Assembly (NCBI GenBank): GCA_963752475.1
Contig: CAVVYR010000006.1
Coordinates: forward strand, 544,001 to 608,000
Length of the DNA stretch: 64,000 nucleotides
Direction of reading: 5' to 3'
Source of the DNA: an uncultured Chloroflexia bacterium
Lineage (GTDB): Bacteria; Chloroflexota; Limnocylindria; Limnocylindrales; CSP1-4
The notes beneath the pieces are model-generated. The model saw only the letters and a list, made by a program, of their open reading frames with translations. It did no database searches and was not told where the DNA came from. The position numbers were made by a program, and so were the translations under genes. Below are positions 1 through 64,000 of this stretch, in pieces (the stretch's first letter is position 1; each line of letters opens with the position of its first letter).

Positions 1-2
1 TC

Positions 3-992
3 GCCGAGTACGACATCAGCTGCTACGCGGTCCGTGGTGAGGACAACGAGACCTACTACGAGCACCTCAACGCGGCCGCGGACACGCACCCGCACATCAC
101 CATGGATGACGGCTGCGATCTCGTCGCACTGTTGCACAAGGAGCGCCCCGACCAGCTGTCGGAGATCATCGCCGGCACCGAGGAGACGACCACCGGCGTC
201 ATCCGCCTCAAGGCCATGGCCAACGACGATGCGCTCGAGTTCCCGGTCCTGGCCGTCAACGAGGCCCAGACCAAGCACCTCTTCGACAACCGCTACGGCA
301 CCGGCCAGTCCACCATCGACGGCATCCTGCGCGCGACGAACTACCTGCTCGCGGGGCGCCGCTGCGTCGTGGCCGGCTACGGCTGGGTGGGTCGTGGCAT
401 CGCCAACCGCCTCAGCGGCATGGGTGCCCGTGTCACGATCGTGGAGGTCGACCCGGTCCCGGCCGTGGAGGCCCTGATGGACGGCCACCAGGTCATGACC
501 GCCGGCGACGCCGCGGCGTGGGGCGAGATCTTCGTCACCGCTACCGGCAACCTCAACGTCTTCCGTGAAGAGCACTTTCGCGTCATGCAGGACGGGGCCG
601 TGCTCAGCAACTCCGGTCACTTCGACGCGGAGCTCGAGCTGGCGGCCCTCGAGCGGCTGGCCGAAGGTCACGTCCGCGAGGCCCGCGAGAACGTCAGGGA
701 GTACGACCTCGGCGAGAAGAAGCTGTACCTGCTGGCCGAAGGCCGCCTGGTCAACCTCGGCGCAGCCGAGGGCCATCCAGCGGCGGTCATGGACATGAGC
801 TTCGCCGGCCAGGCGTTGGCGGCCGAGTACGTCGCTGCCAACCACGCCTCGCTGGGCAACGAGGTCCACGTCCTGCCCCAAGAGCTCGACAAGCGGATCG
901 CACGGCTCAAGCTGGAGTCGCGCGGGGTCTTCATCGAGGACATGACGCCGGAGCAGACGGAGTACTACAACTCCTGGAAGCAGGGCACCTGA
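3..992 (+). CDS. ahcY: S-adenosyl-L-homocysteine hydrolase (5'-truncated by window edge)
   Basis: Motifs DDGCDL, EETTTG, KHLFDNRYGTGQS, GYGWVGRG, GHFD and EGRLVNLGAAEGHP; the frame is open from base 3. Confidence 0.97.
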   Translation, partial: AEYDISCYAVRGEDNETYYEHLNAAADTHPHITMDDGCDLVALLHKERPDQLSEIIAGTEETTTGVIRLKAMANDDALEFPVLAVNEAQTKHLFDNRYGTGQSTIDGILRATNYLLAGRRCVVAGYGWVGRGIANRLSGMGARVTIVEVDPVPAVEALMDGHQVMTAGDAAAWGEIFVTATGNLNVFREEHFRVMQDGAVLSNSGHFDAELELAALERLAEGHVREARENVREYDLGEKKLYLLAEGRLVNLGAAEGHPAAVMDMSFAGQALAAEYVAANHASLGNEVHVLPQELDKRIARLKLESRGVFIEDMTPEQTEYYNSWKQGT

Positions 993-1015
993 AGACCCGA
1001 TAGCATCGCTACACG

Positions 1016-1047
1016 GAAGGCCGGCACCTGAGGAGGAGCCGGCCTTC
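1016..1047. terminator. Probable bidirectional terminator hairpin
   Basis: Perfect 10-bp stem GAAGGCCGGC/GCCGGCCTTC between convergent stop codons (992 and 1056). Confidence 0.6.
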
Positions 1048-1055
1048 TTCCTGGT

Positions 1056-1784
1056 CTAGAAGGGCCGCAGCAGTCGGGTCATCGACCCACCGCCGGCGAC
1101 GCGCTTGGTCTTCTCGAGCAGTTCGGCGCCACCGGCCCACTCGGCTTGGTGCTCGCGCTTGAGGCGCTTCTCCTCGGCCACCATCGTGGTCCACAGCTTG
1201 GGGTAGTGGTCGCGCAGGTACTCGCTCGAGCGGTAGCGCGCCATGAGCTCGCTGACGAAGGCCGCGTAGCGTGTGACCGGGTCGGTGTCCGCGGCCAGCT
1301 TCTCGAACTCGTGCTGGTAGCCGGCGGCGGCCCGGAAGCGACCGAAGAAGCCGCCGACGCTGTGGGCACCGGTGTCCCATCCCTGGGAGTGTCCTCCACG
1401 TCGCAGCAGGGGAGCGGGTGACTCGAAGACGCAGATGACCTCGCCGCCGACGCGGTCTGCTCGGAGCTTGCCGCCGAAGGAGAGGTAGCGGTTGGCCACG
1501 CCCTTGCGGTCGCTGACGGTGATGCGTCCCCAGGAGAACGTCGTCTCGCGTGGCAGCCGGCTGGCATAGGTCAACGTCTCGCGCACGCCGAACCCGCGAG
1601 CTCCGGTGACCCAGTACTCGACGAGCTCAGGGTCGTAGTGCTTGAACGTGGGCTTGGCCCGGATGGCGACGAGCAGGAACGCCGGACCCGGACGGTCGGG
1701 CAGGTCGGGATCGGCAAGGAACCCCCAGTCGGCCAGCAGCTCCGACGCGAGCCGCGGATCTATGGAGGACGGGAGATCGGCCAT
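1056..1784 (-). CDS. Hypothetical protein (242 aa)
   Basis: Fills the ahcY-metK gap with protein-like composition; no family recognised. Confidence 0.7.
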   Translation of the reverse strand: MADLPSSIDPRLASELLADWGFLADPDLPDRPGPAFLLVAIRAKPTFKHYDPELVEYWVTGARGFGVRETLTYASRLPRETTFSWGRITVSDRKGVANRYLSFGGKLRADRVGGEVICVFESPAPLLRRGGHSQGWDTGAHSVGGFFGRFRAAAGYQHEFEKLAADTDPVTRYAAFVSELMARYRSSEYLRDHYPKLWTTMVAEEKRLKREHQAEWAGGAELLEKTKRVAGGGSMTRLLRPF

Positions 1785-1944
1785 CGACGCTCAGGATGCG
1801 CCCCCAAGTCGGGCAGGGGCACGGCCATCAGGCCCCTAATGGGCGGTCCTCGGGCCCGAGCCGGAGGTCACGGGACCACGGAACGATGGGCGCCGAGGTG
1901 CGTGCTACGCTTCCGCCGACCCCACGACAGGAGAGCGCCACTTC

Positions 1945-3126
1945 ATGACGAGCAACGCCGGTTCCGGCACCTACCTCTTCACCTCGGAGTCGGTCACCGA
2001 AGGCCATCCCGACAAGATGTGCGACCAGATCTCGGACGCCATCCTCGATGCCATCATCGAGGACACGCGGGAGCACAAGTTCCCGCATCCGCGCGTGGCC
2101 GTGGAGACCGCCACCACGACGGGCCTGGTGCTGGTCCTGGGCGAGGTCTCGACCGACGGCTATGTCGAGTTCCAGTCCATCGTGCGCGACACCGTTCGCG
2201 ACATCGGCTACACACGCTCGGAGCTGGGCTTCGACCACGAGACCTGCGGCACGATGGTCTCGGTCAAGGAGCAGTCTGGCGACATCGCCATGGGCGTGGA
2301 CGGGGCCGAGCTCGGGGCCGGCGACCAGGGCATGATGTTCGGCTTCGCCTGCCGCGAGACGCCGGAGCTGATGCCGTTGCCCATCGCGCTGGCCCACCGC
2401 ATGTCGCGCCGCCTGTCCGAGGTGCGCAAGAGCAACCAGCTGCACTACCTGCGACCCGACGGCAAGACGCAGGTCACCGTCGAGTACGAGGATGGGAAGC
2501 CCGCACGCGTGGGCACGGTCGTGGTCTCCACCCAGCACGACCCCGATATCCGCACCGAACGCCTGCGCGACGACGTCATCGAGGCGGTCATCCTGCCCAG
2601 CATCGAGCCAGAGCTGCGCTCGACCGATCCGCTGATGCACGTCAACCCCACCGGTCGCTTCGTCATCGGCGGACCCATGGGTGACGCCGGGCTCACCGGT
2701 CGCAAGATCATCGTCGATACCTACGGCGGCTACGCCCGTCACGGCGGCGGTGCCTTCAGCGGCAAGGATCCGACGAAGGTCGACCGCTCGGCCGCGTACG
2801 CCGCACGCTGGGTGGCCAAGAACGTGGTCGCCGCCGGCCTCGCCGATCGTTTCGAGGTCGAGCTGGCCTACGGCATCGGCATCCCCGAGCCGGTCAGCAT
2901 CTCGGTCGAATCGTTTGGCACCGGCGTCATCGACGACGCCGAGATCCAGACGCTCATCGAGCGTCACTTCGACCTGCGTCCGGGCGGCATCATCAACGCC
3001 CTCGACCTGTGGCGGCCGATCTACCAGCAGACCGCGGCCTATGGCCACTTCGGTCGCGAGGATCTGGACCTGCCCTGGGAGCGCACGGACAAGGCCCAGC
3101 TGCTCAAGGACGACGCCGACATCTAG
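1945..3126 (+). CDS. metK: S-adenosylmethionine synthetase
   Basis: [28 protein letters not shown] and AAYGHFGR motifs; AGGAG RBS. Confidence 0.98.
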
Positions 3127-3157
3127 CCACGCGACTCGGCGCTCCGGCCCCGGCCTC

Positions 3158-4249
3158 TCAGGGGACCTCGGCCACGGCCTCCCGCGCGATGTCGAGGTAG
3201 CGGTCGACGGTCTTGCGCATGCTCAGCTCGCGAGCCAATCGCCGCACGCCCGGGTCGGGGTCCTGGAGGGGCTTGGCCAGGAGCTCGCTGATGGCGGAGC
3301 CGAGCGGCCACGCCTCGCCAGCGGGACCGAAGAAGTTGAGCGCACCCGGCACTCGTCGGGCGTACTCGCGAGTACCGGGCAGGTCCGACACGAGCATCGG
3401 CTTGCCAGATGAGATCCACGAGGACATCGAGCCCGAGGCCGAGAGGTCGGTGAAGGGCAGGATGGCCAGGTGTGTGGCCGCCATCCAGATGCCCATCTCC
3501 TCCTCGCTGAGGTAGCCGGTGATGCGGAAGCGGTCGCCCAGACCCAGCTCCTCCGCCTTGCTGCGGGCCAGATCGTAGACGAAGGTGCGTCCCTCGATGG
3601 GGCCACCGGCGTAGACCATGATCGCGTCATCGGGCATGTAGGGCACCGCCTCGACGGCGTAGCGATGGCCCTTGCGGCCGTAGACGAATCCGAGCAGCGT
3701 GACCAGCCGGCGGTCGCCGATGCCGAGTCGGGCCCGTGCTTCCTGCGGTGACACGGGCAGCTCGCGCGACTCCACGAAGTGCGGGATGACCCGCAGCTTC
3801 TCTACCGGCACGATGCCGCGCAGGCGCTCGACCTCGATCTGCGAGTGGACCACGACGCGGTCCGCCGTTCGCCCCAGCTGTCGCAGACCCCAGACGTCAG
3901 GATGTGCATAGCGCGCACGGAAGCCGGTGCGGTCGAAGACGTCGTGCATCGTGACCACCAGCGCGCCCTTGTACGCCCGTCGGAAGCGCATCAGCCGCGG
4001 CAGGGCCCGGCCGTGCTTGCCCCAGCCGCGTTTGTTCCACTGCATGAGCACGACGTCGCAGTCGGCGAGCTGCGCGGCCACCTCCGCGAGTTGCTCCGAC
4101 GACTGGTCCACGCGCCCGGCCTCGACCTCGGTGATCTCGAGGCCCTCGCGGGTGCGGGCCTCGTCGGCGATGAGCTGCCCGTAGCGACGGACGCCGCTCT
4201 CGGGACGCCCGAGGTGGAGGAACCCCAGGTCGCGCAGCTCAGCGGTCAT
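3158..4249 (-). CDS. GT4-family glycosyltransferase
   Basis: GT-B features: VVTMHD, IPHF, GFVYGRKG, SASG and KPMLVSD. Confidence 0.85.
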   Translation of the reverse strand: MTAELRDLGFLHLGRPESGVRRYGQLIADEARTREGLEITEVEAGRVDQSSEQLAEVAAQLADCDVVLMQWNKRGWGKHGRALPRLMRFRRAYKGALVVTMHDVFDRTGFRARYAHPDVWGLRQLGRTADRVVVHSQIEVERLRGIVPVEKLRVIPHFVESRELPVSPQEARARLGIGDRRLVTLLGFVYGRKGHRYAVEAVPYMPDDAIMVYAGGPIEGRTFVYDLARSKAEELGLGDRFRITGYLSEEEMGIWMAATHLAILPFTDLSASGSMSSWISSGKPMLVSDLPGTREYARRVPGALNFFGPAGEAWPLGSAISELLAKPLQDPDPGVRRLARELSMRKTVDRYLDIAREAVAEVP

Positions 4250-4269
4250 CGTTCGGGGTCGGTACGCGG

Positions 4270-5319
4270 TCAGTCGTCGTCGTAGCCGAGCTGCCGCAAC
4301 AGGTCGCCTGCTTCGGCGTCGATCTCGGCCATCTCGGACGGGTAGAAGGTGGAGCGCCAGGTACCTACCGACGAGTCATCGGCCCGCATCGTGGCCGAGA
4401 CGAAGGCGTCCCGTGACTTCTGGCGCTCGACGCCCAGGAAGTCGAGGATCCTCTCGGCCTCGTCGACCGGTTGCCGCACGAGATCCTCGTAGCGCAGTTC
4501 GTGGTAGCGCTCGCTGCCCAGCTCCTGGCCATCCCGCAGACCGGCTTCGGTGTAACGGCGCCAGGCCCAGGCCATGCGACGGGCGTCGCTCGCCTGCAGG
4601 AACTGGTCACGCCGGTCTTCCTCGACCCAGAAGCTGGGCCAGGGGCCGTGGAGGTAGCCGCCCGGCTCGCGCTCCCCGGACCAGGCATCTTCTGCGCGCA
4701 GCCAGGGCTTGTGCATGTGCGAGCTGGACGCGTCTCGGCCATCGCGGATGATGTGGAGGAACTGGCTGTCGGGGAAAGCCTTGGCCAGGAAGGGGATGAG
4801 GAAGATGTTGGTGGGCGTCTTCTCGGCAAAGCGCAGGTCGCCGTCTCGCTCCACGCGGACCAGCCAGCGATAGACCAGCCGGAAGAACTCGCGCGAGCGG
4901 CGGTAGCCCCACAGGCCCTGATAGACGTAGCGACCAGCGGCCTTGGTCGCCGGCGGCTCGTGGTGGTACGTCACCTCCGGCAGGCGGCCGATGCAATCGC
5001 CCAGGAAGGTCGTGCCGGAGCGTGCGGCGCCGATGATGAAGACGGAACGCTTGAGCGAGGGAAAGATCGAGCTAGAGAGCCGCTTCGAAGTCATCGGGCG
5101 GTGCCGGTCGAGCTTGAGGTAGTAGCGACGCTCGGCCCGGTAGGTCTTGCGCGCGATGCGCCACATGTCGGTGATGCCGATGGGCAGCGGCTCCGGGTTG
5201 GCATCCGGTGGGACGCTTGGGTTCAATCCGCGCGGAGGTCGGTCGTCGACCGGCGGGGTCGTCTGCGCCTCCTCGGCGGGCTTCGCGGTCGTCGGTTCCT
5301 CTGTCACGCTGTCGGTCAC
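4270..5319 (-). CDS. PAPS-dependent sulfotransferase
   Basis: 5'-PSB motif GAARSGTT, EKTP, 3'-PB motif IIRDGRD and LRYEDLV; the GTG start at 5319 is inferred. Confidence 0.88.
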   Translation of the reverse strand: MTDSVTEEPTTAKPAEEAQTTPPVDDRPPRGLNPSVPPDANPEPLPIGITDMWRIARKTYRAERRYYLKLDRHRPMTSKRLSSSIFPSLKRSVFIIGAARSGTTFLGDCIGRLPEVTYHHEPPATKAAGRYVYQGLWGYRRSREFFRLVYRWLVRVERDGDLRFAEKTPTNIFLIPFLAKAFPDSQFLHIIRDGRDASSSHMHKPWLRAEDAWSGEREPGGYLHGPWPSFWVEEDRRDQFLQASDARRMAWAWRRYTEAGLRDGQELGSERYHELRYEDLVRQPVDEAERILDFLGVERQKSRDAFVSATMRADDSSVGTWRSTFYPSEMAEIDAEAGDLLRQLGYDDD

Positions 5320-5392
5320 GCTCGTCGTCTTCCTGCCTCTCGTCCCGGGGGGTCTCGGCGGATGATAGCCCGCCTCATGCACAATCGTCGGT

Positions 5393-6490
5393 ATGTACGC
5401 CGTCATCATGGCCGGCGGGGGCGGAACGCGGCTCTGGCCGCTGAGCCGCTCTCGCCGCCCCAAGCCATTCCTGCCCCTCCTCGAAGGCAATCGCACCCTG
5501 CTCGAAGCAGCCGTCAGCCGGCTAGCGCCGCTGATCGCGCCCGAGGATGTCTTCGTCGTCACCGATACCCGCTACGCGTCGCTGGTGCAGGAGGTGGCAC
5601 CGCAGGTGCCCGCCGCCAACATCATCGGCGAGCCCTTCGGGCGTAACACCGCTGCAGCGGTCGCGCTCATGGCTCACGCCATCGACCGTCCGGCCGACGA
5701 GGTCATGGTGGTCCTGCCGGCCGATCCCGCCATCGGGGACGAAGAGGGCTTCCGTGATGGACTCGCCGCCGCCGCCGAGCGCGCGGCCGACGGCGACCTC
5801 GTGACCCTCGGCGTCGAGCCGACGGAGCCCTCGACGGGCTATGGCTATGTCCGCTCCACCGGCGAGGCCAGCGAGCACGCCGGCCGACCGACGTTCCGCG
5901 TCGAGCGGTTCGAGGAGAAGCCCACGCCCGAGCGGGCCCGCGAGCTCATCGCTTCCCGCTCGGCCTACTGGAACGCAGGCATCTTCGTCTGGCAGCGCTC
6001 GGCCGCGATCGCGGGATTGGGGGCCTACTCGGCCGATATCAGCGACCCCATCCGCGACTGGTGCGCAGACAACCACTCCAGCGGCGAGGCCGGCTGGCCC
6101 GGCGCGGCCATGGCCGAGACCTACCAGGACCTGCGCGACACGTCGATCGACTACGCCCTGCTGGAGCCGGCTTCGTTGGAAGCGAAGGTGGCGGTGGTGC
6201 CCATCTCGGTCGGCTGGAGCGATCTCGGCTCGTGGTCCGCGTTGCGTGATCATCGAGCGACCGACGGCGCCGCCGTCATCTCCACCGAGGGTGATGCTCG
6301 CGTCATCGACGTCGACGGCCAGGACGTGCTGGTGCACGCGGCCGGCGGGCGCATGGTGGCCACGGTCGGCCTCGCGGGCGTGATCGTCGTCGACACGCCG
6401 GAGGCGTTGCTGGTCATCTCGGCCGACGCGGCGCAGGACGTGAAGAAGGTCGTCAACCAGCTGAAGGACGAGAAGAGCGACCTGCTCTAA
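5393..6490 (+). CDS. manC: Mannose-1-phosphate guanylyltransferase
   Basis: IMAGGGGTRLWPLSR, EPFGRNTA, TGYGY, FEEKP, WNAGIF and WSDLGSW. Confidence 0.93.
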   Translation: MYAVIMAGGGGTRLWPLSRSRRPKPFLPLLEGNRTLLEAAVSRLAPLIAPEDVFVVTDTRYASLVQEVAPQVPAANIIGEPFGRNTAAAVALMAHAIDRPADEVMVVLPADPAIGDEEGFRDGLAAAAERAADGDLVTLGVEPTEPSTGYGYVRSTGEASEHAGRPTFRVERFEEKPTPERARELIASRSAYWNAGIFVWQRSAAIAGLGAYSADISDPIRDWCADNHSSGEAGWPGAAMAETYQDLRDTSIDYALLEPASLEAKVAVVPISVGWSDLGSWSALRDHRATDGAAVISTEGDARVIDVDGQDVLVHAAGGRMVATVGLAGVIVVDTPEALLVISADAAQDVKKVVNQLKDEKSDLL

Positions 6491-7563
6491 CGAGCGGCTG
6501 CAGCTCGATACAGGCCCGCGTAGCGGTCCACCACGCGCGTCGTCGAGAGGCGGCGCGCCAGGGCTTCCACGTGCGGGTCGGGCTCGTCGCCGGCCACGGT
6601 CAGGGCGGCCTCGATGGCGAGTGCCAGCTGCTCGGACTTGTACGGCGTGAACGAGTGGAACGCACCTGGCTCCATCGCGCCCAGCTCCCGGAACTGCGGC
6701 AGGTCGGAGGTGACGATGGGCCGGCCGGCCGAGATGAGCGTGGCCAACGCCCCCGAGGCCGACATCGAGCGGTAGGGCGCAAGGGCCACATCGGTGGCGG
6801 CCAGCACACGCTCCAGCTCTTCCTCGGGCACGAAGCCCATGAAGCGGGTCCGGTCCTCGACACCGTTCTTGAGCGCGTACTCCTTGAACTGGTCGACCAT
6901 GTACTCGCGGCCACGCAACGGGGCGCCCACGAAGAGGGCGTGGACGTCATCGGGCAGCTGGCGCAGGGCCTCGATGACCAGCTTGTGGCCGCGGCGCTTG
7001 ATCATGTGGCCCAGCAGGGTGATGACCCGCTTGTCGGTCAGGTCGAGCGAGGCACGTGAGGCTTCACGGTCGGGCAGGGCCGCTCGCTGCTCGACGAAGT
7101 GCGGCACGACCTCGACCTTGGCATCGGGCACTCGTCCGGCCAGCCGGCCGCGCTCCTCCTCCGAGTGGACCACCACGCTCGAGGCGGCCATGCCGAGGCG
7201 GCGCAGGCCCAGGGCCTCGGGCGTGATCGTGCGCTGCCAGCGGTTCTCCGGCGCGTAGACATCGTGGAGCGTGAAGATCGTGGGGCGACCCATCGAGCGC
7301 AGAGCGACCTCCAGCCGTGGGATGCCCCCGAGGCGCGGGTTCCAGTCAGCCACCTTCCACTGGATGTGCACGACATCGACGTCGCTCACTCGTCGACAGG
7401 CCCGACGCAGGTCGGACCAGGACGCACCGCGGTCGCCGATGTCGCTCTCGATGACTTCGATGTCCGGACGGGTCGCGGCCTCCGCGGCGAGGATTGCGCC
7501 ATAGCGTCGCAGCCCGCTGCGCTCGCGGCCGACGTGGAGGAACCCGACTCGGATCGGCTTCAT
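6487..7563 (-). CDS. GT4-family glycosyltransferase (paralog of 3158..4249)
   Basis: FLHVGRERSGLRRYG, TLHD, VPHFVE, SASG and RPIVTSD. Confidence 0.85.
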   Translation of the reverse strand: MKPIRVGFLHVGRERSGLRRYGAILAAEAATRPDIEVIESDIGDRGASWSDLRRACRRVSDVDVVHIQWKVADWNPRLGGIPRLEVALRSMGRPTIFTLHDVYAPENRWQRTITPEALGLRRLGMAASSVVVHSEEERGRLAGRVPDAKVEVVPHFVEQRAALPDREASRASLDLTDKRVITLLGHMIKRRGHKLVIEALRQLPDDVHALFVGAPLRGREYMVDQFKEYALKNGVEDRTRFMGFVPEEELERVLAATDVALAPYRSMSASGALATLISAGRPIVTSDLPQFRELGAMEPGAFHSFTPYKSEQLALAIEAALTVAGDEPDPHVEALARRLSTTRVVDRYAGLYRAAAAR

Positions 7564-8357
7564 GCGGTGTAGCCCAGCTCGCGCAACAGGTCGCCATGGC
7601 GCCGACGGAGGATCGTGCGCAGGACGGGGTCGAGCGAGTCCTTGCCCGTGCCCACGCGTGAGCGGTAGATCGTGCGGTCGTCATCGCCCGCCTCGCGCTG
7701 CTGGGCGCTGAACCACTGGTAGCGGTCGGTGGCGCTGTGCTCGGCCGGATCGAACTCGAGCACGGACGCATCCCACGGCTCGCCGAGGAACTCGAACAGA
7801 CGTCGTCCCTGGGTCTCGGGGTCGTCGACGAGCTCCTCATAGCGGAGTTCCAGGAAGCGATCGCCTGGCAGCCGCGTCCCGAGCTCGCGGGCGGCGCTGA
7901 CATAACGGGCCCACTCGGTCCGTGCGGCTCGGGCGGCCGACTTGTAGCCCCAGCGGTCGCGGAAGCTGGCGACGACGTCGTGGCCGTCACGGAGCAGGTG
8001 GACATAGAGGGCGGTCGGGAACAGCTCCTCGATGAAGGGCAGGTGGAGCGTGTAGGTGGGGTCCTTCTCGGCCCAGCGGGACTTGCCGCTGCGGGCGAGG
8101 ACCTCCGCCTGGAACGTGGTGTAGAGGCCGCGGAGATGGTCGATCCACCAATCACGTGAGAGGCCGTAGGTCGCGACCAGGTCCCAGTTCCGTCCTACCA
8201 CCGACTCGAGATCACGCAGGAAGTGCGTCTCCTCGCCGCAGGAGATGTCAGGGTGCGAGTCGAGGATGAGCCGCAGCAAGGTGGTCCCGGAGCGAGGTGA
8301 GCCGATGACGAAGATCGGCGCCGGAGCGGCCGCGTCGGAGGCGACCGAAGCCGCCAT
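7560..8357 (-). CDS. PAPS-dependent sulfotransferase
   Basis: GSPRSGTTLL, WAEKDP, LLRDGHDVVAS and LRYEELV; start is ATG 8357 or GTG 8384. Confidence 0.9.
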   Translation of the reverse strand: MAASVASDAAAPAPIFVIGSPRSGTTLLRLILDSHPDISCGEETHFLRDLESVVGRNWDLVATYGLSRDWWIDHLRGLYTTFQAEVLARSGKSRWAEKDPTYTLHLPFIEELFPTALYVHLLRDGHDVVASFRDRWGYKSAARAARTEWARYVSAARELGTRLPGDRFLELRYEELVDDPETQGRRLFEFLGEPWDASVLEFDPAEHSATDRYQWFSAQQREAGDDDRTIYRSRVGTGKDSLDPVLRTILRRRHGDLLRELGYTA

Positions 8358-8508
8358 ACCCGCCTCGTTCGTGTCGCCCGCCACGTGCTCCCTTTCGATC
8401 CGGTGTCTCATACGCAAGTCTAGCCCCGGCTCGCTGTACCATTCCGGATGCGTGGCGCCCCGCACTACGGGGCATCGGCGAGGTAAGGCGAGAGGAGGGC
8501 AAGCGCCC

Positions 8509-9981
8509 GTGTCCGAAACACCGCCTGCGGTGCCATCCATCGTCTTCGGGACCGATGGCTGGCGAGCCCGCATCGGCGAGGATTACACCTACGACAACGT
8601 CCGCCGATGCGCTCAAGGCGTAGCCGAGTGGGTCATCACGGAAGGCACGCAGGCGAACGGCATCGTCGTGGGCTACGACCGCCGCTTCAGCAGCGAGCAC
8701 TTCGCGATCGCCGCGGCAGAGGTGATCCTGGCTCACGACATCCCCGTGATGTTCGCGACCGAGGCCATCCCCACGCAGGTCACCTCGTACGAGGTCGTGG
8801 AGCGTGGCGCCGCCTGCGCCATCGTCATCACCGCCTCGCACAACCCCTGGACAGACAACGGCTTCAAGATCAAGTCGCCCACCGGCGCCGCGGCGCACCC
8901 CGGCATCCTCGCCGCGGTGGAGGAGTCCATCGCCGCCAACGCCGCCGGCACCCCACCGCGCAAGCCGTGGGACGAGGCCGAAGCCGCCGGCCAGATCGAG
9001 TACCTCGATCCGTTCGCGGGCTACGAGCGCTTCGTGCGCCGGTCGCTCGACCTCGACAAGCTCAAGGCGGCCCACATGCGTGTGCTGGTCGACCCGCTGT
9101 ATGGCTCCGGCGCCGGCTGGACCAGCCGGCTCCTCGCGGGCGGCAAGATCGTCGTCGACGAGATCCACAGCGAGCGCAACCCCTGGTTCGGTGGGGTCAA
9201 CCCGGAGCCCATCCGGCCGCACGTGGACGAGGCCCTGGCGCGTGTCCGTGACGGTGGCTATGACCTGGGCCTGCTGCTCGACGGCGATGCCGACCGCGCC
9301 GGTGCGGTCGACGAGAACGGCGTCTTCATCCACCAGCTGCAGTGCTACGGCCTGCTGGCGTACTACATGCTCGAGCACCTCGGTCAGCGTGACCCCCTGG
9401 TCACGACCGTGAACGAGACCTCGATGGCCTTCCGACTCGGTGAGCGGTACGGGGTGGATGTGTACGAGACGCCGGTCGGCTTCAAGTACGTCGGGCCCAA
9501 GATGATCGAGACCGACGCCATGATGGGCGGTGAGGAGTCCGGCGGCTACGGCTTCAAGATGCACCTGCCCGAGCGTGACGGCATCTACGCCGACCTGCTC
9601 CTGCTCGACCTCTTCATCCGCGAGCGCGAGGCCGGACGCTCGACCGTGTCGGAGGCGGTAGCGCACCTGCACGAGGTCGCCGGCCCGTCGTTCTACCTGC
9701 GCACGGACGTGCACACGGACCGGGCTTCCTATCCCGCGCTCAAGGCGCGCCTGCTGGCCGAGCTCGGTGACCACGCTCCCGAGGCGCTCGGCGGACGTCC
9801 TCTCGACCGCGTCGTGGCGCTCGACACCGGCGACGGCTTCAAGTTCTGGGTCGACGACGGCTCATGGCTGCTGGTGCGCTTCAGCGGCACCGAACCGCTG
9901 GTGCGGGTCTACGCCGAAGCCAGCAGTGAGCGACTGCGCGATGCCCTCCTCGCCGAGGGCGACAAGATGGTCAACGGCTAG
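8509..9981 (+). CDS. Phosphomannomutase/phosphoglucomutase family protein
   Basis: FGTDGWR, TASHNP, DGDADR, GEESGG and RFSGTEP; GTG start after GGAGG. Confidence 0.95.
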   Translation: MSETPPAVPSIVFGTDGWRARIGEDYTYDNVRRCAQGVAEWVITEGTQANGIVVGYDRRFSSEHFAIAAAEVILAHDIPVMFATEAIPTQVTSYEVVERGAACAIVITASHNPWTDNGFKIKSPTGAAAHPGILAAVEESIAANAAGTPPRKPWDEAEAAGQIEYLDPFAGYERFVRRSLDLDKLKAAHMRVLVDPLYGSGAGWTSRLLAGGKIVVDEIHSERNPWFGGVNPEPIRPHVDEALARVRDGGYDLGLLLDGDADRAGAVDENGVFIHQLQCYGLLAYYMLEHLGQRDPLVTTVNETSMAFRLGERYGVDVYETPVGFKYVGPKMIETDAMMGGEESGGYGFKMHLPERDGIYADLLLLDLFIREREAGRSTVSEAVAHLHEVAGPSFYLRTDVHTDRASYPALKARLLAELGDHAPEALGGRPLDRVVALDTGDGFKFWVDDGSWLLVRFSGTEPLVRVYAEASSERLRDALLAEGDKMVNG

Positions 9982-9993
9982 GAGGGGCGCTCG

Positions 9994-11085
9994 ATGACGA
10001 TGCAGGGCGGCGCCAACATCCTCGACGACCTTGCGGCCATGGGCCGGGCGGACAGCGAAGGCATGCTCGGCCACGTCGCGGGCCTGGCGGACCAGGTCGC
10101 CGAAGGCTGGCGCATCTCGCGGCGGCTCGAGCTGCCGTGGACGGCCCCGCGCTCGGTGGCGCTGTTGGGCATGGGTGGCTCGGCCATCGGTGGCGAGCTG
10201 GTCAAGGCCGTCTGGGCGGACCGCATCAGCGTGCCCGTCGAGATCCTGCGTGGCTATGAGCTGCCGGCCTGGGTCGGCCCGGAGACGATGGTGATCGCGA
10301 GCTCCAAGTCCGGCGATACCGAGGAGTCGCTGCGCCAATTGGAGACCGCCCTGTCCCGGCGCTGCCCGGTGGTCTGCGTCAGCACCGGCGGAGCCCTGCG
10401 GCGCGTGGCCGAGGCCGCGCGCCTGCCCCTCGTGACCTTCCCCGATGGCGCCTCGCCGCGGGCCTCGCTGGGCTGGTCGCTGGCCATCGTGGCCGGCATC
10501 CTCGAGCGCGCCGGCGTGCTGGAGCTGGACGATGCCGAGATCGATGCGGCTGTCGCCGCGACACGCGAGATGGGTGGTCGTTGCGAGCCCGACGTGAGCA
10601 CGGCCGAGAACCCCGCCAAGCAGTTGGCCTGGTCGCTCGTGGACCGCTTGGTGCTCATCGGCGCGGCCGGGTTCATGGCGCCGGTGGCGCGGCGCTGGAA
10701 GCAGCAGCTTAATGAGAACAGCAAGGCCACCGCGATGTTCGACGAGTTGCCGGAGGCTACGCACAACACCGTCGTCGGCCTGGAGCAACCCGAGTCACTA
10801 CGTGATCACCTCGCGGTGGTGCTCCTCAGCAGCGGGTCGGACCACCCGCGCAACGCGCTGCGGGCACAGCTCCTGGGTGACGTCATGGACACGGGGCTGA
10901 TCTGGCATACGACCGCCGAGGCCATCGGCGAGAGCCGCCTGAGCCAAGCCCTGAGCACCGTCGTGCTGGGCGACTACGTGAGCGTGTATCTCGCCTTCAT
11001 GTATGCCGTAGACCCGTCGCCGGTGGCGGCCATCGAACACATCAAGGGGCAGCTCGCGCTGGCCGATCAGGCTGGTTCCGAGTAG
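9994..11085 (+). CDS. Bifunctional phosphoglucose/phosphomannose isomerase (SIS family)
   Basis: GMGGSAIGG, SKSGDTEE, NPAKQLA, RWKQQLNENSK and PEATHN. Confidence 0.92.
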   Translation: MTMQGGANILDDLAAMGRADSEGMLGHVAGLADQVAEGWRISRRLELPWTAPRSVALLGMGGSAIGGELVKAVWADRISVPVEILRGYELPAWVGPETMVIASSKSGDTEESLRQLETALSRRCPVVCVSTGGALRRVAEAARLPLVTFPDGASPRASLGWSLAIVAGILERAGVLELDDAEIDAAVAATREMGGRCEPDVSTAENPAKQLAWSLVDRLVLIGAAGFMAPVARRWKQQLNENSKATAMFDELPEATHNTVVGLEQPESLRDHLAVVLLSSGSDHPRNALRAQLLGDVMDTGLIWHTTAEAIGESRLSQALSTVVLGDYVSVYLAFMYAVDPSPVAAIEHIKGQLALADQAGSE

Positions 11086-11229
11086 ACCTTCGGCCCCTGT
11101 CGCTTCTTGGTGGAGTCGCTAGTCTAGGGAGCAGGGATCGACGCTGGTCAAGCAGGCCGCCTCAGGCCTGACGCGGCGTCGCGAAGAAGCTCGTCGAGGC
11201 GGACAGCGGCGGGCAGGAGGTTGGGATCG

Positions 11230-11517
11230 ATGCACTCGAGCGTCATCGGCAAGATCGAGAAGGCCCATCGTTACGCGCGTGAGCGGGACCGCATCACGGT
11301 GGAGCGCCTGGCAGTCACGTTCGCGGGGGATAACGACTCGCACCACCTGACTCTCGAAGCCGATGGCTGGCAGTGCAACTGCCACTACTTCGAGTCCCAG
11401 AAGACCTGCGCCCACATCGCAGCCATGCAGGAGATCCTGGGCGTGATGCTGCCCGAGGAGCGCCAGACGTCGCTCTTCCCGGAGTCCGAGCAGGTGCCGG
11501 AGGCCGCCGGCGCCTAG
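11230..11517 (+). CDS. Small SWIM-type zinc-finger protein
   Basis: CNC-x8-CAH motif; AGGAGG RBS before ATG 11230. Confidence 0.75.
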   Translation: MHSSVIGKIEKAHRYARERDRITVERLAVTFAGDNDSHHLTLEADGWQCNCHYFESQKTCAHIAAMQEILGVMLPEERQTSLFPESEQVPEAAGA

Positions 11518-11551
11518 AGGCGCAGACGACCCCGCGGCACCAGCCTGCGCG

Positions 11552-12409
11552 CTACTCAGCCACGATGCGGAACAGATACCACTGCCAACCGCGCTCGCGG
11601 TCGTAGTCCGCACGTAGCTCCAGCAGCCACTCGCCGGCTTCGTCCGGCTCGAGGCCCGTCAGCACCGCTCTGTCTGCGGGCTGATCGAACGTGGCCTCCG
11701 CGAAGCGCGTTTCGGAGCCCGTGCCCGACCTTGGTTCCAGACGTCCTTCCCAACCGATCATGGCCGAGCCGTCGTCCAGACCCAGCGCGACGGGCTCGCC
11801 GACGGTGACGATCAGTGGCTCCAGTGTCGTCGCCGGCGGTCGGAAGCCGACCTCCTGACACATGTCGACGTAGCAACCATGTCCGCGCACGCCCATCACA
11901 GCCCCCGATGCGGCCGTGATGCCGGCCTCTACCGGCGGCATCGACAGCAGCGTCTCGATGCCGGCGGGGCGGTCGGGGACTTCGAGGAGCCAGGCGTACT
12001 CGTCGTGCCGTCCCTCGTCACTCACGACGGTGGCTAGCACGAGGTGCTCACCCGGCATCTCCGGGGCGGTCACCCAGCGTCCCTCCACGACTGGCAGCTC
12101 GACGGCCGCACCCCCTTCGATGGGGGTCGCCTGGAGCGTCAGCGACGCGGTCGCGTCGAGCGGTGGCTCCACTACCACTTCCATCGTCGCCTCGCGCTGC
12201 CACGTATCGAGCGCACGGCCATCCGGGGCCGCCGTCGCCGGCATCTCCGGATCGGTTCCTGCGACGGTGCCGAAGGGTCCGCGGAGCGCGACCGACACGG
12301 TCGTGTCCTCCGGCGCGGCTGCATCTGCGGCCGGTTCGTCGGCGGCCATGGCCATCGGCAAGCCGATGGCCATGGAAAGTGCGATCACGAGGCTCGCACG
12401 AGTCGTCAC
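11552..12409 (-). CDS. Putative secreted acidic protein
   Basis: Signal-peptide-like N-terminus; GTGA overlap with the upstream gene. Confidence 0.7.
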   Translation of the reverse strand: MTTRASLVIALSMAIGLPMAMAADEPAADAAAPEDTTVSVALRGPFGTVAGTDPEMPATAAPDGRALDTWQREATMEVVVEPPLDATASLTLQATPIEGGAAVELPVVEGRWVTAPEMPGEHLVLATVVSDEGRHDEYAWLLEVPDRPAGIETLLSMPPVEAGITAASGAVMGVRGHGCYVDMCQEVGFRPPATTLEPLIVTVGEPVALGLDDGSAMIGWEGRLEPRSGTGSETRFAEATFDQPADRAVLTGLEPDEAGEWLLELRADYDRERGWQWYLFRIVAE

Positions 12410-13929
12410 TTCGTCACCTTCACCCTTCTGACCGGCGAGCGGCTGTAGCGCAGGCCCTCATCGCCGGGCTTGGGGAAGACCGCCTTGAACTCCCAGGTCG
12501 CGCCCGGCCTGAGCGTGGCCTCGTAGCGGCCCTGCTGGTAGAGCGAACGCATCCAGATGGTCTTCCAGGCGGTGTTGCTACCGGCCCGGCGATACTTCAG
12601 CTGGAGCGAGCGGCCGTTGAGCGGGTTGGTCGAGAGCTGCCGATAGGCACTGTTGCCCGCGACCTTGAGGGTGGCCGTGAGCTTCACGGCCTGGCCCCTC
12701 CTGATCGTATAGCGGCTAGCCGTGAGCGCGAGGTTGGTGGCGACGTTGTTGCAGGTAGAGATGTCCGTCTTGTTGTCGGGTGTGTCGTACAGCTCCTGGA
12801 GAGTGGCCACGTCGCAGCGACCGAATGCGTGGCGGCTGGCGCCGGCGGCCGGGCGGGCCGGCGTGATGCCCTGCATGACCGAGTCGCCCGTGGATAGGGT
12901 GAAGCCGGACGCAGAGGGGTGATTCAAGCCCGCGATGTGGCCGAGCTCGTGAAGCATCACGCGCCGGACGTCGAAGCAACCGCTTGCCGCGCCGGTCTTC
13001 TGACACCAGCGCAGCGTGCCCCACGGTAGGTCCGTGCCGTGCGGGCGGATCCAGACGCCCCAATACGAGGGCATGCTGCGTGCGGCACAGGCGATGGCAT
13101 TGACTCCACAGAAGCCGGGCAGCGATCCGGTGTAGGCCACGAGGTTGGCGCCGCTGCTGCTGTAGACGAAGTCCGGACTGCGGGATCCCGAGGACTGAGA
13201 GGCATCCGCCGCGCCGGACTTGAGCGGGCTTCTGGCCCATGCGGGCGGGGTGGCATCGGCCTTCCAGCGGAAGGTCAGCTTCTTGTCCTTGGGCCAGGCG
13301 CCGGCCGCGAAGTTCGGCGTGGGCCGAGCGGCCCCAGCCGGCTGCAGGGCGACGGTGGTCAGTGCGCCATCCGAGGGCACGCAGGCGTCCGTGCATGGCT
13401 CGTCGACGGTCGCCTGCGGAGCCCCGCTCTCGGGGTCCAGCACGTGTGTGCCCTCGTAGCGCCGGGAGTCGCGGTCGTGGATGGTGAGGCGGAGCTTGCC
13501 GGTGGTGGCGTCCTGTTGCGGATACAGGAGCCGCTTCAGTTGCCGCGTCCAGACCCGACAGGCCCGCCTGATGTCGATCATGTCCAAGCGTGTGCCTGCG
13601 TCGCTCCGCTCACCGATGAGCAGCCGATGTGAGCCCGCTGCCACCGAGAACCCGCGGGGCCCCGTGCGCAGTCGGTGCTCCTTGCCGTCGTGCTGCAGTG
13701 TCAGGCGGTAGCCCGTCACGACGCCCTCATCATCGAGCGCCGCAGCGAACGGTGAGGCGACCTCACCGTCACGAACGGCGTTACCTCTCAGGCTCTGGCA
13801 GCTTGGCAGCGTGGAGGCGTCGTCTGCTGTGGCGGCAGCGGCGGCGCCCGGTAGCGTACTCACCATCAACGTGGTTCCGAGCACGATCGTGGTGATGTGG
13901 CGGGTTCTGACATGGTGCGGTCCTCGCAT
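12406..13929 (-). CDS. Secreted metzincin (matrixin-like) zinc metalloprotease
   Basis: HELGHIAGLNH zinc motif with downstream SVM Met-turn; signal peptide; GGAGG upstream of ATG 13929. Confidence 0.78.
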   Translation of the reverse strand: MRGPHHVRTRHITTIVLGTTLMVSTLPGAAAAATADDASTLPSCQSLRGNAVRDGEVASPFAAALDDEGVVTGYRLTLQHDGKEHRLRTGPRGFSVAAGSHRLLIGERSDAGTRLDMIDIRRACRVWTRQLKRLLYPQQDATTGKLRLTIHDRDSRRYEGTHVLDPESGAPQATVDEPCTDACVPSDGALTTVALQPAGAARPTPNFAAGAWPKDKKLTFRWKADATPPAWARSPLKSGAADASQSSGSRSPDFVYSSSGANLVAYTGSLPGFCGVNAIACAARSMPSYWGVWIRPHGTDLPWGTLRWCQKTGAASGCFDVRRVMLHELGHIAGLNHPSASGFTLSTGDSVMQGITPARPAAGASRHAFGRCDVATLQELYDTPDNKTDISTCNNVATNLALTASRYTIRRGQAVKLTATLKVAGNSAYRQLSTNPLNGRSLQLKYRRAGSNTAWKTIWMRSLYQQGRYEATLRPGATWEFKAVFPKPGDEGLRYSRSPVRRVKVTK

Positions 13930-14091
13930 GGACAGCCCTTCCTCCGGCGGATGGTCCCGGCGGCCGAGGCGGTCCTCCGTATCGTGGACGACAGCACTTA
14001 CGTGCCACTTATCAGGGCTCCAGGTGCCACTTGGTCGCGTTCTGCCCCTGACCGCCGCTGTAGACTCGCGGGACACAACCGAACAGCGGGA

Positions 14092-14210
14092 TCCGGGGTA
14101 CGCGAAGTCGGGGAGGATCCGACGCAGTCCCGCTACGGTGATCAGCTTCGAGCTGTCAGTCCGGACGCCGTGCCTCGAGATCGTGCGCCAGCCCTTCGAG
14201 CGAAAGGGGA
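14092..14210 (+). promoter_or_regulatory. Cobalamin riboswitch (compact, class II-like)
   Basis: GAAGTCGG-GGAGGAT-CCGAC, CCCGCTACGGTGA, GTCCGGA..GTGCC core, closing stem CGGGGTACG/CGTGCCTCG and an RBS-containing hairpin CCCTTCGAGCGAAAGGG; TAGACT -10 upstream; precedes a Btu-like ABC operon. Confidence 0.85.
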
Positions 14211-14215
14211 AGCAC

Positions 14216-15199
14216 GTGAACACATCTATCGTCGCGAGGGCCCTCGGCATACCAACCAGGGCCGTTCTGTTTGCCCTCACGCCTGCCGCGTTGCTCGCGG
14301 CCACGGCCCTTCCGGCCGCTGCAGACGACACCTTCCCGATCACGGTCACCGATGACGAGGGCACCGAGGTCAGCATCGAGGCCATGCCGGAGCGCATCGT
14401 CAGCCTCGCACCCTCCACGACCGAGACGATCTTCGCGCTCGGCGCCGGCGACCGCCTCGTGGGTGGGACCGACTACGACGACCATCCCGCGGAGGCCGCC
14501 GACCTCACCGACGTGGCCACCTACACCGGCGTGATCATGGAGCAGGTCGTGGCCCTCGAGCCGGATCTCGTCCTCGCCGCGGGCAACTTCTTCACCCCGC
14601 CGGACGACATCGCCAAGATGCGTGAGCTGGGCTATACCGTAGCCGTGCTGTACGCCCCCGACGTCGACACCGTGATGTCGGACATCGAGCTGATCGGCAC
14701 CGTCATCGGCGCTTCCGACGAAGCCCTGGCCATGACTGCCGAGTTGACGGCACAGATGGACGCCATCGCCGAGGAAGCGGCCGCCGTGGGCACGACCCCG
14801 ACCGTCTTCTACGAGCTCGGCGCGGAGCCGGAGATCTACGCCCCTGCGCCCGACTCCTTCCTGGCCGACATGATCGTCCGTGCCGGCGGCGCGCCCATCA
14901 CCACGGGCGATCCGGCGCTGTGGTCGATCCCGCTCGAGGAGCTGGTCGTGGCCGACCCCGAGGTCATCGTCCTGGGTGATGCCAACTACGGGACCTGTCC
15001 CGATGCTGTCGCCGCACGTGCCGGCTGGGAAGGGATGACCGCGGTCGTCAACGGCGACGTCCGGCCGGTCGACGACGTGCCCATCACGCGGCCCGGTCCG
15101 CGCCTGGCCCAGGGTCTGGCCTCGCTCGCCCGCGCCATCCACCCAGAGCTCGAACTGGCTGACTTCCCGGACGACCCGCCGATGTGTGAGGCCGCCTGA
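14216..15199 (+). CDS. Cobalamin ABC transporter substrate-binding protein (BtuF-like)
   Basis: FPITVTDDEG, PERIVSLAPSTTE, EPDLV and RPGPRL; downstream of the riboswitch. Confidence 0.9.
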   Translation: MNTSIVARALGIPTRAVLFALTPAALLAATALPAAADDTFPITVTDDEGTEVSIEAMPERIVSLAPSTTETIFALGAGDRLVGGTDYDDHPAEAADLTDVATYTGVIMEQVVALEPDLVLAAGNFFTPPDDIAKMRELGYTVAVLYAPDVDTVMSDIELIGTVIGASDEALAMTAELTAQMDAIAEEAAAVGTTPTVFYELGAEPEIYAPAPDSFLADMIVRAGGAPITTGDPALWSIPLEELVVADPEVIVLGDANYGTCPDAVAARAGWEGMTAVVNGDVRPVDDVPITRPGPRLAQGLASLARAIHPELELADFPDDPPMCEAA

Positions 15200-15201
15200 C
15201 C

Positions 15202-16281
15202 ATGACCAGCTCGGACCTCGCGCAACCGCGCGCACAGGTCCACCACGGCTCCTTCGAGGCCCTGCGACGGCGACCCGTCATGCTGGGCCTCGCGGGGCTG
15301 ATGGCGTTGGTGCTCGCCTGCGTGGCCGGCGTCGCGTTGGGCACCGTCTCGGTGCCCGTGACCGAGACCGTCGCCATCCTGGCTCATCGCCTGGGTTGGC
15401 CGATGGAGCAGACCTGGGCCGATTCTTCAGAGACGATCGTCTTCACCTTGCGTCTGCCGCGGGTGCTGACCGCGCTCGTGGTCGGCCTCGGTCTCTCGGT
15501 CGCGGGCGTGACCTACCAGGGGCTGCTGCGCAACCCGCTCGCTGACCCGTACGTCCTGGGCACGGCCAGCGGCGCCGCCCTCGGCGCTGCCATCGGCGTG
15601 CTGCTGCCGATCCAGATCGCCTGGCTCGGCCTTGGCCTCGTCAACATCCTCGCCTTCGTCGGGGCGCTCCTGGCCATCTCCATCGTCTACCGCATCGCTG
15701 GCGGTGGCGGCCGCTCCACCATGACCTCGATCCTGCTTACCGGCTATGCCGTGGGCTCGATGCTCGCGGCCGGCCTGTCGCTCGCGATGTACCTCTCGGG
15801 CGCTCGGCTGCAGCAGATCTTCTACTACCTCCTTGGCAGCCTCAACGGCGCGGACTGGCAGAGCCTCGCGCTGGGCCTGCCGGTCGTGGCCGTGGGCACC
15901 GTCCTCATCCTCATGCGCGCACGCTCCATCAATGGCCTGCTCCTGGGCGAGGACACCGCGCTCCATCTCGGCGTCGACGTACGCCGCGAGCGGGCCATCC
16001 TGCTGGGCCTGGCCTCGCTGGTCACCGCTGCCGCGGTCGCTCTCGCCGGCCTCATCGGCTTCGTCGGACTGGTCATCCCACACATCGTGCGCCTCGTGGT
16101 CGGGCCCAACGCCCGCCTGGTGCTGCCGCTCTCGGCCATCTGGGGCGCGGCCTTCCTCGTCGTCGCCGATCTCGGTGCCCGCCTGGTGGGCAACCTGCCG
16201 GTCGGCATCATCACGGCCATGATCGGCGCGCCCGTCTTCGTCTACCTGCTGCGCCGCTATCGGACGGCCTACCAGCTGTGA
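15202..16281 (+). CDS. FecCD/BtuC-family ABC permease
   Basis: LRLPRVL, RNPLADPYVLG and IGFVGLVIPH. Confidence 0.93.
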   Translation: MTSSDLAQPRAQVHHGSFEALRRRPVMLGLAGLMALVLACVAGVALGTVSVPVTETVAILAHRLGWPMEQTWADSSETIVFTLRLPRVLTALVVGLGLSVAGVTYQGLLRNPLADPYVLGTASGAALGAAIGVLLPIQIAWLGLGLVNILAFVGALLAISIVYRIAGGGGRSTMTSILLTGYAVGSMLAAGLSLAMYLSGARLQQIFYYLLGSLNGADWQSLALGLPVVAVGTVLILMRARSINGLLLGEDTALHLGVDVRRERAILLGLASLVTAAAVALAGLIGFVGLVIPHIVRLVVGPNARLVLPLSAIWGAAFLVVADLGARLVGNLPVGIITAMIGAPVFVYLLRRYRTAYQL

Positions 16282-17033
16282 GCGGACGGGGCTTGCGGGT
16301 CGACATCGACGGGCTCGAGCTGCGCTACGACGAGGCGCTCATCCTGGCCGACATCGACCTGCACATCGAACCCGGGGAGCGTCTCTGTCTCGTCGGGCCC
16401 AACGGCGCAGGCAAGTCGAGCCTGCTGCGCTGCCTCACCGGCCTGGCCGATCCGACCGAAGGCCTCGTGCGGTTGGATGAGGTGCCGTTGGCCGAGATCG
16501 AGCGCTCGAAGCTGGCGCAGACGATCTCGGTCGTGCCCAGCCAGGTGGACCTGCCGTTCTCGATGCCGGTCGAGGACGTGGTCAAGCTGGGTCGCATCCC
16601 GCACGAGAACCCGTTCACCGGTCAGACCGACGAGGACCGGGCGGCGGCCGACGCCGCCATCCGGCGCGTGGGCATCGAGAGACTTCGCGGACGCGACGTG
16701 CGCTCGCTCTCGATGGGTGAGAAGCAACTGGTGCTGGTGGCCATGGCCGTGGCCCAGGGCGGCCGCCTCATCGTGCTCGACGAGCCCACCGTCCACCTCG
16801 ACCTGCGTCACCAGGTGGAGGTGCTTCAGCTCATCGAGGGCCTGGCCGATGATGGGCTGACGGTCCTGGCCGTGCTGCATGACCTGCCCCTGGCGGCGCA
16901 CTTCTTCCCGCGTCTGGTGCTGCTCGATGAGGGCCGCATCGTGGCCGACGGCTCATCCGCCGAGGTGCTGTCACCAGACCGCATCCGCGAGGTCTACCAG
17001 GTCGATCCCCGCTTCGTGCCCGCGCTGACCTAG
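16278..17033 (+). CDS. ABC ATP-binding protein (BtuD/FepC-like)
   Basis: GPNGAGKS, LSMGEKQ, LDEPT and LHDL. Confidence 0.93.
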   Translation: MSGRGLRVDIDGLELRYDEALILADIDLHIEPGERLCLVGPNGAGKSSLLRCLTGLADPTEGLVRLDEVPLAEIERSKLAQTISVVPSQVDLPFSMPVEDVVKLGRIPHENPFTGQTDEDRAAADAAIRRVGIERLRGRDVRSLSMGEKQLVLVAMAVAQGGRLIVLDEPTVHLDLRHQVEVLQLIEGLADDGLTVLAVLHDLPLAAHFFPRLVLLDEGRIVADGSSAEVLSPDRIREVYQVDPRFVPALT

Positions 17034-17425
17034 ATCGGGTCGCCGTAGCCGAGGACCTTCACGCCGAAGGGCTCGAAGTCACGCGGGTTGCGGGTCACCA
17101 CGGTCGCATCCATGCGCCACGCGACCGCGGCGATGAGGGAGTCACCCAGCGGGCTTCGCCGACCCGCAGCGCGGAGCTTGCGACGTCGGTCGCCGGCCCA
17201 GCGGGCTCCGTCCGGATCGAGGGCCAGGTACTCCAGGGCGCCGAGGAACCGACCGATCGACTGTCGTTCCTGGTGGGAGCCTCCGGCCAGTGCCTCACTC
17301 GTGGTGATGTCGCAGCTGAATAGCTCGCCGGTCTCGGCGAACAGGCGAGCGACCATCGCGACGCCGTCGCTGCGTCCGGTGGCGTGGTCGATGACGAGCG
17401 TCGTGTCGAGGAGATAGCCGCTCAA
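17030..17425 (-). CDS. VapC-family PIN-domain toxin
   Basis: YLLDT, conserved Glu, DSLIAA and TRNPRDF. Confidence 0.88.
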   Translation of the reverse strand: MSGYLLDTTLVIDHATGRSDGVAMVARLFAETGELFSCDITTSEALAGGSHQERQSIGRFLGALEYLALDPDGARWAGDRRRKLRAAGRRSPLGDSLIAAVAWRMDATVVTRNPRDFEPFGVKVLGYGDPI

Positions 17426-17664
17426 CGCTCGCCCTCCTCGCGTAGCTCGCGGACCCAGCGGTAGGTGGCCTCCGCGGTCGGCCAGGTCTTGGAGTCCGTG
17501 ATCGCGCCACGCGTCTCCTCGATGACGCGGCCGAGGTTCTCCCTACGGGCACGGGCCTGAACGGCATCGACGATCCAGGCGCTGCGGCCTCCCTCGCCGG
17601 CGAACTCGTCTACCCGCTCGAGCAACTCCTCGGGCAGCGTGATCGTGGTCCGAACCATGGCCAT
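17422..17664 (-). CDS. RHH/CopG-type antitoxin (VapB-like)
   Basis: RTTITLPEELLERVD ribbon-helix-helix signature; overlaps the PIN gene by 4 nt. Confidence 0.83.
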   Translation of the reverse strand: MAMVRTTITLPEELLERVDEFAGEGGRSAWIVDAVQARARRENLGRVIEETRGAITDSKTWPTAEATYRWVRELREEGER

Positions 17665-17673
17665 CGGTTCTCC

Positions 17674-17706
17674 AGTATGCGACCGAGTATGCAGCCGCAT
17701 CATACT
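17674..17706. promoter_or_regulatory. Putative vapBC autorepression operator
   Basis: AGTATGC direct repeat (17674 and 17686) plus inverted CATACT (17701) immediately upstream of the antitoxin. Confidence 0.55.
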
Positions 17707-17807
17707 CCTGCCAGCTCCTGGTGGCTTGCCGCCCGGCGGGCGAACGCGACGAGCTGGCCATCAGGGATGAGCCCGCTGTGACCGCGGGGCGCTCCCGAGC
17801 TGGAGCG

Positions 17808-19001
17808 CTACTCGCGCTTGCGGGGCGGGTCGAAGAAGGGCAACTCCACGACCTCCGCGCCGATGCTGCCCCGCACTCCTTCGACGGACCACTCCATCTC
17901 GAGCTCGGTGCCGATCTCGGCCGATGCTGCTTTGACCGTGCCGATGGCCAGGTTCTTCTTCAACACCAGGCTCCACGAGCCGCTGGTCGCACGTCCGACC
18001 TGCTCGCCGAAGTCGTAGATCGGGATCTCATCGCGCCAGGCGTTGGCCGAGAGCGCAGGCGACAGCCCCTGCTTCGCATACAGCCGCTCGAGGTCCGCCC
18101 AGTCGAGGTCCAGCCCGACGAGCCGCCGTGGCGGACCGCCGGCTTCGGCCTCTCTGCGCAGCGCGGCCTGGCCCACGAAGGGCACCTCCTTGTCGAGCTT
18201 GACGAGGCCACCGAGGCCCAGTTCGAAGGGGGAGTAGCTCTGCTCCGGGGTCAGCGCATGGTGGACCGAGGTGTAGTCGACGCCGGCCATGATGAGCCCG
18301 GCCTCGACGCGCACGACGTCGAGCGCGAGGATGCCGGCGGGCCGGATGGCGTAGGCCGTGCCGGTCTCCATGAGCGCGTCCCAAACAGCCGTCGCACCCT
18401 CCACCGGGATCCACAGCTCGTAGCCGAGGTCGCCGGTGTAGCCGGTGCGGCTCACGTCGATGGTGACGCCCGCGATCTCCAACTCCCGGCGCCCGAAGTA
18501 GCGCAGATCGCTGAGATCGGTCTGTGCTGTCGACTGGAGCACCTCCCGTGCCAGCGGGCCCTGCAGCGCCAGCGCGCCGAGCGCGTCGGTCACGTCTTCG
18601 ATCTCGACGTCGAGGCCGCGCGAATTGAGCCTGAGCCAGCGGTACTGACCCTCCGCCGCGGTCCAGAACCACGAGGCGTCGTCCATGCGCATGAGCGTGC
18701 CGTCGTCGATGACGCGACCCTGGCTGTCACACCACGGGGTGTAGATGACCCGGCCCGGCTTGACTCCTGCGGCCGAGCGCGTGATGACGCGATCGACAAG
18801 GCGGTCGGCATCGGGGCCGGACAAGCGGTACTTGAAGAGGGGTGAGACATCGATGAGCGCGGCCGCATTGCGGATGGCGTTGTATTCGATGTCGATATGC
18901 GGCGCATACGCGCTCGAGCTGAACACCCCCGACCATTCACGCCACTGTCGCCGGACGTTCAGCTCGAGGGCTCGCTCGTCAAAGGCTGATCCGACTGACA
19001 T
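17808..19001 (-). CDS. GcvT-family folate-dependent aminomethyltransferase/demethylase
   Basis: EYNAIR..AALIDVS, SRTGYTGDLGYE, RVEAG and PFFDP. Confidence 0.88.
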   Translation of the reverse strand: MSVGSAFDERALELNVRRQWREWSGVFSSSAYAPHIDIEYNAIRNAAALIDVSPLFKYRLSGPDADRLVDRVITRSAAGVKPGRVIYTPWCDSQGRVIDDGTLMRMDDASWFWTAAEGQYRWLRLNSRGLDVEIEDVTDALGALALQGPLAREVLQSTAQTDLSDLRYFGRRELEIAGVTIDVSRTGYTGDLGYELWIPVEGATAVWDALMETGTAYAIRPAGILALDVVRVEAGLIMAGVDYTSVHHALTPEQSYSPFELGLGGLVKLDKEVPFVGQAALRREAEAGGPPRRLVGLDLDWADLERLYAKQGLSPALSANAWRDEIPIYDFGEQVGRATSGSWSLVLKKNLAIGTVKAASAEIGTELEMEWSVEGVRGSIGAEVVELPFFDPPRKRE

Positions 19002-19158
19002 GGACAGAGTCTAGGCCGCCCGAAGCGCGCGGATGCGACCGACCCGCAACCCGGCTGGGCGGGTAGCATGAGGCCAAGTCCGGCGACACCTCCCTGTCGT
19101 CGAGGGCGCGTGGGGGACCCGGCCGCCAGGCCGGTGAGACGCGCCGAGCGAGGAGAAC

Positions 19159-20760
19159 GTGCCACAACGCTACGACGCGGTCGTCATCGGTGGCGGCCAC
19201 AACGGCCTCATCAGCGGCGCCTACCTATCGAAGGCGGGTCTCAAGACGCTCGTGCTCGAGCGTCGGGAGGTCCTGGGCGGAGCGACGCTCACGATGGAGG
19301 TCTTCCCCGGCTTCCGCTTCAGCGTGCTCTCGTACGTGGTCAGCCTCCTGCGTCCGGAGATCATCCGCGACCTGCAGCTGCCCAAGCACGGCCTGCACAT
19401 CCTCCCGCTCGACGGGACCTTCACGCCCACCGACGGGGACCACCTCTGGCGCACCGATGACCACGCCCACACGATGCGCGAGCTGCGCCGCTGGTCCATC
19501 AACGACGCCGAGGCCTACGAGGAGTACGGCCAGCTGATGGCGCAGATGGCGCGCTTCATCAAGCCCATCCTCGCGATGACCCCGACCGACCTGCGACGGC
19601 CGGACCCACGTGACGCGGCCGACCTCGGCTCGCTGGTCAAGGACTTCTCCCAGCTGCCGCGCAAGCAGCAGCTGACGTTCGTGCAACTGATGACGATGAG
19701 CGCGGCCGAGTTCCTCGATCGCTGGTTCGAGACCGCCCCGCTGAAGGGCACGATGAGCGCCAGCGGCATCATCGGCACCAACCTTGGCGTGCACTCACCC
19801 GGCACGGCCTACGTCCTGCTGCACCACTACATGGGTGAGATCGACGGCGCCTTCCGCGCCTGGGGCATCCCCAAGGGTGGCACCGGCGGCGTGGCTGCCG
19901 CCATCGCTTCGGCGGCTCGTGCGCTGGGCACCGAGATCCGCACCGAGGCGCCGGTCTCCGAGATCCTCGTCAAGGAGGGGAAGGCTACCGGTGTCGTGCT
20001 CGAGGATGGCGAGGAGATCGAGGCCACGCACGTGCTTTCGACCCTCGACGCCAAGCGCACGTTCCTGGACGTCGTGCCCAGCGGCACGCTGCCGCCTGAC
20101 TTCGAGGCCGAGGTCAAGCGCTTCCGCTTCCGCGGCTCGAGCGGCAAGGTCAACCTCGCGCTCGATGGGCTGCCATCGTTCATCTCGCTGCCAGGCCCCG
20201 GCGAGCATCTCCGTGGGGCCATGAGCTTCAGCCCCTCGGTCGAATACATGGAGACGGCCTACGACGATGCCAAGGCCGGCCGCTTCAGCCGCAAGCCCTA
20301 CATCGACATGATCATCCCCACGTTGGTCGATCCCACCATGGCCCCACCCGGCAAACACGTCATGAGCTGCTTCGTGCACTGGGCGCCGTACCACCTCGCC
20401 GAGGACCAGGGCACCTGGGACGACCAGAAGGAGGCCTTCGGCGACGCGGTCATCGACGTCATCGCCGAGCGGGCTCCGAACATCCGCGACATCATCCTGC
20501 ACCGTCAGGTCATGACCCCCCTCGACATGGAGCGGGACGTGGGCCTGACCGAGGGCAACATCTTCCAGGGTGAGCTCACGCTCGAACAGCTCTTCTTCAA
20601 CCGCCCGGTCCCGGGTTGGAGCCGCTTCGAGACACCGCTCGAGAACTTCTGGCTGGCCGGATCCTCGACCCATCCGGGCGGCGGGATCATGGGTGCCAAC
20701 GGACGCATCGCGGCCATGAAGGTGCTCCAACAGATGAAGCGGACGGGGGGTGCCGCATGA
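19159..20760 (+). CDS. Phytoene-desaturase-like FAD oxidoreductase
   Basis: GGGHNGL Rossmann motif, PKGGTG, GNIFQG and THPGGG. Confidence 0.9.
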   Translation: MPQRYDAVVIGGGHNGLISGAYLSKAGLKTLVLERREVLGGATLTMEVFPGFRFSVLSYVVSLLRPEIIRDLQLPKHGLHILPLDGTFTPTDGDHLWRTDDHAHTMRELRRWSINDAEAYEEYGQLMAQMARFIKPILAMTPTDLRRPDPRDAADLGSLVKDFSQLPRKQQLTFVQLMTMSAAEFLDRWFETAPLKGTMSASGIIGTNLGVHSPGTAYVLLHHYMGEIDGAFRAWGIPKGGTGGVAAAIASAARALGTEIRTEAPVSEILVKEGKATGVVLEDGEEIEATHVLSTLDAKRTFLDVVPSGTLPPDFEAEVKRFRFRGSSGKVNLALDGLPSFISLPGPGEHLRGAMSFSPSVEYMETAYDDAKAGRFSRKPYIDMIIPTLVDPTMAPPGKHVMSCFVHWAPYHLAEDQGTWDDQKEAFGDAVIDVIAERAPNIRDIILHRQVMTPLDMERDVGLTEGNIFQGELTLEQLFFNRPVPGWSRFETPLENFWLAGSSTHPGGGIMGANGRIAAMKVLQQMKRTGGAA

Positions 20761-22373
20761 CCACGCAGCGCTGGGATGCCATCGTCGTCGGTGGCGGCCA
20801 CAACGGCCTCGTCGCCGCGGCCTACCTTGGCCGTGCCGGCCTCCGCACCCTGCTACTCGAGCAACGCGAGTCGGTCGGTGGCGCCCTGGGCACCTCCGAG
20901 ATCGCACCTTCTGCTCGCGTACCGACGCTGGCCCACACCGTCGGCCGCCTGACGCCGGCGGTGGCGCGGGAGTTGGAGCTCTCCAAGCACGGGCTGCGCC
21001 TGGTGCAGCCGGCCGCGCTGGCCACATCCGTCGGCGGCGACGGTGCGCCCATCACCCTGTGGAACGATCCCGCACGCACGGCCGCCGGCCTGGGCGCGGT
21101 GTCGGCTGCCGACGCCGCGGCCTGGGGACCGTTCGACGCGGAGGTCCGGGCGCTGGCCTCGACCCTCTGGCGACTGCTCCTGATGACGCCGCCGGACACG
21201 AAGGAGGCCAATCCAGACGTGCTCGCGGCTGGGCTGAAGTTCGGCTGGCGCTATCGCCAGCTGGAGCCTCGCCACGCGCGCGAGTTCACGCGTATGTTGC
21301 CCACGGCCATCGCCGATTACCTCGAGGACAACCTCCAGACCGACGCCTTGCGGGCGCTCATCGCCACGCGCGGTGTGCGGTACACCGCCATGAGCCCGCA
21401 CCACGGTGGCACCTCTGCGGTGATGCTGACCGACTCGGCCGGCAACCACGGGGGTGCGGCCGGCGAGACCGTCTACGCCCGGGGTGGCCCCGGCGCGTTG
21501 GCGGCGGCCATCGCCGAAGCGGCTCGAACCGCCGGTGTCGAGATCCGCACCGGTGCCCAGGTCGTCGCCTTCCGTGACGACCACGAGTCGATGCAGGGCG
21601 TGGCCCTCGCGGACGGCACCGAGCTGGAGACGAGGGTCGTGGTCAGCGGGCTCGATCCGCGCACGACACTCCAGGTGCTCACTGACCCCGAGACGCTCGG
21701 GCCCGAGCTGGGCTGGGAGGTCGACAACCTCCGCGACAAGGGCGTGACCGCCAAGGTCAACCTGGCCCTGGCCGACCTGCCCCACTTCGAAGGCCTCGAT
21801 GGCGACGATGGCGCGACACGACTGCGTGGACGCCTCGTCCTCGCGCCCTCGCTGCGCTACCTCGACCAGGCGGCCGATGCGGCCAAGTACGGTCGGATCA
21901 GCGAGGCGCCCTGGCTGGAGGCGACGATCCCCAGCCTCGTCGACCCGTTGCTCGTCGACGGTGCCGCGGCCAGCGGCGTGAAGCACGTCATGAGCGTGCT
22001 CGTGCAGTCGGCCCCGTATGCGCTGCGCGACGACGACTGGGAGAGCCAGCGCGAACCGCTCGGCGATCTCGTGGTCGAGACCCTGGAGCGAGCGGCGCCG
22101 GGCATCAGCAAGCTCGTCGTGGCCCGCGAGGTGTGCACGCCCGTGGACATCGAAGCCCAGTTCGGTGTCAGTGGCGGCCATCCGCTGCACCTGGAGCCGG
22201 GACTCGACCAGTGGTTCGCCTGGCGACCGTTGCTGGGCTACGCCCGACACCGCATGCCGGTCAAGGGGTTGTATCTCGCGGCCGCGGGGGCACACCCCGG
22301 TGGCGGTGTCACCGGTCTGCCCGGCCGGAACGCAGCTGCGGCCGTCCTCGCCGATCTCAAGGGGGAGCGCTAG
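20757..22373 (+). CDS. Phytoene-desaturase-like FAD oxidoreductase (paralog)
   Basis: GGGHNGL, KVNLAL, IPSLVDP and AHPGGG; ATGA overlap. Confidence 0.88.
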   Translation: MTTQRWDAIVVGGGHNGLVAAAYLGRAGLRTLLLEQRESVGGALGTSEIAPSARVPTLAHTVGRLTPAVARELELSKHGLRLVQPAALATSVGGDGAPITLWNDPARTAAGLGAVSAADAAAWGPFDAEVRALASTLWRLLLMTPPDTKEANPDVLAAGLKFGWRYRQLEPRHAREFTRMLPTAIADYLEDNLQTDALRALIATRGVRYTAMSPHHGGTSAVMLTDSAGNHGGAAGETVYARGGPGALAAAIAEAARTAGVEIRTGAQVVAFRDDHESMQGVALADGTELETRVVVSGLDPRTTLQVLTDPETLGPELGWEVDNLRDKGVTAKVNLALADLPHFEGLDGDDGATRLRGRLVLAPSLRYLDQAADAAKYGRISEAPWLEATIPSLVDPLLVDGAAASGVKHVMSVLVQSAPYALRDDDWESQREPLGDLVVETLERAAPGISKLVVAREVCTPVDIEAQFGVSGGHPLHLEPGLDQWFAWRPLLGYARHRMPVKGLYLAAAGAHPGGGVTGLPGRNAAAAVLADLKGER

Positions 22374-22429
22374 ACACCTCGCGTCAAGGCGGCGCTCGCG
22401 CCGGTGGAGTGACGCTCCACGCCGAGGCG

Positions 22430-23413
22430 CTACTCGGCCGCCGGGTCGTCGCTCGTCGTCTCGACCCGCCACTCCCAGCTGTGGATACGATCGAGCAGCC
22501 GCCGCGCGGTGAGGTCCAGCTGGATGGGCGTGATGGCCACCGCGCCGGTGGAGACCGCGTGGAAGTCGGTCCCGGGGTCGGAGACGCCGGTCGGCGGCGG
22601 GCCGCCGAACCAGTAGTAGGGCACGCCGCGCGGGTCGAGCCGTTCGAGCAGCTTGTCCTGGTAGACACGCTTGCCCATGCGCGTGAGCTCGATCCGCGGT
22701 GGGTCGTCGGCGGCCTGCGCCGGCGTGTTGACGTTGAGCAGCTCACCCTCGCCGAGGCCATGCTCGAGGATGTTGCGCGCGACCATCTGGGCCACCTGCC
22801 CGGCCAGCTCGAAGTCGGGCTCGTCGCTCCATTCCTGGCTCATGGCGAATGCCGGGCAGCTGCTGAGCACGGCTTCCATGGCCGCGCCGACGGTGCCCGA
22901 GTAGGTGATGTCGTCGCCGAGGTTGGAGCCGTAGTTGATGCCTGAGGCCACGAGGTCGAAGCTGATGCCGAAGTAGCCCAGGAAGGCCACGCCCACCGCA
23001 TCGGTCGGGGAGCCGTCGACCGACCAGCCGGTCGAGCCGTCGTCGAGCCGGCGCTCACGGACACGCAGCGGCCGCATGAAGGTCATCGAGTGACCGACGG
23101 CCGACTGGTTCGTGGCCGGGGCCATGACGTAGACATCGCCGATCGGCTCCAGCGCCTGCTTCAGCGCCAACAACCCACGCGACTCGATGCCGTCGTCGTT
23201 GGTCACGAGGATGCGCGGCCGCGTCTCCCACTCGGATAGCGGCTTGGCCTGGCGCGGTGTGGCGCGAGCGGTCGGGATATAGCGGCCGTGCGCTGCGAGG
23301 TCGGTGTGGTCGTCGTAGGCCCCGGTGAGTCCGTCGGCCGGTGTGCCCGACCGGGTTCGCTTCGCGGGCGCGTCGTGGACTTCGCCTGGTGTCAACTCCT
23401 GCTCATCGGTCAT
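22430..23413 (-). CDS. surE: 5'/3'-nucleotidase SurE
   Basis: ILVTNDDG, NQSA, SGINYGSNLG and YSGTVGAAMEA. Confidence 0.93.
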   Translation of the reverse strand: MTDEQELTPGEVHDAPAKRTRSGTPADGLTGAYDDHTDLAAHGRYIPTARATPRQAKPLSEWETRPRILVTNDDGIESRGLLALKQALEPIGDVYVMAPATNQSAVGHSMTFMRPLRVRERRLDDGSTGWSVDGSPTDAVGVAFLGYFGISFDLVASGINYGSNLGDDITYSGTVGAAMEAVLSSCPAFAMSQEWSDEPDFELAGQVAQMVARNILEHGLGEGELLNVNTPAQAADDPPRIELTRMGKRVYQDKLLERLDPRGVPYYWFGGPPPTGVSDPGTDFHAVSTGAVAITPIQLDLTARRLLDRIHSWEWRVETTSDDPAAE

Positions 23414-24642
23414 GTCGGCTCCTCGTCATCTGCTGCGGTATCGGTGGAGGTGGCGGGCCCTGTCCTGGTTCCGCCGTGAGGCGAGCCTACGACCGGGGGC
23501 GTCGGGACGCGGACCGGTCGGCCTTGGCGCTCCTCGAGCCGGCGAGCGGCTCGGCTGGTGACGTCACGGGGCCCGCCCTGGCTGCGGTTGAGATAGTGGA
23601 AGAAGAAGGCACTGATGACAGCCGCCACGGGAATGGCGAAGATGGCGCCGATGACGCCCTGCAGGCGCAGGCCGATGAGCACGCTCAGCAGCACCACCAC
23701 CGGGTGGATGCCGACGGCGCTCGACATCACGCGTGGCTGGATGAAGTTCATGGTCACGAACCAGCCGGCCCACATGATGATGAGGATCCAGATGACCGCG
23801 TCGGGCTGGGTCAGCACGGCCGCGATGACCGGTGGCGACCACGACACGAACGGCCCGAAGAACGGGATGAACTGGAAGAACGCCACGAGGGCCGTGGTCA
23901 ACGGCATGTACTCGATGTCGAGCACGAAGCTGCCGGCCGCCGCCACCGAGCCCAGCACCAGGGCCTGGATGGCCTGGCCCCGCATGAAGCCGCCGAAGGA
24001 GGAGGCCACGCTGGTCCGGAACAGGCGCATCTCCGGCGCGTAGCGCGGGGGCGTGATGCGGTTCACGAAGCCGAGCAGGTTGTCCTTGTCGACGACGATG
24101 AAGAGCGACAGGAAGATCATGATCACGAGGTTGCCCAGCACGCCCAGGCTGGCGAAGGCTACGTCCTGCAGCGGGCCCACGAACTGGCCCGATGAGCGCG
24201 CCAGCTCCTGCAGGCCCTGGTCAAGGACGACCTCGAGATCGACCTGCAGGCTAAGGTCGTCGAGCCGCTGCTGCCAGGGAGCGACGATCTCGGGCACGCG
24301 CTCCTGCAGCGAGGGCAGCTCATCGGTGAAGTCGACGATGGAGTTGGCGAGGCCAGTGGCGATGATCAGCCCGAGACCGATGAGCACGATGAAGAGGAGG
24401 CCGTAGACCACGACCACCGGGATCAGGCGTGGGACCGCCGGAGCGAGGCGTCCGAAGCCGTCGACGACCGGGTTGAGCACGAAGGCGAAGACCCAGGCCA
24501 TCACCACGATGAGGATGATGTCGCTGAAGTAGACGATGACGTCCGCGGCGAGGTTGATGAAGACCAGGCCGACGGTAAGGGTGGCCAGGATCAGGAGCGC
24601 ACGGATCCAGCGCCCTTCCTGCTCGATGAGCCGGGACAACAT
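23410..24642 (-). CDS. AI-2E family transporter
   Basis: Multiple TM segments; FIPFFG, IQPRVM and AIFAIPVAA. Confidence 0.88.
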   Translation of the reverse strand: MLSRLIEQEGRWIRALLILATLTVGLVFINLAADVIVYFSDIILIVVMAWVFAFVLNPVVDGFGRLAPAVPRLIPVVVVYGLLFIVLIGLGLIIATGLANSIVDFTDELPSLQERVPEIVAPWQQRLDDLSLQVDLEVVLDQGLQELARSSGQFVGPLQDVAFASLGVLGNLVIMIFLSLFIVVDKDNLLGFVNRITPPRYAPEMRLFRTSVASSFGGFMRGQAIQALVLGSVAAAGSFVLDIEYMPLTTALVAFFQFIPFFGPFVSWSPPVIAAVLTQPDAVIWILIIMWAGWFVTMNFIQPRVMSSAVGIHPVVVLLSVLIGLRLQGVIGAIFAIPVAAVISAFFFHYLNRSQGGPRDVTSRAARRLEERQGRPVRVPTPPVVGSPHGGTRTGPATSTDTAADDEEPT

Positions 24643-24687
24643 GGGCCGAGTCTACTCTGAGCCGACGGGCATCCAGCCGTCCTCAGG

Positions 24688-25722
24688 CTAGCGGCGGGGC
24701 GCCAACCCCATGCGCTCGTGACACTCGGCCAGCGTGTCGGCGGCCTTCGGTGCGAGCGTGTCCGCGCCGGCTGCGAGGATCTCCTCCACGAGGCCCGGCT
24801 TGGCCTTCAGCTCGGCGTATCGCTCGCGCGCCTCGCCGAAGTAGCCCAGCATGCGCTCGACGAGCAGCTTCTTGGTGGCTACGCAACCGGTGGTGGCGCT
24901 GCGCTCGCCCTCCCAGATGTCCTCGTAGTCATCGGGGCTGAAGATCCGGTGCATCTGGCACACGTTGCAGACCTCCGGGCGACCCGGGTCAGACAGGCGC
25001 TGGCGCTGGGTGTCGGTGACCATCGACATGACCTGCTTCCGGATGGTGTCCTCGTCGGCGAAGATCTCGATGACGTTGCCGAGTGACTTGGACATCTTGG
25101 ACTCGCCGTCGGTGCCCTTGACGATGGGCGCCTCGCTGAACACCGCCTGCGGCTCGGGGAAGGTCTCGCCGTAGCGGCTGTTGAAGGCGCGGACGATCTC
25201 TCGCGCCAGCTCCAGGTGCGCCGCCTGGTCCTTGCCCACAGGCACGTAGTCAGCCTTGTAGATGGCGATGTCCGCCGCCTGCAGCACGGGGTAGTTGAAG
25301 AGCGCGAGGTTGACGTCGTCGGGCTGGACCCGCCGCTTCTCCTTGAACGAGGGTGTGCGTTCGACCCAGCCCATGGGCGTGACCGAGGCGAAGAGCCACA
25401 TCAGCTCGATGTGCTCGAGCCGATCGGACTGGCGGAAGAGCACGGCCTTGTCGGGATCGAGACCCAGCGCCAGCAGGCCCAACGCCATCTCGTTGGTCGC
25501 GACCCGGATGAGCTCGGCGTCGTGGGTCGATGTCAGCGCGTGGTAGTCGACGATGCAGTAGATGGCGTCGAAGCCGTCCTGCATGGCGATGTAGTTGCTG
25601 AAGGCACCGAGGTGGTTGCCCACGTGCGGCAGGCCGCTGGGCTGGACGCCGCTGAAGACGCGTCCGCCACTCCCCGGCTTCGGGCTGGCGCTGGTGGTGG
25701 GCTGAGTCATGGTGTCGGTCAT
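24688..25722 (-). CDS. trpS: Tryptophanyl-tRNA synthetase
   Basis: SGVQPSG, HVGN, YPVLQAADI, VPVGKDQ and KMSKS. Confidence 0.96.
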   Translation of the reverse strand: MTDTMTQPTTSASPKPGSGGRVFSGVQPSGLPHVGNHLGAFSNYIAMQDGFDAIYCIVDYHALTSTHDAELIRVATNEMALGLLALGLDPDKAVLFRQSDRLEHIELMWLFASVTPMGWVERTPSFKEKRRVQPDDVNLALFNYPVLQAADIAIYKADYVPVGKDQAAHLELAREIVRAFNSRYGETFPEPQAVFSEAPIVKGTDGESKMSKSLGNVIEIFADEDTIRKQVMSMVTDTQRQRLSDPGRPEVCNVCQMHRIFSPDDYEDIWEGERSATTGCVATKKLLVERMLGYFGEARERYAELKAKPGLVEEILAAGADTLAPKAADTLAECHERMGLAPRR

Positions 25723-25811
25723 GGGTACTCGAGTGAAGTCGGGGTGGGTCGCGCGGCCGAGAGCCGTCGCCGCCCGACTCTAGCAGGCGTGCGCTGCGCT
25801 ACGATCGGGCC

Positions 25812-27116
25812 ATGGATCATGATGCCTCCGAGATGACGAACACATCGGCCGAGCCTGACTCCGAGCGAAGCGGTCCGCGAGTGGCCCTGTTCGGTCTGGG
25901 TACCGTGGGCACTGCCGTGGCTGAGCGTCTGCTGGACCCGGCCTGGGCGGCAGGCGTGGTGGCCCGAGGGCAGGCGGCCCCGAAGCTCGTGGGCGTGGCC
26001 GACCTCGACCTCGAGCGCGATCGCGGCCTGGACATCCCCGATGACGTCCGCCAGGTCACCGACTATCACGAGTTGCTCGACGACGAGGTCGACGTCGTCG
26101 TCGAGCTCATCGGCGGCTCGGGTGTGGCAGGTCAGGCCGTGCTCGATGCCTTCGCCGCGGGCAAGAGCGTCGTCACCGCCAACAAGGACCTCATCGCCCG
26201 GCGTGGCTCGGAGCTGGAGGATGCTGCTCGCGAGTCCGGCCGGTCGCTGCGCTTCGAGGCCGCCGTCCTCGCCGGTGTGCCCGTCCTGGGTCCTCTGGTC
26301 GGCGAGCTCGGTGCCAACGAGGTGCAGGTCATCCGCGGCATCCTCAACGGCACCACCAACTACATCCTGAGCACCATGGGTTCCGATGCGCGCGAGTACG
26401 CCGACGTCCTCGCCGAGGCCCAGGCCCGCGGCTACGCGGAGGCGGACCCCGTCAGCGACGTGGAAGGCTGGGACGCGGCCTACAAGCTGGTCATCCTCAG
26501 CCGCCTGGCGTGGGGTGGCTGGATCGATATCGAGCAGGTCCGGCGCAGCGCACCGGCCGTCGGTGGCGAGGCCGCTGACGGCATCACCGGCGTCCAGCGC
26601 AGCCACATGAGCGTGGCCGCGCGGCTCGGCCTCGTGCTCAAGCTCGTCTCCCGTGCGGAGCGTACCGGCGACGGGGTCCGTGGCGCGGTCACGCCCATGG
26701 CCCTCAAGGCCAGCTCGCGCCTGGGGGCTACCAGCGGCGTCACCAACTACGTCGAGTTCGGGGCTGACCCGGTCGGCCGCGTGTCGATGGCCGGACCCGG
26801 CGCGGGCGGCCCGGCGACCTCGAGCGCGATCCTCGCCGACGTCCTGGCTCTGGGCCAGGACGGAGGGTCCACCTGGGGCATCCTGCGACCGGCTGACCGC
26901 CAGGAGCTGGAGGACGACCTCGGCGGCGAGCGCGGCTGGCTCGTCATCATCGAGGGCCTGGGCGAGGCCGGCTTCCCCGATGCGGTCAAGGAGCTCGCGC
27001 TCGCCAGCACCGACGAAGGCTTCGTTTCCAAGCCCTCGAGCCTCATCGCCATGACCGCCAAGCTGGGGCTCGTCGAGCGCCCCGTGACCGTGTACCCCGT
27101 CCTCGCGGACGCCTAG
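25812..27116 (+). CDS. hom: Homoserine dehydrogenase
   Basis: GLGTVG, VVTANK, GILNGTTNYIL, GYAEADP and GPGAGG. Confidence 0.94.
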   Translation: MDHDASEMTNTSAEPDSERSGPRVALFGLGTVGTAVAERLLDPAWAAGVVARGQAAPKLVGVADLDLERDRGLDIPDDVRQVTDYHELLDDEVDVVVELIGGSGVAGQAVLDAFAAGKSVVTANKDLIARRGSELEDAARESGRSLRFEAAVLAGVPVLGPLVGELGANEVQVIRGILNGTTNYILSTMGSDAREYADVLAEAQARGYAEADPVSDVEGWDAAYKLVILSRLAWGGWIDIEQVRRSAPAVGGEAADGITGVQRSHMSVAARLGLVLKLVSRAERTGDGVRGAVTPMALKASSRLGATSGVTNYVEFGADPVGRVSMAGPGAGGPATSSAILADVLALGQDGGSTWGILRPADRQELEDDLGGERGWLVIIEGLGEAGFPDAVKELALASTDEGFVSKPSSLIAMTAKLGLVERPVTVYPVLADA

Positions 27117-27125
27117 GAGAAGCCC

Positions 27126-28235
27126 ATGAGTCAGGTCCTGCAGCAGCTCCGGGAGGAGCGATCGAGCATGGGTCGCCGCCCGCGACTGATGGAGCGTTTC
27201 GCTGACTTCCTGCCGCTGACCGAGGCCACGCCGGCGCTGGGGCTGGGAGAGGGCTTCACGCCCCTGGTCCGGGCCTGCAACCTCGGCCAGGCCCTCGGTA
27301 TCGAGCGTCTGTACCTGAAGGTGGAGGGCCAGAACCCCACCGGCTCGTTCAAGGATCGCGGCATGGTCGTGGCTGTGGCCAAGGCCATCGAGGGCGGCGC
27401 GCGCGCCGTCATCTGCGCCTCCACCGGCAACACCAGCTCCTCGGCCGCCTGCTACGCCGCCAGCGCCGGCATCGAGGCCGTCATCGTGCTGCCCAAGGGC
27501 AAGATCGCCGCGGGCAAGATGCTCCAGGGCCAGGCCGCCGGAGCGCGCGTGGTGGCCATCGAGGGCAACTTCGATGACGCCCTGCGCATCGTGCGCGAGA
27601 TGACTGCCGAGCGTGACCCCGACTATCCGGTCGAGTTGGTCAACTCCGTCAACCCGTATCGCCTCGAGGGCCAGAAGACGGCCGCTTTCGAGATCTGCGA
27701 GGACCTCGGCGCAGTGCCCGACTACCTCGCCATCCCGGTCGGCAACGCGGGCAACATCAGCGCCTATTGGAAAGGCTTCAAGGAGTACCGCGACGCGGGC
27801 CTGGTGGGCTCGACGCCGAAGATGATCGGCTTCCAGGCCGAGGGCGCCTCACCCCTGGTGCAGGGTCATGACTTCGACGAGCCTCACACTATCGCCACTG
27901 CCATCCGCATCGGCCGACCGGCCAGCGGCCACCTCGCGCTCGCCGCGCGGGATGAGTCGGGCGGGCTGATCGACGCCGTCACCGACGAGCAGATCCTGGC
28001 CGCCTATCGCGACATCGCACGCACGGAGGGCATCTTCTGCGAGCCTGCTTCGGCGGCTTCGGTGGCTGGTGTGCGCAAGGCGGTGGCCGATGGTCGCGTC
28101 GACCCACAGGCGACGGTCGTGGCCGTGCTCACCGGCCTGGGCCTGAAAGACCCCGACACGGCCATGCGCCTGGCCGATCCGAACCTCGAGGCGGAGCCCA
28201 CGGTCGAGGCCGTTCGCGGCGCCCTCGGCTGGTGA
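27126..28235 (+). CDS. thrC: Threonine synthase
   Basis: NPTGSFKDRG, ASTGNT, PVGNAGN and EPASAAS. Confidence 0.96.
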   Translation: MSQVLQQLREERSSMGRRPRLMERFADFLPLTEATPALGLGEGFTPLVRACNLGQALGIERLYLKVEGQNPTGSFKDRGMVVAVAKAIEGGARAVICASTGNTSSSAACYAASAGIEAVIVLPKGKIAAGKMLQGQAAGARVVAIEGNFDDALRIVREMTAERDPDYPVELVNSVNPYRLEGQKTAAFEICEDLGAVPDYLAIPVGNAGNISAYWKGFKEYRDAGLVGSTPKMIGFQAEGASPLVQGHDFDEPHTIATAIRIGRPASGHLALAARDESGGLIDAVTDEQILAAYRDIARTEGIFCEPASAASVAGVRKAVADGRVDPQATVVAVLTGLGLKDPDTAMRLADPNLEAEPTVEAVRGALGW

Positions 28236-29233
28236 GTGCCGTGCGCTCCGGCGCCGACCTCATCGGGCGTCGGATCACGGTCGATGTCCCCGCCACCACG
28301 GCCAACCTCGGCGCGGGTTTCGATGCCCTGGCCATGGCCCTCGACCTGGCCACGATCATCGAGGTCGAGGCCATCCCGCCCGATACCGAGCCGGCCTTCC
28401 ACGTCGACGTCCACGGGGAGGGAGCAGGGCACCTGCCGACCGGGCGACGCAACCGCTTCATCAGCGCGCTCATCGACGGGCTCGAGGATGCCGGCATGGA
28501 TGCCTCCGGCTGTGGCTGGCACGTACGCATGGACAACCGCATCCCCGTCACCCGTGGCCTGGGCTCATCGGCTTCGGCCACGGTGGCAGCGCTGGTGGCC
28601 GCCGACGAGCTGCTCGCCGGCGCACTCGGAGACCAGCGCATCCTGGAACTGGCAGCCATCGCTGAAGGGCACCCCGACAACGCCGCCGCTGCGGTCTACG
28701 GCGGGCTCTGCGTCGTGGCCGATGTCGCAGGCGAGCCGCGGGCCATCCGCATCGAGCCGCCCGCGAACCTCCTGGCTGCGCTCTACATCCCGGACAAGCA
28801 CCTCTCGACCGCGGCCATGCGCGCGGCCCTGCCGGAGCACGTGCCCTTCGCCGATGCCGTACACAACGTCGGCGCGGCCACCCTCACCGTGGCTGCGCTC
28901 AGCGAAGGGCGGCTCGACCTGCTCGGCGCCGGTACCGTCGATCGCCTGCACGAGCCCTACCGCGCGGCAGCCTATCCTGAGCTGCCGGAGCTCATCGAGG
29001 CGGCGCTCGCCGCTGGCGCCAAGGGCGCTTGCATGTCGGGCGCCGGCCCCACCGTCATCGCCTTCAGTGACGAAGGCGCGGCCGCGGCCACCATCGCGGC
29101 GGCCATGGAGCGCCGTGCCCAGTCACTCCGGATGAGGGGACGAGCCGCGGTACAGGCGGTCAGGCTTGAAGGTGCACACGTGATCGGGCGTGCTGGTGCG
29201 CCGCCGGAAAGCGCATCGCTGCCGCTCGCGTAG
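28232..29233 (+). CDS. thrB: Homoserine kinase
   Basis: PATTANLGAGFD, RGLGSSA, EGHPDN and SGAGPT. Confidence 0.95.
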   Translation: MSAVRSGADLIGRRITVDVPATTANLGAGFDALAMALDLATIIEVEAIPPDTEPAFHVDVHGEGAGHLPTGRRNRFISALIDGLEDAGMDASGCGWHVRMDNRIPVTRGLGSSASATVAALVAADELLAGALGDQRILELAAIAEGHPDNAAAAVYGGLCVVADVAGEPRAIRIEPPANLLAALYIPDKHLSTAAMRAALPEHVPFADAVHNVGAATLTVAALSEGRLDLLGAGTVDRLHEPYRAAAYPELPELIEAALAAGAKGACMSGAGPTVIAFSDEGAAAATIAAAMERRAQSLRMRGRAAVQAVRLEGAHVIGRAGAPPESASLPLA

Positions 29234-29242
29234 ACTCGAGGC

Positions 29243-30511
29243 ATGTCCCGACTCATCGTCCAGAAGTACGGCGGCTCCTCGCTCGCAGATGCCGAGCGGA
29301 TCCGCCACGTCGCCGGGCGCATCGCGCGCGACCGCCGCGAGGGCGCAGACCTCGTGGTCGTCGTCAGCGCCATGGGTGACACCACCGACCACCTGACCGA
29401 GTTGGCTGCGGCCATCACCGATGAGCCCGATCCGCGCGAGATGGATCTGCTCCTGGCCACCGGCGAGCACATGAGCGGCACGCTCGTGACCATGGCGCTC
29501 CACGCGCAGGGCATCGAGGCCGTCTCGCTGACCGGCCCTCAGGCCGGCATCCGCACCGACACCGCCCACGGCCGTGCGCGCATCGCCAACATCGACCCCG
29601 CGCGGATGCACCGCGAGATCGAACGCGGCCGCGTCGTCATCGTGGCCGGCTTCCAGGGCTCCACGGCCGAGTCCTACGACACCGCTGAGATCACGACCCT
29701 CGGCCGTGGTGGCTCCGACACCACCGCGGTGGCGCTGGCCGCGCGCCTCGGGGCAGATGCCTGCGAGATCTACACGGACGTGGAGGGCATCTTCACGACC
29801 GATCCGCGCGTCGTTCCCGACGCGCAACTCATCCCCACCATCGGCTACGAGGAGATGCTCGAGCTCGCCCATCAGGGCGCGACGGTCATGCAGACCCGAG
29901 CCGTGGAGCTGGGTTGGGTCAACGACGTCGTCATCCGGGTGCGCTCCACGTTCAGCGACCACCCCGGCACCAGCATCCAGGAGGTTTCCGCTGTGGAGCT
30001 GCGAGACAAGGTCCGGGCCATGGCCCTCGACCGCAAGGTGGCCAAGGTCACCATCGTGGGTGTGCCCGATCGCCCGGGCATCGCCAGGTCCATCTTCGAG
30101 CCCATGGCCGACCAGGGCCTCAACGTCGACATGATCGTGCAGAACGTCGGCCACGACGGCAGCACGGACATGTCCTTCACCGTCGAGCGTTCCAACGTCG
30201 CCCGCACCGAGCGACTGCTCGAGCTGCTGGGCAAGGAGCTCGGTTTCGAAGACGTCCAGACCGACCCCGACGTGGCCAAGGTCTCGATCGTGGGTGAGGG
30301 CATCCATAACCACCCTGGCTATGCCGCCCAGATGTTCGGCGCGCTCGCGGACGAGGGCATCAACATCAGCATGATCTCGACCTCGGAGATCCGTATCACC
30401 TGCATCATCGCCGAGGACCAGATCGACGCCGCCGCCAAGGCCATCCACCGCACCTTCAGGCTGCAGGAGCCGGAGACCGCCGACCCGACGGCGGGACTCA
30501 CCGCTGGCTGA
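29243..30511 (+). CDS. lysC: Aspartate kinase (alpha subunit)
   Basis: VQKYGGSS, VVSAMG, TLGRGGSD, two ACT domains and ISTSEI. Confidence 0.97.
   Translation: MSRLIVQKYGGSSLADAERIRHVAGRIARDRREGADLVVVVSAMGDTTDHLTELAAAITDEPDPREMDLLLATGEHMSGTLVTMALHAQGIEAVSLTGPQAGIRTDTAHGRARIANIDPARMHREIERGRVVIVAGFQGSTAESYDTAEITTLGRGGSDTTAVALAARLGADACEIYTDVEGIFTTDPRVVPDAQLIPTIGYEEMLELAHQGATVMQTRAVELGWVNDVVIRVRSTFSDHPGTSIQEVSAVELRDKVRAMALDRKVAKVTIVGVPDRPGIARSIFEPMADQGLNVDMIVQNVGHDGSTDMSFTVERSNVARTERLLELLGKELGFEDVQTDPDVAKVSIVGEGIHNHPGYAAQMFGALADEGINISMISTSEIRITCIIAEDQIDAAAKAIHRTFRLQEPETADPTAGLTAG
29993..30511 (+). CDS. Probable aspartate kinase beta subunit (in-frame internal start)
   Basis: AGGAGG (29979-29984) 8 nt before an in-frame GTG at codon 251, at the start of the ACT region. 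Confidence 0.72.
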   Translation: MELRDKVRAMALDRKVAKVTIVGVPDRPGIARSIFEPMADQGLNVDMIVQNVGHDGSTDMSFTVERSNVARTERLLELLGKELGFEDVQTDPDVAKVSIVGEGIHNHPGYAAQMFGALADEGINISMISTSEIRITCIIAEDQIDAAAKAIHRTFRLQEPETADPTAGLTAG

Positions 30512-30524
30512 GCTCGCGGGAGGC

Positions 30525-31325
30525 GTGCCCGAGTTCGTCTCCCGCTTGGAGCGATTCGACCGCGTCGGTTCGACGCAGGCCGTCGTGCGCGGCTGGCTCG
30601 ACGAGGGTGGCGACGAGGTCTGCGTCGCGGTGGCCGACGTCCAGAGCGACGGCCGTGGTCGACTCGACCGCATCTGGCAGGACCGCCCCGGCGGTTCGCT
30701 GCTCGTCTCGGTCGGCTTCCGACCCATGGGCATCTCCGCCGTCCACGCCTGGCGACTGCCGGCCATCGTCTCGATCGCCATGCTCGGTGCGGCCACCTCG
30801 CTCCTGGGGCCGACGGCCGACCGCCTGGCGTTGAAGTGGCCCAACGACATCATCGCTGTCCATCACGGCCGGCTGCGCAAGGTCGCCGGCGTGCTCACCG
30901 AGTCGGGGCTGCAGGGTGATCGACTGAGCACCTCGGTCGTGGGCATCGGAGTCAACGTCGACTGGGCCAAGGGCGACTACCCCCATGAGCTGGCTGACTC
31001 CATGTGGAGCCTGTCAGAGGCGTCCGGGCGTCGCCGCATCGATCGGGACGCGTTGCTCTCGGCTTGGCTGGAGCGGCTCGGCCCACTCTACGAGGATCTG
31101 AAGTCGGGCCACTTCGACAGCCTGCGCTGGGCCGACGCACAGATCCAGACCGGTGCCACGGTCGAGGTCCAGACCGGCGCGGACGTGATCAGCGGTATCG
31201 CCGTCGGCGTCGACCGTGATGGCGGGGCGCTGCTGGTGCGGACGGGACCTGGCCGGCCCTTGAGCGCGATCGCCGTGGGCGACGTCTTGCGCTGTTCGGT
31301 GGATGACGCCGACGCAACGGTGTAA
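30525..31325 (+). CDS. birA: Biotin protein ligase (no N-terminal HTH)
   Basis: GRGR, KWPND, KVAGVL and GIGVN; GGAGG RBS. Confidence 0.92.
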   Translation: MPEFVSRLERFDRVGSTQAVVRGWLDEGGDEVCVAVADVQSDGRGRLDRIWQDRPGGSLLVSVGFRPMGISAVHAWRLPAIVSIAMLGAATSLLGPTADRLALKWPNDIIAVHHGRLRKVAGVLTESGLQGDRLSTSVVGIGVNVDWAKGDYPHELADSMWSLSEASGRRRIDRDALLSAWLERLGPLYEDLKSGHFDSLRWADAQIQTGATVEVQTGADVISGIAVGVDRDGGALLVRTGPGRPLSAIAVGDVLRCSVDDADATV

Positions 31326-31341
31326 CGGCTAGACTTCGTCG

Positions 31342-31935
31342 GTGTTCTGGAAGGGGAGAGGGCGTAGTGAGTCCGCGGCTGTCGTCGTTCCGTTCGATGC
31401 GGATCGGCCGGCGGTCGAGGCCGCCAAACGGGATCCTGGCGCCTTCGAGCAGCTGTATCGGAAGTACGTGGCCCAGATCTACTCACTCGCGCTCTACGAG
31501 ACTCGTGACCCGCACGCCGCGGAGGACATCACCGAAGGGGTGTTCCTGAGGGCGTTCGCGGCGTTGCCGCGTTTCCGCGAGCAAGGCGAGGGCGAGGCTT
31601 CGACGTTCAAGTCGTGGCTCTACACCATCGCTCGAAACGCCATCTCCAACGAGCGACGACGCGATCGTCGCCATCCGGAAGACCCCATCGAGCTGGCGCT
31701 CGACCTGCGCGCGCCCGATGACCCTGCCGCTACCGCCGAGACGCGCATGGAGACACAGCGCGCGTTGCAGGCAGTGATGGAGTTGCCGCCCGAGCGCCGT
31801 CAGGCTGTCGTGCTGCGCTTCGTCAACGAGCTCAGTGCTCGGGAGATCGGCGAGATCATGGGCAAGTCGGAGGGCGCCGTGCGCGTGCTGATCCATCGCG
31901 CACTGACCTCGGTGCGGCAGCGACTGGAGCCATGA
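31342..31935 (+). CDS. ECF RNA polymerase sigma factor
   Basis: AFEQLY, AEDI, FKSWLYTIARN and region 4 (EIGEIMGKSEGAVRVLIHRA). Confidence 0.92.
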   Translation: MFWKGRGRSESAAVVVPFDADRPAVEAAKRDPGAFEQLYRKYVAQIYSLALYETRDPHAAEDITEGVFLRAFAALPRFREQGEGEASTFKSWLYTIARNAISNERRRDRRHPEDPIELALDLRAPDDPAATAETRMETQRALQAVMELPPERRQAVVLRFVNELSAREIGEIMGKSEGAVRVLIHRALTSVRQRLEP

Positions 31936-32357
31936 CCAGGACGCCAGAGTCCGCGGCCCAGCTAGACGACGCCATCGACGCCATCATCAGGAAGGCCGGT
32001 GGTCCGTTGCCACACGACGATGACTCGCTCGTGGCCACGGCTCGTCTGCTGCGTCGTGCCCTGCCCCGTCTGCACCCCAGCTTCAGCTTCGAGGAGCACC
32101 TCGCAGCGCGGCTGGCCGCCGCTCGCCGCATGGATCTGGCGCCGGCCACCGCCGCGATGGCCGCCCCCGCGCCCATCAGGCCGGACATCGAGATCGAGCC
32201 GCCGGTGGACACTGTCGATGCCGCGGCCAGCGAGCGTCGCCGCCGCCATCTCGTCGCCGGTGGAGCGATCGCTTCGGGTGTCTCCCTGGCGCTGCCCATC
32301 GCCGGTGCGGCCATCGTGGCCTGGCGGCGCTCCCGCTCGTCGGGAGGGCTGTTCTAG
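31932..32357 (+). CDS. Putative membrane-anchored anti-sigma factor
   Basis: ATGA-coupled to the ECF sigma; short soluble N-domain and one C-terminal hydrophobic helix followed by basic residues. Confidence 0.55.
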   Translation: MTRTPESAAQLDDAIDAIIRKAGGPLPHDDDSLVATARLLRRALPRLHPSFSFEEHLAARLAAARRMDLAPATAAMAAPAPIRPDIEIEPPVDTVDAAASERRRRHLVAGGAIASGVSLALPIAGAAIVAWRRSRSSGGLF

Positions 32358-33265
32358 TGCCCATCCAGTGGCCCTTCCGTCCCCGCCCCGATTCGTCCCG
32401 CTCCGATCTCTGGACCAAGTGCCCCAGCTGCGACGAGATGATCTACAACAAACAGCTGGAGCAGAACCAGCGCGTCTGCCCTCGGTGCGGCCACCACTTC
32501 CGTCTGCGCGTGGACATGCGCCTTAGCATCCTGCTCGACCACGACAGCTTCGAGGAACAGGATCGCGGGCTCGAGTCGCTCGATCCGTTGGGCTTCGTCG
32601 ACCTCAAGGCCTACCCCGAGCGCGTGGCCCAGCAGCAGGAGAAGACCGGCATCCGCGATGCCGCTGTCTGGGGCTACGGCACCATCGATGGCCAGCGCGT
32701 CTCGATCGCGGCCATGGACTTCGCCTATATGGGCGGCTCGATGGGTTCGGTCGTGGGCGAGAAGATCACCCGTGCCGCGGAGGCCGCCAGCGAAGAGCGC
32801 ATCCCCTACATCGCCATCAGCACCTCCGGTGGCGCACGCATGCAGGAGGGCACGCTGGCGCTGATGCAGCTGGTCAAGACCTGCGCCGCGGTGGAGCGAC
32901 TGGCCCGGGCGGGTGTGCCCTACATCAGCATCCTCAGCGATCCCACCACCGGTGGCGTCTTCGCTTCGTTCTCCGCGCTCGGTGACGTCAACATCGCCGA
33001 GCCGAACGCGCTCATCGGCTTCGCCGGCGCTCGCGTCGCGGCCGGTACCACCGGCGATGAACTGCCCGAGGGATTCCAGCGCTCGGAGTTCCTGTTCAAG
33101 CACGGTTTCGTGGACCTCGTGGTGGAGCGAGGTGAGCTGCGGGCGGAGGTCTCGCGCCTGCTCGGCTACCTACAGCCGCGTGTCGAACGACACCACGACG
33201 GCAACGGTGGCGCTGCCGGGGCGGACGAACGCGCCGGCGCAGATGCGGAGGCCATCCGTGGTTGA
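32357..33265 (+). CDS. accD: Acetyl-CoA carboxylase carboxyltransferase beta subunit
   Basis: LWTKCPSC..CPRC zinc ribbon, MGGSMGSVVGEK, SGGARMQEG and FQRSEFL. Confidence 0.97.
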   Translation: MPIQWPFRPRPDSSRSDLWTKCPSCDEMIYNKQLEQNQRVCPRCGHHFRLRVDMRLSILLDHDSFEEQDRGLESLDPLGFVDLKAYPERVAQQQEKTGIRDAAVWGYGTIDGQRVSIAAMDFAYMGGSMGSVVGEKITRAAEAASEERIPYIAISTSGGARMQEGTLALMQLVKTCAAVERLARAGVPYISILSDPTTGGVFASFSALGDVNIAEPNALIGFAGARVAAGTTGDELPEGFQRSEFLFKHGFVDLVVERGELRAEVSRLLGYLQPRVERHHDGNGGAAGADERAGADAEAIRG

Positions 33266-34343
33266 GTCGGACATGCAGGAGGTCGCCCCCGTGGCTGCCG
33301 AGGCTGCGCTGAATGGCGACGTGCCGGCCATCGACGACGAGGCCTTGCGTGATGCTGTCTGGGCGCGCGTGCAGATGGCCCGCAACGTCCAGCGACCCCA
33401 CACGCTCGAGCTGGTGCAGAGCATGGCCACCGACGTCGTCGAGCTGCATGGCGATCGCCGCTTTGGCGACGACCCCGCGCTCGTCGGCGGCTTCGCGACC
33501 ATCGGCAGCCATCGCGTCGTGTTCATGGGCCACCAGAAGGGCAACGAGGTGGAGGAGAACATCCGCCGCAACTTCGGTATGCCTCATCCCGAGGGCTATC
33601 GCAAGGCCGGTCGCCTGCTGAAGCTGGCAGAGCGGCTGGGTCTGCCCGTGGTCACTTTCGTCGACACCCCTGGTGCCGCACCCGACGCGCCATCGGAGGA
33701 ACGCGGCCAGGCGGAGGCCATCGCCCGCAACATCGCCGACATGACCTCGTTGCGTACGCCCATCGTGACCGTCATCACCGGTGAGGGCGGTTCGGGCGGC
33801 GCACTGGCCATCGCCGTCGGCGACGTCGTGCTCGCACTCGAGAACGCGATCTACTCGGTCATCAGCCCCGAAGGCTGCGCCAGCATCCTGTGGCGCACCG
33901 CCGACATGGCCAAGCAGGCCGCTGTGGCCATGCGCCTGACCGCCCGTGAGCAGCAGGCCCTGGGCGTCATCGACACCGTCATCGGTGAGCCCGGTGAGGG
34001 TGCACATGATGATCCAGAGGAGACCGCGCGACGCCTGGGTGAGGCCATCGAGGCCCAGCTGGAGGCGCTCGTCCACCACGATCTGGATCTGCTCGTGCGG
34101 GCGCGCTACACGCGCTACCGCGACTACGGCGCGTTCACCACCAAGGACCTGCCAGTGCGAGAGCGCCGAGAGCGTCAGAATTGGGTCGACCGGCTGCGCG
34201 CGCTCCTGGACTCCGGACAGAGCGTCGTCGGCGTGGGCGAGGGCCAGCGCCTGGCGCCCGAGGCGGTCGACGACGATGATGAGGAACGTGAGACCGAGGT
34301 CGATGGGCATGCCCACCTCGGGGACGATGGGAGTGATAAGTGA
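33258..34343 (+). CDS. accA: Acetyl-CoA carboxylase carboxyltransferase alpha subunit
   Basis: ELHGDR, RNFGMPHPEGYRKA, GEGGSGGA and YSVISPEG; start is GTG 33258 or ATG 33273. Confidence 0.96.
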   Translation: MVESDMQEVAPVAAEAALNGDVPAIDDEALRDAVWARVQMARNVQRPHTLELVQSMATDVVELHGDRRFGDDPALVGGFATIGSHRVVFMGHQKGNEVEENIRRNFGMPHPEGYRKAGRLLKLAERLGLPVVTFVDTPGAAPDAPSEERGQAEAIARNIADMTSLRTPIVTVITGEGGSGGALAIAVGDVVLALENAIYSVISPEGCASILWRTADMAKQAAVAMRLTAREQQALGVIDTVIGEPGEGAHDDPEETARRLGEAIEAQLEALVHHDLDLLVRARYTRYRDYGAFTTKDLPVRERRERQNWVDRLRALLDSGQSVVGVGEGQRLAPEAVDDDDEERETEVDGHAHLGDDGSDK

Positions 34344-34843
34344 CCCACGAGACTGCCGGGCGACCGCCGGCGACCGACGCCGACGAGCCGGGGGTGAGCC
34401 TCGAAGGGCTGACCGAGGAGGTGGTGCCCGCGCTCATCGCCCGCCTGCGGGCCAGCCGCCTGGGTGAGCTCGAGGTCAGCACCGGTGGTTGGCGCGTTCG
34501 TCTTCGGCGCGATCCCAGGGCGGGGGCTCACGCGGCCGCGAAGGCCACCTCCGCGCCCGATGGCGCGAACCCGGAGGCTGCCAACGGCAGCGTCGCCCGC
34601 TCCAACGCGGTGGGCTACTTCACACCCGGCCGCGATCTCGTGGTTGGCGCGTCGGTCCAGACCGGCGACCTGCTCGGCAGCATCGATGTACTCGGGATCG
34701 CACAGGAGGTGAGCGCCCCCGACGACGGCATCATCGCCAGCGTCATGGTGGAGGACGGCCAGGCCGTCGAGTTCGGCCAGGTGCTTGCGGAGATCGATCC
34801 GCTCGAGCCCGCTGACGACGGTGCGGAGGACCTGGCCCGATGA
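34340..34843 (+). CDS. BCCP-like protein lacking the biotinyl-lysine (BADC-like)
   Basis: Full BCCP architecture (N-terminal LGELEV, VGYF, VEDGQAVEFGQVL), but IDVLGI replaces IEAMKx. Confidence 0.8.
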   Translation: MTHETAGRPPATDADEPGVSLEGLTEEVVPALIARLRASRLGELEVSTGGWRVRLRRDPRAGAHAAAKATSAPDGANPEAANGSVARSNAVGYFTPGRDLVVGASVQTGDLLGSIDVLGIAQEVSAPDDGIIASVMVEDGQAVEFGQVLAEIDPLEPADDGAEDLAR

Positions 34844-36225
34844 TCGAGCGCGTGCTGATCGCCAACCGAGGCGAGATCGCCGTCCGCATCCTGCGTGCCT
34901 GCCGCAGCATGGGTATCGAGGCCGTCGTGGCCCACAGCGAGGCGGACTCCGACTCGCGTGCGGTGCGCATGGCCGATGAGTCCATCTGCATCGGTCCGGC
35001 CGAATCCGCTCGCTCCTATCTCAACGCGGCGGCCGTCATCAGCGCGGCCCTCGTCAGCGGCTGCGATGCCATCCACCCGGGCTACGGCTTCCTCAGCGAG
35101 GACGACGGCTTCGCGGAGATGACGCGCGCCCATGACCTCATCTTCATCGGCCCCTCGCCGGAGGTGCTGGAGAAGTTCGCCAGCAAGGCCGGCACTCGGG
35201 AGCTGCTCGCCGCCCAGGGCCTGCCCATGGTGCCGGGCTCTGCGGGCATGCTCCGCGACGATGCGCATGCCCTCGAGGAAGCGGAGCGTGTGGGCTACCC
35301 GCTGCTCATCAAGCCCAGCGCTGGTGGCGGTGGCAAGGGCATGCGCATGGTGCGGACCCCGCGCGAGCTGCAGCAGGCGCTGACGGTCTGCCGCTCGGAG
35401 GCGCGCGCCGCCTTCGGTGACGACTCGCTCTATCTCGAGAAGTGGCTGGAGAAGACGCGGCACGTCGAGGTCCAGGTGCTCATCGACAAGCACGGCAACG
35501 GCGTGCACATCGGTGAGCGCGACTGCTCGGTCCAGCGTCGCCACCAGAAGATCGTGGAGGAGTCACCCACCCTGGCGCTCGATGACGCCGGACGTACGCG
35601 GTTGGCCGAGTCGGCCGTGAAGGCGGCCGTGGCCGCCGGCTACGAGAACGCCGGCACCCTCGAGTTCCTCGTCGACGCCGAGGGCGACTACTACTTCATC
35701 GAGATCAACGCGCGCATCCAGGTCGAGCATCCGGTGACCGAGATGCGCAGCGGCATCGACATCGTGGCCGAACAGATCCGGCTGGCCGCGGGCGAGGAGC
35801 TGGGCTATGGCCAGGACGACGTGCGTCTGCGTGGCCACGCCATCGAGTTCCGCATCAACGCCGAGGACGTGAAACAGGACTTCCGTCCCCAGGCCGGGCT
35901 CGTCGAACACTACGTGCCGCCCGGTGGTGCCGGCATCCGCATGGAGACCCATCTCTACAGCGGCTACGAGGTCCCGCCGTATTACGATTCGCTCCTCGGC
36001 AAGCTCATCGTCTGGGGTCCCGATCGCGAGGCCGCCGTGGCGCGCTCGCGCGTCGCCCTGCAGGAGCTGATCGTCGAGGGTATCGAGACCAACATCCCCT
36101 TACATCGGGCCCTTCTGCAGGACGAAACGTTCCTGTCGGGCGGCTTCGACACCAACCTGCTTGACCGCAAGGGCGCGGCGGCCTTCCTCGCCGCCGTCGA
36201 GCCCGAGCAAGGAGCCCGACCATGA
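34840..36225 (+). CDS. accC: Biotin carboxylase
   Basis: ANRGEIA, HPGYGFLSE, GGGGKG, RDCSVQRRHQK and RIQVEHPVTE. Confidence 0.97.
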   Translation: MIERVLIANRGEIAVRILRACRSMGIEAVVAHSEADSDSRAVRMADESICIGPAESARSYLNAAAVISAALVSGCDAIHPGYGFLSEDDGFAEMTRAHDLIFIGPSPEVLEKFASKAGTRELLAAQGLPMVPGSAGMLRDDAHALEEAERVGYPLLIKPSAGGGGKGMRMVRTPRELQQALTVCRSEARAAFGDDSLYLEKWLEKTRHVEVQVLIDKHGNGVHIGERDCSVQRRHQKIVEESPTLALDDAGRTRLAESAVKAAVAAGYENAGTLEFLVDAEGDYYFIEINARIQVEHPVTEMRSGIDIVAEQIRLAAGEELGYGQDDVRLRGHAIEFRINAEDVKQDFRPQAGLVEHYVPPGGAGIRMETHLYSGYEVPPYYDSLLGKLIVWGPDREAAVARSRVALQELIVEGIETNIPLHRALLQDETFLSGGFDTNLLDRKGAAAFLAAVEPEQGARP

Positions 36226-36695
36226 CCGACGGCGTGGAGAAGCCCGCCATCGTGCTGACCGCCACGGAGATCATGAAGGTCATCCCGCATCGCTGGCCCA
36301 TCCTGCTCGTCGACCGTATCGTCGAGCTGGACGAGGAGAAGGGCTACATCAAGGGGCAGAAGGGCGTGACCGCGAGCGAGTGGTTCTTCGGGGGCCACTT
36401 CCCGGAGATGCCCGTGATGCCCGGTGTCCTCCAGGTCGAGGCGCTGGCCCAGACGCTGGGCGTATACGTCGGACAGCTGGACGCCTACCAGGGCCAGATC
36501 GGGCTCTTCGCCGGCATCGACGGCTGCCGCTTCCGCCGCGTCGTACAACCCGGTGACACGCTCGACCTCGAGATCACCATCACCAAGCTCGGCCGCCGCA
36601 TGGCCAAGGCCCACGCCGTCGCCTCGGTCGATGGCGAGGTCGCCTGCGAGACCGACATCTCCGCCATCATCGCCCCTGAAGGAGCCCTCCGATGA
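36222..36695 (+). CDS. fabZ: 3-hydroxyacyl-ACP dehydratase
   Basis: PHRWPILLVD and GHFPEMPVMPGVLQVEALAQ. Confidence 0.95.
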   Translation: MTDGVEKPAIVLTATEIMKVIPHRWPILLVDRIVELDEEKGYIKGQKGVTASEWFFGGHFPEMPVMPGVLQVEALAQTLGVYVGQLDAYQGQIGLFAGIDGCRFRRVVQPGDTLDLEITITKLGRRMAKAHAVASVDGEVACETDISAIIAPEGALR

Positions 36696-37438
36696 GCCTG
36701 CGCCTTGCGCTCGTCTCCGACATCCACGGCAACCTCGCCGCACTGGAAGCCGCCCTCGCGGAGATCGAGAAGGCCGCGCCCGATCGCATCCTCCTCCTCG
36801 GCGACTTTGTCCAGAACGGACCCAAACCGGCAGAGGTCATCGACGTGGTCCAGGCGCTCGAGGCGGCCGGTGCCTACGTCATCGCGGGCAACACCGACAT
36901 CGCCGTCGCCGATGGCGACTACACCGCCGCCTTCCCCTGGCTCGACGACGTTCCGACCGCTCATCGTGCCGTGGCCGAGTGGACTCGCGAGCAGCTCAGC
37001 GACGACCAGCTCGAGTACCTGCGGCGCTTGCCGGCCGAGCGGCGGGTGGCGCTCGGGGATGAATTCGTGCTGGGCACTCACGGTTCGCCCGGTAGCCAGA
37101 CGCTGGGCCTGCCGGCCGACCTGGACCCGGCCATCGCCGTGCAGCGCGTGACCCGCACCGACGCGCGCGTCATCGCCTGCGGCCACACCCACCTTGCCGA
37201 CGTGCGTGACTTCGGGCGCAAGCTCATCGTCAACCCCGGCTCGTGTGGCTACGCCTTCGACGGCACGCCTGATGCCTGTTGGGGCCTGGTCACCCTCGAG
37301 GAGGGGGAAGAGCCCAGTGCGGAGCTGTTCCGGGCCACCTACGACCCCAACCCCACCGCCGAGCTGGTGGCCGATCGCGGTCTGGCCGGCGACGTCTACC
37401 GTGCAGCCACCATCCGAACCGGGAGATTCGTCCGATGA
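36692..37438 (+). CDS. Calcineurin-like metallophosphoesterase
   Basis: SDIHGN, LGD, GNTD, HGSP, GHTH and NPGS. Confidence 0.9.
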   Translation: MSLRLALVSDIHGNLAALEAALAEIEKAAPDRILLLGDFVQNGPKPAEVIDVVQALEAAGAYVIAGNTDIAVADGDYTAAFPWLDDVPTAHRAVAEWTREQLSDDQLEYLRRLPAERRVALGDEFVLGTHGSPGSQTLGLPADLDPAIAVQRVTRTDARVIACGHTHLADVRDFGRKLIVNPGSCGYAFDGTPDACWGLVTLEEGEEPSAELFRATYDPNPTAELVADRGLAGDVYRAATIRTGRFVR

Positions 37439-38700
37439 CCTTCGTCGCCGGAGGGCGCCGCGTGGTCGTGACCGGCCTCGGCGCCGTGACCGCCCTTGGG
37501 AACGACGTGCCCACGTACTGGCGGCGCCTCGTGGCGGGCGAGTCTGGCATCGGTGCGATCACGCTCTTCGACGCCTCTGCCATGACCAGCCGGATCGCGG
37601 GCGAGTGCTCGGAGTTCGATCCCTCGACCGTGCTCGACCGCAAGGAGATCCGACGCACCGACCGCACCACGCAGATGGCCCTCGTGTCCATCCGCGAGGC
37701 CTTCGAGGACGCCGGCCTGCCCGAGCGCCTGGAAGGGGAGGAAGCCGAGGCCACCGGCATCCTCATGGGTTCCGGCCTCGGCGGCACCATCACGCTCATC
37801 GATCAGATCGCGACGACGCGTATCGAGGGGCCTGGCAAGGTCAGTCCCTTCTTCATCCCCATGGCTATCGCCAACATGCCCGCCGGTGTCGCCGGCATCA
37901 AGTTCGGGGCCCAGGGACCCAACTACTCGACCACCAGCGCCTGCGCTTCGTCCGGGCACGCCATCGGTGAGGCCTACGAGACCATCAAGAGAGGCGACGC
38001 CGACATGATGGTGGCCGGTGGCTGCGAGGCTCCGGTGGCCGACGCGACCGTGGCCGGCTTCGCGCGCATGAAGGCACTCTCGACGCGCAACGACGACCCG
38101 CCGGCCGCGAGCCGGCCCTTCGACGCCGATCGCGACGGCTTCGTCGTGGCCGAGGGCTCGGCCGCGCTCATCCTCGAGGATCTCGACCGTGCACAGCGTC
38201 GCGGCGCTCGCATCTACGCAGAGGTCAAGGGCTATGCCGCGACCGCTGACGCCTATCACATCACCACGCCGACCCCGGGAGGCGTGGGTGCCGTGCGCGC
38301 CGCACGTCGCGCCTTGCACAAGGCCGGGCTCGAGCCGGGCGACATCGATCTCGTGAGCGCGCACGCGACCGCCACCGGCGAGGGCGACCCCACCGAGCTC
38401 ATGGGCATCAATACGCTCGTAGGCGAGCACGCGCCGGAGGTCAGCGTGACCGCCACCAAGTCGTCCATCGGCCACACCCTCGGTGCTGCCGGTGCGGTCG
38501 CCGCCGTGGCCGTGGTCAAGGCCCTCGAGGAGGGGGTCGTGCCACCCACGCTCAACCTGCACCAGCCCGACGAGAACGCCGGTGAGCTCGACCTCACCCC
38601 CCTGACGTCGCGTGAGCGCGAGATGAAGGTGGCCCTCGTCAACTCGTTCGGCTTCGGCGGCCAGAACTCTGCCGTCATCGTCGAGCGATGGGAGGGCTGA
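37435..38700 (+). CDS. fabF: 3-oxoacyl-ACP synthase II
   Basis: RRVVVTGLG, SACAS, AHATAT, KSSIGH and NSFGFGG (Cys-His-His triad). Confidence 0.96.
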   Translation: MTFVAGGRRVVVTGLGAVTALGNDVPTYWRRLVAGESGIGAITLFDASAMTSRIAGECSEFDPSTVLDRKEIRRTDRTTQMALVSIREAFEDAGLPERLEGEEAEATGILMGSGLGGTITLIDQIATTRIEGPGKVSPFFIPMAIANMPAGVAGIKFGAQGPNYSTTSACASSGHAIGEAYETIKRGDADMMVAGGCEAPVADATVAGFARMKALSTRNDDPPAASRPFDADRDGFVVAEGSAALILEDLDRAQRRGARIYAEVKGYAATADAYHITTPTPGGVGAVRAARRALHKAGLEPGDIDLVSAHATATGEGDPTELMGINTLVGEHAPEVSVTATKSSIGHTLGAAGAVAAVAVVKALEEGVVPPTLNLHQPDENAGELDLTPLTSREREMKVALVNSFGFGGQNSAVIVERWEG

Positions 38701-39173
38701 TGGCCGATCGCGAAGAGATCAACGACCTCGTCGCCCTGGTCGACCGTCTCGAGGGGCTGCTCGAGCGCTCGGGCCTGGCCGAACTCGAGGTCGCGCATGA
38801 AGGCACGACCATCGTGTTGCGCACCCCGGCAGCCGTGGCCCCGGCCGTGGCTGCTGCCGCTCCGGCCGCCGAAGCCGTCACGCCCGATCACATCACCGAA
38901 CCCATCATCGAAGAGCCGGCCCAGCCCCGTGGCGCCCACGCCATCACTGCTCCGCTCACAGGGGTCTACTACCGCTCGCCGTCGCCCGGCGCCGAGCCCT
39001 ACGTACGCGAGGGGACAGAGGTCATCGCCGGCCAGGTCATCGGCCTCATCGAAGCCATGAAGCTGTTCAACGAGATCAAGAGCGACGTCACCGGCACCGT
39101 CCGCCACATCGCCGCTGGCGACGGCGACCTGGTCAAGGCCAGGCAGACGCTCATCGAGGTCGACCCCGCATGA
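38700..39173 (+). CDS. accB: Biotin carboxyl carrier protein
   Basis: Canonical IEAMKLFNEI biotinylation motif; Ala/Pro linker. Confidence 0.94.
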   Translation: MADREEINDLVALVDRLEGLLERSGLAELEVAHEGTTIVLRTPAAVAPAVAAAAPAAEAVTPDHITEPIIEEPAQPRGAHAITAPLTGVYYRSPSPGAEPYVREGTEVIAGQVIGLIEAMKLFNEIKSDVTGTVRHIAAGDGDLVKARQTLIEVDPA

Positions 39174-40378
39174 GTGGACCCGGCGCCGTTCCCGCGGGCC
39201 CGCCCCGCAGCGTCCGCATCAGCGGCTGGGGCTCGTACGTGCCGCAGCGCGTGCTCTCCAACGCCGACCTCGAGCGCATCGTCGATACCAGCGACGAGTG
39301 GATCCGTACGCGTACCGGCATCAGCGAACGACGCGTCGCCGCGCCGCACGAGACGACGGCCACGCTCGGAGCCATCGCGGCCAAGCGCGCCATCGCCGTG
39401 GCCGGCCTGGAGCCGGACGACATCGACGTCATCGTCGTGGCCACGCTTACGCCGGACTACCCCATGCCCTCGACGGCGGCACTGGTGAAGGAGGCCATCG
39501 GCAACCGCACCGCCGCCGCCTTCGACATCGGCGCCGCCTGCTCGGGCTTCGTCTTCGGCTACGCAACCGCCAATTCGTACGTGCGCAGCGGCATGGCCAA
39601 GCACGTGCTCGTGGTGGGCGCGGAGCTGCTGACGCGCTTCCTGGATTTCGACGACCGCGGCACCTGCATCCTCTTCGGTGACGGGGCCGGCGCGGTCGTG
39701 CTTTCCGCCTCCGAAGAGGATGGTGGTGGCATGTCCGGCCTGGAGATGACCACCGATCCGGACGGTGCCTACATGATCTGGCTGCCCTCGGGCGGGTCCA
39801 AGAGCCCATCGAGCACGGAGACGACCAAGCGCGGGGAGCACTACATCCGCATGGAAGGTCGCGAGACCTATCGCTACGCCACCCGAACCCTGGCGGCCTC
39901 GGCACTGTCGGCGGTCGAGAAGGCCGGTTGGACGGCTGGCGAGATCGACCTCGTCATCCCGCACCAGGCCAACGTGCGCATCATCGAGGCGGTGGCCAAG
40001 GGTCTCAAGCTGCCCATGGATCGATTCTTCGTCAACATCGACAAGTACGGCAACACCTCCGCGGCTTCGGTCGGCATCGCACTTGACGAGGCCGTCGCCC
40101 AGGGTCGCGTCAAGCCCGGCGACAAGATCGTCTTCGTGGCCTTCGGTGCCGGCTTCACCTCCGGCGCCATCGCGCTGGAGTGGACGGCGGACCCCGCCGA
40201 TGCCGCCCGAGCCACGAACGTCGAGCCCGTGGCCAGCGTCCGAGCCCCACTCGACTGGGCCTCGGTCGATCCCATTCCGCCGCGACTGGCGGCCGTGCTC
40301 AACGACCCTACCGGACCGCCGGTCCCGCTCGACGACGTCGTGCCCGGAGAGCCGGCGCGCGCCCATACCGAGGAGTAG
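39170..40378 (+). CDS. fabH: 3-oxoacyl-ACP synthase III
   Basis: DTSDEWIRTRTGI, AACSGF, FGDGAGA, PHQAN and GNTSAAS. Confidence 0.96.
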   Translation: MSGPGAVPAGPPRSVRISGWGSYVPQRVLSNADLERIVDTSDEWIRTRTGISERRVAAPHETTATLGAIAAKRAIAVAGLEPDDIDVIVVATLTPDYPMPSTAALVKEAIGNRTAAAFDIGAACSGFVFGYATANSYVRSGMAKHVLVVGAELLTRFLDFDDRGTCILFGDGAGAVVLSASEEDGGGMSGLEMTTDPDGAYMIWLPSGGSKSPSSTETTKRGEHYIRMEGRETYRYATRTLAASALSAVEKAGWTAGEIDLVIPHQANVRIIEAVAKGLKLPMDRFFVNIDKYGNTSAASVGIALDEAVAQGRVKPGDKIVFVAFGAGFTSGAIALEWTADPADAARATNVEPVASVRAPLDWASVDPIPPRLAAVLNDPTGPPVPLDDVVPGEPARAHTEE

Positions 40379-40382
40379 TCCC

Positions 40383-41132
40383 ATGATCGACATGTCCGGC
40401 AAGAGCGCGGTCATCACCGGTGGCGCGCGCGGGATCGGCCGTGCCATCGCCCTTCGTCTCGCCGAGCAGGGTGCCGACATCGCCTTCAGCTATCGCGGCA
40501 ACGCCGAGGCCGCACAGCGGACCGTAGCGGACATCGAGGCCCTCGGTCGCAAGGCGCTCGCGGTGCAGGCGGACGTGGTCCAGCCCGAGTCGGCCAAGGC
40601 CCTCGTCGACGCCGCCCTCTCCGAGTTGGGCAAGATCGACATCCTCGTCAACAACGCGGGCATCACGCGCGACGACCTCATCATGCGCATGAAGCCCGAG
40701 GACTGGAACGACGTCATCGACACCAACCTGTCGGGCACGTTCTGGACCATCAAGGCCGCGACCCGGCCGATGATGAAGGCCCGCGGGGGTCGTATCATCA
40801 ACATCACCAGCGTCAGCGGCCAGGCCGGGCAGATCGGGCAGACCAACTACTCCTCGGCCAAGGCCGGCCTCATCGGCCTGACCAAGGCCACCGCCAGAGA
40901 GCTGGGTTCGCGCAACATCACCTGCAACGCCGTCGCGCCGGGCTTCGTCCTCACCGACCTCACGGGCGACCTGCCGGAGGACCTGCTCGAGGAGGCCAAG
41001 GCTCGTACGCCGCTCGGCCGCTTCACGAGCCTGGAAGATGTCTCGGCCGCGGTGGCCTTCCTGGCTTCGGACGAAGCCGCCTTCATCACCGGGCAGGTGC
41101 TGGCCGTCGATGGCGGCCTCGTGATGATGTAG
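40383..41132 (+). CDS. fabG: 3-oxoacyl-ACP reductase
   Basis: TGGARGIG, NNAGITRD, YSSAK and VDGG; GAGGAG RBS. Confidence 0.96.
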   Translation: MIDMSGKSAVITGGARGIGRAIALRLAEQGADIAFSYRGNAEAAQRTVADIEALGRKALAVQADVVQPESAKALVDAALSELGKIDILVNNAGITRDDLIMRMKPEDWNDVIDTNLSGTFWTIKAATRPMMKARGGRIINITSVSGQAGQIGQTNYSSAKAGLIGLTKATARELGSRNITCNAVAPGFVLTDLTGDLPEDLLEEAKARTPLGRFTSLEDVSAAVAFLASDEAAFITGQVLAVDGGLVMM

Positions 41133-41156
41133 CGAAGACGGGGTAGGGTTACCCCG

Positions 41157-42248
41157 ATGAGACGAACCCCACCAGCGCGCATCGTCGCTGTGCTGCTGGC
41201 GATCTCGGTCCTCTTCGGGGCGACCCCCGCGACCGCCCTGTCGCCGGGCCTCGTACCGGCTGAGGAGGGCCTGCGCATCGCCATCGATTCGATGCGTCAG
41301 CTCGCCACCGATACGCGCTACAACCACGACAAGAAGAAGACCACCCGGCCCAGGAAGGGCCTGCCTATCGATCTGGGCAAGGACGGCCGCCTCACGGTCC
41401 TGCTCGTCGGCAGCGACTGGCGCAAGAACGCACCGGGTGAGCGACTTGACGTGATCATGGTCGCGACCATCGACCCCAAGACGGGCACGGCCGCAGTCGT
41501 GAGCATCCCGCGCGACATGGCCGGCATCCCACTCGCGGGCGGCGGCAACAGCGGCAGCATGCGCGTGAACTCCATCTACTACATCCGCTATCGCGATCCA
41601 TCGCTGGGCCACAAGGCCATCGACCGCAAGGCCATGAGGAAGTTCCAGAAGGACATCGCGACGTTCCTCGGTACCGAGATCGACTACTGGGCCATGACCC
41701 GGTTCGCGACCTTCTCCAACCTGGTCAACTCGCTCGGTGGCATCCGCATCGATATCAAGGAAGAGGTCCGCGACTCGTCCTACCACCACAAGAACTCACG
41801 CGGCGTGTACTTCCCGGTGAAGGACGGCTACAAGCTCAAGGGCGATCCTGCCTGCAAGCCCTACCCCAAGAAGTGTCGGAGCGCCCTGGTCTATGCCCGC
41901 TCGCGCAAGGGCACGCAGGGGACCGAGTACAACAGTGACTGGAAGCGCGCCGAGCGGCAGCAGGAGATGGTCCGCGCGGCGGTCAAGAACATCATCGATG
42001 ACGGCGCCGGCATCGAGCTGGTGGGCCGGCTGCTGAGGGTGCGCGACAAGATCGACACCAACATCCCCAAGACCGTCGAGGCTGCCGGTCAGCTGTATGC
42101 CATGTTCGAGGACATGAAGCTGCGCCGGACGCACATGAAGGTCCTGGCACCGGCGACGTGGGGCTATCTGGCAGCCGACGGCTCGGTGCGCCCCAACACC
42201 GCCCGCATCCGCCAGCTCGTGGACAAGCAGTTCTACAAGGTGCGCTAG
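41157..42248 (+). CDS. LCP (LytR-CpsA-Psr) family protein
   Basis: VLLVGSD, DVIMV, SIPRD, YARSR and RAERQQ; signal/TM N-terminus. Confidence 0.88.
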   Translation: MRRTPPARIVAVLLAISVLFGATPATALSPGLVPAEEGLRIAIDSMRQLATDTRYNHDKKKTTRPRKGLPIDLGKDGRLTVLLVGSDWRKNAPGERLDVIMVATIDPKTGTAAVVSIPRDMAGIPLAGGGNSGSMRVNSIYYIRYRDPSLGHKAIDRKAMRKFQKDIATFLGTEIDYWAMTRFATFSNLVNSLGGIRIDIKEEVRDSSYHHKNSRGVYFPVKDGYKLKGDPACKPYPKKCRSALVYARSRKGTQGTEYNSDWKRAERQQEMVRAAVKNIIDDGAGIELVGRLLRVRDKIDTNIPKTVEAAGQLYAMFEDMKLRRTHMKVLAPATWGYLAADGSVRPNTARIRQLVDKQFYKVR

Positions 42249-42414
42249 AGCAACAAGACGGCGACGGTCGGAACAGCGCTCGGACGAGGCCGCTCAGCAG
42301 GCGGCAATCAGGATGAGGTTGTCCAATCTCAGCCTTGGTGGGCACACGTACCCTGTAGAGGACCGGAAGAGGTCCGGTCCCTCCGATGGTCAGAGATGAC
42401 GACCGGTCCAAGGG

Positions 42415-42987
42415 ATGTGGGGCATGGACCAAGACCTCGTGGTGCGAGCGCAACAGGGGGACCAGCGAGCGTTCGAGTCGCTGACCGTTGTCCACCATGC
42501 GCGCTTGTTCCGGGTCGCCAACTGTCTTCTGCGTGACCGTGGTCTTGCGGAGGACGCGACCCAACAGGCGTTCCTCGAGATATGGCAGGACCTGCGTCGC
42601 CTGCGCGACCCATCGAAGTTCGCGGGCTGGTCCTACCGACTCCTCGTCCGTGCCTGCTACGCGGAGGGCAGGCGTCAGCCAGCCTGGGTGTCCAGCGCGG
42701 GAGTACCGGCAGCACAGGAACCGAGGGCTACAGACGACTATGACGCGGTCCTCGATCGTGACGCACTCGAACGTGGCTTCGCTCGATTGCCGATGGACCA
42801 CCGAGCAGTGCTCGTTCTTCGCTACCTGCTCGATATGACCCCGGCGGAGGTCGCTGGGACGCTGGGCATCTCTCGATGGAACGTCTACGCCCGCCTGCGG
42901 CGGGCCGAGGATGCCATGCGGGCGGCACTCAGCGCCGATGCCCGGGCGACGACCACGTCACGGGTCCGCGAGGAGGCTTTGAGATGA
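42415..42987 (+). CDS. ECF RNA polymerase sigma factor
   Basis: LVVRAQQGDQRAF, AEDATQ, LRDPSKFAGW and region 4 HTH; start is 42415 or 42424. Confidence 0.9.
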   Translation: MWGMDQDLVVRAQQGDQRAFESLTVVHHARLFRVANCLLRDRGLAEDATQQAFLEIWQDLRRLRDPSKFAGWSYRLLVRACYAEGRRQPAWVSSAGVPAAQEPRATDDYDAVLDRDALERGFARLPMDHRAVLVLRYLLDMTPAEVAGTLGISRWNVYARLRRAEDAMRAALSADARATTTSRVREEALR

Positions 42988-45473
42988 AGCAGCAGCCGAT
43001 GGGACCCATCCTCGGGCCGTGGTTCAGGGGCATGGACACGACACCGCCCGATGCGCGGGAGTGCGCCCGAGAGGTGATGGCGAGCCTGCCCGAGGTCCAA
43101 CAGCGTGGTCGCTGGTGGCCGCCGGAGGCATTCGACCGTCCTGCTTCCATCCCCGCCACAGATGGGCCTCAGCACGCAAGGGGGTTCACGGTGTTCTCCG
43201 TAGTCAAGTTCATCGCCGCGACCGCCATCGTGGCGCTGTTCGGCGGCTTCCTGCTCGCGGGCATCCTCTCCACCCAGCCAAGCGACGAGCCGACCCCGGC
43301 GGCGGTGACCGAGTCTCCCTCGCCGATGACGACCGAGGAGTTGCTCACGGGCATGGTGACCGAGGAAGTCGAGCCGGGTGTCTACCGGGTCATCAATGAC
43401 GGGGTGCGCGACCTCTCGTATCCGCTTGGTGGCTGGGGCTACTCCGGCTTCATGGTGGACGTCACCCCGGACGGTCGCGTCTGGATGTCGGTCGATGAGG
43501 GCGACCACGGCCTGTTCCGCCTCGGCGAGGCACCAGTATTCGAGGACCCCTGGGACCAACTTCGCTCGCGAGAGGTCGCCCCTGATGGCTCGTTCTGGGC
43601 CATCGGCGATGACACGGACGGCCGTAGCGGCATCTTCTCGTTCGATGGCGAGAGATGGACTGAGCGGGCGACCACGACCGACCACTTGTCCGCGTTGGCC
43701 GTCGGACCCGACGGCACGGTCTGGGTGTTGGCGATAGACGGGGACAACGACGGGACCGTCCTCCTGCGGCTCGAAGACGACGGCTCTCTCACGACCATCG
43801 AGGACTGGGCCGATGTCTACGACGGTGGCGCGAACTGGCTCCAACTGGCAGTGTCACCCGACGGCGACGTATGGCTCGTCGGGGGGGCTACCCAGGGGTC
43901 CGAACTGCTGTTGCGCTTCGATGGCGAGGGATGGGAAGCCATCGCAGGTCCCGAGGGATGGCGCCCCGGCATATTGGGCCGGTACATCGACGTCGATGCG
44001 GACGGCACGCTGTGGGTGAAGGCCAACGCTGCGGTCGGACTCGCCCGCTTCGATGACCCGGGCTGGACCATGTCCACGCAGGCCGACGGCGTCGAGCCGT
44101 GGAGTGAAGCGAGCTACTTCGACACGGACCTGCTCAACGTCGCCGCCGACGGCAGCCTCTGGCTCCTCAGCAGCCCGACCGGCCCGCTCGGTCAGGGCTG
44201 CGGCGGCGTGTCGCATTACGACGGCACGACGTGGACCTCGTATCTGGTGGAGACCTGCATGCACGACTTCGCCATCGCTCCCGACGGCAGCGTCTGGCTG
44301 GGGGCCGATGACATGGCCAGTCCGCTCCACCTCTACGTCATCAGCCCCGAGGCCGTGGCGGCCAGCGAAGCCGAGGTCAACGGGCCACCTTCGGGAGAGG
44401 AGCCGCCCGACTCCGAGGAGGCACCCACGACGACCGAGGAGTTGCTCTCTGGCATGGCCACGGACGAAGTCGAGCCGGGGGTTCTGCGGGTCGTCAACGA
44501 CGGCGTGCGGGACCTCTCGTATCCGCTCGGCGGCTGGGACATCACCGGCTTCCTGGTGGACGTCACCCCGGACGGCAGCGTCTGGATGTCGGTCGATGAG
44601 GGCGACCACGGCCTGTTCCGCCTCGGCGAGGACCCGGTGTTCGAGGACGTCACGGTCTGGCCTTTGCACCGAGAGGTCGCACCCGACGGCTCGCTCTGGG
44701 GCATCGGCGATACCCCGGACGACCGGACCGGCATCTTCTCGTTCGATGGCGAGGGATGGACGCAGCGAGCGACCACGACCAGTGACCCCAGTGCATTGGC
44801 CGTCGGACCTGACGGCACGGTCTGGGCGGCCTCAGAGACCGCGCTCCTCCGGCTCGAAGACGACGGTTCTCTCACGACCTTCGACTGGTCCGATGTCTAC
44901 GGTGGCGACGCACGCTGGCTCGAACTGGCGGTGACGTCCGACGGCGATGTGTGGCTCGTCGGCACGCGCAGCGGTAGCCCCTCCGGGGGCGAACTGCTGT
45001 TGCGCTTCGATGGCGAGGGATGGGAAGCCATTCCGGGTCCCATCCCGGGTCCGGAGGGATGGGTCCCGGGCCGGGGCCGGGGCCTCCTCGAGGCAGGTGC
45101 GGATGGCACGCTGTGGGTGAAGGCCAGCCACACGAGCGTCGCCCGCTTCGATGACCCGGGCTGGACGACGTTCACGGAGGCCGACGGCGTCCAGCCGTGG
45201 GGCGTACCGGACGACATCTTCACGAACGTGCTCGAGGTCGCCCCCGACGGCAGCCTCTGGCTGATCGGCCTCCAGACCGACGAACCAGAGGACTGCTGCG
45301 GCGTGTCGCACTACGACGGCACGACGTGGACCCCCTATCTGGTTGGGTCCCTGGTCCACGACTTCGCGGTCGCTCCTGACGGCAGCCTCTGGCTGGGGGC
45401 CCACGACATCCTTGGGAGCAAGACGCTCCACGCCTACGTCATCACCCCAGAGGCCGTGGCGGCCATCGAGTAG
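42984..45473 (+). CDS. Putative anti-sigma/sensor: single TM plus two tandem beta-propeller-like extracellular domains
   Basis: ATGA-coupled to the ECF; TM FIAATAIVALFGGFLLAGIL; many VAPDGSxW and FDGxxW blade repeats. Confidence 0.72.
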   Translation: MKQQPMGPILGPWFRGMDTTPPDARECAREVMASLPEVQQRGRWWPPEAFDRPASIPATDGPQHARGFTVFSVVKFIAATAIVALFGGFLLAGILSTQPSDEPTPAAVTESPSPMTTEELLTGMVTEEVEPGVYRVINDGVRDLSYPLGGWGYSGFMVDVTPDGRVWMSVDEGDHGLFRLGEAPVFEDPWDQLRSREVAPDGSFWAIGDDTDGRSGIFSFDGERWTERATTTDHLSALAVGPDGTVWVLAIDGDNDGTVLLRLEDDGSLTTIEDWADVYDGGANWLQLAVSPDGDVWLVGGATQGSELLLRFDGEGWEAIAGPEGWRPGILGRYIDVDADGTLWVKANAAVGLARFDDPGWTMSTQADGVEPWSEASYFDTDLLNVAADGSLWLLSSPTGPLGQGCGGVSHYDGTTWTSYLVETCMHDFAIAPDGSVWLGADDMASPLHLYVISPEAVAASEAEVNGPPSGEEPPDSEEAPTTTEELLSGMATDEVEPGVLRVVNDGVRDLSYPLGGWDITGFLVDVTPDGSVWMSVDEGDHGLFRLGEDPVFEDVTVWPLHREVAPDGSLWGIGDTPDDRTGIFSFDGEGWTQRATTTSDPSALAVGPDGTVWAASETALLRLEDDGSLTTFDWSDVYGGDARWLELAVTSDGDVWLVGTRSGSPSGGELLLRFDGEGWEAIPGPIPGPEGWVPGRGRGLLEAGADGTLWVKASHTSVARFDDPGWTTFTEADGVQPWGVPDDIFTNVLEVAPDGSLWLIGLQTDEPEDCCGVSHYDGTTWTPYLVGSLVHDFAVAPDGSLWLGAHDILGSKTLHAYVITPEAVAAIE
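43329..45465 (+). repeat. Intragenic tandem duplication (~1.04-kb units starting at ~43329 and ~44430)
   Basis: Near-identical tracts such as TGGATGTCGGTCGATGAGGGCGACCACGGCCTGTTCCGCCTCGGCGAG occur in both units. Confidence 0.92.
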
Positions 45474-45613
45474 CGAAGGGGGTACATGTGTTCATGGACA
45501 CCGGCGGGACGATGGCGGGTAGCGCGAGGCTGCGACACACGGCCCACCACCATGGCCGCCTTGGACCGCGCCGAGCCACTGGAGGATCCGGCCCACGCAC
45601 AAAGGGGACCCTC

Positions 45614-46417
45614 ATGCGTACGACGCGAACGTCGCTGCTCGTCGCTGCCATCACAAGCGGCCTACTGACAGGCTCGCTTGTCGGGGTCGCGGCGCAGGAC
45701 GAGACAGACGCCCTGCGACTCCTCACCGAAGAGGTGGAACCCGGCGTCGAGCGCATCATCAGCGATGGCGTCGGCCACGACCTCGACGAGACCCACCCCG
45801 ATAACCGCCTTGACACCGACGGCATCGCCGTCGCGCCCGATGGGACCGTGTGGCTCACGACCACGAACCACGGCGACGACAACACCTACCCCAGCAGTGC
45901 GTTCATCTGGGCTCTCGGCCAGCCGGGTGGATACACCCACGAGCATGGGCTGCCCGTCGACACGCCCATTCCCGACCTCGTCACCTTGGCTGACGGCACG
46001 CTGCTCGCCGTCGGGTACCACGGGGTTTCCCGCCTCGCCGGCGACCGGTTCGTGCCCGACGACTGGTTCGTGCTGTACGCGGAAGATGCCCGATTGTTCC
46101 CGGAACTTCAGGTCGCGGGACCGGAAGGCGAAGGCTCGCGCATCCTCGAGGTGCCCGACCGAGGGATAGTGAGCGTGGGCGACTACTCCTGCTGGCGCGG
46201 GAGCGGACCCACCGGCTGGGGCGTCGGTGCGGCTGGCGTCACCTGTGCGGAGGCTGGGGAGGACGGCTCGACGCCGGGGGTACCGACCACGTACCTCGCG
46301 CGTACCTCCATCTACCAGATAGCCGCAGCGCCGGACGGATCGGTGTGGGCCGTGGGTGACTACGACTTCGGCCCCGGTGGTCTGTACCGCATCATGCCCG
46401 AGTCGCCTACCCAGTAG
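45614..46417 (+). CDS. Secreted protein related to the upstream propeller domain
   Basis: Signal peptide, then LLTEEVEPGVERIISDG matching TEEVEPGVYRVINDG; APDGTVW repeats. Confidence 0.72.
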   Translation: MRTTRTSLLVAAITSGLLTGSLVGVAAQDETDALRLLTEEVEPGVERIISDGVGHDLDETHPDNRLDTDGIAVAPDGTVWLTTTNHGDDNTYPSSAFIWALGQPGGYTHEHGLPVDTPIPDLVTLADGTLLAVGYHGVSRLAGDRFVPDDWFVLYAEDARLFPELQVAGPEGEGSRILEVPDRGIVSVGDYSCWRGSGPTGWGVGAAGVTCAEAGEDGSTPGVPTTYLARTSIYQIAAAPDGSVWAVGDYDFGPGGLYRIMPESPTQ

Positions 46418-46483
46418 ATCATCGCGCCGCCTCGGCTGGCGGCGGCTTGCTGACCGCGCGACAGTGTGGGGTAGCGTGACGCC

Positions 46484-46890
46484 ATGTGGAGACTGCGGAT
46501 GTGGCTGCCGGCGGCGGTCGTCTCGGCGCTGCCCTTCGGCACGCGGCCACAACCGTCGCCGAGGAGGATGACACCCAAGTCGGGCGTGACACACCATTCA
46601 CCGGGACGCGGATAGGTCTGGTGCCCGACACGACCGACGAGGAGTGGTCGGTCGAAGATGCAGTCGGGCATGCCCGGGTCTACAGGCTGGAAGAGCAGGT
46701 CGAGTGGAGCGACCCGCGTTTGCCGACAACCAAGCAGACGTACTGAACTTCGACATGCACGACATCGGCGAGTTCCGGGAGCTGCCGATGACCGGCACGA
46801 TCCTGCTTGAGGGTCCGAACGGCTTCTGGAGTGGTGAAACGACGGCCTTCTGCGATGCGGACGGCGACTGCCATGGGATGAACGTCGCAC
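46484..46890 (+). pseudogene. Frameshifted, truncated secreted-protein remnant
   Basis: MWRLRMWLPAAVVSAL shifts frame near 46540 into AEEDD..WSDPRLP, shifts again near 46740 into VLNFDMH..GPNGFWSG, then runs into the next promoter. Confidence 0.55.
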
Positions 46891-46920
46891 ACGTCCATCC
46901 GGCTGTGCCATCCTCGCGGG

Positions 46921-48204
46921 GTGAGCGCCGCCAACTCGACCTCAAATCAGGAGCCGGGACCGCCGGACCTGGAGATCGCCCCCGAGTCCGTCGCCGATGC
47001 CCAGCTCGTCCGACGCCTGCAGCTGACGCGCCGAGTTCTGGCCGGCACACTGCTGGTCCTTGGACTGGTCACCGCTTGGTATCTCCACGACGACGGCGTG
47101 GGGTTCCCGGACATCGTCCTCGCCGTCGCCCTCGTGACGCTGGTGCTGGGCTTGTACGTCCGCCACGACACCACGCAGCAGTTGATGCGCAACCGCCTCG
47201 AGCGTGAGGCCAGCATCCGACGCATCGTCACCGGGCTCTCGCGCTCGGTGTCTGCCGACTCCGTCGTCGATACCGTCATCACCGACTTGCGTTCGGCCAC
47301 CGATGCCGACCATGTGGTCGTGGCCAGAGTCCAGCCCAACGACGAGGTCGAGGTCACGCTCGTGGCCGCCCATGCCGATGCGCCCCCTTCCAAGACCGTG
47401 CTGCGGCCCGAGATCGATCGGGTCAGCGATGTCCCGCCCGACGATGAGGAGGAGGCCGAGCCCGTCCGGACCGACACGGTCGACGAGGCCGCGGCAGCTG
47501 CCGAGGAGATCGCCCGACGGGTGCGCTCCGAGTACGGACTGCCGCAGACGATGGCCACGCCCCTGGTGGCCGATCGCCGTTTCCTGGGCGCGTTGCTGCT
47601 CGCGCGTCGCGGCAAGGAGGCCTGGAGCGACGGTGACATCCGGCTGCTGAACTGGGCCGCCAACGAGGTCGCCACGGCCTTCGCCCGCACCTATGCGCTC
47701 GAGGCCGCGGAGCGTGGCGCGAAGATCGACGTGCTCACGCGGCTGCCCAACCGACGCTACTTCGACGAGGCGCTCGCCATCGAGAGCCCGCGCCGTCGAG
47801 CCAACGACAGCATCGGCATCCTGATGATCGACATCGACCACTTCAAGCTCATCAACGACCGCTTCGGGCACAGCACCGGCGACCAGGTCCTGCGCGGCGT
47901 GGCCGGAGCCATCACCGGCGCCGTCCGTGACGAGGACACGCCGGCCCGCTACGGCGGCGAGGAGTTCGCGGTGCTGCTGCGACGCACCGAGGAGGAGCAG
48001 GCGGTCGAGGTCGCCGAGCGCATCCGCCGCGCCGTGGTCAAGCTGCATCCGGCCTCCCTCGGCATCACCGAGCCGGTGACGGTCTCCGTCGGTGTAGCCG
48101 TGGCGGGCCCGGGCGGCCTGCCGGTGACGAAGCTCGTCGAGCGCGCGGACGGCGCCCTCTACCGCGCCAAGCGTCAAGGTCGCGATCGCGTCGTCACGGC
48201 TTAG
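46921..48204 (+). CDS. Membrane GAF-GGDEF diguanylate cyclase
   Basis: Two TM segments, GAF-like region, DIDHFK and RYGGEEF with an intact RxxD I-site (RDED). Confidence 0.92.
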   Translation: MSAANSTSNQEPGPPDLEIAPESVADAQLVRRLQLTRRVLAGTLLVLGLVTAWYLHDDGVGFPDIVLAVALVTLVLGLYVRHDTTQQLMRNRLEREASIRRIVTGLSRSVSADSVVDTVITDLRSATDADHVVVARVQPNDEVEVTLVAAHADAPPSKTVLRPEIDRVSDVPPDDEEEAEPVRTDTVDEAAAAAEEIARRVRSEYGLPQTMATPLVADRRFLGALLLARRGKEAWSDGDIRLLNWAANEVATAFARTYALEAAERGAKIDVLTRLPNRRYFDEALAIESPRRRANDSIGILMIDIDHFKLINDRFGHSTGDQVLRGVAGAITGAVRDEDTPARYGGEEFAVLLRRTEEEQAVEVAERIRRAVVKLHPASLGITEPVTVSVGVAVAGPGGLPVTKLVERADGALYRAKRQGRDRVVTA

Positions 48205-48207
48205 CGG

Positions 48208-50049
48208 ATGCCGCGCGAACGCACCGGACCCCTCGAGCCGACCGACCCCGCTGCGACGCTGACGAACGCCCGCATCTCGGCCGTGCTCGTCGAGATCGCC
48301 GATCTGTTGGAGGTCAAGGGCGCGTCGTCATTCAAGGTCGGCGCGTACCGGCGAGCCGCGGACTCGGTCGCACGTTCGAGTGTCGACGTGGCAGCGGCCT
48401 ATCGCGAGGGTGACCCGCCCAGGTTGCGCGGTGTCGGCGGCAGCATCGGTGAGCGCATCGAGGAGCTGACAACGACCGGGCAGCTGGCGTACCACGAAGC
48501 ACTCCGTGCGGAGGTCCCCCCGACCCTCCTCGAGATGCTGGCCATCCCCGGGGTCGGGCCCAAGACCGCCGGCGAGGTCTGGCGCACGCTCGGGATCGCC
48601 ACGCTGCCGGAGCTTGAGCGAGCGGCTCGCGACGGTCGGCTGCGCGAAGTGCGCGGGGTCAGCGCCAAGACCGAGCAGCACATCATCGATGGCATCGAGG
48701 AGCTCGAGAAGCGCCCGCCGCGCCGCATGCGCATCGACGAGGCCCATGCCCTCGCCGATCGGGTCGTGGCCTTGGTCGCGGAGCTGCCGGGCGTAGAGGC
48801 GGCCGTAGCCGCGGGGTCGGTGCGGCGCTGGCGTGAGACCGTCGGCGACCTCGATATCCTCGTCGAGACCGAGGACCCGGGCGCCGTGCTCGAGGCCCTG
48901 CGAGCCCTGCCCGTGGTCGAGGAGGTCGAGACCGGTGTCCGAGGTGGGGTCGATCGCTCGACGGTCCGGCTCACGGACGGCCCGCAGCTCGACATCATGG
49001 CCATGCCACCAGGCGCCACCGGCAGCTACCTGGTCCACTTCACCGGATCGGCCCAACACAACGTGGCGCTGCGCCATCGCGCCCGCGAGCGTGGCTGGTC
49101 GCTGTCGGAGCGGGGGCTCGCACCGCTCGACGACGAGTCGGCCGATGCCATGTCGTTCGCGACCGAGTCCGACCTCTACGCCTTCCTCGAGCTGGCCGAG
49201 ATCCCGCCGGAGCTGCGCGAAGGCCGAGGTGAGGTCGAGGCTGCCGAGGCGGGCGAGCTGCCTCGTCTCATCGAACGCGCCGATCTGCGGGGTGATTGCC
49301 ACAGCCACTCCCATTGGTCTGACGGGCGCGAGCCGCTCGAGGTCATGGTCGAGTCGGCGCGGGCGGCCGGTCGCGAGTATCAGGTGCTGACCGATCACTC
49401 GCAGAGCCTCGGCGTTGCCAACGGGCTGACGCCGGCGCGCGTCGAGGCGCAGCGGCGGGTCGTCGGCGAACTGAACGAGCGCTTCGCTGCCGAGGCCGCG
49501 GCAGGGGAGGTGCCCGACAGCGCGGACCCGGGCTTCCGGCTGCTCCACGGCACCGAGCTGGAGATCACGACCGACGGCAGGCTCGACTACTCCGATGCGC
49601 TGTTGGCGGCGTACGACGTGGTCGTGGCCTCGGTGCATGTCGGTCGGCGCCAGCCACGAGAGCAGCTGACGGCACGCTATGAAGCGGCCATGCGCAGCCC
49701 GCACGTCGACATCATCAGCCACCCATCGGGGCGGAAGATCGGCGTACGGCCGGACCTCGACCTCGACTGGGAGGCCTTCTACCGAACCGCGGCGGAGACG
49801 GGCACGCTGCTGGAGATCAACGGCAGTCCGGCGCGGCTCGACCTCGATGAGTCCCGCATCCGTGCCGCGATCGAGGCCGGCTGTCGCTTCGTCATCGACA
49901 GCGATGCCCACGAGCGCGCCGACTGGGCCCACCTCGACTGGGGCGTTGCCATCGCTCGCCGCGGCTGGGTCACGAAGGAGCTCGTGGCCAACACGCTGCC
50001 GCGCGACGAGTTCATGGCGCTCATGCGCGAGAAGCCCCACCGGTTCTAG
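48208..50049 (+). CDS. polX: DNA polymerase X / PHP-domain protein
   Basis: GSVRR, GDLDIL, HFTGS; PHP motifs HSHSHWSDG, TDHS and DSDAH. Confidence 0.94.
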   Translation: MPRERTGPLEPTDPAATLTNARISAVLVEIADLLEVKGASSFKVGAYRRAADSVARSSVDVAAAYREGDPPRLRGVGGSIGERIEELTTTGQLAYHEALRAEVPPTLLEMLAIPGVGPKTAGEVWRTLGIATLPELERAARDGRLREVRGVSAKTEQHIIDGIEELEKRPPRRMRIDEAHALADRVVALVAELPGVEAAVAAGSVRRWRETVGDLDILVETEDPGAVLEALRALPVVEEVETGVRGGVDRSTVRLTDGPQLDIMAMPPGATGSYLVHFTGSAQHNVALRHRARERGWSLSERGLAPLDDESADAMSFATESDLYAFLELAEIPPELREGRGEVEAAEAGELPRLIERADLRGDCHSHSHWSDGREPLEVMVESARAAGREYQVLTDHSQSLGVANGLTPARVEAQRRVVGELNERFAAEAAAGEVPDSADPGFRLLHGTELEITTDGRLDYSDALLAAYDVVVASVHVGRRQPREQLTARYEAAMRSPHVDIISHPSGRKIGVRPDLDLDWEAFYRTAAETGTLLEINGSPARLDLDESRIRAAIEAGCRFVIDSDAHERADWAHLDWGVAIARRGWVTKELVANTLPRDEFMALMREKPHRF

Positions 50050-50259
50050 TCAGCCGCTACCCACCGGAAGGGTCACCGGGCGAAGCAGCAGTCCGTGCTC
50101 CGCCAATCGACCCACGCCGAGGGTGAAACGACGAACGCTCCGCCGTTCTATCCGCCCCACGGGTGAGGCCGCGGAGTGCGAACGTATATCGGGACGCTGC
50201 TCCGTCGAGTGACCCGTCGGCAGGGTAGCCGCGCGCCGGTTCGCTGCTACGCTCGGCCG

Positions 50260-50661
50260 ATGGAGGTGACGTATCAGTGGCGGGGGCGCTTCGAGGATGA
50301 CGAGCTGAACCGGTTGCACGCAGAGGCCTTCGGGCATGACCTCTTCGATGACCACTGGGTCGAGCAGGTCGAGCGGTGGAGCCTGGGCTGGGTCGTCGCC
50401 CGAGACGAGAAGGGCCTCGTGGGGTTCGTCAATGTGCCTTGGGACGGAGCCTTCCATGCGTTCGTGATCGACCCGATGGTCGCGAGCAGAGCAGCCCGAC
50501 AGAGCATCGGCACGCGGCTCATCGAGCGCGCGACAGCCGAGGCGCGTGCTGCCGGATGCGAGTGGTTGCACGTCGACTTCGACGGAGAGCTGTCGTCGTT
50601 CTACCTGGAGTCGTGTGGCTTCACGCCCACGAAGGCTGGTCTCATCGACCTGCGTTCCTGA
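50260..50661 (+). CDS. GNAT-family acetyltransferase
   Basis: LVGFVNV, RQSIGTRL, WLHVD and FYLESCGF. Confidence 0.85.
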   Translation: MEVTYQWRGRFEDDELNRLHAEAFGHDLFDDHWVEQVERWSLGWVVARDEKGLVGFVNVPWDGAFHAFVIDPMVASRAARQSIGTRLIERATAEARAAGCEWLHVDFDGELSSFYLESCGFTPTKAGLIDLRS

Positions 50662-50802
50662 GCCGCGAGCCCTCCGACGACGGGCGTTCGAGGGGAGGGA
50701 TGGTACGATTCGCGTTCGCCAGTCGGTGGTGTACGGCCCTGCCCGGCACCCACCGACCGCCGCGGATCGCGCGGCCCCAGACCCCACGCCCCTGAGGAAC
50801 GA

Positions 50803-51744
50803 ATGAGCTTCGACCCGTTGACCGAGAACGACCCCACGGCACAGGCCCCGGCCCCGGCTGCCGCTTCGAGCGCCATCACCGCCAGCCGCCTGAAGCGACA
50901 GCTGGTCGATCAGGCCATCGATGCTGCCCGCAACGCCGACTGGGCCGGCGCCGTCGAGGTCAACGAGAGGATCCTCGAGAGCGGTCCCGACAGCGCTGCC
51001 GAAAACCGCACCGCCAAGGCCTACTGGGAGTTGGGTGAGCTCGGCAAGGCCCGTGAGCACTACCAGTCGGCGCTGGCCATCGACCCCACCAACCGCATCG
51101 CCGACCGCAATATCCATCGCCTGCGCATGCTCATGGTCGACGCCGGCTCGAAGACCGTTCCGGCCATGGAGGGCAGCAAGGCGCCCGTCGGCATCTTCGT
51201 GGAGGAGACCGGCAAGACCGGCTTCGCCCACCTCGTCGATCTCGCCAGTCCCAGCGACCTGGCACAGGTCAACCCCGGTGACTTCGTCGAGCTCAGCCCT
51301 TCCGGCCCACGCGTCGTGGCCAAGTCCAACGGCGTCAAGATCGGCGTCGTGGAGCCGCGCGTGGCGGCTCGCCTGCTGCGCCTGATGGCCGACGGCAACA
51401 AGTACGCTGCCGGTGTCACCAGCCTCGGCGACAAGGACGTCCGCATCATCATCCGCGAGACCTACCAGGACCCGTCCAACTACGGCATGGTCAGCTTCCC
51501 CACGGCGGCCAAGGTCTCCGACCTCCGTCCCTACACCAAGGGCACGCTGGTGCGCGAAGACGAGGCGCTCGAGGAAGAGCTGGAGTTCGACGAGGAGCCC
51601 GAGTCCCTCGAGGATGTCGGCTCGGTCCTGTCGGCCCAGACCCAGGCCGAGGAAGGCTTCCAGATCGAGGGCGAGGGTGAGCCGGATACCGACGACGGCG
51701 ACGATGGCGACGACGACATCTCTCAGGCCGGCGAGGACGCCTGA
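50803..51744 (+). CDS. TPR-containing hypothetical protein with acidic tail
   Basis: TPR-like KAYWELGELGKAREHYQSALAIDP; FVEETGKT; D/E-rich C-terminus; GAGGA RBS. Confidence 0.8.
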   Translation: MSFDPLTENDPTAQAPAPAAASSAITASRLKRQLVDQAIDAARNADWAGAVEVNERILESGPDSAAENRTAKAYWELGELGKAREHYQSALAIDPTNRIADRNIHRLRMLMVDAGSKTVPAMEGSKAPVGIFVEETGKTGFAHLVDLASPSDLAQVNPGDFVELSPSGPRVVAKSNGVKIGVVEPRVAARLLRLMADGNKYAAGVTSLGDKDVRIIIRETYQDPSNYGMVSFPTAAKVSDLRPYTKGTLVREDEALEEELEFDEEPESLEDVGSVLSAQTQAEEGFQIEGEGEPDTDDGDDGDDDISQAGEDA

Positions 51745-51859
51745 ACCTCCCGCCCCTGACTCCTCACGGGGCGCACTCCGACCCTGACTTCTGGCGTGCG
51801 CGGCACGCCGAACCGCCCGCTGCCGGTTCCGTCTTGCGCGGATAGACTCAGGACCGACG

Positions 51860-54541
51860 ATGGCGGACCCGAAGAAGCCCTCCAAGACCACCGGCCGTGG
51901 GCCGCGCCTGCCCGCACTGGAGCGGCTGTCGCCCGTGCCCGACATGGCGCTGGTCGAGGCCGAGATCGCTGCGCGTACCAAGGCCGGTGACGTGGTGCTC
52001 GAACTGCACGGCCGAGGCGGCTGGATCACTCGTGGCGCCATCGACGCGTTGCGCCGCTCGTTCACCATCGAGACCACGGCGCTGACCCGGCTGGTCGCTG
52101 AGATCCTCTTGCGCCCGCCGGACCTGCGTCACTTCGACGCAGCGGTGTCAGGCATCGCCGTCGATGCTCGCGGTATGGAGGGCGGCCTGCGTGCCGCGAT
52201 CGAAGCCAGCTACGCCTCTCGCTGCCCCGGCTGTGGCAACACCGTCACCGTCAGCGAGTTCGTGTGGAAGGCTGACGCCGAGGATCCGTCGCGCCGCAGC
52301 TTCAAGTGCTCGCGCTGTCGTGATAATCGGGCAGAGAGGCGGCCCATAGCGGTCGATCCCGATGACCTCTACCGCGCGCGCTCGGTCGATGCCGCCGCGG
52401 CTCGCGACTTCCTGCGCGGACGCTTCCCAGCGCCGGTGCCGGATCACCCCCTGCCCGACGAGCTGGTAGACCTCTATCCACCGCGTGCACAGGTCGCGCT
52501 CGCGGCCATCCTCGAGCGCATCGAGACCGAGCTGCGGTCGCCGTCGGTACAGGCTGCCCTCCGCCTGGCGCTCGTGCACATGGCGCTCTCGATCAGTCGC
52601 CTCAACGGCTACCCCGGCCGCGTGGCCTCGGTCCGCATCAGCGGCGGCCACGTTCGCGGCTCCAACTCCCGCCAGTGGCGGGAGCGCAACGTGTGGATGG
52701 CGTTCGAGGAGGGCGTCAAGGTGGTGCGCGCCTTCGTCCAGGCTATCGACGGGGGCGGCAGCCGCAACCCCGCGCGGGTGGGGCCGGACCTGGCAGCCCT
52801 GCTCGATGGCTCGGCCAACGTCGCTCTGCGCTTCGGCCTGCCACATGGCCGGGAGACCTTCGGGCCGCCGCCGCGACCGGGCACGGAGCCTGGGGCCCGA
52901 CCGCGCGTGCGCCCCGGCGTGAAGCTCGTGCTGAGCCAGCCGCCCATCCACTGGTCGCCCGACACGCTGGCCTACGCCTACCTCGCCTCATCGCTTGCCA
53001 TCGGCCCCGAGGGTGCCGCGACCCTGCCGCTCGCGAGCGTCTTCGGTGCCTCTGTGAAGGCCGAGTGGGCTCGTGACGCGGCCACCCTCCAACGCGCGCT
53101 CTCCGCCGTACAGCCGGTGTTGCTGCCCAACGCCCAGACCGTGATGTTGCTCGAGCGTGCCAGCCCGGAGGCGCTCGTGGCCACGGTCATCGGTGGTGTG
53201 GGTGCGGGCATGCGTGTCGACGATGCCGTGTTGGGGCTCAGCGAGGCCGGTCTCGAGGGCACGGTCCAGTTCGCCCTGCCCAAGGGCGACAGCAGTGGCC
53301 GGGATGTGGCCATCCAGTCCTCATCCGACCCGTCGGGCCCCTTCCAGATCTCGGCCGTCGAGAGCGCCATCGCGGACATCGCCGTGGCCGTCATGCAGCT
53401 GCGCGGGGAGCCGACCCGCTTCGAGCGCATCCTCACCGAGGTGCTTCTGGGCCTGGACCACCTGGGCCACCTGCGCCGGCTCGTGGGCACGCCGCGGTCG
53501 GTCGAACCAGAGGAGGAACCCGAGCGCGAGCCGGGCTACTTCGGCCTCGTCAGCGAGACGTCCCAGGGCGGCGCGCCGTCCGACGACGCCGACAGCGATA
53601 CCGACGAGCCCGTGCAGCAGGACATCGACTGGGAGGACCGGGGACCCGCGAGCGACCCCGTCAAGCTCACGCTGGACATCATCCGCCGCGAACTGCACAA
53701 GCCTGACCATCCACGCCTCGCAGAGATCGATGACGACCTCTGGTGGCTGCGCGAGCCGCGAGACCTCGCCGCCGCCAAGCAGTCGCTGTCGGAACGCCTG
53801 GAGTGGAGCATCTTCAGCCTCCTCAGCACCAGCGGAGGCATCACACGCGCGGCCTTCGATGACCGGGTCGGCCGCCTGTTCCGCGGCCCCGAGACCGTCG
53901 ATCCGGAGCTGGTACAGACGATCCTCGAGAGCTACCGATCGGCGGAGCCGTCCGAGGATGGGCTCATCCGCACCGACGAGGCGCTGCAGACGCGCTACGC
54001 CGAGCACGGCGAGATCGTGGGGCTGCTCACCGACTTCGCTCATCGCGCCGGCATGCGGGCCTGGATCACCGAGCGGGAGCAGCGTCGCCGCTATGGCTCG
54101 GTTCGGCTCGGTGACCTGCTCAGCGATCCCGAACAACGGGTCTACCTGCCGCTCGTGGCGCCCGGCCCTCAGGAGGTCCTCGAGGAGCTCGACTGCATCT
54201 GGTACGTGCGCGGAAAGGGCGCTTTCCTGATCGATGTCGAGTGGCAGGCCGCCCTCGATGAGGCCATCCTCAAACGCGGCCCCCGGATCGACACCACGGA
54301 CAACGTGGTCCGCTTCCTGGTCATCCCCGATGAGCGCACAGAGCTGCTCCGCCTGCGGCTCGACCGATCCCCGGTGCTGCGCCGGAGGATGGATACCGAC
54401 AACTGGCATATCCTCAAGTGGAGCCATGTGCGCCGCCTGCGGGCGAGTCCCCGCGCCGATCTCTCGGTCCTGAGCCCCCTGTTGGGGCTCGATCCCGAGG
54501 TCGAGCGCGACGAAGACCAGATTCCCATGTTCGAGGCCTGA
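51860..54541 (+). CDS. Large degenerate DNA-methyltransferase-like protein with zinc ribbon
   Basis: 893-aa ORF; GDVVLELHGRGG (motif I-like), CPGC..CSRC, LVLSQPP (motif IV-like). ORF is solid, product call is tentative. Confidence 0.55.
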   Translation: MADPKKPSKTTGRGPRLPALERLSPVPDMALVEAEIAARTKAGDVVLELHGRGGWITRGAIDALRRSFTIETTALTRLVAEILLRPPDLRHFDAAVSGIAVDARGMEGGLRAAIEASYASRCPGCGNTVTVSEFVWKADAEDPSRRSFKCSRCRDNRAERRPIAVDPDDLYRARSVDAAAARDFLRGRFPAPVPDHPLPDELVDLYPPRAQVALAAILERIETELRSPSVQAALRLALVHMALSISRLNGYPGRVASVRISGGHVRGSNSRQWRERNVWMAFEEGVKVVRAFVQAIDGGGSRNPARVGPDLAALLDGSANVALRFGLPHGRETFGPPPRPGTEPGARPRVRPGVKLVLSQPPIHWSPDTLAYAYLASSLAIGPEGAATLPLASVFGASVKAEWARDAATLQRALSAVQPVLLPNAQTVMLLERASPEALVATVIGGVGAGMRVDDAVLGLSEAGLEGTVQFALPKGDSSGRDVAIQSSSDPSGPFQISAVESAIADIAVAVMQLRGEPTRFERILTEVLLGLDHLGHLRRLVGTPRSVEPEEEPEREPGYFGLVSETSQGGAPSDDADSDTDEPVQQDIDWEDRGPASDPVKLTLDIIRRELHKPDHPRLAEIDDDLWWLREPRDLAAAKQSLSERLEWSIFSLLSTSGGITRAAFDDRVGRLFRGPETVDPELVQTILESYRSAEPSEDGLIRTDEALQTRYAEHGEIVGLLTDFAHRAGMRAWITEREQRRRYGSVRLGDLLSDPEQRVYLPLVAPGPQEVLEELDCIWYVRGKGAFLIDVEWQAALDEAILKRGPRIDTTDNVVRFLVIPDERTELLRLRLDRSPVLRRRMDTDNWHILKWSHVRRLRASPRADLSVLSPLLGLDPEVERDEDQIPMFEA

Positions 54542-54579
54542 CCCCCCAGCCTCGTCTGCCACCGTTTCGGAGCAACCTC

Positions 54580-56265
54580 GTGTCCATCGACCAGTCCGCT
54601 GTCACGCCCGTCCACGCCTTCGCCGATCGTGCTTGGGAGCAGTTCCTCGAGCTGAACCCAGTGATGGCCACGGTCCAGGGCGACGACCGTTGGGACGACC
54701 AGCTGGATGACCCCGGTCCGGATGGCCGTGCCGCCACGCTCGCGGTGCTCGATGGCTGGGAAGCCGAGATGGACGGCTTCGCCGGTCTCGAGCTGTCGGT
54801 CGAGGACCAGGTCACGCTGGGCACCATCGAGTTCGTCATCCGCCGCATCCGCGAGGGCCATGCGCTGCGGCTGTGGCACTTCGAAGCCATGGATGCCCTC
54901 GACGGGCCACAGGCGTTCGTCGCCGACCTGGCGCGGCTGCAGCGTGGCGACGACCCCCAGAAGATGCGAAAGCTGCTCGCGCGGCTGGAGGCGTACCCGG
55001 CCTGGATGGCCGCCCATCGGGCCAACCTGGCCGAGGGCGTGGAGGTCGGACGCACGGCGGCCCCGGCCGTGGTCGAACGTTGCCTGACCCAGACGCAACG
55101 ACTCGTCGAGACACCCGCCGATCAGCACCCCATCGTGCTCGTCCACGCCGATGTCGAGGACGAGGCGCGCGCCGCGCTCGTGGCGGCCGTCGAGTCGCAC
55201 GTCCTGCCCGCCCTGCGCGCCTGGCTGGAGATGCTCGAGGACTACGCGCCGCACGTCCGCTCGGGCGACGGTATCGGGCACCTCGCCGACGGCGACGAGC
55301 TCTATCGCCACTACATCCGATCGTGGACCACCGTCGTCGAGGACCCCGAGGCCGTCCATGATTACGGGCTGGAGCGGCTCGAGGATATCGACCGCCAGGA
55401 GACGGAGATCGCTGAACGACTCGGCTTCGAGGACGTGGGCGCGCTGCGAGCTCACCTCGAGACCGCACCTGAGAACCACGTCACCGATCCGGCCGAGATG
55501 GTGGTGCTGGCCAAGGAGTTGGTGGCCCGCGCCGAGGCGGAGGCGCCTCGCTGGTTCGGTCGCCTGCCCCGTGAGGGGTGCGAGGTCCTCGCCGTCGAGC
55601 CCCATGCCGAGCAGGAATCGCCGCCCGCGTTCTACATGATGCCCAGCGCCGACGGTAGCCGGAAGGGCATGTACTTCATCAACACGTATGATCCGGCCTC
55701 GCGGCATCTGCACCGCATGGCCGGCATCGCCTTCCACGAGGCGGTCCCTGGCCACCATTTCCAGCTCGCGATCGAGCAGGAGCTCGAGGGACTGCCGGAC
55801 TTCCGTCTTTTCGGGGCACGCATGGCTGCTGGCTCGTTCATCGAAGGCTGGGGCCTCTACACCGAGGAGCTGGCCCACGAGATGGGGCTCTACCGCACGC
55901 CGATCGAGCGTTTCGGGGCCCTCGAACTCGATGCCTGGCGGGCTGCTCGTCTCGTCGTCGACACCGGCATCCACGCGTTCGGCTGGACCCGGCAGCAGTC
56001 CATCGACGTGCTCGTGGAGCGGGCGGGCCTGAGCCAGCTGGAGGCCGAGACGGAGACCGACCGCTACATCGGCTGGCCCGGCCAGGCGCTCACGTACTAC
56101 ATCGGCAAGCGCGAGATCCTCAGCCTGCGAGCCCTGCTCGAGGAACGAGACGGCGATCGCTTCGACCACCGTGCGTTCCATGACCAGGTCATCGGCCACG
56201 GCTCCCTGCCCCTGACCGTGCTGCGCGAGCAGCTGCCCGGGTGGGTCGTGCCCAAGGCCGGCTGA
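54580..56265 (+). CDS. DUF885 family protein
   Basis: HEAVPGHH, EGWGLY, RAARLVVDTG and PGQAL. Confidence 0.92.
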   Translation: MSIDQSAVTPVHAFADRAWEQFLELNPVMATVQGDDRWDDQLDDPGPDGRAATLAVLDGWEAEMDGFAGLELSVEDQVTLGTIEFVIRRIREGHALRLWHFEAMDALDGPQAFVADLARLQRGDDPQKMRKLLARLEAYPAWMAAHRANLAEGVEVGRTAAPAVVERCLTQTQRLVETPADQHPIVLVHADVEDEARAALVAAVESHVLPALRAWLEMLEDYAPHVRSGDGIGHLADGDELYRHYIRSWTTVVEDPEAVHDYGLERLEDIDRQETEIAERLGFEDVGALRAHLETAPENHVTDPAEMVVLAKELVARAEAEAPRWFGRLPREGCEVLAVEPHAEQESPPAFYMMPSADGSRKGMYFINTYDPASRHLHRMAGIAFHEAVPGHHFQLAIEQELEGLPDFRLFGARMAAGSFIEGWGLYTEELAHEMGLYRTPIERFGALELDAWRAARLVVDTGIHAFGWTRQQSIDVLVERAGLSQLEAETETDRYIGWPGQALTYYIGKREILSLRALLEERDGDRFDHRAFHDQVIGHGSLPLTVLREQLPGWVVPKAG

Positions 56266-56309
56266 GCTGCCGACGGACAACCAGACAATTCACAAGAGGG
56301 GAGCACCAC

Positions 56310-57980
56310 TTGACTAGGACGCCCGTCTATCGGTTCGCCGACGAAGCCTGGACGCAGTACCTGGAGCAGAACCCGATGTGGGCCACCGTCCAGGGCATCG
56401 AGGCCTGGGATGACCGACTCGACGACCCGTCGGCTGCCGGACGCGAGGCCTCGATGGCGCTCGTCGAGCGCTGGGCCGTCCGGGTCGATGAGCTCTCGGC
56501 CGCTGAGCTGTCGGTGGAGGATACGGTCACGCTCGGCCTGATGCGGGCGGTGATCTCCCGCTTCCGTGGCGCACACGAGCTGCGCCTGTGGGAACTGGAG
56601 GCGCTGGACCAGATCGGCGGACCCCAGTCGCTGGTGGGTGAGTTGGCCCGGTTCTGCCGGACCGACACGCCCGAGCGGTTCGACAACCTGCTCAAGCGGC
56701 TGGCCGCCTACCCCGAATGGATGGCCGCGCATCGAGCCAACGTGGAAGAGGGTCTGGCCTCAGGGCGCACGGCGCCGGCCGCGGTCGTCGCGCGCTGCAT
56801 CGAGCAGACGCGGGAGCTGGCCAAGACGCCGCCTGCGGACTCGCCGCTGATGACGGCCAACGCCGATCTGTCCGAGGAGCAGGCGGCGCAGCTGTTGGCC
56901 TCGATCGAGGCCAACGTACAACCGGCCCTGGCCGACTGGCTCGAGCTGCTCGAGTCGTATGCGGAGCACGTGCGTGCCGGCGACGGCGTCTGTCACCTGC
57001 CCGATGGTGAGGCGGTCTATGGCCACGCCATCCGCAGCTACACCAACCTCGACGAGGACCCCCAGGCCATCCACGACTACGGCCTCGCGCGACTCGACGA
57101 GATCGAGGCGGCCGAGGCCTCGATCGCCCGCGAGCTGGGCCAGGAGAGCGTGGCCGCGCTGCGCGTCTTCCTCGACAGCGACCCGGCGAACCACGCCGAC
57201 ACCCCCGAGGAGATGGTGGCCCTGGCCCGGCAGTGGATCGAGCGCGCCGAGGTCGAGGCACCCAAGTGGTTCGGCAACCCACCCGAGGAGCGCTGCGAGG
57301 TGCAGGCTGTCGAGGCCCATGCCGAGAAGAGTGCCCCGGCCGGGTTCTACTACCCGCCGGCGGACGACGGCAGTCGTCCCGGCCTGTACTTCCTCAACAC
57401 CTACGACCCCTCGTCCCGACCGCTGCACCAGGTCGTGCCCATGACCTACCACGAAGCGGTCCCGGGTCACCACTTCCAGCTCACCACCGAGCGACACCTC
57501 GACGACCTGCCGGCCTTCCGCGTCCATGGCGCGCTGCTCGCGTGTGGCGCGTACGTGGAGGGCTGGGCCCTCTACTCGGAGCGACTGGCGGCCGAGATGG
57601 GGCTCTATCGCACGCCGCTCGAGCGCTTCGGCGCCTGGGAGTCGGAGGCGCATCGGGCGGCGCGGCTGGTGGTCGACACCGGCATGCACGCATTCGGCTG
57701 GACCCGGCAGCAGTCCATCGACGTGCTCAAGGAGCGCGCGGGCCTCTCACAGTTGGAGGCCGAGATCGAGACCGACCGCTACCTCGCCTGGCCGGGACAG
57801 GCGCTGAGCTACATGATGGGTCAGCGCGAGATCATGAACCTGCGAGCCGGGCTCGAGGAGCGCGACGGCGATCGCTTCGACCACCAGGCCTTCCACGATG
57901 AGGTCATCGGCCACGGCTCGCTGCCGCTCGACGTGTTGCGTGAGCACCTTCCGGGATGGGTACCACCCAAGGCCGGCTGA
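56310..57980 (+). CDS. DUF885 family protein (tandem paralog)
   Basis: Same motifs; TTG start after GAGGGGAG. Confidence 0.92.
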   Translation: MTRTPVYRFADEAWTQYLEQNPMWATVQGIEAWDDRLDDPSAAGREASMALVERWAVRVDELSAAELSVEDTVTLGLMRAVISRFRGAHELRLWELEALDQIGGPQSLVGELARFCRTDTPERFDNLLKRLAAYPEWMAAHRANVEEGLASGRTAPAAVVARCIEQTRELAKTPPADSPLMTANADLSEEQAAQLLASIEANVQPALADWLELLESYAEHVRAGDGVCHLPDGEAVYGHAIRSYTNLDEDPQAIHDYGLARLDEIEAAEASIARELGQESVAALRVFLDSDPANHADTPEEMVALARQWIERAEVEAPKWFGNPPEERCEVQAVEAHAEKSAPAGFYYPPADDGSRPGLYFLNTYDPSSRPLHQVVPMTYHEAVPGHHFQLTTERHLDDLPAFRVHGALLACGAYVEGWALYSERLAAEMGLYRTPLERFGAWESEAHRAARLVVDTGMHAFGWTRQQSIDVLKERAGLSQLEAEIETDRYLAWPGQALSYMMGQREIMNLRAGLEERDGDRFDHQAFHDEVIGHGSLPLDVLREHLPGWVPPKAG

Positions 57981-58064
57981 CAGCCCGACCCGATCCGCGG
58001 CCATCGGGGCCGCTGCACTCCCGCCCACCGGGCATCAGCCGGACGAGGAGGACGACCTCGCCCC

Positions 58065-58611
58065 GTGCTCATCATCCTCGCGCTCGGTCGTGCAATCGTC
58101 GGTCGACGCCTCGGGCGGCAGGGAGGCCGGTGGCCTGCAGTACACCTCCCAGCAGCTCGGCTCATCCGTGGGCGTGGAGCTCGTCGGTGCCGTCGTCACC
58201 GCGGGCCTGGCCGCCGGCTTCGTGTCCATCGTCAGCGACGACGAGCGCATCCCCACCCAGGTCGTGGCGGCCGTCACGATCGAGATGAGCGACGGTGCGG
58301 AGATGGTCGCAGCCGACGAACTGGCAGTCGCGTTGGAGGACACGGATCTGGACCAGGAGATCCAGGCCGCGCTGGTGGAGGACTACCAGAAGGCCCAGCT
58401 CCAGGCGCTGCGCACCGGCTTGGTCGTCTCCGCCATCGTCGCGTTCGTGGCCTTGATGTACACGCGCGAGCTGCCATCCCGGCGGCCGGAGCCCGGGCAG
58501 CCTCCGGTGGCGGAGGATGACCAGTCAGTCGAGTCGGCCGATGCTCACGCCGCTGCCGACCGCGCGGAGGCTTCCAGGGCGGAGGAGGGGGCCGAGCCGA
58601 ACGGGCTCTGA
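58065..58611 (+). pseudogene. MFS transporter remnant (C-terminal part only)
   Basis: VQSSV..EAGGLQYTSQQLGSSVG plus the last TM helix; no in-frame start. Confidence 0.6.
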
Positions 58612-58642
58612 CCGAGGCGTCAGGTTCGGCACTGGCCTAGCG

Positions 58643-59118
58643 TCAGCCCTCGCGACGATCTCGGAGCGCGAGGGTGCGGAGGCCTGCGAGCTCGTTGCTC
58701 GAGATCGTCACGAACCGATGCGGCATGTCGCTCTCGCCTTCGACGAGCATGCGCAGCAGGAAGGCATCGCCCTGGTCGACGATCAGCACGTGCGAGCCCC
58801 CGGCACGGACGATGTAGCGCCCAAGCAGCCGGAAGGCCTCCTCGTTGCGGTTGGCCCGGTGTCGCGTGCCGCGGTGTCCGCTCCCCATGGAGGACGCCTC
58901 GGCGACTCCAGCGTCGCTGAAGTGCGTCTCGATGACCCGGTAGCGGCGGTCGGTGCCCGCCTCGAGGATGTCGCCTTCGTAGCGCAAGGCCGTGACCCCG
59001 AAGCCAGACGACAGCTCCACCACCATCACGTCGCTGAGGGTGCCCTCGTCGAAGACCAGGCCGAGCGAGCGCAGCGCTTGTTCGTAGTCTCGCCTCGGCT
59101 TCCCCCTTCGCTGCTCAC
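58643..59118 (-). CDS. Hypothetical protein, apparently frameshifted near its start
   Basis: Coding-like frame DYEQALRSLG..; the GTGA-coupled start at 59118 is out of frame across a G5 run. Confidence 0.5.
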
Positions 59119-60392
59119 GCCGCCCCCAGTTCGTCGAGCGCCTCGCCCAGCCGTTCGATCTCCTCGGGCGTGTTGTAGTGGCCGAGGCTGGCGCGCACGG
59201 TGCCGCCGGTCTCCGAGAGCCCCAGCGCCTTGTGCAGCTCATAGGCGTAGTGGTCGCCGTTGCGCACGTAGATGCCGCGCTCGCCGAGCGTTCGCGCCAC
59301 GTCTACGGGTCTGTGGCCGGCGAGCGTGAAGGCCACCGTCGGGCAGCGCTCCGAACCGCGGGCAGGATCGGTGATGCCGTACACGGTGATGCCCTTGACC
59401 GCGCTCACGCGTTCCAGCAGTTGCCGCCCCAGGCTCGACTCGTAGCGCCGGATGGCCGAGAGCGCCGCCAGCAGGCGTGAGCGGCGGAACTCGTCGTCGT
59501 GCCCCGGCAGTCCGGGAGCGCCGCCCTGGGTGATGCCGACCTTCTCGAGGTAGCGCATCGTGCCTCCCAGCCCGGCTAGTAGCTCGAAGGGCTTGGTGCC
59601 GGTCTCGAAGCGGCCGGGGATGGCCTCGCCCGCGGGGCGTACATGGAACGGCGGCAGCGACTCCAGCAACGCCCGACGGCCCCAGAGCACGCCCAGGTGC
59701 GGCCCGTAGAACTTGTACGGCGAGCACACGAGGTAGTCGGCGCCAAGGGCCTCGACGTCGGTCGCGAGATGCGGCACCGCGGCCACGGCGTCGACGAAGA
59801 GCTGCGCATCGACGGATCGCGCCAGATTGGCGATCTGCGGGACGGGGTTGATGGTGCCGGTGCCGTTGGACACGAGGCCCACCGCCACGAGCTTCGTCCG
59901 TGGACCGACCACCTGCTCGAGCTCGTCCAGGTCAAGGGTCTGATCATCGGGCCGGAGGCCCACCCAGCGCACCGCCAGACCGTGAGCTTCGGCGACGGCC
60001 AGCCAGGGCGCGACGTTCGCGTCGTGGTCGCCACGCGTGACCACGATCTCGTCGCCCGGCTGCATCGAGGCCCCGATGGCACGGCTGATGGCGAAGACGA
60101 TGGTGGTCATGTTGGGACCGAAGCTGATCTCATCGGGATCGGTCGCGCCGAGCAGGTCGGCCGTGGCTCGTCGTACCTCGGCCACGAGCTCGTCGGTCTC
60201 GATGCTGGGTGCGTTGGGCACGCCATGGTTGGCGTTGCTCGCGAGGTAGTAGTCGTTGATGGAGCGCAGGCAGGTGTCCACGACCTGCGTGCCGGCGGCA
60301 TTGTCGAGCCACACGGCGGGCCGGTCGTCCGGGCCCGGGCGGCGCAGGGCAGGGAAGCGGTAGCGGACGGAGTCGATATCCCAGTCGGTCAT
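59115..60392 (-). CDS. Cysteine desulfurase-like PLP enzyme (class V aminotransferase)
   Basis: LDNAAGTQ, DHDAN, VDAV, SPYKFYGPH, FETGT and VRASLGHYN. Confidence 0.88.
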   Translation of the reverse strand: MTDWDIDSVRYRFPALRRPGPDDRPAVWLDNAAGTQVVDTCLRSINDYYLASNANHGVPNAPSIETDELVAEVRRATADLLGATDPDEISFGPNMTTIVFAISRAIGASMQPGDEIVVTRGDHDANVAPWLAVAEAHGLAVRWVGLRPDDQTLDLDELEQVVGPRTKLVAVGLVSNGTGTINPVPQIANLARSVDAQLFVDAVAAVPHLATDVEALGADYLVCSPYKFYGPHLGVLWGRRALLESLPPFHVRPAGEAIPGRFETGTKPFELLAGLGGTMRYLEKVGITQGGAPGLPGHDDEFRRSRLLAALSAIRRYESSLGRQLLERVSAVKGITVYGITDPARGSERCPTVAFTLAGHRPVDVARTLGERGIYVRNGDHYAYELHKALGLSETGGTVRASLGHYNTPEEIERLGEALDELGAA

Positions 60393-60581
60393 GGCCCGAG
60401 TGTAGAGCGCCGCGCGGTCGTTCTCCGGACGCTGGCTGTGTTCGGCACCACGCTCATCACACGACGTGTCTGATACGTACGTGGCAGGGACGCGCCCATG
60501 GCCGGCACGGCACCACACCGCTAGGGCGCAGCGCTCGTTGCATCGGTCGAAGCCGTCGCGTCTGCCCGGAAGCCAGTCAGG

Positions 60582-62387
60582 CTAGCGCTGCGTCCCCTCT
60601 TCGGTCTCATCGGCAGGGCTATCGGCCTCGAGCTCGAGCGCCTCCCTCGCCTCCAGTGCCTCGTCGGCCCCATCGTTGCTCGAAGCCCGCTGCGCATCCG
60701 TCGCTGCCCAGGCCTCGCGAAGGGCATCGACGGCGATCCGTTCGGAGGGGTACATGCCGGTGGGGCCAAGGCGCTCGACGAGGTCGACCTTGCGCATGCG
60801 GTCGCGCACGTTGCCCTTGGCATGGACGATCACCAGCTGCGATCCGCGCGACTCCAGCGTGCCAGCCAGCTCGTACAGGGCATCAGAGGTCGTCACGTCC
60901 AGCTCGTTCGTGGCCTCGATATCGAGCAGCACCGCTCGAGGCATCTTCTCCATGCCATCGACGGTCCGGGTCACGAGGTCGGTTACGGCCGTCGAGTTGA
61001 AGTAGTACAGCGGGGTGTCGAGACGGAGGATGAGCATGTCCTCGAGCTCCTCGGCCTCCGGGTTGCGCTCGACGTCGACGAACCGGGCCAAGGGCTCAGG
61101 TTGTCGTCCGAGCCTGGCGACCGCCGGCTTGCTGGCCGAGTAGAGCAGGATCACGACCGAGACGAGGGCCGCGATGAGCAGGCCGAAGAGGACGTCGGTG
61201 ATGAGCACGCCGAAGGTGGCGATGGCCGCGACCAGCGCATCAGTGCGGCGCCAGGCGATGTAGCGCTGCCACTCCCGGATGTCGACGAGGTTGATGACCG
61301 CGGTGATGATGACCGCCGCCAGGATGACCTGGGGCAGGTCCTCGAACATCCAGGCCAGCAGGACGATGGTGAGCAACATGCCACCGGCGGTGACCAGCGA
61401 GGACAACTGCGTCCTGTTGCCGGCCGCCTCGCCCGTAGCCATCGAGCTCACGCTGTTGTCGACGGCGAAGCCACCCATGGCGCCGCTCGCGAGGTTGCTC
61501 CCGCCGAGTGCGATGAGTTCCTGGTCGGCATCGATGTGATAGCGGTGGCGGTTGGCGAAGGCGCGACCGGCCGCGAGCGACTCGCCCAGCGCCAGGAACA
61601 TCACGCCTGCCGCGCCAGTGGCCAGGTAGGCGATGTCGCTGAGACCGACCTCGGGGATCGACGGCGCCGACAGGCCGGCGGTGATCTCGCCCACGACCGC
61701 GAGCCCGTCGCTCTCGAGGTCGAGGCCGGCCGAGACCAACGTGGCGCCGGCGACGGCGATGAGCGGGCCGGGGATGCGCCGGTCGATCCGACGCAAGCCG
61801 ATGATCAGGACCATGGCCACGACACCGATGACGAGCCCCGGTACGTACGTATCGGGCAACCCTTCGAGGAAGCTCACGACCTGGTCGAAGAAGTTGCCGT
61901 CGCCGCCTTCGATCCCGAAGAGCTTGGGCAACTGGCCGATGGCGATGGTCATGGCCAGACCGACGATGAAGCCGGTGATCACGGGCTTGGCCAGGAACTC
62001 GGCCAGGAAGCCGAGGCGAAGCACGCCCGCCGCCACGAGCATGGCGCCCACGAGGATGGCCAACATCGCGGTCATGGCGATGTAGGTGGCCGTGTCGCCA
62101 CCTGCTGCCGGCGCCACCACGGACGCTGACATGACGGCCATCGTCGAGCTGGTCGTGACCTTAGCGTGCCGACTCGTGCCGAGGATGGCGTACGCGGTCA
62201 AACCGGCCGTGGCCGTGACCAGACCGACGCTCGCCGGCACGCCGGCGAGCTCGGCATAGGCCAGCGCCACCGGCACCATCACGGCCCAGGACGTGATCCC
62301 CGAGACGACGTCCTTGCCCAGGAGCTCACGGGGGTAGGCGGGCAGCCACTGCGTGATGGGCACGTAGCGATGGAGGACGGACTTCAC
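60582..62387 (-). CDS. SulP-family anion transporter with STAS domain
   Basis: PVALAYAELAG, LRLGFLAEFL, QELIALG and STAS (LYYFN, DVT). Confidence 0.93.
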   Translation of the reverse strand: MKSVLHRYVPITQWLPAYPRELLGKDVVSGITSWAVMVPVALAYAELAGVPASVGLVTATAGLTAYAILGTSRHAKVTTSSTMAVMSASVVAPAAGGDTATYIAMTAMLAILVGAMLVAAGVLRLGFLAEFLAKPVITGFIVGLAMTIAIGQLPKLFGIEGGDGNFFDQVVSFLEGLPDTYVPGLVIGVVAMVLIIGLRRIDRRIPGPLIAVAGATLVSAGLDLESDGLAVVGEITAGLSAPSIPEVGLSDIAYLATGAAGVMFLALGESLAAGRAFANRHRYHIDADQELIALGGSNLASGAMGGFAVDNSVSSMATGEAAGNRTQLSSLVTAGGMLLTIVLLAWMFEDLPQVILAAVIITAVINLVDIREWQRYIAWRRTDALVAAIATFGVLITDVLFGLLIAALVSVVILLYSASKPAVARLGRQPEPLARFVDVERNPEAEELEDMLILRLDTPLYYFNSTAVTDLVTRTVDGMEKMPRAVLLDIEATNELDVTTSDALYELAGTLESRGSQLVIVHAKGNVRDRMRKVDLVERLGPTGMYPSERIAVDALREAWAATDAQRASSNDGADEALEAREALELEADSPADETEEGTQR

Positions 62388-62539
62388 CCTTTGATGGTAT
62401 CGGTCGCCGTCGGGTGGCTGCCGCCCGCCCCTGCCGAGAGGCCTCGTTGGCATTCATCCACCTTGCGTTGTGCTGCCGCCATTCAGCCGATCGCTGTTTC
62501 GTCTTGCGCTGCCGGGCGTTTGGTCCCCGCCACCGCGAC

Positions 62540-62683
62540 CGCGGCCCGGCCGCGGAGGCTGCTGCGCCCGCAGATGCCGGCGGCGACATGATGGCGCAGC
62601 TCAACCAGCTGGCCCAACTGCACAGCGCCGGCGTACTCGACGACGCTGAGTTCGCCGCCGCCAAGGCCAAGCTGCTTTCGTAG
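62540..62683 (+). pseudogene. SHOCT-domain remnant or very small protein
   Basis: AQLNQLAQLHSAGVLDDAEFAAAKAKLL is a SHOCT motif; no convincing N-terminal region. Confidence 0.55.
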
Positions 62684-62774
62684 TCCGCTTGCCTGGCCAC
62701 GGTCAGGTCATCGAAGATAGAGCCGCCGGGCGCTTCGCCCGGTGGCTTTTCGTGTCGGGTCGAGAGGGGAGCGG

Positions 62775-63707
62775 ATGGCAGACATCGACCAGCCCATCGA
62801 CGGGGTCGACTGGGGCAGACAGCAGGACAACGCTGAGGTCCTGCTGTCGCCGGCCTGGGAGGTCTTCATCCTGGGCGTCTCGATCCTAAGCGTGCTCAAC
62901 CTGCTGCTGGTCGGCCTTGTCCGGAGCCCGGATATCGACCAGGTCTTCGTCATCATGGACTCGCTCCTGACGCTGGTCTTCCTGCTCGACCTCTTGCGAC
63001 GCCTCGTCGTAGCGCAGGACCGCCGTCGATACCTGACGAAGGGCTACGGCTGGGTCGATGTCATCGCTGTCTTCCCGGTCCTCCGCATCCTGCGGGTGCT
63101 GCGCATCGTGCGCATGATCCGCGTCATGCGGCGCCTGGGTGGCCCTCTCCAGGCCTTCAAGGCGTTCTTCTCCAATCGCGCAGCCGGCGGTCTGCTGTCC
63201 GTCCTGCTGGTGGCCATCCTCGTGCTCGAGTTCGGCTCGCTGGCCATCCTCTCGGTCGAGCGGGGCCAACCCGAGTCCAACATCCACACCGCCTCGGACG
63301 CGGCCTGGTACCTGCTGGTGACGATGTCGACCGTGGGCTACGGCGACCACTACCCGGTCACCGATGCGGGCCGCATCATCGGCTCGCTCATCATCGTCGT
63401 GGGCGTGGGCGTCTTCGGCACGCTGACCGGCTTCCTGGCCAATGCCTTCCTGGCACCGCGGGAGGCCGTGGCCGCCGTCGAGGCGCCAGCTGGTGAGCGA
63501 CGCCCCTTCGGCGATGACGTTGCTGAGGATGACGAGGAGTCGAGCGAGCAGCCTTCATACCAATCGGACGATGACGCCGCTTGCGCGAGGCGAGTAGCAT
63601 CGCCACACGCAGCGGAGGGAGATCATGATCCTGCTCGGGTGTCTGTTGGCCTTCAGTATCGCGGTCGCGCCACGAGTGGTGCTGGTGCTGGCCTGGATCT
63701 TTGGTGA
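62775..63707 (+). CDS. Voltage-gated potassium channel family protein
   Basis: S4-like RILRVLRIVRMIR and selectivity filter TVGYGD; 3' end uncertain. Confidence 0.88.
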   Translation: MADIDQPIDGVDWGRQQDNAEVLLSPAWEVFILGVSILSVLNLLLVGLVRSPDIDQVFVIMDSLLTLVFLLDLLRRLVVAQDRRRYLTKGYGWVDVIAVFPVLRILRVLRIVRMIRVMRRLGGPLQAFKAFFSNRAAGGLLSVLLVAILVLEFGSLAILSVERGQPESNIHTASDAAWYLLVTMSTVGYGDHYPVTDAGRIIGSLIIVVGVGVFGTLTGFLANAFLAPREAVAAVEAPAGERRPFGDDVAEDDEESSEQPSYQSDDDAACARRVASPHAAEGDHDPARVSVGLQYRGRATSGAGAGLDLW

Positions 63708-64000
63708 CTACTGGGACCTCGTATGGGGCGGTGACTGGGTGATGCCTCTGCTGGGCATCCTCTTCCTGCCCTTCACGACCATCATGTACATGCTGGTGTG
63801 GACGCCGACCATCGGCGGCGGCAACGGCGTCGAGGGTTGGGACTGGATGTGGATCCTGCTGGGCCTGATCCTGGATCTGTCCAAGTGGGCCGGCCTCTGG
63901 GGCAACCGCAACCAGGCGACCGAAACGGCACAGCGCTACTACCCGTCCAGCGCTCCCCGCTATGGCAGCACTGGCGGTACCGGTGCGGCCATCTCCTCCG
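63625..64000 (+). CDS. Small membrane protein (3'-truncated by window edge)
   Basis: GGAGG RBS; MILLGCLLAF..PRVVLVLAWIF..LLGILFLPFTTIMY; open to the window end. Confidence 0.72.
   Translation, partial: MILLGCLLAFSIAVAPRVVLVLAWIFGDYWDLVWGGDWVMPLLGILFLPFTTIMYMLVWTPTIGGGNGVEGWDWMWILLGLILDLSKWAGLWGNRNQATETAQRYYPSSAPRYGSTGGTGAAISS

What the first reader, a model, noticed from the sequence alone, without database searches (positions are those of the whole stretch)
34340..34843. Non-biotinylatable BCCP paralog (bacterial BADC-like 'decoy') in the usual accB position
Seen: the gene between accA and accC has complete BCCP architecture: an N-terminal helix/strand (ASRLGELEV..VRLRR), an Ala-rich linker and a biotinyl fold (VGYF..VEDGQAVEFGQVL). 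Its biotin hairpin reads IDVLGIAQE, with Gly (34694-34696) where the Lys should be. A second, canonical accB (IEAMKLFNE) lies 4 kb downstream between fabF and fabH. The variant is intact and overlaps both neighbours by 4 nt, so it looks maintained rather than decayed. Known: plant plastid BADC proteins are lysine-less BCCP homologs that bind biotin carboxylase and regulate or assemble heteromeric ACCase. From memory they also have Gly at this position, which needs checking. Inference: a bacterial BADC-type inhibitor or assembly subunit of ACCase, which I do not know to be described in bacteria.
Basis: partly seen in the sequence, partly recalled or inferred. Interest (0 to 1): 0.85.

Follow-up and report, generated by a model that had tools for sequence, protein, structure and literature searches.

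The report
Lysine-less biotin carrier paralog in Chloroflexota
The gene between accA and accC encodes an intact, strongly conserved copy of the biotin carrier protein that cannot carry biotin, and such copies turn out to be common across the phylum Chloroflexota, always beside a second, normal carrier gene, which suggests a bacterial counterpart of the plant BADC subunits of acetyl-CoA carboxylase.

Summary
Window 34340-34843(+) encodes a 167-aa protein, here called X. It has a full BCCP layout, but Gly119 (GGG, 34694-34696) sits where the biotinyl-lysine should be. A canonical accB (K125) lies at 38688-39173. X is not decaying. Gly is kept in 270 of 271 family sequences. The gene is present in 41 of 41 related genomes, including sixteen 1.0-1.4 Mb genomes. 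Its dN/dS is 0.09-0.35, close to that of accB. No other lysine is conserved.

In 29 of 40 sampled Chloroflexota genomes outside this class, the classical accB-type gene (usually between efp and xseA) lacks the lysine. All 12 such genomes examined, three or more of them outside Chloroflexota, also hold a second, fabF-type carrier with the lysine.

The two paralogs show complementary losses. Lysine-less copies keep the V91/VEYGQ patch, which a model places on the AccC helix that binds BCCP in the E. coli complex. The fabF-linked carriers lost that patch but keep AMK and the thumb.

My best reading (about 0.5) is a non-catalytic anchoring subunit that works like BADC. A decoy inhibitor is the main rival. 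Nothing has been tested at the bench.

The parts
30525..31325 (+). birA-type biotin protein ligase (266 aa, no extra DNA-binding domain detected), 1 kb upstream of the acc genes
   Evidence: Pfam BPL_LplA_LipB, E 4.4e-11. It is syntenic in 11 related loci: L014, L015 and L018-L024, L190 and L191.
32357..33265 (+). accD, carboxyltransferase beta subunit
   Evidence: Pfam Carboxyl_trans plus Zn_ribbon_ACC.
33273..34343 (+). accA, carboxyltransferase alpha subunit (ATG start at 33273 is inferred). Its stop overlaps the start of X as GTGA.
   Evidence: Pfam ACCA, E 1.9e-112. Junction read.
34340..34843 (+). X: lysine-less BCCP homolog, 167 aa. This is the finding.
34400..34510 (+). X residues 21-57: conserved N-terminal BCCP segment (LPALIARLRASRLGELEV..WRVRLRR)
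   Evidence: Invariant or near-invariant columns in alignments A1 and A2. Aligns to E. coli BCCP 27-82. AF2 predicts a helix at 21-38 with only moderate confidence.
34511..34588 (+). X residues 58-83: Ala/Pro/Gly-rich, variable, disordered linker holding the only lysine (K68)
   Evidence: pLDDT below 50 for residues 59-80. Length is variable among orthologs.
34589..34804 (+). X residues 84-155: biotinyl-domain fold with a shortened thumb
   Evidence: pLDDT 96-98 for most of the domain. Best fold match is 1BDO, TM 0.84. There is a 6-residue gap against the E. coli thumb.
34694..34696 (+). GGG = Gly119 at the tip of the hairpin, in the place of the biotinyl-lysine
   Evidence: Gly is present in 270 of 271 family sequences; the one exception is a fragment that ends before this column.
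34607..34618 (+). X residues 90-93 (AVGY): first half of the predicted AccC-docking patch
   Evidence: Interface residues. V91 is present in 268 of 271 and G92 in 268 of 271.
34763..34780 (+). X residues 142-147 (AVEFGQ): second half of the predicted docking patch, the classical BCCP 'VE[YF]GQ' motif
   Evidence: Interface residues. Conserved in 258 to 268 of 271 sequences per position. Absent from the fabF-linked carriers.
34840..36225 (+). accC, biotin carboxylase. Its start overlaps the X stop as ATGA.
   Evidence: Pfam Biotin_carb_N, CPSase_L_D2 and Biotin_carb_C. Junction read.
36222..36695 (+). fabZ
   Evidence: Pfam FabA, E 1.9e-33.
36692..37438 (+). Conserved metallophosphoesterase gene inside the cluster (role unknown)
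   Evidence: Pfam Metallophos_2. Syntenic in class-wide loci.
37435..38700 (+). fabF (start inferred)
   Evidence: Pfam ketoacyl-synt N and C domains.
38688..39173 (+). accB: canonical, fabF-linked BCCP with K125 (AAG, 39060-39062) in IEAMKLFNEI and an intact thumb. It lacks the VEYGQ patch.
39170..40378 (+). fabH
   Evidence: Pfam ACP_syn_III.
40392..41132 (+). fabG
   Evidence: Pfam adh_short_C2.

Best explanation
X descends from the classical accB lineage and has lost the biotinyl-lysine, so it cannot carry carboxybiotin. [quoted passage not shown]

Proposed mechanism:
- Its biotinyl-like domain docks, through the invariant AVGY / VLG / AVE(Y/F)GQ surface, on the N-terminal-domain helix of AccC (residues about 64-73). 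This is the site that binds BCCP in the E. coli BC-BCCP crystal complex.
- Its conserved N-terminal BCCP segment pairs with the same segment of the lysine-bearing, fabF-linked AccB.
- X thereby anchors or assembles the biotin carboxylase half-enzyme, while AccB is the free-swinging carrier.

On this reading the two ancestral BCCP functions, docking and carrying, have been split between two paralogs. It works like the 'glue' model of plant BADC proteins, but it arose in bacteria.

What is shown by computation: no acceptor lysine; purifying selection; class-wide synteny; co-occurrence with a second carrier; and complementary conservation of the patch versus the AMK motif and thumb.

What is inferred: binding to AccC (model only); pairing with AccB (untested); and a positive or neutral effect on activity.
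For: 1. No acceptor lysine.
- G119 aligns to the biotinyl-lysine.
- Among 271 family sequences, Gly is present in 270, no column holds K in more than 10%, and 230 have no lysine at all in the domain.

2. The gene is maintained.
- It is present in 41 of 41 related genomes.
- HMM scores of 118-210 bits occur in 33 of 33 class genomes, against at most 102 bits elsewhere in the phylum.
- The family spans 142 clusters at 50% identity with E <= 1e-30.
- 16 of 16 genomes of 1.0-1.4 Mb keep accD-accA-X(Gly)-accC, and all 11 loci that reach far enough also hold accB with K.
- dN/dS (NG86) is 0.09-0.35 for X and 0.075-0.19 for accB in the same genome pairs.

3. Link to ACCase.
- X has 4-nt overlaps with accA and accC, inside a string of overlapping genes.
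- The same order is found in 25 of 25 related loci, L002-L026.
- Lysine-less relatives in Armatimonadota (L031, L033) and in L066 lie just upstream of accC.

4. Docking model.
- The co-fold of AccC with X gives ipSAE 0.80 against a best control of 0.01. This mark was reached by 58 of 80 solved complexes and 2 of 110 mismatched pairs. Because my own alignments were used, those counts hold only roughly.
- The three runs agree in at least 95% of contacts, and the partner pLDDT is at least 66.
- The interface is AccC 34, 49-53, 59, 64-73, 98 against X 90-93, 117-118, 120, 142-147.
- A preprint states that E. coli BCCP binds the BC helix at residues 64-73 in 4HR7 (passage read).

5. Complementary conservation across 66 aligned BCCP-type proteins.
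- V91 and E144-Y145-G146-Q147 are kept in 37 to 39 of 39 lysine-less copies, in 4 of 4 single-copy K-bearing Chloroflexota BCCPs, and in 6 of 6 outgroups.
- They are not kept in the 17 fabF-linked carriers: position 91 has no V (mostly T), position 144 has no E among the listed residues (mostly K or Q), and position 145 has no Y among the listed residues.
- Conversely, A117-M118-K119, F121, N122 and the thumb residue Y95 are kept in the fabF-linked carriers (15 to 17 of 17) and are relaxed in the lysine-less copies.

6. Co-occurrence.
- 12 of 12 genomes outside the class with a lysine-less copy also hold a stand-alone EAMK carrier. It is next to fabF in the 9 loci where fabF could be seen.
- 4 of 4 genomes whose efp-linked copy keeps K have no second stand-alone BCCP.

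7. Plant precedent.
- BADCs are lysine-less BCCP homologs that bind BC and the N-terminal region of BCCP, and they are reported to act as a 'glue' for the BC-BCCP subcomplex (PMC11926652, passages; PMC10440990, passage).
Against: - There is no experiment of any kind.
- The co-fold may pass from memory of the solved E. coli BC-BCCP complex. It shows likeness, not binding.
- Only one complex job was allowed. X with AccB, and AccB with AccC, were never modelled. The 'AccB no longer docks' half of the model therefore rests on column counts alone.
- The VE(Y/F)GQ patch could serve another partner, such as the carboxyltransferase.
- The N-terminal segment of X is modelled with low to moderate confidence (pLDDT 46-70).
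- Outside this class, most lysine-less copies sit between efp and xseA, not beside ACC genes. There the link to ACCase is by homology only.
- Single origin is not robust. All 39 lysine-less rows form one clade (95/95) only when the hairpin columns are included. With 13 hairpin columns removed, the tree needs 4 changes (bootstrap range 3-6), and the Ktedonobacteria copies move next to the fabF-linked clade.
- 4 of 24 same-genus genomes show X split over two reading frames. In two of them (G011, G015) the whole locus is full of frame breaks. In G014 the canonical accB is broken too. In G021 X alone is broken, which could be an assembly error in the GC-rich linker or a real loss.
- Evidence of transcription is one 233-nt contig in an RNA library, which may hold DNA.
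Confidence: 0.5

Rival explanations
1. Decoy inhibitor, the original BADC model. X competes with AccB for the docking site on AccC. It occupies biotin carboxylase without delivering biotin and so throttles malonyl-CoA synthesis.
For: X keeps the predicted AccC-docking patch and lacks the lysine. Plant and algal BADCs have been described as competing with BCCP for BC (PMC10440990, passage; PMC13585458, passage).
Against: X is translationally coupled between accA and accC, so it should be made in fixed proportion to its target. A constitutive stoichiometric inhibitor is hard to rationalise. It is kept in 16 of 16 genomes of 1.0-1.4 Mb, where dispensable regulators tend to be lost. The lysine-bearing partner lacks the docking patch, so the two may not compete for one site. 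No regulated promoter of its own is evident, though I ran no promoter scan.
Confidence: 0.2
2. A regulator that is not part of the holoenzyme. X would use the BCCP N-terminal segment or the pseudo-hairpin to control expression of the acc/fab operon, to occupy the biotin ligase BirA as a non-reactive pseudo-substrate, or to act as a sink for PII.
For: birA lies 1 kb upstream and is syntenic in related loci. The hairpin LG is invariant within the class, which suggests it is read by some partner. PII binds BCCP and BADC in plants (PMC10440990, passage). Recalled only, not from any call: the N-terminal part of E. coli AccB autoregulates accBC transcription.
Against: Across the phylum the hairpin residue varies freely (G, N, Q, R, A, M, H, D), whereas the docking patch is the invariant part. 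The BirA here has no detected DNA-binding domain. No test of these ideas was possible with the tools.
Confidence: 0.12
3. X serves a different enzyme or a different docking partner. For example, it could dock on the carboxyltransferase, or on the second biotin carboxylase system of the genome, rather than on AccC.
For: The genome holds a second accC-like gene with its own BCCP-type domain and a carboxyltransferase on contig C7. The efp-linked copies in other classes are not next to accC.
Against: In this class, in Armatimonadota and in L066 the gene directly adjoins accC. The co-fold with AccC scored 0.80 against 0.01. The second system has its own carrier domain.
Confidence: 0.08
4. A decaying or neutral relic of the old accB that has not yet been lost.
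For: It lost its catalytic residue, and its thumb is shortened. It evolves faster than accA and accC. In G021, X alone is split over two frames.
Against: Gly, Leu118 and the docking patch are invariant in 258 to 270 of 271 sequences. dN/dS is 0.09-0.35, similar to the essential accB. The gene is retained class-wide, including in streamlined genomes.
Confidence: 0.03
5. X is still a carrier, modified on another residue or with another cofactor.
For: The biotinyl fold and hairpin geometry are kept.
Against: No column has K in more than 10% of the 271 sequences, and 230 of 271 have no lysine in the domain.
Confidence: 0.02

Closest known systems
E. coli AccB (BCCP; PDB 1BDO, and 4HR7 in complex with biotin carboxylase)
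   Same: X has the same three-part layout: an N-terminal segment, an Ala/Pro-rich linker and a C-terminal biotinyl-domain fold. The fold match has TM 0.84, rmsd 1.1 A and 30% identity. phmmer aligns both ends. X carries the same VE(F/Y) patch, and the predicted docking site is the one used on the BC helix 64-73.
   Different: Gly replaces the biotinyl-lysine and Leu replaces the preceding Met. Six thumb residues are missing. X scores far below the TIGR00531 cut-off (49.5 against 115.2 bits). It cannot be a carboxyl carrier.
Plant and algal BADC proteins (BADC1-3 of Arabidopsis; the BADC-like protein of Chlamydomonas)
   Same: Both are BCCP homologs without the biotinyl-lysine that coexist with true BCCPs. 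BADCs are reported to bind BC and the N-terminal region of BCCP. They are described either as competitors or as 'glue' for the BC-BCCP subcomplex. The Chlamydomonas BADC-like protein is reported as stoichiometric with other ACCase subunits (passages).
   Different: X is bacterial and operon-encoded, with no transit peptide. It most likely arose separately; this could not be tested because no plant sequence was available to the tools. X keeps the hairpin with an invariant Gly, whereas a preprint says BADCs lack the biotinylated loop. Here the lysine-less copy belongs to the classical accB lineage and the carrier is the divergent paralog. I do not know whether that holds in plants.
The fabF-linked AccB of the same genome and of other Chloroflexota and Armatimonadota
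   Same: It has the same length and layout, with the N-terminal segment conserved in both (L32, E43, E45, R56 columns). It always co-occurs with the lysine-less copy.
   Different: It keeps the EAMK(V/L)FNE hairpin and the thumb but lacks V91 and E144/Y145. It forms a separate clade (97/87 support for 16 rows; 91/93 with L137).
Non-catalytic epsilon subunit (AccE) of actinobacterial acyl-CoA carboxylases
   Same: It is a small non-catalytic bacterial subunit, cited as a 'glue' that assembles and activates the holoenzyme (PMC11926652, passage).
   Different: As far as I recall it is unrelated in sequence and fold. No comparison was run here.

Membership tests
BCCP / AccB (NCBIfam TIGR00531) | Biotinyl-lysine in the (E)AMK(M/L) hairpin | tested here: not met
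   G119 aligns to the lysine. Gly is present in 270 of 271 family sequences.
BCCP / AccB (NCBIfam TIGR00531) | Whole-protein score over the curated cut-off | tested here: not met
   49.5 bits against a cut-off of 115.2.
BCCP / AccB (NCBIfam TIGR00531) | Biotinyl-domain fold (flattened beta-barrel) | tested here: met
   AF2 pLDDT 96-98 for most of residues 84-155. Foldseek match to 1BDO, TM 0.84.
BCCP / AccB (NCBIfam TIGR00531) | N-terminal BC-interaction/oligomerisation segment plus Ala/Pro-rich linker | tested here: met
   X 30-84 aligns to E. coli BCCP 27-82. The segment is nearly invariant in A1 and A2.
BCCP / AccB (NCBIfam TIGR00531) | Thumb loop between strands 2 and 3 | tested here: not met
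   There is a 6-residue gap against E. coli. Thumb residue Y95 is not kept in lysine-less copies.
Pfam PF00364 Biotin_lipoyl | Score over the gathering threshold | tested here: met
   31.3 bits against 22.1, covering only residues 102-152.
BADC (plant/algal biotin attachment domain-containing proteins) | BCCP homolog lacking the biotinyl-lysine, coexisting with a true BCCP | tested here: met
BADC (plant/algal biotin attachment domain-containing proteins) | Binds biotin carboxylase | tested here: inconclusive
   Co-fold score 0.80 against a best control of 0.01. A similar complex is solved, so the pass may come from memory. There is no measurement.
BADC (plant/algal biotin attachment domain-containing proteins) | Binds BCCP (heteromer through the N-terminal region) | not tested
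BADC (plant/algal biotin attachment domain-containing proteins) | Changes ACCase activity or assembly | not testable with these tools
   This needs reconstitution or genetics.
BADC (plant/algal biotin attachment domain-containing proteins) | Descent from the plant/algal BADC clade | not testable with these tools
   No plant BADC sequence could be obtained from the tools. The papers on BADC origin (Salie 2016, Conrado 2024) are not held.
Lipoyl domains (E2 / GcvH type) | Lipoyl-lysine at the hairpin tip | tested here: not met
   There is no lysine at or near the hairpin, and 230 of 271 sequences have no lysine in the domain. Lipoyl families score 23 bits or less.

The most novel reading that the evidence does not exclude
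In Chloroflexota and Armatimonadota, acetyl-CoA carboxylase is a five-gene enzyme in which the biotin carrier has been split into two obligate paralogs. One is a lysine-less 'anchor' that keeps the classical surface for docking on biotin carboxylase. The other is a fabF-linked 'carrier' that keeps the biotin hairpin and thumb but has lost that surface. This is a bacterial origin, most likely independent, of the BADC principle. It would give a simple microbial system to settle whether such pseudo-carriers assemble or inhibit the enzyme.
Probability: 0.4. Interest if true: 0.82.

Novelty: new variant of a known kind. Interest (0 to 1): 0.72.

Why it matters
Acetyl-CoA carboxylase is the committed step of fatty-acid synthesis. 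It is also a drug and herbicide target. Its bacterial form is taught as a four-gene enzyme.

Catalytically dead BCCP paralogs are known as regulators or assembly factors only in plastids, and their role there (inhibitor or glue) is still disputed. This work finds a large, old bacterial family of such proteins. It reaches into cultured Ktedonobacteria, where the proteins are annotated as ordinary 'biotin/lipoyl-binding protein' or 'BCCP subunit' (WP_129889458.1, WP_151754845.1).

Two things follow:
- The mechanism could be tested in a simple operon-encoded system.
- Genome annotation and metabolic models that count BCCP genes in these phyla may be misled by the lysine-less copies.

The complementary loss pattern between the two paralogs is also a clean case of a protein's two functions being divided after duplication.

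Tried and rejected

**Literature.** Seven searches found no paper on a bacterial lysine-less BCCP. The library lacks most subscription papers. The following were not held: Salie 2016, Shivaiah 2020, Keereetaweep 2018, Ye 2020 and Conrado 2024. They, and their supplements, may bear on two claims: 'not described in bacteria', and which residue replaces Lys in BADCs. The M. smegmatis LCC preprint turned out to concern KipA/KipI-type proteins, not BCCP-like ones, and was dropped. The Chloroflexus ACC paper describes only lysine-bearing BCCP forms.

**Single origin of lysine loss.** The full-column tree supports one origin, but support is lost when the hairpin columns are removed. I therefore do not claim one origin.

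**Recent duplication within the class.** Rejected by the AU test (p 0.0011). Note that I named the group after I had seen the quick tree.

**Naming the relatives in family f20.** The protein search returned only unnamed MAG proteins.

**Expression.**
- Three RNA libraries each held only small shares of the stretch.
- Laid on the window, one random-primed library gave a 233-nt contig identical to 34487-34719, inside X and covering the Gly codon.
- An oligo-dT library gave a 255-nt contig over 34697-34947 with 17 differences, so it comes from a relative.
- The tool warns that DNA can be present in such libraries, and no silent stretch could be laid as a control because the cap is one call.
- Parts of the stretch without cover say nothing.
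- I make no habitat claim from the run list.

**Protein atlas.** It returned only Chloroflexota clusters named 'hypothetical protein' with PF00364. This adds nothing new.

**Frame breaks in X.** Seen in 4 of 24 same-genus genomes. They are judged mostly to be assembly errors, because neighbouring genes are broken too (G011, G015) or the essential accB is broken too (G014). G021 remains unexplained.

**Not run.** I ran no promoter or terminator scan and no Rfam scan.

**Sampling caveats.**
- The 40 loci outside the class were picked by hand. Each was the best hit to an X-family profile, one per genome, so the 29 of 40 figure is biased towards X-like copies and is not a prevalence estimate.
- The phylum tally (184 of 301 genomes with a match) includes the unpublished genome G185. 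Nothing else in this report rests on it, and no sequence was taken from it.
Full report
**What is in the window.**
The ORF at 34340-34843 on the + strand starts with GTG and encodes 167 residues. I call it X. Its start overlaps the accA stop (GTGA) and its stop overlaps the accC start (ATGA). The same ATGA overlaps join accC/fabZ, fabZ/metallophosphoesterase, metallophosphoesterase/fabF and accB/fabH. So accD-accA-X-accC-fabZ-MPE-fabF-accB-fabH-fabG reads as one tightly coupled string. A birA-type ligase lies 1 kb upstream.

X has the BCCP layout:
- an N-terminal segment that phmmer aligns to E. coli BCCP residues 27-82;
- a disordered Ala/Pro/Gly linker;
- a C-terminal biotinyl-domain fold.

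The fold has AF2 pLDDT 96-98 for most of residues 84-155. Its best structural match is 1BDO, with TM 0.84 and rmsd 1.1 A. At the tip of the hairpin, Gly119 (GGG, 34694-34696) stands opposite the biotinyl-lysine of both E. coli BCCP and the window's own accB (K125, AAG at 39060-39062). Six thumb residues are missing.

**It is maintained, not decaying.**
- A protein search found 805 homologs, and 120 of the 120 listed have Gly at the column.
- A profile search of 1.84 billion cluster representatives found 142 clusters at E <= 1e-30.
- Aligning the window protein with all 270 retrieved family members gives Gly119 in 270 of 271 (the exception is a fragment that ends earlier) and Leu118 in 270 of 271.
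- No column holds lysine in more than 10% of sequences, and 230 of 271 have no lysine anywhere in the domain. There is therefore no alternative acceptor.
- X-type matches occur in 41 of 41 related genomes. The canonical accB occurs in 40 of 41; the miss is a 78%-complete genome.
- Names in the records place the organism in Chloroflexota, class Limnocylindria.
- In a phylum-wide draw, profile scores of 118-210 bits occur in 33 of 33 genomes of the class. The best score outside it is 101.9 bits.
- Sixteen of sixteen genomes of only 1.0-1.4 Mb from the same order keep accD-accA-X(Gly)-accC. All 11 loci that extend far enough also keep fabF-accB(Lys)-fabH.
- Pairwise dN/dS (NG86) is 0.09-0.35 for X, 0.075-0.19 for accB and 0.03-0.15 for accC in the same genome pairs.

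Against this, 4 of 24 same-genus genomes show X split over two frames. Two of those loci are full of frame breaks. One also has a broken accB. In one (G021) X alone is broken.

**The finding is part of something much larger.**
The genome-collection scan and the phylum search turned up BCCP-type proteins without the lysine well outside the class. I fetched, by hand, the best-hit locus from 40 genomes of other Chloroflexota families.
- 29 of the 40 lack the lysine: 16 of 20 and 13 of 20. The replacing residue is G, N, Q, R, A, M, H or D. The other 11 keep EAMK.
- This sample is biased towards X-like hits and is not a prevalence estimate.
- In 36 of the 40, the gene lies next to efp and/or xseA, typically in the order pepP-efp-gene-xseA.
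- As I recall, this is the old Terrabacteria neighbourhood of accB-accC, here without accC.
- In the window's own genome, efp and xseA are adjacent with only about 100 bases between them and no BCCP-type gene. X therefore looks like the same gene moved into the acc cluster.
- Lysine-less copies also sit just upstream of accC in two Armatimonadota MAGs and in one unclassified MAG.
- Cultured carriers exist. Ktedonosporobacter rubrisoli has efp-[lysine-less, Asn]-xseA and a canonical accB after fabF. The K. rubrisoli and Dictyobacter vulcani proteins are annotated as ordinary 'biotin/lipoyl-binding protein' or 'BCCP subunit'.

**Two carriers or one.**
Every genome outside the class with a lysine-less copy that I examined (12 of 12) also has a stand-alone carrier with EAMK(V/L)F. 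That carrier is next to fabF in the nine loci where fabF was in view. All four genomes whose efp-linked copy keeps the lysine have no second stand-alone BCCP. Their single copy scores 112-168 bits on TIGR00531, and the count includes one 66%-complete genome.

**Phylogeny.**
A careful tree was built from 66 rows and 165 columns.
- The X family is a clade (98/91).
- It is sister to the Armatimonadota copies (98/81).
- Both lie inside a clade of all 39 lysine-less rows (95/95).
- The fabF-linked carriers form their own clade (97/87 for 16 rows).
- An AU test rejects X plus the class's accB as one clade (p 0.0011). X is therefore not a recent in-class duplicate.

When the 13 hairpin columns are left out, some of this changes.
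- The X family (98/97) and its Armatimonadota sister (94/87) persist.
- The lysine-less rows no longer form one clade. The tree needs 4 changes (bootstrap range 3-6), and starred branches force at least 2.
- The Ktedonobacteria copies move next to the fabF-linked clade (89/79).

How many times the lysine was lost is therefore open.

**Complementary conservation.**
I counted residues column by column in the 66-row alignment.
- V91 and E144-Y145-G146-Q147 are kept in 37 to 39 of the 39 lysine-less copies, in 4 of 4 single-copy Chloroflexota BCCPs and in 6 of 6 outgroup BCCPs.
- The 17 fabF-linked carriers have Thr, Ala, Ser or Asn at position 91, mostly Lys or Gln at 144, and no Tyr among the listed residues at 145.
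- The reverse holds for A117-M118-K119, F121, N122 and thumb residue Y95. These are kept in 15 to 17 of the 17 fabF-linked carriers and are relaxed in the lysine-less copies.
- Both groups keep the N-terminal segment (the L32, E43, E45 and R56 columns).

**Docking model.**
- A co-fold of AccC (15-row alignment) with X (20-row alignment) scored ipSAE 0.80 against a best control of 0.01.
- That mark was reached by 58 of 80 solved complexes and 2 of 110 mismatched pairs. Because my own alignments were used, those counts hold only roughly.
- The runs agree in at least 95% of contacts, and the partner pLDDT is at least 66.
- The interface joins X residues 90-93, 117-118, 120 and 142-147 to AccC residues 34, 49-53, 59, 64-73 and 98. 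On the X side these are exactly the invariant patches.
- A preprint states that E. coli BCCP binds the homologous BC helix (residues 64-73) in 4HR7.
- Because that complex is solved, the pass may be from memory. It shows that X still looks like a BC-docking BCCP, not that it binds.

**Reading.**
The best-supported explanation (about 0.5) is a constitutive, non-catalytic ACCase subunit. It anchors or assembles the biotin carboxylase half through the classical docking surface. It would pair through its N-terminal segment with the lysine-bearing AccB, which has given up that surface.

This works like the 'glue' model of plant BADCs (passages). It is not shown to be a member of that family by descent.

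The decoy-inhibitor model (about 0.2) fits the loss of lysine and the retained patch. It fits less well with translational coupling to its target and with retention in 1-Mb genomes. Other rivals are listed with their tests.

**Novelty.**
I found no description of a bacterial lysine-less BCCP in seven full-text searches. The central BADC papers and one on the evolution of ACCase regulatory subunits were not available to read. Prior mention therefore cannot be excluded. I rate this a new variant of a known kind, with interest 0.72.

Noticed in passing
window 36692-37438: A metallophosphoesterase gene (Pfam Metallophos_2) sits between fabZ and fabF with ATGA overlaps on both sides. It is kept in that place across the class, including in the 1.0-1.4 Mb genomes. 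Its role in a fatty-acid synthesis operon is unexplained.
   Followed up: partly
L023:4391-5095, L024:5932-6630, L025, L026 and many representatives (e.g. P0182, P0200, P0214): A subgroup of X orthologs carries a long His/Gly-rich insert in the linker with a recurring 'QPGHxGHGH' motif. It could be a metal-binding or regulatory element.
   Followed up: no
G000 contig C7, about 270700-274200 (outside the window): The genome holds a second biotin-dependent carboxylase set: a carboxyltransferase-like gene, an accC-like gene (46% identical to AccC) and a separate BCCP-type domain.
   Followed up: no
L026 (record labelled Methylomirabilota) and L073 (record labelled Proteobacteria): L026 carries the Limnocylindria-type order accD-accA-X-accC-fabZ-MPE. 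L073 carries the Chloroflexota-type order efp-X-xseA and groups with Chloroflexota rows in the tree. The taxon labels of these MAG contigs are probably wrong.
   Followed up: partly
L109:1-204 (Ktedonosporobacter rubrisoli): The end of an accC-like gene lies directly upstream of fabF-accB. An accC...fabF-accB arrangement is therefore shared with the window's cluster, although the lysine-less gene there stayed at efp-xseA.
   Followed up: no
L176:2529-2945: One efp-linked copy reads VEAMGMLNRV. It keeps E-A-M but has Gly for Lys. It may be a less diverged lysine-less form and useful for ordering the steps of change.
   Followed up: no
L190 (G021:C5:862000-872000), X at about 5157-5628: X is split over two reading frames near the end of its linker, while the nine neighbouring genes are intact. 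This is either an assembly error or a real loss in one species.
   Followed up: partly
window 31342-32357: An ECF-type sigma factor gene (31342-31935) overlaps a downstream 141-aa ORF with no Pfam match (31932-32357). The ORF could be its anti-sigma factor. The pair lies between birA and accD.
   Followed up: no
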